Source: a virus
Lineage: Duplodnaviria; Heunggongvirae; Uroviricota; Caudoviricetes
IMG/VR virus record: IMGVR_UViG_3300020152_000001
Span: 108,766 to 132,731 of that record
Direction: 5' to 3' (one strand)
Length of the DNA: 23,966 nt
Shown: positions 1 to 23,966 of the stretch, in pieces
How positions within the stretch are numbered: the first letter of the stretch is position 1
How the letters are laid out: every line of letters starts with the position of its first letter
Program-made: the position numbers and the translations under genes
The notes under the pieces: generated by a model
The model's database searches: none
The model's input: the letters and a program-made list of their open reading frames with translations, nothing else
Told to the model about the DNA's origin: nothing

Positions 1-212
1 ACCGGGAGTTCAATCGTCATTTCCGGCGGGTCTTGCGTTCCGCCGCCGCTGAAGCTGCTGCGCTTCATCGGAATGGCTTCGTACAGCGCGTCATCTTTCT
101 GGATGTCGCGGTCATGCGTCGTGTAGTAATAATTCCGCACGACGCCTTCGAACCGATAGAGTTCGATCGGTTCGCCGTCGTGGGCCGAGACTTCTACGTC
201 CTGGTAGCTCAT
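1..212 (-). CDS. Tail-tip/baseplate hub protein, DUF2163/BR0599-like (5' part only, runs off the window)
   Basis: Not in the ORF track. ATG at 212 overlaps the TGA of the upstream gene (ATGA). Hand translation MSYQDVEVSAHDGEPIELYRFEGVVRNYYYTTHDRDI...YEAIPMKRSSF...PEMTIELP is open to the edge. The G-x-P-I-E-L-Y-x-F start and the position fit the conserved siphophage hub family as I recall it. Confidence 0.8.
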   Translation of the reverse strand, partial: MSYQDVEVSAHDGEPIELYRFEGVVRNYYYTTHDRDIQKDDALYEAIPMKRSSFSGGGTQDPPEMTIELP

Positions 213-1888
213 CCGATTTCTTCTTCAACGGTCGTCACCGAGATCGTGACCTCGGAGTCGAGCATGAAATGCTTGAAATTCACGCGATCGGACGCGAGCC
301 GCGCCACGCGCATGAACGAGATTGAGGAGATGACGTTGGCTCCGGCGTCTACCGGCAGCGCGGTTTCCAAGTGAAGGGTCAGGCTTCCGTCCGTCTCTCG
401 TTCTACCTCCGTCACCGTCAGGTAGATGATGCCGGCTTGCGTAACGCACCGCAGGTGGCGGTGAGCCAGAGAGTCGAAGTAGAAGGCGTAGTAGTCATCG
501 CCGACTTCTTCGTCCGTTCGGACTCGAAGGATTTCGCTACCGGAGTCCGGCTGCGAAACCAGAAAGAGGTCTTCCCGGAACGACGGCAGAAAGAACGGCT
601 CCCGCATACCAACGACGGCATCTAGGAAGACTTTGAAGTCCTGCCGTTGTTGGTAGGTCTCCAGCCAGAACGTGCGTTCGCCGGCAAGACGGGCGATCTC
701 TTCGGCGGAGTAGACGCGAAACTTCGCGCCGTAGTCGAACACTTCCTGGTTCCGGCCAAACACGTCGGAGACCATGTCGTTGTTCAGAGGCACCAGCTCC
801 AAGACAGGCTGGTCCTTGTACGTGTGAAGGACGCCGCCTCGGCCGCCGAACGGCTCCAGCGTCACCACCTTCCCTTCCCACGAAATCAAACCGGCGTTCA
901 CCGGCTGCTGGCCGACGCGGGCTCCGTCCATCCGCATGACTCGGATCACGGGATACACCGACGAGTTCTTCGGGAATTCAGCGCCGATGGGGTTGTCGAT
1001 CGTAATCGACGTGTCGTCGCTGGAGACCACGCGAGCGAGTGCGGTGTTGCCGGTGCTGTCTTCGACGAGAACGAACTCGTCGTCCTTGAAGTCCGCAAGC
1101 GCGCCGTCGACCTGAAGGACGGTGTCGCTGGTCCCGGTGGCGGTGTTCAGGTTCGCGGGCTCATGCCACAGAGGAATTGCGGCCTCTGAGCCTAGGCCCA
1201 AGAACAAGTCGGCACGCCGGCTGCGGATTTTGGTCTCGGAATCTAGGAAGAATTGAAGGTCGAATGTCTGCCTCGGCGCCGAGATCACGGAGATGCGCTG
1301 CTCAGTGCCATCCCACGACCGCAAGACATCGGTCTTGTAGTCGACGGCGTGCTCTACTGGCATCTCCGGCCGATCGAGGATGACGGCGATGCGGCGAGTC
1401 TCGAAGCGGAAAATGCCGCCACCGAGAATGAACTCGTAATCGAAAGCCGCCGAGATCGTGACCGGCGCGTCGTCGGTGATATAGATGTCGAAGGGGCGGA
1501 CTTCGAGAGCGCCGAAATTTGCACCGGCGTCGGCGATGTTCTCCACCCCATCGGCACCGGAGTCGGCGCGGTTGAGGATTTGGTTCTCTTCGAAGAACGC
1601 ATTCCAGATGAAGAACTGCACCGGACGGAAGGCGATCGGGTTCCGAACAGTTAGGACTTCGGGGATGAAGTAGATGCGGTAGTAGTAGTCACCGAGGAAA
1701 TGTCGGTGCAGAAGGCCGAAACCGCCGTTCTCCGGCGTGAGTTCGACCATCGTGTGCGTGGTCTCAACGCCTACAGAGAAGCCGTCGTCTTGACCCGCAG
1801 CTCTCCATTCTTCGCTGGCGACTACGGGGCCCTCGAAGTTTCGTTCACCCACGACGGTCGTCGGGAAGAGAAGGCCTAGGTCAGCCAT
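209..1888 (-). CDS. Tail-tip / upper baseplate structural protein (559 aa)
   Basis: Long ORF coupled to its neighbours. Motifs DYYYRIYFIP..IWNAF and YKTDVLRSWDGTEQRISV..PRQTF resemble proteins found between the tape measure and hub in YuA/D3112-like phages (recall). Confidence 0.75.
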   Translation of the reverse strand: MADLGLLFPTTVVGERNFEGPVVASEEWRAAGQDDGFSVGVETTHTMVELTPENGGFGLLHRHFLGDYYYRIYFIPEVLTVRNPIAFRPVQFFIWNAFFEENQILNRADSGADGVENIADAGANFGALEVRPFDIYITDDAPVTISAAFDYEFILGGGIFRFETRRIAVILDRPEMPVEHAVDYKTDVLRSWDGTEQRISVISAPRQTFDLQFFLDSETKIRSRRADLFLGLGSEAAIPLWHEPANLNTATGTSDTVLQVDGALADFKDDEFVLVEDSTGNTALARVVSSDDTSITIDNPIGAEFPKNSSVYPVIRVMRMDGARVGQQPVNAGLISWEGKVVTLEPFGGRGGVLHTYKDQPVLELVPLNNDMVSDVFGRNQEVFDYGAKFRVYSAEEIARLAGERTFWLETYQQRQDFKVFLDAVVGMREPFFLPSFREDLFLVSQPDSGSEILRVRTDEEVGDDYYAFYFDSLAHRHLRCVTQAGIIYLTVTEVERETDGSLTLHLETALPVDAGANVISSISFMRVARLASDRVNFKHFMLDSEVTISVTTVEEEIG

Positions 1889-1894
1889 CTGAAG

Positions 1895-2947
1895 TTAGGT
1901 GTCGAGTTTCTTGATGGCGAAGCCGTAGCGGCCCGAAGTGTTGATGATGGTCGGTGACGGCGGGACCGCATACTCGCCGTTGGGGTCGTTGCGCCGCATC
2001 GGGAAGCAAATCCACGTGTCGGCGCCGAACTCGATCTCTTCTCCGGCCGATCGGCCTTTCATCGAGATCAAGCGGATGTCCGGGAGCACGCCCAGCATCG
2101 AGTAGACACTGCTGGAGTCTCCCCACTGACCAATGACCGGCATCGCCATCATGGGGCTGACGCCGTTGAGTGGGTTGGGTCCAAGCGGAAACAGCGTCGA
2201 CATGCCACCGGAGCGAGCGCCCACGGTGAAAGGGCCCGAGTCCTGATCGTTGGCGCGGAAGTAGAGCGGCAGAATCGTGTCGTCTCGGATTTTGGCGCCG
2301 GTGAGCGCACCGTCGACGCGGACGTGTTGGGTCCGGCGGGAGTTTGCGTTCCAGTACGAGAACGGCATGAAATGCTGCTCTTCGTCCCAGTTGACGAAAT
2401 GATCGATGTACGGCGAGCGCCCGTACCAGAGATAGCGCGTGCCCGTGGCGAACGCGCCGCCCGGTGAATAGCTCTGACCTAGTTTGTCGAGATTGCCGAA
2501 GAACAGGTGCGTGAAGTAGCCCCGGTTGCCGTTCTTCAGCGTTTCGATGACGACGTAGATGTATTTCGGGCCGGTGTCCGGAGCGAAGAAATGCACGGAC
2601 TGGAACGGACCCGTGAGGTCGTTCGTGCGGATGTAGCGCTCAGACGACGACGCCGCGACGAGCGAGTCTGGTTGCTGCCACCACTTCAACGTGCCGGTCG
2701 CCGGGACGCCGTTATACCCTGTCGACAGGTGATATTGGAGTTCGGTGTCGATGCGCTCGACGCCGTTGTCATCGTCGACAGTGATGATGTTGCGTCGGAG
2801 ATTGATGTGGCAGGCGTCGTTGCTGAGTTGGAGGAAATTCGGCCACTCGTCGACTTGCAGAGTCCAGCCCTGCGCCACGGCGAACGTGACGATCGCGTCC
2901 TTCAACGCGTCAACAGTATTCAAGGAGACGTTGAGTTCGTAAGCCAC
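1895..2947 (-). CDS. Baseplate virion protein, putative receptor-binding subunit 2 (350 aa)
   Basis: Start reassigned from 3025 to GTG 2947, 1 nt after the upstream TAA. The N-terminus MAYELNVSLNTVDALKDAIVTFAVAQGWT parallels the upstream protein. Confidence 0.7.
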   Translation of the reverse strand: MAYELNVSLNTVDALKDAIVTFAVAQGWTLQVDEWPNFLQLSNDACHINLRRNIITVDDDNGVERIDTELQYHLSTGYNGVPATGTLKWWQQPDSLVAASSSERYIRTNDLTGPFQSVHFFAPDTGPKYIYVVIETLKNGNRGYFTHLFFGNLDKLGQSYSPGGAFATGTRYLWYGRSPYIDHFVNWDEEQHFMPFSYWNANSRRTQHVRVDGALTGAKIRDDTILPLYFRANDQDSGPFTVGARSGGMSTLFPLGPNPLNGVSPMMAMPVIGQWGDSSSVYSMLGVLPDIRLISMKGRSAGEEIEFGADTWICFPMRRNDPNGEYAVPPSPTIINTSGRYGFAIKKLDT

Positions 2948-2948
2948 C

Positions 2949-3860
2949 TTAGGCCTCGCGGATATAGAAGAAGTCCGAGATGCCAGCGCGATTAAGCGTC
3001 TGATAAATCGTGTAGGTGTCAGCACCCACGGTCACGGTGTCGTGGGTGTTGAGAATGGCGTTGTGTCCGAAGAACACGTCTTCAAGGACGCCGAGCACGC
3101 CGGCATTGGGGCCGTCGCCGAAAATGTGGATTGGCCACATTGGATAGAAGTTGTCGTCCTGCGGGACTTCCAGCGGGCGAATGTCGACGTTGAAGAACGA
3201 GTTCGTGATGCCGTTGTATTGAGGCCAGAGATAGTAGGCGCCGTCGTCGAAGTGGGCTTGCGGGGAGTTGCCGGTGCCGTGATTCCAAACCCGCTGCCAG
3301 TCGCCTGACGGCGTCCGAACGTGGGCTGAGTCTTCGCCAGGGCCGCCGATGCCGCGATCTTGCGTCGCCACCGTCGTGTAGCGCTTAATCGACGAGGACG
3401 GAGCGGCCACGAGAAGCGGGTACGGGTATTCCAACGGCGTCGCGAAGGGGTTGAAGAAACCCATGTACGCCGACATCACGAAGGTCGAGATGCGGGCGAT
3501 GACGACGATGCGTCGATTGGAAATGTAGAACGTGTAGTCGATGCTGGCGTTGTCCAGGTTCAAGATAACCTGGGGGCTGACGCCGGGTTGGTTTTCGAAG
3601 TCGAGGCCGCTGGAGTAGTTGATCGCCGCGCGGATGCGCCAGCCATAGAACAGCGTCGTCGTGTCGCCGAAGGTCTTGATTTGCACGAAGACGCCGTCGT
3701 CATCGCTGACGCCGGGGCCTTGGAGAAAGACTACATCTTCGACCTCAGGGTCGGCATCGGAATCGTAGTCGATGACGGTCCAGCCCTCATCAGCGGCTGC
3801 GTCGATGAGGTCGGCCAGGAGGTCTTTGAAGTTGGTGGCGGTGCCGGTGTAGACGGCCAT
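2949..3860 (-). CDS. Baseplate virion protein, putative receptor-binding subunit 1 (303 aa)
   Basis: First gene after the tape measure. N-terminal MAVYTGTATNFKDLL...GWT motif typical of post-TMP structural proteins of YuA/D3112-like phages (recall). Confidence 0.72.
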   Translation of the reverse strand: MAVYTGTATNFKDLLADLIDAAADEGWTVIDYDSDADPEVEDVVFLQGPGVSDDDGVFVQIKTFGDTTTLFYGWRIRAAINYSSGLDFENQPGVSPQVILNLDNASIDYTFYISNRRIVVIARISTFVMSAYMGFFNPFATPLEYPYPLLVAAPSSSIKRYTTVATQDRGIGGPGEDSAHVRTPSGDWQRVWNHGTGNSPQAHFDDGAYYLWPQYNGITNSFFNVDIRPLEVPQDDNFYPMWPIHIFGDGPNAGVLGVLEDVFFGHNAILNTHDTVTVGADTYTIYQTLNRAGISDFFYIREA

Positions 3861-3877
3861 GGTGGGTATCCGGTAAG

Positions 3878-3916
3878 GGTTAGCCTAGCTGACGCCTGAT
3901 GTCAACCAAAATTACG
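3878..3916 (-). promoter_or_regulatory. Putative promoter P1 with operator half-site array
   Basis: Minus strand TTGACA (3905-3900), 17 nt, TAACCC. Plus strand GGTTAG-N5-CTGACG-N5-TGTCAA-N5-ATTACG. Confidence 0.55.
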
Positions 3917-3918
3917 CA

Positions 3919-6900
3919 TTAACGCGAAAGCAGGTTGCGGATGCGGTCGCCGTTCTTGCCGATGACGTTCATGATCAGCTTCTCACCTTGGACGCTGCTC
4001 AGGGCCGCCAGGGTGTCGTTCGGGTCGATCTGGTTGACGACGCGGACGTTGACCTCCGGCGGAGCGGACTCGCCCCCGCCCGAGATCACACGGCCGCCGG
4101 CATTGTTCACCTGCTGAAGTAGGCCCATGTTCGCCGCCGCCGACTGAGCGTTGACGACGAATTCGCCCTGGCTCAGAGCACGCGGCACCGAGTCCGAGGT
4201 CCCGGTACCCGGGCCCGTGACGATGCCGCCATCGGCCATGCCGCCGCCGGCCATCGCCAGCATTTGGGCCATACCCACGGTGGTGGCGATGCCCGTCATC
4301 GCGGGCGCAGAGTTCGCGCCGAACGACGCCAAGCTGACCATCGCCGCCGCCGGAGCCCACGCCGACGCCGTCGTCGCGCCGGCTGCCGCGCTGGCGGCCG
4401 TGGCGCTGGCTTGAGCCGCCTGCCCGATCATCTGGTTGATGAGCATTTGGATGCCCATCTGGATCAGGCCCGAGATCAGGCTCGTCAGGGCCTGATTGAC
4501 GACATTGTAGAGGGCCGATTGCAGGTCTTCCGCGTAGACGATGGCACGGGCAAGAGAGTCGCCGAGACCTTGCGACAGGCTCTGAGCGGCCTCGGTCATG
4601 AGGTTGCCGAGAGTCGCTTGGGCGTTGCGCGCGCCTTCGGTCATGCGGGTCAGGCCCGCGAGGAATTGATCGATGTAGGTGCCGTTGCCGGCGGCAACTT
4701 GCCACTCCAGCGTCGCGGCCGTCATCTCCGCGAGATAATTGTTGTATTGCAGCGCCGTGATCGCGCCTTCGTCACGCAGGCGCTGGAGCGCTGAGATGCG
4801 TTGCTCGAAGCCTTCGTCGCTCGCGCCAACAAGGGCGTCCGCCGCAGAGCGGCCGGCGCGGCCTTGCATGACTCCGGCGTCGGCTGGAGTGAAGCCTTCG
4901 ACCGTGGCCATCGCCTGGGCGATGTTGCGAAGCTGTTGCTCGTATTCGTAGAGTGCCTGCGTCGTCGTCGAGATGACGCCAAGGCGTTCCGCGTAGGCCA
5001 TGTTGGTCTCGCGGATGGCGGCGTCGATGCGCCCTTCTTGGTCGAGTTCGGTGCCGCGAGCGTTGTTCAGCTCTTGAAGGCGATTGCGATAGTCAACAAG
5101 CGCTTGCTCGCGCTCGCTGTAGAGGCCGAGTTCTTCATTCGCACGTTGGAGTGCGCGCTGGTTCAGGCGTTGTGCTTCCTCTTCGGAGATCAGTCCGGCT
5201 TCGAGCGCAGCGGCATAGCGCTCACGGGTGAGCGTTAGATCGTAGATTGCCTTCTGCGTTGGGTTCAGAAGGTTGAGTTCGTCGCGGAGGTTGTCGCGAA
5301 CGCGGGCAAACACTTGATCCCGCGTTAGGCCGGCGGCGGCGATTTCACGTTGAGCTTCGGCAAGTTTCTCCGTGGCCTCACGCAGGGCCTCGGTGACCTC
5401 GACGGCCGGGAACATCGACGCCAGCCACTTGCGGCGTTGTTCGGACTCGCGCTGCATGCGGCGAGCGGCGGAGTTATTGCCGTCCGGATTTGCTCCAAGC
5501 GGATCGATGGAGTTGGGGTCGATCGGAGCCGTGACGAAGCCGGAGTCTTGCTGTTCCTGACCGCGCGCCGCTTCCGCAGCACGGCGGGCATCGCGGGCGA
5601 CTTCAGCACGAGCCGAAGATTGGCGCAGGAATTCTTGGAAGCCACTAGCTTCCGAGAGATCGCGAAGCACGCCGCCGAGCGCGTCGCCCGCTTGGGCGAA
5701 GCGGTCGGTGTTCATCGTCCGGGCGATGCGATCAGCGATGCGCTGGCCTGAGGCCATGCGCTCTTCCAGCGAGGTCGTGAAGGCGTCGCCAGCCATCGAC
5801 CCTGCCCGTTCCCAATCACCGCGAGCAGCGGCGCCCACGGCTCCGGCCATGTTGGAGAAGAAGCCGCCGATCGAGCGGCCGGCTTCATCGAACGACGCCA
5901 TGACAACGTCCACGGCCGCAACCGTGGCGTTGATGAGGAAGTTCATCACCGACTTGAAGCCGTTCCACACGAGGCTCAGGAACGACGAAATGCGGTCCCA
6001 GCCTTGAGCGAATACGCGGCCGAGGGTTTGACCGAACTTGCCAAGGTTCTCGCCGAGTTCGCCCATGACGCCAGTGAAGATGTCGCCAAAGGTCAGGCCT
6101 TTGTTGGCGAAGTCATCGAAGATGCCGGCGGCGCGGGCGCCTTCGACAGCAATGCCCGCGAGCGTGGCGATGGTGCCGAGGCCGGGGATGAGGCGCAGGA
6201 AGCCGACAAGGCGCGGCAGCATCGTCGTCGCCAATGGACCGATGCCGCGAACGGCGTTGAGGGCCGCCGGGCCAATGCGGGCCAGTCCCGTGGCCACGGC
6301 CGGACCAGCACTGGCAACGAGACGCGGCAGACTCGCGAGGCCGGCGAAGGCGCGGGTGAAGAGCTGCGGGAACGACAGCAGGACGTTGCTGATCGTCGAC
6401 GCCATGTTGACGATGCCACGGCCGGCCGTAGCGGCGCCAGAGACGACGCCGCGAGCGCTGGCGATTGCGAAGGCGTTGGCCTGGGTTGCGGCGAAGCTGA
6501 ACTGCAGACCAGCGTTACGCGCCGCGCCTGCTACGCCCAGTAGCGACTGAGCGATCGACATTGCCAGCAGCGTCTTGAACGCGGCGATGACCAAGTCAGC
6601 ATTGTCGACCGCCCAGACTGCCGCGTCGCCGATCATGCGGAACGCGTTGCCGAGGCTTTGGCCCAGGCGCGTGGCGAACTCTTGGAATTCTGCCGACTGC
6701 ATCGCCTGGGCGACGCGGCCGAAGGCGTCGGCGAGGCCGGCGTCGGCGCCTGATTGGCCGACTTGCACCAAGAACTGCGTGAACGCGTTCTTGAAGATCG
6801 TCATCTGCGCCGTGGACTTCTGCAAGGCCATGGAGACGCGGTCTTCGTAGAGACGCGCCATCTCTTCGGTCAGCAGCAAGGCCGCGTCGGCGCGAACGTC

Positions 6901-8208
6901 GCCACGCTCCAAGGCGGCGTCGAGGTTGAAGTTCTCGTCACCTGTGCGGCGGCGAATAGCCTGCTGCATCAAGTTGAAGGCGCCGGGAATCTGTTCCAAC
7001 TGACGGCGAAGTTCTTCGGCGGACACACGGCCCTTCGAGAACATCTGCTGCAACGCCATGAAGGTGTTGCGCTGCTGCATGGTGTCGAGGTTGAGCACCC
7101 GCATCGCGCCCGACCACACTTCGAACACGCGTCGGGCCTCATCGGCACTACGGCCGCTGAGCATCATCGCTGAAGCCAGCTTCGGGAATTCTCGCTGGGC
7201 GACGAGCACGTCGACGCCCATGCGGTTCGATGCTTCGCCAACGAAGTCTAGCATGCGCTGGACTTCATCGCCGTCGTCGATGAACGCGCCCATCGACGCT
7301 TGGAAGCCGATGACCGATGCGTTCGCTTCCATCATCGAACGCGTGAAGTTGCCAACCGTCAGCGAGACGAGAATGCTGCGGAAGAGCGTCCCCGCCTGAT
7401 AGCTGGCGTTGAACTGATTTTCGAGACCGCGCAGCGCACCAGTGGCGCGGAAGGCCCCGGACTGAATGTTGCCGAAGGCCCCATTAAAATTGGGGAAGCG
7501 GACGCTGCGAAGGTTCGCCGCCGCACGCGACATCGCGTTGAGAACGGCGATGATTTGCGGAGCCTGCGCCGGCGGCTGCATTTGCTGCAAGCCCGCTGCG
7601 AACGCTTGGAGATTTCGAACGGCCGCTGCGCTGGGGCCCTTCATACCCGCGAGCATTGCCGAGATTCCGCCGATGCTCTGCGTCGCGCCGGTGCGGCCGA
7701 AAGACGACAGCACCATGAAGAGATCGGCGATGCGGCGAGCGACGGCGGGGTTTGGCGCCTTCAAGTTCGCCAGGGCCGCGCTCATGCTCGTGAGGTTTTT
7801 GACCTGCGTGGCATTGGGTCCACGGAAGCCGTTCACGGCCGCCGCGAGCGCTTGCAGGTTCTGGCCGGCGCCGAAACGTGTCAGCCCCGACAGGATCATG
7901 AAGAGATCGGCGGTGCGGCGCACGGCGCCGGCGTTGGGTCCGCGAAAACCCGAGAGCGTGGCCGACAGACGCTCCCAATTACGAACGTTCGACGGATTGA
8001 TGCGAACGTTGGCGATGTCCGCCATCTCGCGGGCGACACGAGCAAAGCCACCGCGACCAGCGATGGCTTGCACGCGCTTCAGAGATTGTTCGCTGGAACG
8101 ATCGAGGCGAGACAGCGCACGCTCGACACGGGCGATAGCCGCATCGAATTCCGCAGCGCCTTGTTTGGCCTGCGTACTGTCTATGCCAAGGCGGAGTTTA
8201 TCGTCCAT
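3919..8208 (-). CDS. Tail tape measure protein (1429 aa)
   Basis: Longest ORF, Ala/Gly-rich and helical. Tape-measure core (ALQQMFSKGRVSAEELRRQLEQIPGA), C-terminal GGIVTGPGTGTSDSVP..LSQGEFVVNA motif, directly downstream of the chaperone pair. Confidence 0.95.
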   Translation of the reverse strand: MDDKLRLGIDSTQAKQGAAEFDAAIARVERALSRLDRSSEQSLKRVQAIAGRGGFARVAREMADIANVRINPSNVRNWERLSATLSGFRGPNAGAVRRTADLFMILSGLTRFGAGQNLQALAAAVNGFRGPNATQVKNLTSMSAALANLKAPNPAVARRIADLFMVLSSFGRTGATQSIGGISAMLAGMKGPSAAAVRNLQAFAAGLQQMQPPAQAPQIIAVLNAMSRAAANLRSVRFPNFNGAFGNIQSGAFRATGALRGLENQFNASYQAGTLFRSILVSLTVGNFTRSMMEANASVIGFQASMGAFIDDGDEVQRMLDFVGEASNRMGVDVLVAQREFPKLASAMMLSGRSADEARRVFEVWSGAMRVLNLDTMQQRNTFMALQQMFSKGRVSAEELRRQLEQIPGAFNLMQQAIRRRTGDENFNLDAALERGDVRADAALLLTEEMARLYEDRVSMALQKSTAQMTIFKNAFTQFLVQVGQSGADAGLADAFGRVAQAMQSAEFQEFATRLGQSLGNAFRMIGDAAVWAVDNADLVIAAFKTLLAMSIAQSLLGVAGAARNAGLQFSFAATQANAFAIASARGVVSGAATAGRGIVNMASTISNVLLSFPQLFTRAFAGLASLPRLVASAGPAVATGLARIGPAALNAVRGIGPLATTMLPRLVGFLRLIPGLGTIATLAGIAVEGARAAGIFDDFANKGLTFGDIFTGVMGELGENLGKFGQTLGRVFAQGWDRISSFLSLVWNGFKSVMNFLINATVAAVDVVMASFDEAGRSIGGFFSNMAGAVGAAARGDWERAGSMAGDAFTTSLEERMASGQRIADRIARTMNTDRFAQAGDALGGVLRDLSEASGFQEFLRQSSARAEVARDARRAAEAARGQEQQDSGFVTAPIDPNSIDPLGANPDGNNSAARRMQRESEQRRKWLASMFPAVEVTEALREATEKLAEAQREIAAAGLTRDQVFARVRDNLRDELNLLNPTQKAIYDLTLTRERYAAALEAGLISEEEAQRLNQRALQRANEELGLYSEREQALVDYRNRLQELNNARGTELDQEGRIDAAIRETNMAYAERLGVISTTTQALYEYEQQLRNIAQAMATVEGFTPADAGVMQGRAGRSAADALVGASDEGFEQRISALQRLRDEGAITALQYNNYLAEMTAATLEWQVAAGNGTYIDQFLAGLTRMTEGARNAQATLGNLMTEAAQSLSQGLGDSLARAIVYAEDLQSALYNVVNQALTSLISGLIQMGIQMLINQMIGQAAQASATAASAAAGATTASAWAPAAAMVSLASFGANSAPAMTGIATTVGMAQMLAMAGGGMADGGIVTGPGTGTSDSVPRALSQGEFVVNAQSAAANMGLLQQVNNAGGRVISGGGESAPPEVNVRVVNQIDPNDTLAALSSVQGEKLIMNVIGKNGDRIRNLLSR

Positions 8209-8216
8209 CGGCGGAC

Positions 8217-9037
8217 CTACGCCCGCCGACGACCTCCTCTAGGCGTCGTAGTCGCGGGCTTGTTTTTGGCTTTCGCCTCCAACTTCCGCTGCTCGATCTT
8301 CTGCTTTTCGTAGAAGTCCTTGAGCCACCAGTTGTCGAGAACCGGGATCACGCGGAGGAGGAAATCGATGTCGTCGTCGGCCTTGATGCCGCGAAGGCGG
8401 CAATAGGCTTCGATCTCTGTCGCTTGAATTGGGAGGGGACCGCTGCCGCTGTTGCTGCGCGTGCGGTGGCAGAACTCAAATGCCTGCCAAGCCCAGACGA
8501 GATCGGGATACACTGTGGGCATGTCGTCGAGGGTCTTCGACTCGATGCCCTTCTCTTCCCGAAGCTTCTGAAGCCAGCCACTATGCTGGGCTGCTGGCTT
8601 CAGAGTCCACTTCAGGAAGTCGATTAGTTTTTTTCGCCGTCCTCATCGAGGGACTGGCGATACGCGTCACGCTCGAAGGAGATCGCAAGAATCTCATCGC
8701 GGAATTCCGCGTAGTCTTTGTTCTTGATGATCGCGAGCTTCGCTTCGACGGTGTTGGGGACCGGCGGGTCGCCTTCTTCGTCGCCGGGAATTTCCCAATC
8801 GGCGATGATGGCTTGCGCCATCAATTTCGCCATCAGGTCTTCGGCGATATGGTCGGGGAGCGGGCCGCGCCGAACGGTGTCGGCGAAGGGCTTGTGCAGC
8901 TTGCGTTGGGTTTCTTGGACGATGCGCGACTTGAAGCGGCGAACTTTGACGCGAATGCCTTCACCGAAGTCGGCCCATACGCCTTCTTCTTCTTTCGCTT
9001 CGTCAGTGCCGAAGCGAGCCTTCAGTTTCTTTGACAC
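8217..9037 (-). CDS. Tail assembly chaperone GT fusion (~273 aa) made by -1 frameshift
   Basis: The -1 frame from 8630 reads KLIDFLKWTLKPAAQHSGWLQKLREEKGIESKTLDD and joins the 101-aa ORF MPTVYPDLVWAWQAF... without a stop. Position before the TMP matches lambda G/GT. Confidence 0.85.
8624..9037 (-). CDS. Tail assembly chaperone G (137 aa)
   Basis: GTG start with GGAG 5 nt upstream. Motifs EEEGVW..F..G..VKVRR and IIADWE; lies between tail tube and TMP. Confidence 0.88.
   Translation of the reverse strand: MSKKLKARFGTDEAKEEEGVWADFGEGIRVKVRRFKSRIVQETQRKLHKPFADTVRRGPLPDHIAEDLMAKLMAQAIIADWEIPGDEEGDPPVPNTVEAKLAIIKNKDYAEFRDEILAISFERDAYRQSLDEDGEKN
8627..8633 (-). promoter_or_regulatory. -1 programmed ribosomal frameshift slippery site A AAA AAC
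   Basis: GGC GAA AAA AAC TAA at the end of G: an X XXY YYZ heptamer just before the stop, with the -1 frame open for 136 codons. Confidence 0.85.
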
Positions 9038-9151
9038 GAGGACTCCAAGGGGAGGAATTGCAGGGACCGGCCCGGACCAGTCCCTTGATCGCAGCAGGAG
9101 GCAGGCGTCTCCGTGGGGACGGAGGGATTAAACCCACGGCCGGGGACGCCA

Positions 9152-9188
9152 CGTTAGTGACACTAACGCCTCCCCGGACCTCTGTCAA
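9152..9188 (-). promoter_or_regulatory. Putative promoter P2 with palindrome over the -10
   Basis: TTGACA (9188-9183), 17 nt, TAGTGT (9165-9160). The 17-bp palindrome CGTTAGTGACACTAACG (9152-9168) overlaps the -10/TSS. Confidence 0.6.
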
Positions 9189-9223
9189 GTCGAAATTAAC
9201 AGCCGTCAGTACGGCTTACTTCC

Positions 9224-11029
9224 TTAGACAGGGGTAGTTGGGGAGAAGCGATCGATCTGGATCATGCAGGCCGTGGCCTGATCGCGGAACGCCGTGAACT
9301 CCATGGTTTCCATGATGTCCTGGTCGATACCGCCCGGGGCCACGGGGTCCGAGGTGATCTTGATCGCGGGCAGTGAGTAGTAATACGTGTTGCCGTCGAG
9401 GTCGGTGAACGACCAGCCAATCGACACGGTGTCATGGTCGATGAAGGCCTCGTACATCTCGAAGTTCTCGAAGTACGCCGTCAGTGTGCCCGTCAGCTGG
9501 AAGCGGCCGGTGCCGATGCCACGCGGGAATTTCGAGCCCACCGCCATTTGGTTGCGGAGGCTGGCGTCGCCTTCGAGGGCGATCGATTGCAGAGCCGTCG
9601 CGAGGCTGACGCCGTTCTTGGTCAGCGAACCGACGTTCGTGGTCGCGTTCATGACCTCGGTGGCCGGAGCCTGGAGGTTCACGTAGCTGCCGCCCACGAG
9701 GAACGGATCATCAGTCGGAGACCGGCGGGTCTCGCGGCCTTGGAACGAAAACGAGCCCGTGACGATCGCGCCCGAGGACACGTCCATTTTCCAGGCGCCG
9801 ACGCGGAGGCCGTCTTGGATCAGGTGCTTGTCGACATCGTTGAACGAGGTCGCGATCGAGGTCGATTGCGCCAGGATGGCGGCCACGTCCCCGGGGTTCC
9901 GGAGCATCGAGCCCTTCACCGTCACCGGGGCACCGGCAGTGGCGTCGGCGGCGATGTTCTCAGCGACAACGATCGCGTCGTTGCCGGCCGAGACAACCGT
10001 GAAGAAGCCGCGAGCGGTCGGAGATGCACCCGTGAAATCGGTGATCGTCGTGTTGCCATCGGCGTCGGCCACTTCCGTGATCGAGCCGTTGACATCGTTC
10101 ATATTGACCAGGGTCACCGTGTCCGTGGCGACGCTGACCTTGAGGTTCAGATTGCCAGCGACAACGTCGGCGAGGATGGCCGCAGCCAGAGCCGCAGCAG
10201 ACGCGTCAGCATCTGCGCCGGGCGTCAGTTCGCCAGGGTCGCCGCCAAACGTATAGGTGATCGGGTCGTTGACGCCGTCGTCGATTTCAATCGAAACCGT
10301 GGTCGCGACTTCGTCGAACTGGATGGAGCCCGTCGCGTAGCCCAGGCCGTTGACGAAAATCTTCTGGCCGGACCTCAGCTGGCCGGTGGCGATGGCCGAC
10401 GTGAAGACGCCCACACCCGCCAGGGTGTTCGTCGCGGCGACAGCAGAGATGCCGGTGTTGTTGAGGACGAAGACATCGTTGGCGTCGAACAGGCGAGCCG
10501 CAGCCGCACCGGCTTCGGCGACGGGCGTGCCGGCGACGCCGGTCACGTCAATATCGGTGTTGCCACCAGTGAAGTTGACAGCGGCGACTTCGGCGTAGGT
10601 GTTGTTGTTCGGGTTCGCGAAGCCTTCGGTCTTGATGCGGCGGCCAACCGTGAAATAGTCGCTGTAGTCGGCGCCGGAGATGCGAAGGGTGTTCGCGTCG
10701 ACCCAGCTCAGGGTCGCGCCCTTCCACTGGTCGAAGCCCATCGGCCGCGTCCACGTGCCCAGCACGAATTGCTGGATGAAGTCGTCTTGGCTGCCGGCCG
10801 AGAACTCGAAGTTCACGTCGCCGCCGGACATCGCCGACACTTCGACGACCGAGGAGACCATGCGGTCGGCGCGGAGTTCGTCAGACGTGACTGTTTCCTT
10901 CGAAGCCGCGAGGCTCGAAGAGGTCAGACGCAGTTCGCGAACAACGCCGGAGGCCGGGGTCTGACCCCAAGCGGACGGGCTCTCGACGATGTAACGCAGA
11001 CTGACGCGGTTTGAGTCGGCAAAGCTCAC
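9224..11029 (-). CDS. Major tail tube protein with inserted decoration domains (601 aa)
   Basis: AGGAGG RBS and GTG start. N-terminal DSNRVSLRYIVE..WGQTP...SDELRADRM...GGDVNFEFS and C-terminal G.F.LTG.LTAYFE...Y..LP.IK...D motifs of the YuA/phiCbK-type tube family (recall). Confidence 0.9.
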   Translation of the reverse strand: MSFADSNRVSLRYIVESPSAWGQTPASGVVRELRLTSSSLAASKETVTSDELRADRMVSSVVEVSAMSGGDVNFEFSAGSQDDFIQQFVLGTWTRPMGFDQWKGATLSWVDANTLRISGADYSDYFTVGRRIKTEGFANPNNNTYAEVAAVNFTGGNTDIDVTGVAGTPVAEAGAAAARLFDANDVFVLNNTGISAVAATNTLAGVGVFTSAIATGQLRSGQKIFVNGLGYATGSIQFDEVATTVSIEIDDGVNDPITYTFGGDPGELTPGADADASAAALAAAILADVVAGNLNLKVSVATDTVTLVNMNDVNGSITEVADADGNTTITDFTGASPTARGFFTVVSAGNDAIVVAENIAADATAGAPVTVKGSMLRNPGDVAAILAQSTSIATSFNDVDKHLIQDGLRVGAWKMDVSSGAIVTGSFSFQGRETRRSPTDDPFLVGGSYVNLQAPATEVMNATTNVGSLTKNGVSLATALQSIALEGDASLRNQMAVGSKFPRGIGTGRFQLTGTLTAYFENFEMYEAFIDHDTVSIGWSFTDLDGNTYYYSLPAIKITSDPVAPGGIDQDIMETMEFTAFRDQATACMIQIDRFSPTTPV

Positions 11030-11031
11030 TG

Positions 11032-11072
11032 GGGCCTCCTAGAAGACATCAGGCAAAGGGGCTCGGAGGCCC
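11032..11072 (-). promoter_or_regulatory. Leader with an 8-bp anti-Shine-Dalgarno inverted repeat for the tail tube gene
   Basis: Transcript GGGCCUCC (11072-11065) is complementary to GGAGGCCC (11039-11032), which contains the RBS. Confidence 0.45.
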
Positions 11073-11097
11073 AAGATGTGGGAATATGGCGTTAGCC

Positions 11098-11147
11098 AAA
11101 ATATCGTAAACGTCGCTGGTGTCAATATGGCTAACGGCTCGCGTCAG
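11098..11147 (-). promoter_or_regulatory. Putative promoter P3 with operator half-sites
   Basis: TTGACA (11125-11120), 16 nt, TATTTT. Plus strand TGTCAA-N5-CTAACG-N5-CGTCAG. Confidence 0.5.
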
Positions 11148-11153
11148 ACCAGA

Positions 11154-11582
11154 TTACCCCTCTGGGGCGTGCCGTTCGTCCCGGAAGTAAGGGACCTTGA
11201 CCCCTACCCCAGCGAAGCCTCGGCGATCGGCGGCCGGCGGATAACTGGCGGCCCGGAGCGTCAGCCGGGCTCCGTCTTCGAGCTGGTGGTCTCGTTCCTG
11301 GAAATGCCGGCCGATGCCGTTTGCGACGGTATTCGCCAAGGCGCTGCCTGTGTTCTCGGGCTGATAGACCGTGATTTCCAGGTCGCCCTCCAGGCGCACC
11401 ACGAAGTTAGGTCCGAGGTTGGCGCGGACGGCTCCCGCCTCCTTGATCCTGATGGCGACGAAAGGCCCGTCCGGTTGTTCGAACGGAGCGTTCGTATAGG
11501 CGACGGGGATCGAGGGGTGGTTCGCCGTCATGAAGTCGCGGAGCCGCGTCTCCAGCAACTTGCGTTGGGTTTCAAGAGACAT
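11154..11582 (-). CDS. Tail terminator protein, plain copy (142 aa)
   Basis: Size, position directly before the tail tube, and motifs P.AY.NAPF..P.GPF and G.L.I.VY.PEN.GS fit the tail terminator family. Confidence 0.8.
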   Translation of the reverse strand: MSLETQRKLLETRLRDFMTANHPSIPVAYTNAPFEQPDGPFVAIRIKEAGAVRANLGPNFVVRLEGDLEITVYQPENTGSALANTVANGIGRHFQERDHQLEDGARLTLRAASYPPAADRRGFAGVGVKVPYFRDERHAPEG

Positions 11583-11593
11583 GTCAGTTTGCC

Positions 11594-13567
11594 TTACAGT
11601 TGAGCATACTCGTATTCGATCAGGTAGTTGACCGCGAGCTGATCGCCGGCAGCCCAGCCGTTGGCCCCGGTGAAGTTCAACCAGAAGCCCGTGTCGCCTT
11701 CGGTGATGGTGACGGTGCCGCTATCGGTATTCCGAGTCCGGTTGCGGACGTTGCTGTTGTTGGCGTTCGGATTGTAGACCGTGACTTGTCCAGTGACCCA
11801 CCCGCGAAGTGCGAGCGGGACTTTGTACGGGATGAAGTGGTTCTGTTGCGCCGTGTTCGCGGCGACAGAAGTCATTCCGTGATGCCCTGCTGAGCTGTTG
11901 TTCGCAGGTGTCGTGAACGGTCCAAACGATTTCTGGCAGTACGGAAGACACTGAGCCAGCGACTCTTCATATCGAGCAGGATGCCACATCGCGGGATCAT
12001 ACGAGTCACCGCGCGTGAGAACTTGCTTCGAGATGTCCAGAGTTTCGTCTTGCGCCATCGTGCCTTCGATCCAGACGATTGTAGCCGTCTGATTGACGTT
12101 GGCTGGAGTCACGCCAGACACCTGAAAAGTATTCCAGACGTTTTGCGTGAGCGGAATGGCGCCGGAAACCGCAACGACTTCCCACTGAGCAGCGGTCTTG
12201 AAGAAGTTGCCTTGTGTGAAGGTGGTGCTCGTCCAGTCGAGTACGGGGTCGGAGCCAACACCGTCCCAGACGTTGGTGCCAGTTGATTTGTACGCGAGGA
12301 TGGCACAGCGAAGACTCTGTCCCGCTGCTGAAGGTCGAGCCCGGCCGCCATACACAATCTCTTGGCCGTCACCAATCCAGTTGATGCCGCGCCGATCGAT
12401 CTGAGTTTGCATTTGGCACATGCCAATGCGCTGCGGTGTCCCGCTTGCTTGAATCAGTCGAAAGCAGCAAGCAGCGCCGTCGCCGTCATGCAGGAGCTGT
12501 TCGATCCGCGAGGTCGCTGACTGCGTGAGAATCTTCCAGCGATCGACTGTCATGCGATTGTCGGCACGGTTGGTGCCGCTGTTCATCTGACCATTGCGAC
12601 GTTGGTCGATTAAGCCATCCCAGTTATCGAGATAGTTCGGCGCCGCCCCGCCCCCGCCGCCTGTAGCGGCGTCGGCCCAGCCCACATCTCCGTCGCCGTC
12701 GCTGTTCTTCACAAGAACTTGGCCGGTCGTGCCGCCAACGGGAACGCCTTCGCCGCCGGCAGCGAGAAGCTCCCAATACACGGCGTTCGGTGGTTCTTGA
12801 TTAGAGTGCGTCTGTACGCAGATGTACGAGTCGCCTTGGTGTTCGACGGCATCATCAACTGCATACGCCGTGGCGTCGCTCCATTCACCTTTCCAGTTGA
12901 GGCCCTTGTCACCTTGCGGGCCCTCGTCCCCTTGTGGGCCTTGCTCACCCTGAAGGCCTTGTTCGCCTTGTTCGCCTTGGATGCCTTGCGGACCTTCGGC
13001 GCCGGTATCGCCTTTCGACACCATGAGTTGCCAATCGTCCGGCTGAGACACCGGAACCTGATTGGTGTTCGTCGTCAGCGAAATGTAGGCACTGCCGTTG
13101 TAGTAGACGGTGTCGTTAGGCTCGTACTCGGTGGCGTTGTTCCAGGTACCGCGCCACGTGATGCCTTCTCCTTGCGGACCAGTCGGACCTTGGTCGCCCT
13201 GCGGGCCGGGGATGCCGCCGGGCACCCAACCGCCGTCAGGAGCCCAGAACAAGGTCTTGCCGGGCGTGAGAATGCACTTGTAGAGCTGATAGTCGTCGGC
13301 ATCATCGCGGAAGTAGACTGTAACTTCTATGTCCGCAGTGTCTGCGTTGTAGATGTTGATCGACTTCGTCTGACGCTGAAGCGTACCAGACGCAGGAGGA
13401 GCGATGATCTCCGTGAGTGTGCTTCCATTCAGGAAACCAAACTGCACGCCCGGCACGAAGATACCGTCGCCGATGTCGACGTAGTCACACTGAAAGCGCG
13501 GCTGATGAACTGCCGGCGCTTCAGCGATAGCGGCGTAAATCGCACGAGTGGTCGTAGTCAGGATCAT
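11594..13567 (-). CDS. Fibre protein: N-terminal adaptor domain, collagen, 2 CBM5/12-like repeats, C-terminal putative receptor-binding domain (657 aa)
   Basis: Start reassigned to ATG 13567 (MILTTTTRAI), 2 nt after the upstream TAA. Gly-X-Y runs, W-x-G-x-W..Y..D.V...G..Y...P..W repeats, GGTTGQVLVKNSDGDGDVGW fibre motif, and a C-terminal DQR..G..DRW...E.L..C..Y.QKS pattern of jelly-roll fibre tips. Confidence 0.82.
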   Translation of the reverse strand: MILTTTTRAIYAAIAEAPAVHQPRFQCDYVDIGDGIFVPGVQFGFLNGSTLTEIIAPPASGTLQRQTKSINIYNADTADIEVTVYFRDDADDYQLYKCILTPGKTLFWAPDGGWVPGGIPGPQGDQGPTGPQGEGITWRGTWNNATEYEPNDTVYYNGSAYISLTTNTNQVPVSQPDDWQLMVSKGDTGAEGPQGIQGEQGEQGLQGEQGPQGDEGPQGDKGLNWKGEWSDATAYAVDDAVEHQGDSYICVQTHSNQEPPNAVYWELLAAGGEGVPVGGTTGQVLVKNSDGDGDVGWADAATGGGGGAAPNYLDNWDGLIDQRRNGQMNSGTNRADNRMTVDRWKILTQSATSRIEQLLHDGDGAACCFRLIQASGTPQRIGMCQMQTQIDRRGINWIGDGQEIVYGGRARPSAAGQSLRCAILAYKSTGTNVWDGVGSDPVLDWTSTTFTQGNFFKTAAQWEVVAVSGAIPLTQNVWNTFQVSGVTPANVNQTATIVWIEGTMAQDETLDISKQVLTRGDSYDPAMWHPARYEESLAQCLPYCQKSFGPFTTPANNSSAGHHGMTSVAANTAQQNHFIPYKVPLALRGWVTGQVTVYNPNANNSNVRNRTRNTDSGTVTITEGDTGFWLNFTGANGWAAGDQLAVNYLIEYEYAQL

Positions 13568-13569
13568 GA

Positions 13570-15372
13570 TTAGATGCCGAGTGAGATGCGGGCCATGACG
13601 CCGGCCCAATCCGTTTCTCCGCCGCCACCGCCGCCGGCTTCCGGTTGCGGTACGAAGATTTCCCAGAAGGACGGAGAGACCGCTGGGTTCTGATTGGTGC
13701 TGTTGGCGATGGCGATGAACGTGTCGCCGGTGAAGCTCACGAGATCATCGACGACGTAAGCGACACCGGAATCCCACACGCCGCGCCAGTTTGCGCCCTT
13801 CGGGCCTTGCGGGCCGACCTCGCCTTGTGGGCCCTGTGGTCCGACTTCACCTTGCGAGCCTTGCGGACCTGTGGGGCCGATGCTGCCTTGAGGTCCTTGT
13901 TCGCCTTGCGGACCTTGCTCGCCTTGCAGGCCTTGCTCGCCACGCTGAGCGACAAGCTCCCACTCGGGAGCGCTGCCTGGAGTCTGCGCCGCAGTTACGG
14001 CTTCAGTTGCAAACCACGAACTCCCATTGCGTTCGACGATGTCGTATTGATCGTAGTCTTGTGGGGACCAGGGACCGCGCCACGCGCCGACGCCGGGAGG
14101 ACCTTGCGGGCCTTCATCGCCTTGCTCGCCTTGGATACCTTGCGGGCCGGGATCACCTTGCAGACCTTGAAGGCCTTGCGGGCCTTGTTCGCCTTGCTCG
14201 CCTGCGGCGCCATCCTGACCTTTCGCGGCGACAAGCATCCATACGTCGCCGGCTACAGGTTCCACACCTGAGTTGGCGACGATCGCCACAAACGACTCAC
14301 CTTGATACGAGACGACTTGGCCCTGCGTGTAGAGAGTGCCGCTGTTCCACTCACCAACTGGAGTGAAGCCGACACCTGGAGGGCCTTGCTCGCCGTCGTC
14401 GCCGGTGAATCCTTGCAGACCTTGCGGACCCTGCGGACCTTGCTCGCCATCGACGCCGCGCTGTGCAAACAAATCCCAGTCGCTGGGATTCGAAGGTGGC
14501 GTGTCGCCAACTGTCGTCCGCAGCGCGATATACGAGCTGCCTTGATATTGGACACCATCGCCTTCGACGTAGATGGTGCCACCCTGCCAGAGACCTCGCC
14601 ACACGATGCCGGCGCCAGGAGGACCGTCATCGCCTTGGGGGCCCTGCTCGCCCTGCGGACCCTGGATGCCTTGTGGGCCTTGGAGACCTTGCGGTCCTTG
14701 CGGTCCTTGCGCGCCGGCTTCGCCCGTGTCGCCCTTCTCTCCAGGAGGTCCCTGATCTCCGGTGTCGCCTTTATCGCCTTTGATGGCGACGAGTTTCCAG
14801 AACGGTGAGTCCGGGACTTCCGGACTCTCGCCGACGTTTTGGAAGTTGCAGAAATACGAACTGCCGTTCAGTTGAACGACATCAGTCTCAACGTATTCGA
14901 TCTCAGGGTCCCACGGTCCCTGAAACACCATGCCAGGGTCGCCGGCAGGGCCTTGACCGCCGCGAGACGCCAACAACGACCAAAACGCGCCGCTGATTTC
15001 GGGCACATCTCCGGTCGTCTCTTGCAGTGCGATGTAGGCGCTGCCGTTATTGTGAACGGCATCGTCCTTCACATACGAAGTCGCGCCCGACCACGCGCCG
15101 CGCCAGTTGATGCCGCCGCCGTGCGAAGACTGCTCAAGCGGAAGCCAGTTGATGGGATCGAGCTGACGCAGCTGGTACGGCGTCATGTCTTCTTGCACGA
15201 AGACAATCATGCCTAGGCTGAGACGCAGAGCTGGAATGTTGTCTCGCGCTGCAATCGTCGCGACTTCGCGCCAACCGCCTTTGCCGTAGAGGGCATCGTG
15301 CGTTGCGTAAGAGTCCTCGTCGGTGAACGGGACGACCTTCGCGGCGACGTTGGTTCCTGAGAGCGCCGCCAT
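13570..15372 (-). CDS. Collagen-like fibre with 6 CBM5/12-like repeats and N-terminal A domain (600 aa)
   Basis: Start at ATG 15372 (TAATG overlap). About 60 Gly-X-Y triplets in 5 blocks separating six Trp/Tyr-rich ~50-aa repeats. Confidence 0.88.
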
Positions 15373-16561
15373 TACGCCCACACCACGCTGATGGCGGCGC
15401 CTGTTTGGATGTTGTTGAAGCGGATGACATTGTAGTCTTCGGTGTGACCGCTTGCGTTAGTTAGACTTACGACGGAGACCGTGAAATCAGAGAACGCGAG
15501 GCCGCCAACGGTGACGGAGCTAGGGACGCCGAACGATGCCGGATACGCGTAGTACGGATACCGCCCGCCGCTGGCGTTGTAGGTGATCGCCTTGCCAAAC
15601 GACGTGGCAAACTCGCTGCCGCCGAGCGCAAGAATTTGCGCGTTGTTCAGTGTCGTCAGAGCCGACACGCCCCAATAGCGGCGACGGCGGAAGGCGATGC
15701 TCGTACTCGCTTGCCGAGTTTGCTCGCCGTCAGACATCGTCAGCGTCCAGGTGCGATCGGCGGTGAAGGGCCCGGCTACGGTTTCGCTGCGATCACCGAC
15801 GACGAGATCACCGACACCTTGATTGATCGACTGGCTGACTTCGTCCTTGTTGTACGACCACGAGAGCGTGACATCGGCGACGGAGCTGCCAATCTCCATG
15901 GTGCCGCGATTGTTCGTGAAGCTCGTGATCTGCGGCGGCGTGTAGAACAAGGAATCCAGAGCTTCCTTCACGTTCGTGAAGCCGGCGTTGTTGTAAGCAA
16001 CGTCCTCTGCGTAGGAAGCTCCGCCACCGCCGCCTTCGAACACTTCCCAGGCGTCGACGCCGACTAGCTGATACGCGGTAGAGTCTTCCCGGACGTAGAC
16101 GATCATTCCCGTGGAGCGACGAAGCTCCGGGATGGCATCGCGATCGGCGATGGTGTCGACTTCGCGCCACCCTCCCTTTCCGTATTCGGCGCTGTGCGTT
16201 GGGAATTCGTCAGCGGAGTCGAAAGGAGCGAGCGGTGCGGCGACGTTGGTGCCAGGTATTGCAACCAAGGTTACGCCCACATGACGGAGATTGCGGCCCC
16301 GTGCTGAATGAAGTTGAAGCGCAGAACGTTGTAGTCCTCGCCGTTGATGTTCACGCTTGAAACCGTGAAAGCAGAGAACGCCAAAGAGCCGATCATGACC
16401 GAGGCCGGCACTCCGAACGACGCCGGAATTGCGAAGTACGGATAGCGCCCGCCCGTGCAGTTGTAGATCACGGTCTTCACGAAGCTCGACGCCATCTCTT
16501 CGCCGCCGAGAGCCAGCACGCCATCGGCATCGAGAGACGGAGAAACGGACACGCCCCAGTA
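15169..16561 (-). repeat. Diverged tandem duplication of a ~0.5 kb unit (B domain, stop, A domain) spanning gene boundaries
   Basis: Units 16561-16065 and 15677-15169. Hand alignment: B domains 62/96 identical, A domains 42/63 identical. Both junctions read TGG GCG TAA. Confidence 0.9.
15372..16268 (-). CDS. Fibre adaptor/linker protein A-(Ig-like)-B (298 aa)
   Basis: Start reassigned from 16748 to TTG 16268 ([12 protein letters not shown]), 2 nt after the upstream TAA, by homology with the next gene's start [12 protein letters not shown]. Central beta-rich segment ([21 protein letters not shown]). Confidence 0.8.
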
Positions 16562-17005
16562 AATGGGCTTCAGGCCCGGCAACACGCTGTCGCTCATCTC
16601 GTCGCGATAGTAGTTGCAGCGCATCATCGTCCGAGCGAACCCGCGAGCCACAGGCGCTGGCGGATACGCGAAGGCGCGGAACGTAAGCTTCGCCGTGTCT
16701 GCGAGCTGAAACTTCTGCTCCTGAAACAGCGGCGCGATGCCATCGCACAGCTGAGTCATCAAAACGCTGCCGCTGTTCTCCGGCTGATAGACATCGATTT
16801 GCAGGACGCCGGGATGGCGCACCACGTATCGGGCCCCAAGGTTGGCGCGGAAGCCGTCACCATCCATGAGGTACACGGCGATGAAAGGACCATCCGGCTG
16901 GGAGAACGGCGCATTGAAGAACGCGATCGGCACCAGCGGATAATTTTCCGCCATGAAGTTCTGGACCCTCGCTTCGACGAAGGCGCGTTGGGTCTGGAGC
17001 GACAT
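16271..17005 (-). CDS. Tail terminator paralog fused to a C-terminal B domain (244 aa)
   Basis: Residues 1-136 align ungapped with 11154..11582 (70/136 identical). Residues 149-244 match the C-terminus of the next gene. TAATG-coupled to the neck gene. Confidence 0.85.
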   Translation of the reverse strand: MSLQTQRAFVEARVQNFMAENYPLVPIAFFNAPFSQPDGPFIAVYLMDGDGFRANLGARYVVRHPGVLQIDVYQPENSGSVLMTQLCDGIAPLFQEQKFQLADTAKLTFRAFAYPPAPVARGFARTMMRCNYYRDEMSDSVLPGLKPIYWGVSVSPSLDADGVLALGGEEMASSFVKTVIYNCTGGRYPYFAIPASFGVPASVMIGSLAFSAFTVSSVNINGEDYNVLRFNFIQHGAAISVMWA

Positions 17006-17490
17006 TAGATCGCTCCAGCCTGCATGCGTGCTTCCAATTCCGAGAGCGCGACGCCGATCATACCCATGGGGCTACGCTGACGCAGCGGCGACTCCGGCAG
17101 CTGCCCAGCTTCGAGGCCGGCCCACTGTTCGGAGTTGTTCGACAGGTAGACGACGCGGCCGAAAGTCTTCGACCAATCTATCTCATGAAAGCTGGCGTTC
17201 GCCATGCCTTCGTTGGCGCGGCGGCGAGGTTCGGCTCCGAGCGGCAAGTCATTCGTTCGGCCCGGGCTCGCAGGAGAGTTGATGGGCTCGATGGTGCCGA
17301 CAAACGGAGTGTCCAGCGACCATTGATAGTTGGCGACGGCTTCACCCGTATGCACGGGCGTGCGAGCAAGCGCGCGTTCGTGAATGAAGAAGGCGATGCG
17401 CTCGATGCGATCTGTCATCTCCTTCTTCTTTTCCGGAAGAAAGGACTGCAGATGCTTGGAGAATGCGGCGCGGTTCTGGATGACGCTCAT
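17005..17490 (-). CDS. Neck / tail completion protein, HK97 gp10-like (161 aa)
   Basis: AAGGAGG RBS. Motif ARTPVHTGEAVANYQWS...VYLSNN..Q..GLE.G...Q.P.GM; canonical position. Confidence 0.82.
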   Translation of the reverse strand: MSVIQNRAAFSKHLQSFLPEKKKEMTDRIERIAFFIHERALARTPVHTGEAVANYQWSLDTPFVGTIEPINSPASPGRTNDLPLGAEPRRRANEGMANASFHEIDWSKTFGRVVYLSNNSEQWAGLEAGQLPESPLRQRSPMGMIGVALSELEARMQAGAI

Positions 17491-17502
17491 TGCCGCGCCT
17501 CC

Positions 17503-17877
17503 TTAGACTTCGCGGACGTGCAGCATGTGCAGGCTCTCGCCGGGGACGCCGAGAATGCGTTGCACGTTGTAGGTTTTCTCTGCACCGTTGACGGTGGCGA
17601 TGATGCGGTCGTTCTCGTTGGGATTGACGGGCAAATCCTTCGCGGGGATCAGCACCTTCATGTCCGTGGTCACGATGACTTCGCCGTCGAGTTCGTTCAG
17701 GCCAAAGCGAGCGAGCACGCCTTTGACTTCGTGCTCTGCCGTGGTCTCGGTGATGGCTCCGGTTTCGGGATTGTACGCAGGCGCGGTCACCGACACGTAA
17801 GTGATCGTCGGAGCCAAGTCGTCGAGCGTTACGAAGGCATTCGAGACGAGATCGCGGATGAGATCGCGGAACGCCAT
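17503..17877 (-). CDS. Head-tail joining (stopper/closure) protein (124 aa)
   Basis: Motif YNPETG..T...D.KVLIP...P...D.I; lies between adaptor and neck gene. Confidence 0.75.
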   Translation of the reverse strand: MAFRDLIRDLVSNAFVTLDDLAPTITYVSVTAPAYNPETGAITETTAEHEVKGVLARFGLNELDGEVIVTTDMKVLIPAKDLPVNPNENDRIIATVNGAEKTYNVQRILGVPGESLHMLHVREV

Positions 17878-17878
17878 G

Positions 17879-18388
17879 TTACGTCCGCTTGATTGGCTTG
17901 AACCCGTTGCCGCCAGCGATGACGCCTAGGCCACGAAGCAGCGCACCGATCGTCGAGGGGATCACCGGAGCCCGGTAGTATTCGTCGAATTCCAAACGCA
18001 CGACATCAGCTTGCAGAACCTTGAGCCCTTCCTTGCCGGTCTCTTGTGTCCGATCGCGAACCATGAGGAAGCGCGCGAGTTCGCAGACGGCGTTTTTCAG
18101 CGCCGTTGGGATTTCGTTGACGCCGATCGGTGTGCCGTCGACATCCTTGACGTTCGTTCGCGGCCACCGCAGCGGCGAGTCTTCGTCGGTTTTTACGCCG
18201 TACCAAGTCGCCTGGGCGTCGATCTCTCGCGTCGCCCAGATGAGAAGGTTCTCTTTGTTCTCAACCGTCAGCGCCGACCATTGGGCGAAGACGTGGATGT
18301 TTGCCGAGAGATACGCGTCGGCGTAGTCGACATCGACATAGGAATTGGCGCCGTCGACGACGGTGCCGTCTTCCACGACCAAGGCCAT
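17879..18388 (-). CDS. Head-tail adaptor/connector, 'DnaT-like' phage family (169 aa)
   Basis: Start reassigned to ATG 18388 with GGAGG RBS. Motif MALVVEDGT..GANSYVDV..ADAY...L.WPR...IP..LK.A.CELA. Confidence 0.85.
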   Translation of the reverse strand: MALVVEDGTVVDGANSYVDVDYADAYLSANIHVFAQWSALTVENKENLLIWATREIDAQATWYGVKTDEDSPLRWPRTNVKDVDGTPIGVNEIPTALKNAVCELARFLMVRDRTQETGKEGLKVLQADVVRLEFDEYYRAPVIPSTIGALLRGLGVIAGGNGFKPIKRT

Positions 18389-18412
18389 GGGCGCCCTCCG
18401 CGCTAAGGGGTG

Positions 18413-18440
18413 AAGAAAAGGGCGGGGCCGGAGCCCCGCC
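18413..18440 (-). terminator. Intrinsic terminator-like hairpin in the adaptor leader
   Basis: GGCGGGGC-UCCG-GCCCCGCC followed by CUUUUCUU: 8-bp GC stem with a C(UNCG)G loop; the U tract is interrupted. Confidence 0.6.
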
Positions 18441-18488
18441 GGATGCCGGCGCAACCAAGTGCCGGCGAGCGGCCGTAGCCGAAGCTGA

Positions 18489-18547
18489 AAGTTAACCACA
18501 CTGACGGCAAAAGTCAATCTGGCTTACGGCCCCGGGCGACTTGTCAA
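18489..18547 (-). promoter_or_regulatory. Putative promoter P4 with operator half-site array
   Basis: TTGACT (18517-18512), 17 nt, TAACTT; a second TTGACA at 18547-18542. Plus strand AGTTAA-N5-CTGACG-N5-AGTCAA-N5-CTTACG. Confidence 0.6.
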
Positions 18548-18552
18548 GCCCA

Positions 18553-19263
18553 TTAACGGCTCTGCTCGAAGGCCGCGACCCACTCTCGGGCGATGGCCGA
18601 CCTCACCACGTCTTCGGGGCCAAACTCGATGACCTCGGCCTCTATCCCGCATTCGTCGACCATTTCGAGAATGCGGGATAAACCGCTGTCGTGGATGTCC
18701 ACCTGCGTTGGGTCGCCACAAACTACGACCTGAGAGTCCTCCCCTATCCGGGTCAGAAACATCTTCAGGTCACCTAGCGTGCAATTCTGCGCCTCGTCGA
18801 GGAGCACACAGGCGTTGGGTATCGAACGGCCTCGCATGTGTTCGAAGCTTAGGAATTCGATCTTGCCGTCCTGCCGGAGCTTCTCGATCGTGGCTCCGCT
18901 GGCCTCGGCCGCGAAACCGTCGAGGATGGGAATGAGCCAAGGCTGGAGCTTTGCTTGGAGGTTGCCGGGGAGGAAGCCTTGGCGATGACGATCGGCGGAC
19001 ACTGTCGGCCGGCAGACGACGACCTTGTCGAAGTCTCCGGCAATGACGCCGCGAAGGGCGAGGCGGGCCGCGATGTAAGTTTTGCCGGAGCCGGCGGCTC
19101 CGATGCCCATCACCTGATCAAACTCGCTCAGGGCGGCGATATAGCGCGTCTGGGCGGGGGTTCGGGCCTTCAGCGGGGGAAACGTCCGCTGTTGTTTTTC
19201 GGCCCTCATACGGCGACGCTCGCGCCGCTTCTCGGCCTTTGATTGGTGGGTAGTTGGCTCCAT
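18553..19263 (-). CDS. phoH: PhoH-family ATPase (236 aa)
   Basis: Walker A GAAGSGKT, RPTV, GFLPG, RGRS, DEAQN and GDPTQVD motifs. Start reassigned to ATG 19263 with GGGAGG RBS. Confidence 0.95.
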   Translation of the reverse strand: MEPTTHQSKAEKRRERRRMRAEKQQRTFPPLKARTPAQTRYIAALSEFDQVMGIGAAGSGKTYIAARLALRGVIAGDFDKVVVCRPTVSADRHRQGFLPGNLQAKLQPWLIPILDGFAAEASGATIEKLRQDGKIEFLSFEHMRGRSIPNACVLLDEAQNCTLGDLKMFLTRIGEDSQVVVCGDPTQVDIHDSGLSRILEMVDECGIEAEVIEFGPEDVVRSAIAREWVAAFEQSR

Positions 19264-19280
19264 CGGGACCTCCCAGGCAC

Positions 19281-19312
19281 AAAAAAGGCGGTCGGGCCAT
19301 CGGCCCGCCGCC
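19281..19312 (-). terminator. Intrinsic terminator immediately upstream of phoH
   Basis: GGCGGCGGGCC-GAU-GGCCCG(A)CCGCC followed by UUUUUU. Confidence 0.8.
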
Positions 19313-19351
19313 AGGGTGAGTTCGCAGGTAGGAGAAGATCGCGGCTTAGCT

Positions 19352-19651
19352 TCATCCCGTTGGCGGAGCACCGCCGAACGCAGCTTGGAGGCCGAGCCAA
19401 AGGAGGGTGCCGAGGGCGGTGACGCCGGACGCAATCACGGCGCCGACCAGGGCGATGCGGGAGGCACGAGAGCCCGTGCGAAGATCGCGGAGATAGGCTT
19501 GGTCCTTTTGGACTTCGAGGGGCTTGCTGATGTCAAAGCCCAAAGTCGTCAAGGCGCGCGGCAGCGCTACTTCCACGGCTTGTTCCGCCGCACGTTGAAG
19601 TGCGGCGTCGAGATCGCCACGGGAGATGACGACGAGTTCCTGATCTTCCAT
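19352..19651 (-). CDS. Small membrane protein with a C-terminal TM helix, holin-like candidate (99 aa)
   Basis: Hydrophobic stretch IALVGAVIASGVTALGTLLWLGLQAAF after a soluble helical N-terminus. Confidence 0.65.
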   Translation of the reverse strand: MEDQELVVISRGDLDAALQRAAEQAVEVALPRALTTLGFDISKPLEVQKDQAYLRDLRTGSRASRIALVGAVIASGVTALGTLLWLGLQAAFGGAPPTG

Positions 19652-19661
19652 GACACCAGCC

Positions 19662-19847
19662 CTATTCTTGTTCTTGTTGTTGGGCTTGCCGCTCGCGGGC
19701 GGCGGTTACATAGGGAATTCCGAGAACGGTCTCGGGAGATTTCGATGGGTGTTCGAAGGTCCACCCGCGTTTGACGATGAGGTCGTCCAGGCGGTCGGGA
19801 GTGACTTCGAACATCTGCCCGTCTGGGTCATAAACTGTCACGAGCAC
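19662..19847 (-). CDS. Small hypothetical protein (61 aa)
   Basis: GTG 19847 with GGAGG 6 nt upstream. Protein-like sequence MLVTVYDPDGQMFEVTPDRLDDLIVKRGWTF. Confidence 0.6.
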   Translation of the reverse strand: MLVTVYDPDGQMFEVTPDRLDDLIVKRGWTFEHPSKSPETVLGIPYVTAARERQAQQQEQE

Positions 19848-19945
19848 GGCCGCCTCCGAAAGGCGTGAGACCCTGGCAGCGGCTGGACGACCCATTCTAA
19901 TCTACAGGTGTGTGATCGCGTCCGCTTGTTGTCCCACGGCGGCTA

Positions 19946-20010
19946 TGTAAGCAGAACTGACGGCCGATGTCAAGCAGACTGACGGACCCCTGTCAGCCGG
20001 CGGCGGTCAA
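19946..20010 (-). promoter_or_regulatory. Putative promoter P5 with tandem operators
   Basis: TTGACA at 19973-19968; the -10 is not clear. Plus strand TGTAAG-N5-CTGACG-N5-TGTCAA-N5-CTGACG-N6-TGTCAG. Confidence 0.55.
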
Positions 20011-20017
20011 CCCCCTG

Positions 20018-20434
20018 CTACCACTTGAAGAAATTCTTCACCGCCGCGAGGATGCCGGTATCGCCGTCTGCGGTCCCGTCGCCGTCGAGATCGTCGGTAC
20101 GGGCGGCTTGAATGCGATCGAGCAGTTGGTTGTAACGTGACGCGATCTCGTCGCGTTCGCCAACCGCTTGCCGAGCGAGGTCTTGCGCTTCCGCGAGCTG
20201 GGACCGAACGGTCGTGAGTGTGGTGTTCAGCGCATCGAACTTCTTCAAGACCTCCATGTTGATCTCTTGCGAGATCACTGAGAGATCGAATCCCTCAGCT
20301 AGGGCTTGCTTGACGTTAAGTGTGCGCTGCCGCAGCGGGTCCTCAACCTGCGCCACCGTGATCTGATACGCCGGAGCTTCGGCGTCGTTTGGGGAACGGC
20401 CGCGATATAGAAACTCGTAGAGAAACTCAGCCAT
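20018..20434 (-). CDS. Fibre-associated coiled-coil protein, possible assembly chaperone (138 aa)
   Basis: Start reassigned to ATG 20434 (TAATG-coupled to the fibre gene). Heptad-like LNTTLTTVRSQLAEAQDLARQAVGERDEIASRYNQLLDRI. Confidence 0.7.
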   Translation of the reverse strand: MAEFLYEFLYRGRSPNDAEAPAYQITVAQVEDPLRQRTLNVKQALAEGFDLSVISQEINMEVLKKFDALNTTLTTVRSQLAEAQDLARQAVGERDEIASRYNQLLDRIQAARTDDLDGDGTADGDTGILAAVKNFFKW

Positions 20435-23400
20435 TAGAGAACCCTGTAAGAAAATTGGAAGGAGATGAATTGCGCTGACGTGTTGGCGGAACACATGACC
20501 ATTTCCGCACGATCGTTGGTGGTCTCGCCGTAAACACGAACACCCGGAGACACAGAACCAGTGGCCGAAGCCGTGGCACCTGAACCCAAGAGATCAGTGT
20601 ACGCCGCCAAGTTGGACGCGATCGGTAGCGAGACGCCCCATTCGGTAAGAGCACCCGTTCCCGTCGTAGGATCGATTTGCACGGTGCCACTCACATGTAC
20701 GCGCGAGCCGCGACGTTCATAGAAGCAGACATCGGCAACCGAAGACGCGACGTTTCCAACGCCGGTGATCGTCGGCGTGTACGTGCCTTCGATGTTCGCG
20801 GTAGTGGCATCGAGGACCCAGTTCGTGCCGTCGTAGACGAACTCCGCGCTGCCGGTTGACCCCGAAGGAAAAACCAACAAGTCAGTGCCATTGTGATTGT
20901 CGACGGTCAAAGAGAACGCGCCGCCGCCGGTACGGACAACGCGAACACGCATGCCGAAATGCGCTTGACCCGTGTTGGCAAGGGTGATGACTCGGTTAGC
21001 AGTGAGCGTGCCAACCATTTCGATGACGTTGCCGTAAACGAGCGCCGACCACGAAAGATCGGCATCTCCCATTTGAGTGATGCCTTGGTCTCCCCAGCGA
21101 CGCCACTTTCCTGAAGCCGCATCAGATACGAGCTGGCCGTGTCCCGTGGCGTTGCTGGAGCCCATGCCGCCGAGATCGCTGACGGTGATGATTTCCCCGC
21201 CGGCTCCAGCTGTCGGTAGGGTCGCTATCGTGTAGATGCGTGGACGCAGAGGCACGCCGGCTGCGACGTGAGTCGGTGCGATTTGCAGATGCGTCGTCGT
21301 AGCGGAGTCGCACGAAATCGACAGGACGCGGGTATTATCTGCCATCATGCGGACACGTTCCGCATTACTGGCGTTCATGAAGAAGACGTAGGCGGGGTTC
21401 GTGCCAGAACCCCAAGCCGCGAAGGCGCCGTAGCCGCTGCCACCCCTAGAGTTGATGATCGAAGCACCGGCGGTATTTGTGGCATCGATGACGTTTTGCG
21501 ACGTGGTGCTAATTGTGATCGCACCTGACAGAAACGCAGCGAAGCCGCTGTCATCGGCAAGACGTGCATGCACAGCTGCGCCACTGGCTTTAATAGCGGG
21601 CGACGCGCTGGTGATCCCGCCGAGAGCCAGGAACGGGCCCACCATCCAGCTTCGAGTTGCAAGGTCGATACGCCAAGCCGTGCTTTCGAATGCATCAGCG
21701 GACGTGTGAACGAAGCCAGACAGAACGTCAGCGGTGGCGCCCACTAGGAATTTGCGGTTTGCGCCGCTGCCCCAACGGAGATACGTGTTCTCCGCCATGT
21801 TAAGCGCGGTGCTGCCGGAATTCGTGAACGTGTGCAGGCCCGTGAACGCGTTGCCGGTCAGAACGGCGACGCGGGCATTGTTCTCGTAGAGCTGACCGAA
21901 GTTGAGGGTATTGTTACCCTTATCTCCGCCGGTGGCGCTGGGATGATACACACCACCGCCGACGTTCAACCGCCGGCCTGAAGAGCCAGCGACATACGTG
22001 TCCATACCCCATGCGGAGTCTTCGCTCCCGTCAGTTGGGTCTATGATGTAGCCAGATAGCACACCGTACTGGACGGCGTTGCCTCCGCTGTCTCGACCCC
22101 AAACCGCGAGGCCGCCGAGTTGGTCGCTGGCGGCTGGAGACGCGCTGTTGTGGAATACCTGAAAGAACGGGCCCACGTTGCTGTCGTTCGATCGGATCAA
22201 CGACATCGGATACGTGGTGTCGGCGGTGATCGTTTGCGCGCCCGTGATCGTGTTCGCGCCTAGTGTGGCTACACGGACGTTGGCTTCGTAGATTTGTCCG
22301 AAGTTGATGGTGTTGTCGCCTTTGTCTCCGCCGGTGACAGTCGGGTGATAGAGCCCGGCGTCAATGCGAAGGCGAACGCTGGCGCTGCCGGCCACCATGG
22401 TCTCGAAGGCCCAGCGAGCATCTTCACTGCCATCGGTTGGATCGATGAGAGTCGCGAACAGCCGCAAGTAGCTGGTGAGATTGCCGCCGCTATCGTTGCC
22501 CTGCACTGCGAGAGCAAACAGGGAGTCTGAAGCAGCTGGCGACGCACTCAGATGCTGGGTGACCAGTTGCGGCCCGTTTGTTCCGTCGTCGCTGCGGCGA
22601 AGTATCAGCGGCGTTAGGCCCGCGCTGATGACTTGCTGCGCGGTGAAGACGTTCGCATCGTCCAGGCCGGCGATGCCCGCGTTTGATCGAAACAATGCCA
22701 ACGTCGACTGAGCCAGCGCCGTCTGCAGGCCCGAGATGATGTTGAGCTTTGCCGGCGTGATGATGTTGTCGGCAAATGCGCCAAGCGCCAGTTGCCCGAA
22801 ACCCAGAGACGTACCGCTGCGGCGCAGAACGTATCCATCGGTGCCCGCAGTGATAGCGTGTGGTGCCGCCGTAGCATTGCTGTTGTTGCCGATGACGGAC
22901 AGAGCGGCGACGTGGGCCATCTGAGCAAAGTCGACGGCGTCGTCAGCGATCATCGCCTGAGTGATCTGGCGGAAAGCCACGGTGCTGCCGTCGTAGGAAA
23001 CGGCGCCGACAGTGCTGGCGGCGATGAGTTCTGGATTTCCGCCAGTGGAACTGCGGCCGAGAACACCACGAGAGCCCAGGACTGCTAGCATCGAAAGCTC
23101 GACGGAGCTGGCCTTGATGCCGAGCGAAACGGTGCCGGCTCCATCGTTGTAAGTGGCGTCAATGGTGTCGCTATCGACAATCATCGAGCCTACGGCATCC
23201 TGGACGCCTTCGAGGAAGTCCGTGATTTGCGAAGTCGTGTGAGTGTGAACCGCAGGCGCGGCACCGACATCCTCATAGTCGAGTTCGACGACTCCGATCT
23301 GGCCGTTCACAGTGGAAACGGCGTCGGTGGTGTCCGACTTTTCCCAGACACTGTCGGAGTTGAGGATTGCATAGTCGCCGACTTCGAAGTCGATGGTGCC

Positions 23401-23874
23401 GCTGCCTAGGTCCTGAAACCCGGCAACGCTCACGCGATAAACATCGCCCGGAGTCCCCACTCCATCGGTGAGAGCTGGTGAGTTGGCGTCCGCGTCCCAG
23501 ACGCCGCGATAGCGGAAGGCCCCTACCGTCAGCTGGGACGCGGGGATACGGCCGTTGCCGTCAAGGGTAGCGACGCCGTTGTTGGCGCCCAACAATGCAA
23601 GCGGAATCGCTCCCTGGTCCTCTGCGGACGGGAGTTGAGCAAGCGGCACCAATCCATCATCGTCGAGTTCAGCGACGCCGTTGGCTGTACCTTTTTGCGA
23701 TGTCGGGATTGCGCCAATGGCCGTGGCCGTCAGCAGAGTCAGCACGAAGTCGTAGACGCGTTGCAGCGTCATTCGCTTCGACAGGCCAGCAGACGTATCA
23801 ACGACCGCGACGATGTCGTCGGCGGCCGGCGTCTCTGCTAGTTCAGGGAGCTGGGTGAATTTCTTAGTCGCCAC
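20434..23874 (-). CDS. Large modular phage fibre protein (1146 aa)
   Basis: Fibre motifs: N-terminal KKFTQLP, two GVA.LD..G..P..QL repeats, G.WDA..N.P.L..G.G..GD.Y.V..AG domain, VSTVNGQIGVVEL, HTH metal motif, internal repeats, TLTANRVITL..YDGTNW domain, C-terminal EGTYTPT..Y.R.G..VHV knob. Confidence 0.85.
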   Translation of the reverse strand: MATKKFTQLPELAETPAADDIVAVVDTSAGLSKRMTLQRVYDFVLTLLTATAIGAIPTSQKGTANGVAELDDDGLVPLAQLPSAEDQGAIPLALLGANNGVATLDGNGRIPASQLTVGAFRYRGVWDADANSPALTDGVGTPGDVYRVSVAGFQDLGSGTIDFEVGDYAILNSDSVWEKSDTTDAVSTVNGQIGVVELDYEDVGAAPAVHTHTTSQITDFLEGVQDAVGSMIVDSDTIDATYNDGAGTVSLGIKASSVELSMLAVLGSRGVLGRSSTGGNPELIAASTVGAVSYDGSTVAFRQITQAMIADDAVDFAQMAHVAALSVIGNNSNATAAPHAITAGTDGYVLRRSGTSLGFGQLALGAFADNIITPAKLNIISGLQTALAQSTLALFRSNAGIAGLDDANVFTAQQVISAGLTPLILRRSDDGTNGPQLVTQHLSASPAASDSLFALAVQGNDSGGNLTSYLRLFATLIDPTDGSEDARWAFETMVAGSASVRLRIDAGLYHPTVTGGDKGDNTINFGQIYEANVRVATLGANTITGAQTITADTTYPMSLIRSNDSNVGPFFQVFHNSASPAASDQLGGLAVWGRDSGGNAVQYGVLSGYIIDPTDGSEDSAWGMDTYVAGSSGRRLNVGGGVYHPSATGGDKGNNTLNFGQLYENNARVAVLTGNAFTGLHTFTNSGSTALNMAENTYLRWGSGANRKFLVGATADVLSGFVHTSADAFESTAWRIDLATRSWMVGPFLALGGITSASPAIKASGAAVHARLADDSGFAAFLSGAITISTTSQNVIDATNTAGASIINSRGGSGYGAFAAWGSGTNPAYVFFMNASNAERVRMMADNTRVLSISCDSATTTHLQIAPTHVAAGVPLRPRIYTIATLPTAGAGGEIITVSDLGGMGSSNATGHGQLVSDAASGKWRRWGDQGITQMGDADLSWSALVYGNVIEMVGTLTANRVITLANTGQAHFGMRVRVVRTGGGAFSLTVDNHNGTDLLVFPSGSTGSAEFVYDGTNWVLDATTANIEGTYTPTITGVGNVASSVADVCFYERRGSRVHVSGTVQIDPTTGTGALTEWGVSLPIASNLAAYTDLLGSGATASATGSVSPGVRVYGETTNDRAEMVMCSANTSAQFISFQFSYRVL
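21853..22653 (-). repeat. Tandem ~134-aa domain duplication inside the fibre gene
   Basis: SASPAASD..G.DSGGN..IDPTDGSED..YHP..TGGDKG.NT.NFGQ.YE.N.RVA occurs twice, 402 nt apart. Confidence 0.9.
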
Positions 23875-23966
23875 TGTCGACCTGCTCCGCGATTAGTTGA
23901 TCACCAGACTCCGTGATCAGCGGTTCGTCGGACTCGGTGACGAGGGCGAGGAGGCCTACGAAAAAC
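23864..23966 (-). CDS. 3' end of an upstream structural gene with an acidic TES-repeat tail (partial)
   Basis: The frame from 23965 reads FFVGLLALVTESDEPLITESGDQLIAEQVDSGD*; its end overlaps the GTG start of the fibre gene. Confidence 0.6.
   Translation of the reverse strand, partial: FFVGLLALVTESDEPLITESGDQLIAEQVDSGD

Follow-up and report, generated by a model that had tools for sequence, protein, structure and literature searches.

Duplicated tail terminator genes around a fibre cassette in an uncultured long-tailed phage, and a candidate docking domain at the neck

Neck, fibre and tail genes of the locus

The analysed stretch of DNA (the window; 23,966 nt) belongs to the 133-kb genome of an uncultured long-tailed phage, and its terminator and fibre genes all lie on the minus strand. 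A megablast search of the region against cultured phages gave no match. The neck operon opens with the head-tail adaptor Ad1 (17879..18388, minus strand), which matches PF20557 (DnaT_2, E 2e-34) and phrog_477 (head-tail adaptor Ad1, E 5e-39). Immediately upstream of it lies a terminator-like hairpin (18440-18421). The next two genes, also on the minus strand, encode the 124-aa head closure or stopper protein Hc1 (17503..17877; phrog_161, E 2e-15, and a weak match to PF25138) and a 161-aa Neck1 or tail completion protein (17005..17490; phrog_169, tail completion or Neck1, E 3e-6), the location of which is kept in about 50 related loci.

In these about 50 loci the order is Ad1, Hc1, Neck1, terminator, tube. 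Here one terminator copy (T1) follows Neck1 and another (T2) precedes the tube gene. The order had been read from the sequence as interrupted by a fibre cassette, and the Pfam and PHROG profile matches agree: T1 fused to a domain that we call B, three fibre-type genes, T2 and tube follow one another. T1 makes up residues 1-138 of the 244-aa protein T1-B (16592..17005, minus strand; PF13554, phrog_179 and fold), while the linker (residues 139-147), B (about residues 146-244) and the stop codon occupy 16271..16591 on the same strand. The plain copy T2 (11154..11582, minus strand; 142 aa; PF13554 and phrog_179) adjoins the gene for the 601-aa tail tube protein (9224..11029, minus strand; PF18906 Phage_tube_2, E 1e-30; phrog_290), past which lie chaperones and a tape measure protein of 1429 aa. 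The terminator and fibre genes form one operon with translational coupling; a promoter scan found one sigma-70-like site against 2.5 expected by chance, which is not significant.

The three genes between the terminator copies are indeed of fibre type. The first (15372..16280, minus strand) encodes a linker fibre protein with an N-terminal domain N (about residues 5-78), an FN3-like domain X (86-198) and a second B (199-302). Its start is GTG at 16280 or TTG at 16268, the latter matching the ortholog in the related phage L007. The second gene (13570..15372, minus strand) begins with an ATG at 15372 that overlaps the stop of the upstream gene (TAATG) and encodes a fibre of about 600 aa (603), which starts with N and matches Collagen (E 6e-28), CBM_5_12 (E 4e-27) and phrog_5073 (tail fiber, E 5e-117). 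The two N domains are 52 % identical (E 2e-25). The third gene (11594..13567, minus strand) encodes another collagen/CBM fibre of 657 aa, with an N-terminus different from that of the N-type fibres. Its first 180 aa are 73-88 % identical to the protein of L007 and the remainder only 12-38 %; the C-terminal two thirds are hypervariable, likely the receptor-binding part.

Two terminator paralogs

Both copies are tail terminators, as shown by HMM searches for T1 and T2 and by fold for T1. Against PF13554 (Phage_tail_terminator_5, cut-off 27 bits), residues 1-138 of T1-B scored 32 bits and T2 37.7 bits; the E-values against phrog_179 (tail terminator) were 4e-18 and 1e-16. The AlphaFold2 model of T1-B (pLDDT 94) has both domains confidently folded, and its T1 part superposes on the solved terminators of FCWL1 (chain D) and of phage T1 (TM 0.74, rmsd 3.6). 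It also resembles lambda gpU and T5 p142; this fold comparison covered the fused copy. The sequence-only reading had described two intact copies of a terminator, and this holds: BLASTP aligned T1-B and T2 with 70/136 identities and no gaps (E 1e-51), both are above the PF13554 cut-off, and the shared domain is a terminator by HMM search and by structure comparison of the fused copy.

Terminators of long-tailed phages form a hexameric ring that caps the tube, and to our knowledge the siphophages described so far have one terminator gene each. T1 and T2 share with the terminators of lambda (gpU), T5 (p142), T1 and FCWL1 the family HMM, the fold in the case of T1, and the site between the tail completion and tube genes. 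Unlike them, they form a pair of paralogs kept in four phages, one member of which bears an additional C-terminal beta-sandwich. The paper on the T5 terminator mentions extra domains only for terminators of contractile systems (PMC11784142).

In the tree, T1 of the window and of phages L008, L009 and L011 form one clade (96/84), T2 of the same four phages form its sister clade (98/94), and both lie inside a 98/94 clade. The sister phages L009 and L011 encode plain T1 and T2 in tandem, five nt apart, with no fibre genes between them, whereas the phage L007/L008 has the same layout as the window (T1-B, the N-X-B protein, two fibres, T2, tube). The tube protein is 89 % identical to that of the window in L008 and 75 % in L009/L011. 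The tree and the gene orders show that a single tandem duplication older than the fibre cassette gave rise to T1 and T2. The duplication thus did not arise together with the cassette, and since L009 and L011 keep the pair without fibre genes, it has a fibre-independent role. A dN/dS comparison with L007 indicates purifying selection on both copies (0.16 for T1, 0.13 for T2) and also on the B domain of T1-B (0.27). A peptide-pattern scan of IMG/VR with T1-B alone gave no match.

The two proteins might also be alternative terminators, used one or the other per virion or according to conditions, so that particles with and without fibres are made as bet hedging on host range. Both copies are full-length and roughly equidistant from the single-copy outgroups, which means that each could cap the tube alone. 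The comparison of the T1 and T2 clades for fixed residues revealed one difference only, hence no clear sequence signature of sub-functionalisation. We nevertheless regard such alternation as quite improbable: purifying selection maintains the two plain copies in L009 and L011, where no cassette is present, which argues for non-redundant roles, and the genes are translationally coupled within one operon. A tube of pseudo-hexameric trimers such as that of T5 is a candidate reason for two terminator positions. An hhalign self-comparison of the tube core detected no internal repeat; the one solved relative, 8xan, has three chains. The kept pair questions the rule of one gene for one homohexameric ring and makes T1 and T2 a test case for sub-functionalisation of ring proteins.

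The B domain and its pairing with N

It was confirmed that B recurs at the C-terminus of the protein encoded next: residues 149-244 of T1-B and the last 101 residues of the N-X-B protein share 62/101 identities (E 2e-38), and the B HMM spans residues 146-244 of T1-B. In the AlphaFold2 model of T1-B, pLDDT is 79-85 at the linker and above 93 within B; residues 90-302 of the N-X-B protein are modelled as two beta-sandwiches, also with pLDDT above 93. As both B ends and both N starts are homologous, the entire junction from the end of B over stop and start to N is present twice, about 899 nt apart.

Such a repeat would be expected from tandem duplication plus deletion, and the fusion point in T1-B coincides with the X/B domain boundary. 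The fusion could accordingly be a functionless accident of a recombination event by which the cassette was inserted or rearranged. We consider this highly improbable, as the fusion is kept in a second phage at 73 % identity with no frameshifts and with the low dN/dS given above, and both of its domains are confidently folded in the model.

B is not special to this system; it belongs to a large family found mostly at the ends of fibre proteins. It is the final beta-sandwich of a widespread, unannotated C-terminal module of fibres, X-B, with at least 202 homologs. An X-B protein was also seen on a satellite-like island. X has an FN3-like fold (Z 8.7, rmsd 2.4-3.0), and X-B as a pair can be aligned with Ig domains in tandem (E 7e-5), the best solved matches being generic Ig/FN3 proteins. 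Pfam searches with B and X at E 0.1 yielded no family match, including Ig, FN3 and Big, nor did sequence searches of the PDB with X-B, N and a head-tail-joining protein carrying B find any match. In the B tree (103 columns, FastTree), the B of T1 is placed on a long branch among B domains of the X-B type and does not group with the neighbouring B. It may therefore differ from the latter in origin, by local duplication or by import, and in exact function.

The N domain defines a family of 2377 sequence clusters. In the IMG/VR loci sampled, which include many relatives, 64 of 69 N-starting fibre genes have a B-ending gene at most 200 nt upstream. Starting from B, the next gene begins with N in 13 of the 16 IMG/VR loci seeded with X-B, and the same holds for Tunturi_5, Bacteroides phage SJC03, L079 and L080, giving 17/20. 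Cultured phages with such B-N gene pairs are Vibrio phages pVp-1 and Achelous (gp143/gp144), Bacteroides phage SJC03 (gp81/gp82) and Tunturiibacter phage Tunturi_5 (gp28/gp29). In the window's genome B and N each occur exactly twice, daisy-chain layouts occur also in L142 and L147, and in the protein P0158 B and N are fused within a single chain (B-N-...-B-N). The divergence of N follows that of B in the preceding protein (r 0.77-0.88) much more closely than that of the remainder of the fibre to which N belongs (r 0.41-0.47). This recurrence in unrelated phages favours the docking-like role suggested for B, although both adjacency and co-divergence can arise from co-inheritance alone. A complex prediction of B (T1-B 138-244) with N (1-85), both with alignments, scored 0.00, a value that we count neither for nor against the pairing.

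Small beta-sandwiches at the C-terminus of phage structural proteins invite another explanation. Ig-like decorations of such proteins are well known, and Ig-like/FN3 decoration domains were reportedly described by Fraser et al. 2006. B on T1 would then be a surface decoration with weak adhesion to cell-surface sugars, a role suggested for the Ig-like domains of other phage structural proteins, and the fibres would attach elsewhere, e.g. at the tail tip. The tandem beta-sandwiches of X-B and their generic Ig/FN3 matches agree with this. The terminator-tube junction could merely tolerate insertions, as in other lineages unrelated beta-helix and hydrolase-like proteins are inserted at the same place. 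However, decorations are not known to be strictly paired with N, B has none of the expected Pfam matches, and decoration leaves unexplained the position of 64/69 N-fibre genes directly behind a B-ending gene, the two B and two N domains in one genome, the P0158 fusion and the B-N co-divergence. We find it unlikely.

A putative socket for neck fibres

As the best reading, which we consider somewhat probable, B acts as a socket and N as its plug, and T1-B anchors the fibres at the neck in the manner of a daisy chain. Through the old tandem duplication the phage makes both T1 and T2, and in the present lineage T1 has gained B on a short flexible linker. Placed in the terminator ring atop the tail tube, in which T1 and T2 would share one or more rings, T1-B would expose B outside the neck as a socket for the conserved N domain of a class of phage fibres. 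The N-X-B protein would plug in through its N and supply the second B, and the long collagen/CBM fibre could plug into either of the two sockets. The outcome would be a daisy-chained or branched set of fibres at the head-tail junction. Several considerations weigh on the other side, among them the long branch of the B of T1. Fibres are trimers and terminator rings are hexamers, which complicates the stoichiometry of a socket borne by the ring. B is mostly located at the C-terminal end of fibres, which in many fibres is the distal, receptor-binding end, and B could thus be an adhesin.

Branched or chained fibre systems are known from DT57C (LtfA/LtfB), G7C (gp63.1/gp66) and the tailspikes of CBA120. 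There too a fibre or adaptor protein offers a site to which the following protein attaches by its N-terminus, and the genes are adjacent, a likeness that in our case is seen at the level of genes. Unlike in the model proposed here, the fibres of these phages are attached to the tail tip or collar and not to the terminator. Neck appendages include the whiskers of T4 (fibritin on gp13/gp14), the collar appendages of phi29 and the lactococcal neck passage structure. They show fibres or carbohydrate-binding modules at the head-tail junction (in part PMC6669499). The proteins are unrelated to ours and none of them is known to be anchored by way of a terminator paralog with a fused domain. The head fibres of RcGTA are attached to pentons of the capsid rather than to the neck. 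In the literature on neck or collar fibres borne by siphophage terminators or stoppers, we did not find the present arrangement described.

Should B indeed serve as the socket of N, a simple sequence rule would predict the attachment site of a large unannotated class of fibres and would also show the chaining and swapping of fibres. Such a rule matters for predicting host range and for designing laboratory phages from modules. Further than this, and tentatively, as a possibility that we would not bet on, B and N may be a portable plug-and-socket pair very widely used by tailed phages, where any virion protein that gains B (stopper, terminator paralog or fibre tip) recruits N-fibres. Neck fibres would then be common in uncultured phages, and the terminator ring of this clade would be heteromeric (T1 and T2), its composition fixing the number of sockets per virion.

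The sequence-only reading had fibres anchored at the neck. Its choice of the head-tail junction fits the distribution of B, most carriers of which are neck proteins, whereas the attachment itself is something we infer. Among 57 distinct B carriers, 35 consist of a PF25138 head-tail joining (stopper-type) protein and B (E 1e-20 to 1e-29), whose genes lie behind those for capsid and cement proteins and ahead of a gene for an N-collagen fibre. As in T1-B, a neck ring protein is followed by B without X and then by an N-starting gene; unlike in T1-B, the carrier in these IMG/VR contigs is a stopper-type protein and not a terminator paralog. The finding points to a class of putative neck fibres, carried by stopper or terminator proteins, that has largely escaped structural studies of cultured phages. 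The Hc1 of the window lacks B, and an HMM built from it and its orthologs matches 25 head-tail-joining proteins with B from other phages.

Gene order and the two terminator genes

The IMG/VR virus record is 132.7 kb long and has direct terminal repeats; the window is its final 24 kb, and all genes of the window lie on the minus strand. In transcription order, PhoH comes first, upstream of adaptor Ad1 (17879-18388), followed by head closure protein Hc1 (17503-17877), the Neck1/tail completion protein (17005-17490), T1-B, a fused tail terminator of 244 aa (16271-17005), the linker fibre-type protein N-X-B (15372-16280), an N-collagen/CBM_5_12 fibre (13570-15372), a second collagen/CBM fibre (11594-13567), the plain terminator T2 of 142 aa (11154-11582) and a 601-aa tube protein (9224-11029); chaperones and a 1429-aa tape measure protein come last. 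The genes of this region follow one another closely, and stop and start codons overlap. T2 and the tube gene are separated by 124 nt, within which lies a sigma-70-like site (TTGACA-16 nt-TATTTT, 11098-11125, minus strand); it is the sole match in 12.6 kb, where 2.5 would be expected by chance. Upstream of PhoH, and not part of the neck-tail operon, is a gene for a 1146-aa fibre-like protein (20434-23874) with matches to the tail proteins phrog_13892 and phrog_31460 and an internal repeat of ~110 aa. After the tape measure protein, two adjoining paralogous genes (1895-3025 and 2949-3860) both match the structural protein phrog_687 (E 9e-32 and 1e-50).

The sequence-only reading proposed two terminator copies, and profile searches bear this out: T1 (residues 1-138 of T1-B) and T2 both score above the cut-off of PF13554 and have matches to phrog_179, and they align with 70/136 identities and no gaps (E 1e-51). 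Solved terminators superpose on the AF2 model of T1-B (pLDDT 94) with a TM of 0.74. The recurrence of B, the C-terminal beta-sandwich of T1-B, at the end of N-X-B was also recovered, with 62/101 identical positions over the C-terminal ~100 residues. As N-X-B and the following fibre have homologous N-termini (domain N), the junction at which B stops and N starts is present twice, at a distance of about 899 nt.

Domains B and N and their pairing

Searches with B and the preceding domain X resulted in at least 202 X-B homologues, all unnamed and none with a Pfam match. X-B is C-terminal and preceded by highly diverse N-termini in 116 of the 122 retrieved proteins, among which B is fused straight to a terminator domain only in the window and in its relative L007. 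The model of N-X-B contains two confident beta-sandwiches, X and B; X is FN3-like by structure comparison (Z 8.7) and the B sandwich had no specific relative among solved structures. N matches 2377 representative clusters, nearly always at residues 2-80 of proteins of 83 to 1839 aa, as expected for an anchoring domain. One X-B protein (P0027, L078:6001-6954) is encoded, together with an integrase, a VapE-like primase and a resolvase, on a small island that borders bacterial genes, and no N-fibre gene comes after it; the island might be a satellite giving a socket or adaptor to the fibres of a helper phage.

Folds resembling X-B are frequent in uncharacterised viral fibre proteins. As to gene order, with X-B as the seed an N-starting gene is next in Tunturi_5, Bacteroides phage SJC03 and two further loci (L079, L080), and in 13/16 distinct IMG/VR loci. 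A count seeded with N, and thus blind to B, placed 50 of the 69 N genes no more than 200 nt downstream of a gene ending in B; a broader B profile recovered 14 more (64/69). N and B each occur exactly twice in the present genome, and L142 and L147 likewise contain [..B][N..B][N..] chains. A metagenomic protein of 1438 aa (P0158) carries B (381-485), N (504-577), B (789-893) and N (912-985) in a single chain, and looks like a daisy chain fused into one polypeptide. Distances between N domains correlate much more strongly with those between the upstream B domains (r 0.77-0.88) than with those between the rest of their own fibres (r 0.41-0.47), both computed regardless of relatedness.

The cultured T5-like Vibrio phages pVp-1 (gp75/gp76, L183:2462-7568) and Achelous (gp143/gp144, L184:1916-7547) have two large tandem genes with no assigned function, the second of which begins with N. 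A diverged B (iE 8e-5) forms the end of Achelous gp143; the B search gave no match in pVp-1 gp75, whose C-terminus seems similar by eye.

Link to the neck

Among 57 distinct B carriers upstream of N genes, 35 are proteins of ~230 aa in which the first ~125 residues match the head-tail joining protein PF25138 (E 1e-20 to 1e-29), followed by B without X; a neck ring protein is therefore the commonest home of B. The HMM of the window Hc1 also matches 25 of these 35. Their genes are preceded by capsid and cement genes and followed by an N-collagen fibre. T1-B shares this layout of a neck protein followed by B, but the neck protein differs.

The best-supported reading, which we favour by a little over even chances, is that B is a putative socket and N a putative plug, with T1-B placing a socket at the terminator level of the neck; the physical binding of B to N and the neck position of T1-B are what we infer here. 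The two terminators may share a mixed ring, form stacked rings or serve as alternatives. The main rival explanation takes B for a mere Ig-like adhesin decoration. Neck appendages and chained fibres are in principle already known. Neither the retention of a terminator paralog pair, nor a terminator bearing a domain of fibre type, nor the pairing of B with N was found described in Pfam, the PDB (by sequence) or the literature searched.

Origin of the terminator pair and insertions

Scanning IMG/VR with the tube protein gave 70 related loci, whose gene order was read with home-made HMMs. About 50 of them show PhoH-Ad1-Hc1-Neck1-T-tube with one terminator, as does Microcystis phage Mwe-JY26. The closest relative (L007/L008) has T1-B, N-X-B, two fibres and T2 as in the window; the next closest, L009 and L011, have paired plain terminators 5 nt apart, without fibre genes. 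In a maximum-likelihood tree, the eight terminators of these four phages form one supported clade, split into a T1 and a T2 clade with every phage in each, which indicates that a single tandem duplication preceded their divergence. On the most economical reading, the cassette of three fibre-type genes and B were gained afterwards; alternatively, they may have been lost in L009/L011. Nei-Gojobori dN/dS is low both between the window and L007 (T1 0.16, B 0.27, T2 0.13, tube 0.14) and between L009 and L011 (T1 0.26, T2 0.39). Both terminators are kept, cassette present or absent. In one relative (L022:335-767), the lone terminator gene is broken into two ORFs; either a frameshift or an error of sequencing may account for this.

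In other lineages of the group, the terminator-tube junction is filled by unrelated insertions and looks like an insertion hot spot. Such gaps (L032:6880-9806, L036:6755-9804, L041:4999-9805; L028:9237-9884, L031:7397-8029, L037:7827-8423, L043:3211-3963) hold insertions of one type, with one or two ~570-aa proteins and a ~350-aa protein, or of another, with a ~200-aa protein that has a hydrophobic C-terminal stretch. The second collagen fibre of the window (11594-13567) begins with neither N nor any recognised domain. Against L007, it is 73-88% identical in the first 180 aa and 12-38% in the remainder, a divergence typical of a swapped receptor-binding region.

Follow-up and report, generated by a model that had tools for sequence, protein, structure and literature searches.

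A candidate docking pair encoded across successive gene boundaries in a phage fibre locus

Gene order and domain make-up of the locus

The window analysed here, the whole stretch of 23,966 nucleotides from a Caudoviricetes virus (positions 108,766 to 132,731 of IMG/VR record IMGVR_UViG_3300020152_000001), encodes on its minus strand, in order, a T-B protein (244 aa), an A-FN3-B protein (298 aa), an A-(CBM5_12/collagen)x6 fibre (600 aa) and a D-fibre. T is a tail-terminator domain, B a beta-sandwich of ~105 aa, and A a highly conserved unstructured peptide of ~30 aa followed by a small trimerisation-like domain. The features are as follows.

16271-17005, minus strand: P0001, 244 aa, T plus B1
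16592-17005, minus strand: T, tail-terminator domain of P0001, residues 1-138 (PF13554, phrog_179)
16274-16564, minus strand: B1, putative socket beta-sandwich at the P0001 C-terminus, ~residues 148-244 (B profile, 1.8e-48)
16271-16273, minus strand: stop TAA of P0001, directly after B1
15372-16268, minus strand: P0002, 298 aa, TTG start, A1 plus GGGGG linker plus FN3-like domain plus B2
16035-16268, minus strand: A1, putative plug module at the P0002 N-terminus, residues 1-78 (A profile, 6.7e-35)
15687-15947, minus strand: FN3-like spacer of P0002, residues 108-194 (AF2 and VIA)
15375-15680, minus strand: B2, putative socket at the P0002 C-terminus, residues 197-298 (B profile, 2.3e-55)
15372-15374, minus strand: stop TAA of P0002, overlapping the ATG of P0003
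13570-15372, minus strand: P0003, 600 aa, A2 plus shaft
15133-15372, minus strand: A2, putative plug module at the P0003 N-terminus, residues 1-80 (A profile, 1.6e-34)
13570-15132, minus strand: shaft of P0003, six CBM5_12-like repeats alternating with collagen triple-helix blocks
11594-13567, minus strand: P0004, D domain, collagen/CBM x2 and globular tip, without an A module
11154-11582, minus strand: canonical 142-aa tail terminator (PF13554, 37.7 bits; phrog_179, 1e-16)

By sequence family match, T of P0001 is a tail-terminator paralogue: residues 10-97 match PF13554 (Phage_tail_terminator_5) with 32 bits against a cut-off of 27, and residues 1-138 match phrog_179 (E 3.8e-18). T is 51% identical to the canonical terminator, which directly precedes the tail tube gene (9224-11029), and the P0001 gene itself is positioned between Neck1/tail completion and the fibre genes. 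The related contig G001 keeps both terminator copies, with a canonical-terminator orthologue that is 81% identical. B is fused to a tail terminator in the window and in locus L003; a search for further terminator-B fusions found only the window protein and its G001 relative, and, since this search relies on shared 5-residue words, distant fusions may be missed.

P0003 matches the Pfam families Collagen (E 6e-28, 96.8 bits) and CBM_5_12 (E 4e-27, 94.5 bits), both above cut-off, as well as the tail fibre family phrog_5073 (E 4e-117), and is by these family criteria a predicted collagen-like/CBM5_12 phage tail fibre. Its C-terminal end consists of a G6 linker and a 15-aa peptide. P0004, which matches CBM (39 bits), Collagen (28 bits) and also PHROG fibre families, is possibly joined to this peptide, and a D domain follows a P0003-like tail in L003 and L005 too.

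The B and A modules and their two junctions

B occupies the extreme C-terminus of its carriers: its end lies at most 15 aa from the stop in 81 of the 83 viral loci listed, and no more than 2 residues from the C-terminus in 147 of the 150 best matches of 5,718 cluster representatives. At 50% identity clustering the family comprises these 5,718 clusters, of which 2,821 reach E<=1e-10. Its carriers are varied. In three loci (L081, L084 and L107) B is fused to a head-closure/FII-like protein (PF25138, down to 7e-24) homologous to Hc1 of the window, and elsewhere it is carried by Prophage_tail/tail-tip proteins and by collagen or coiled-coil fibre shafts. A 2,132-aa protein contains ~14 weak tandem B-like repeats, so the B fold is not exclusively a terminal socket, and in Sphingomonas and Novosphingobium B occurs in small orphan proteins without any A.

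Neither P0002 nor the A and B profiles had a significant match in Pfam, NCBIfam or PDB sequences; P0002 in particular hit no Pfam family even at E<=1, and no curated Ig-like or FN3 family (Big_2, I-set, FN3). AF2 models both B2 and the FN3-like domain with a pLDDT of ~98. Foldseek with the P0002 model returned tandem Ig matches only, and the combined Foldseek and VIA results for the whole protein were dominated by generic tandem Ig/FN3 matches. In BFVD the FN3-B module has matches in many uncharacterised viral proteins, crAss-like phages included, and none in a protein of known function. The Z values of the fold matches are such that the similarity may be limited to a common arrangement: residues 108-194 of P0002 matched FN3 domains (VIA; Z 8.8, rmsd 3.1 Å over 80 aligned residues), and the A core matched the trimerisation domains of collagen XV/XVIII (Z 6.9, 2.4 Å, 49 aligned; Z 6.0, 3.2 Å, 53 aligned) and, with Z 4-5, N-terminal domains of tailspikes. 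The layout of T-B, A-Ig-B and fibres proposed in the initial annotation is the one found here, with its middle "Ig" domain better described as FN3-like.

A, in turn, is strictly N-terminal, starting at residues 1-8 in every complete copy. Of 13 positions that are invariant or nearly so over 55 sequences, 9 fall within residues 1-33. In A1 the conserved peptide spans residues 1-32 and the small folded core residues 33-78, and residues 1-18 have an AF2 pLDDT below 55; in A2 residues 1-32 are modelled without any secondary structure (pLDDT by block 72, 61, 44), and residues 33-80, its core, reach 77-91. The shafts that follow A are of collagen/CBM, tailspike-like and other types. In the AF2 model of P0002 the A1 peptide is disordered and A1 is not docked onto B2 in cis, and a 1:1 prediction of the B2:A2 complex from alignments of 55 rows each scored 0.03 against a mark of 0.32, which speaks neither for nor against binding. 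The A peptide also showed a weak similarity, repeated over several stretches, to the blades of tachylectin-2 (E 0.0016); this was judged to be due to chance, each matching stretch being insignificant by itself.

The two junctions of the window are closely alike. B1 and B2 share 62 of 101 residues (61%, E 2e-38), A1 and A2 share 56 of 110 (~51%, E 6e-25), and the sequence at both junctions is TGGGCGTAA, with the next start abutting or overlapping. The reading frames of B1 and B2 both finish with TGG GCG TAA, and the junction DNA aligns continuously through the stop codon with 81% mean column identity, taken as majority-residue agreement per column. At the second junction, TAATG, the stop is overlapped by the ATG of P0003; at the first, P0002 begins with a TTG 2 nt past the P0001 stop, a start supported by an L003 orthologue that has ATG at that exact position. 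A possible alternative GTG start lies within GTGGGCGTAA in both copies, and in both cases A is in the -1 frame relative to B. The earlier proposal that a unit of B, stop and A crosses the gene boundary in both copies is borne out by these data, as are its coupled starts, albeit not in identical form (TTG and ATG). The cross-boundary similarity is a family-wide trait of all B/A junctions and goes beyond a local duplication.

Linkage of B and A across phages

On the viral contigs listed, a B-ending ORF lies directly upstream of 87 of 100 A modules, in a sample collected by motif scans and top-80 lists that favours closer relatives. When these modules were clustered at 70% identity, 32 clusters were preceded by B throughout, 2 were mixed and 8 were not; for ~13% of A modules the 4 kb upstream contain no B. 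Viewed from the other side, an A start directly follows a B-ending ORF in 55 of 81 cases, and about one third of B-ending genes precede other fibre N-termini, amidase/lysis genes or unrelated small genes. B/A adjacency was also seen in 5 of 10 prophage loci and in 2 of 4 independent metagenome look-ups. Profile searches of the window's whole genome found exactly two A and two B, with no unlinked copy. Among the loci examined there was no fusion of B to A in one frame and no reversal of the B-stop-A order, and proteins that contain both always have A first and B last.

These counts bear on several claims of the initial annotation. Its rule that every B-ending protein is followed by an A-starting one holds for both cases in the window's genome and for only about two thirds of those elsewhere. 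The profile and synteny survey that it proposed gave a largely positive answer, and its counter-scenario, in which A and B usually occur unlinked or in the opposite order, does not describe what we found. The 298-aa "extender" arrangement, with A at one end and B at the other, recurs in 11 of 86 non-redundant B-ending ORFs and in 15 further proteins from databases. The idea that duplication adds links gains backing from locus L152, where both B copies form a sister pair and so do both A copies, and from the closeness of B1 and B2 in the tree; the B/A unit has been duplicated within the genome in L152 and probably also in the window. A further variation is found in L174, where one B-ending gene is followed by three consecutive A-starting genes.

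Linkage of this kind could also arise if the two genes were merely inherited together, with B serving as an Ig-like decoration or carbohydrate-binding end and A anchoring elsewhere on the virion, without any contact between them. Tail and neck proteins often have Ig-like add-ons at their C-termini, B and its preceding domain, both beta-sandwiches, have only generic Ig/FN3 matches, and both the third of B-ending genes that lack a following A and the occurrence of B as orphan small proteins in Sphingomonadaceae, or as tandem repeats in one giant protein, fit such a cassette. However, it leaves unexplained why A lies directly behind B in 87% of cases whether B sits on a terminator, a head-closure protein, a tail-tip protein or a fibre, why proteins of the 298-aa type that consist of A, spacer and B alone recur, and why none of the three A copies that lack the peptide has a B upstream (compare L005). 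We regard mere co-inheritance as unlikely, though worth keeping in mind.

The junction is conserved over large distances. It is found in Tunturi_5 (gp28 and gp29), Bacteroides SJC03 (genes 81 and 82) and Vibrio pVp-1 (gp075 and gp076), and protein identity across the host phyla is 35-60% (Acidobacteriota, Bacteroidota and Vibrio phages, the Vibrio carriers being T5-like). The identity matrices of B and A correlate (Mantel r 0.34, 0 of 2000 permutations), as shared descent would also predict. Over 53 non-redundant junctions the gap from stop to A is mostly -3 to +30 nt (range -13 to +85), and the frame of A relative to B splits 27/14/12. A programmed frameshift or read-through that would fuse B to A was rejected on account of this frame split and varying spacing, together with the lack of any fused ORF.

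The same figures weigh on the possibility that the junction is mainly a recombination linker for swapping upstream anchors and downstream shafts, with protein contact secondary. Its flanks are mosaic on both sides, the junction DNA of the two window copies can be aligned through the stop, and there is the in-genome duplication of the unit in L152 and probably in the window. Yet conservation between host phyla is at the amino-acid level; the DNA of such phages is too dissimilar to recombine homologously. In addition, neither the stop nor the spacer length nor the relative frame is conserved, and recombination needs neither strictly terminal positions nor an absence of fusions. A predominant linker function appears very improbable to us.

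A proposed fibre chain and its relation to known attachment systems

Since the B/A pair recurs in very different phages, it most likely serves to chain fibre proteins onto the virion, with a neck protein as the starting point in this case. We consider it probable, with some reserve, that B and A dock non-covalently and so build a fibre of several links anchored at the neck; the physical contact of B with A, its stoichiometry and the location at the neck are what we infer here. The two modules would be two halves of one joint, always encoded across a gene boundary: B would stand at the very C-terminal end of a protein that is already attached to the virion, and A, the N-terminal ~80 aa of the next product, would contribute a docking peptide of ~30 residues and a trimerisation-like domain of ~45 residues. 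In the simplest scenario, the chain would start at the terminator paralogue T-B, which would sit in or on the neck ring and display B1. B1 would receive the 298-aa A1-FN3-B2 protein, whose B2 would in turn receive the collagen/CBM5_12 fibre through A2, and the D-fibre may cap or extend the chain via a second type of joint. Such a chain would amount to a carbohydrate-binding fibre in several segments, held at the neck.

Arrangements of this kind have precedents. Dual or multiple receptor-binding proteins that are joined by a branching domain and a docking peptide are known from Klebsiella phages KP32, K11 and KP34 and E. coli phages G7C, K1-5 and CBA120, and share with the present locus adjacent genes, stackable layers and a virion anchor on the first protein only (PMC13352976, PMC6872550). 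In both, the downstream protein starts with a short conserved peptide, whose docking role is putative here. However, the socket of those systems is T4 gp10-like (XD2/XD3) and follows right after the N-terminal anchor of RBP1, whereas B stands at the extreme C-terminus (81/83 and 147/150, as above) and is an unrelated-looking beta-sandwich with no Pfam, NCBIfam or PDB sequence match. The anchor differs as well, being a predicted siphovirus neck protein here and a podovirus or myovirus tail adaptor there.

Another parallel is the neck fibre of Anabaena myophage A-1(L), a bead chain of gp82, about 14 copies of gp81, and gp80, in which each trimer binds through N-terminal elements to the C-terminal domain of the trimer before it (PMC10966104). 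Like it, the fibre proposed here would be fixed at the neck and assembled head-to-tail from successive operon products, with a middle component whose two ends are compatible and a carbohydrate-binding module at the distal end. They differ in that the A-1(L) anchor gp82N binds a pentadecameric adaptor, whereas the putative socket here is fused to a terminator paralogue. A-1(L) was absent from the listed tblastn matches of P0002 among 50,697 phage records. The T4 long tail fibre likewise consists of segments encoded by consecutive genes (gp34-gp35-gp36-gp37) and joined end to end, C- to N-terminal, in gene order (PMC3004832). Unlike the chain proposed here, it uses different, non-repeated joints, a monomeric knee protein and attachment to the baseplate, without a reusable plug-and-socket pair. 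Finally, Ig-like/FN3 decoration domains and the lactococcal neck passage structure (PMC6669499) share with our locus beta-sandwiches on the C-termini of tail or neck proteins and, with the anchoring proposed here, carbohydrate-binding modules displayed at the neck. Decoration domains are thought to bind host glycans themselves, whereas B is tightly coupled to the following A-starting gene. A full-text literature search for the A motif and for terminator-anchored fibres returned no description of a B/A pair.

Collagen-like and beta-helical fibres often need chaperones encoded by neighbouring genes, as exemplified by T4 gp38 and gp57A (PMC3004832), and tight translational coupling would deliver both partners together. 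B might accordingly act as a folding or trimerisation helper for the downstream fibre, an intermolecular chaperone or assembly platform rather than a permanent joint. But the fibre chaperones known so far mostly come from a downstream gene or form an autocleaved domain at the C-terminus of the fibre chain itself. The proteins to which B is fused include ring-forming components of the virion (terminator, Hc1), which suits a structural docking site better, and A already has a trimerisation-like core of its own. We consider a helper function of B highly improbable.

The docking pair favoured here may extend well beyond this locus. We see even chances that it is a widespread universal connector, through which any B-ending ring or fibre protein could carry any A-starting protein, with A-x-B proteins extending or branching the chain, or even polymerising head-to-tail in the manner of gp81 of A-1(L), and with T-B, here, making the neck the mount of the collagen/CBM chain. 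The modular attachment of receptor-binding proteins has been well worked out in few systems, chiefly those with T4 gp10-like branching domains. The B/A pair would be a variant of such modular attachment that is itself new; it is present without annotation in at least 2,800 clusters (50% identity, E<=1e-10) from phages of Proteobacteria, Bacteroidota and Acidobacteriota, and phages of Bacteroides, Vibrio and Tunturiibacter are among its cultured carriers. Should it prove to be a true joint, a function could be assigned to two "hypothetical" domains that are very common, and the attachment of each fibre to its virion protein, as well as the order of the links, could be read from sequence alone. 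A true joint would also explain how phages acquire neck fibres, via a terminator paralogue here and via head-closure fusions elsewhere.

Gene order and the two B-stop-A junctions

The virus record is complete, 132,731 bp long and bounded by direct terminal repeats, and the window is its final 24 kb. The window carries a siphovirus-type late operon with all relevant genes on the minus strand. In the order below, A is an N-terminal module of ~80 aa and B a C-terminal module of ~105 aa.

Before P0001, minus strand: head-tail adaptor Ad1, head closure Hc1, Neck1/tail completion
16271-17005, minus strand: P0001 (244 aa), tail-terminator domain extended at the C-terminus by about 100 residues (B1)
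15372-16268, minus strand: P0002 (298 aa), A1, GGGGG linker, FN3-like domain, B2
13570-15372, minus strand: P0003 (600 aa), A2, then six CBM5_12-like repeats alternating with collagen blocks
11594-13567, minus strand: P0004, begins with domain D, unlike A
11154-11582, minus strand: canonical tail terminator (142 aa)
Continuation, minus strand: 601-aa tail tube protein, chaperones, 1,429-aa tape measure

The terminator domain of P0001 (PF13554 above cut-off; phrog_179, E 3.8e-18) is 51% identical to the canonical terminator. Matches to Phage_tube_2 in the tail tube protein (9224-11029) are confined to its N-terminal part and to residues 360-580, which would leave roughly 250-300 residues as an apparent inserted decoration domain.

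B1 and B2 share 61% identity across 101 residues (E 2e-38), and the first 110 residues of A1 and A2 align with 51% identity (E 6e-25). The DNA of junction 1 (P0001/P0002) and junction 2 (P0002/P0003) can be aligned directly through the stop codon, in agreement with the initial annotation, which described a B-stop-A unit duplicated across the gene boundary. Its further claim that both copies kept the stop and a coupled start also holds: B1 and B2 both end in TGG GCG TAA, and both starts are coupled, though not identical. At junction 2 an ATG overlaps the stop (TAATG), whereas junction 1 has a TTG start 2 nt downstream of it; in L003, a related contig, the orthologue carries an ATG at precisely this position. 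The whole genome contains two copies each of A and B, all at these junctions. The sequence GTGGGCGTAA is present in both (16271-16280, 15372-15381), and an alternative GTG start of the A gene thus overlaps the last B codons in both copies; the gene caller took this GTG, giving 302-aa and 603-aa versions of the A-starting proteins.

In the B tree, B1 and B2 of the window phage and L003 group with one long-branch outsider (96/72 support), and a topology with these copies as a single clade withstands the AU test (p-AU 0.088). In another contig, L152, both B copies form a sister pair, as do both A copies. Addition of a link by duplication of B-stop-A has thus occurred at the minimum in L152, and plausibly in the window phage too. 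The earlier idea that such duplication adds segments finds agreement in L152 and in the B tree; the A tree does not resolve the window copies.

Distribution of A and B

A tblastn search of P0002 against cultured phages found B-stop-A junctions in two unrelated phage groups. In Tunturiibacter phage Tunturi_5, gp28 (X-FN3-B) is followed by gp29 (A-CBM...), and in Bacteroides phages SJC03/DAC, gene 81 (coiled coil-FN3-B) is followed by gene 82 (A-...). In the T5-like Vibrio phage pVp-1, a weak B ends gp075 and a clear A begins gp076.

HMMs of A and B were run over loci fetched from IMG/VR by motif scans and best-80 lists, which favour closer relatives. In 73 B-seeded loci, B ends within 15 aa of the stop in 81 of 83 matches, and an A start follows within 120 nt in 55 of the 81 cases with enough downstream DNA, although the HMM may overlook divergent A forms (e.g. 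L026, L032). Clustered at 60% identity, B is wholly A-adjacent in 15 clusters, mixed in 2, and non-adjacent in 9. In 79 A-seeded loci, 92 of 100 A matches are N-terminal, the few "internal" ones being overlapping-frame artefacts, and a B-ending ORF lies directly upstream of 87; of the A clusters (70% identity), 32 are all B-preceded, 2 mixed, and 8 not. The profile search proposed earlier bears out the linkage. The stricter statement that every B-ending protein is followed by an A-starting one is true of this genome (2/2) but elsewhere of only about two thirds; in the remaining third the next gene encodes another fibre N-terminus or an amidase, or is unrelated. A adjoins 5 of 10 B loci in bacterial genomes (Bacteroides and Tannerellaceae prophages) and 2 of 4 in independent metagenome look-ups.

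The 53 non-redundant junctions mostly have gaps of -3 to +30 nt, and B and A stand in varying relative frames (27/14/12). No B-then-A in one reading frame was found among the scanned loci, and proteins bearing both modules always have A first and B last. An HMM search of 1.84 billion cluster representatives returned 5,718 B proteins (2,821 at E<=1e-10); in 147 of the 150 best representatives, B ends no more than two residues before the C-terminus.

The partners of both modules are diverse. Among the fusions found, a terminator paralogue carries B only in the window phage and its relative G001, while in L081, L084, and L107 B is fused to a head-closure/FII-like protein (PF25138 down to 7e-24) that is homologous to Hc1 of the window phage and encoded directly after the head genes. 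Prophage_tail proteins, collagen fibres, and coiled-coil fibres also carry B, and the shafts downstream of A are equally varied. A starts 11 of 86 non-redundant B-ending ORFs (299-752 aa) and 15 more proteins among the database matches listed, indicating that "extender" links like P0002 recur. In L174 (3854-5933), from one of the independent metagenome look-ups, an 835-aa B-ending gene precedes three successive A-starting genes of 129, 294, and 260 aa, as though one socket were served by several alternative plugs; gp075 of pVp-1 is also 835 aa long.

B also occurs in other settings. In bacterial contigs of two Sphingomonadaceae, Sphingomonas populi and Novosphingobium sp. (L161, L162), it ends small orphan proteins (162-184 aa), with no A downstream and no obvious phage fibre context around it. 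About 14 tandem B-like repeats, each weak (10-30 bits), in the metagenomic 2,132-aa protein P0130, which has no Pfam match, show that the B fold also occurs as an internal repeat.

Structural models of the modules

Neither A nor B matched Pfam, NCBIfam, or PDB sequences. In AF2 models, B is a beta-sandwich, and the FN3-like domain and B have pLDDT of about 98; the former resembles FN3 modules (Z 8.8, rmsd 3.1 A, 80 aligned). Residues 1-32 of A lack secondary structure in both models and hold 9 of 13 invariant or nearly invariant positions (GTN...P..D..TH..YG.GG). The A core (33-80), modelled confidently, best matches the trimerisation domains of collagen XV and XVIII (Z 6.9, rmsd 2.4 A, 49 aligned; Z 6.0, rmsd 3.2 A, 53 aligned), followed by small N-terminal domains of phage tailspikes (Z 4-5); these moderate values may reflect only a common arrangement.

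No B lies upstream of any of the three A copies that lack the N-terminal peptide. Among these, the initial link of L005 (3302-4312) keeps the A core (GKGGWREV...RDAIP...GMVV) and amounts to a natural deletion variant. A weak resemblance of the A peptide (P..D.Y....YGKGGW) to the repeated blade motif of tachylectin-2 in PDB 1tl2 (whole-sequence E 0.0016, no single stretch being significant by itself) is probably due to chance.

A putative docking joint

The plug-and-socket reading of B:A is partly supported, strongly so by comparative genomics, and a docking joint is the most economical reading of a constant junction with mosaic flanks, strictly terminal positions without fusions, protein-level conservation across host phyla, and an A peptide that is disordered yet conserved. 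The identities of B and A are also correlated (Mantel r 0.34, 0/2000 permutations), as shared descent would likewise predict. In the docking reading, a protein already built into the virion would carry B at its C-terminus as a socket, into which the conserved N-terminal peptide of A would fit as a plug, while the A core would serve to trimerise the arriving fibre. Six sockets could receive two trimers, or each socket one trimer, giving a branched chain.

The chain in the window phage would run from T-B, T being the terminator domain of P0001, through A-FN3-B to the collagen/CBM5_12 fibre. The fusion of the socket to a terminator paralogue in this phage, and to a head-closure protein in others, leads us to infer a neck location. 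The C-terminus of P0003 has a G6 linker and a 15-aa peptide, and the next gene begins with D (13570-13640, 13220-13567). As this arrangement is kept in L003 and the more distant L005, the D-fibre may come next via a possible second joint type.

The closest known mechanism is the experimentally validated branching-domain and conserved-peptide pair of Klebsiella and E. coli phages (PMC13352976, PMC6872550). Their socket is a T4 gp10-like domain beside the N-terminal anchor, in contrast to the C-terminal B. The joining of segments in gene order has its classical example in the T4 long tail fibre, gp34-37 (PMC3004832). In architecture, Anabaena phage A-1(L) comes closest with its bead-chain neck fibre, in which gp82 is the neck anchor, about 14 gp81 trimers are linked head-to-tail, and gp80 bears a distal CBM (PMC10966104). 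By analogy with the gp81 chain, A-FN3-B proteins might polymerise.
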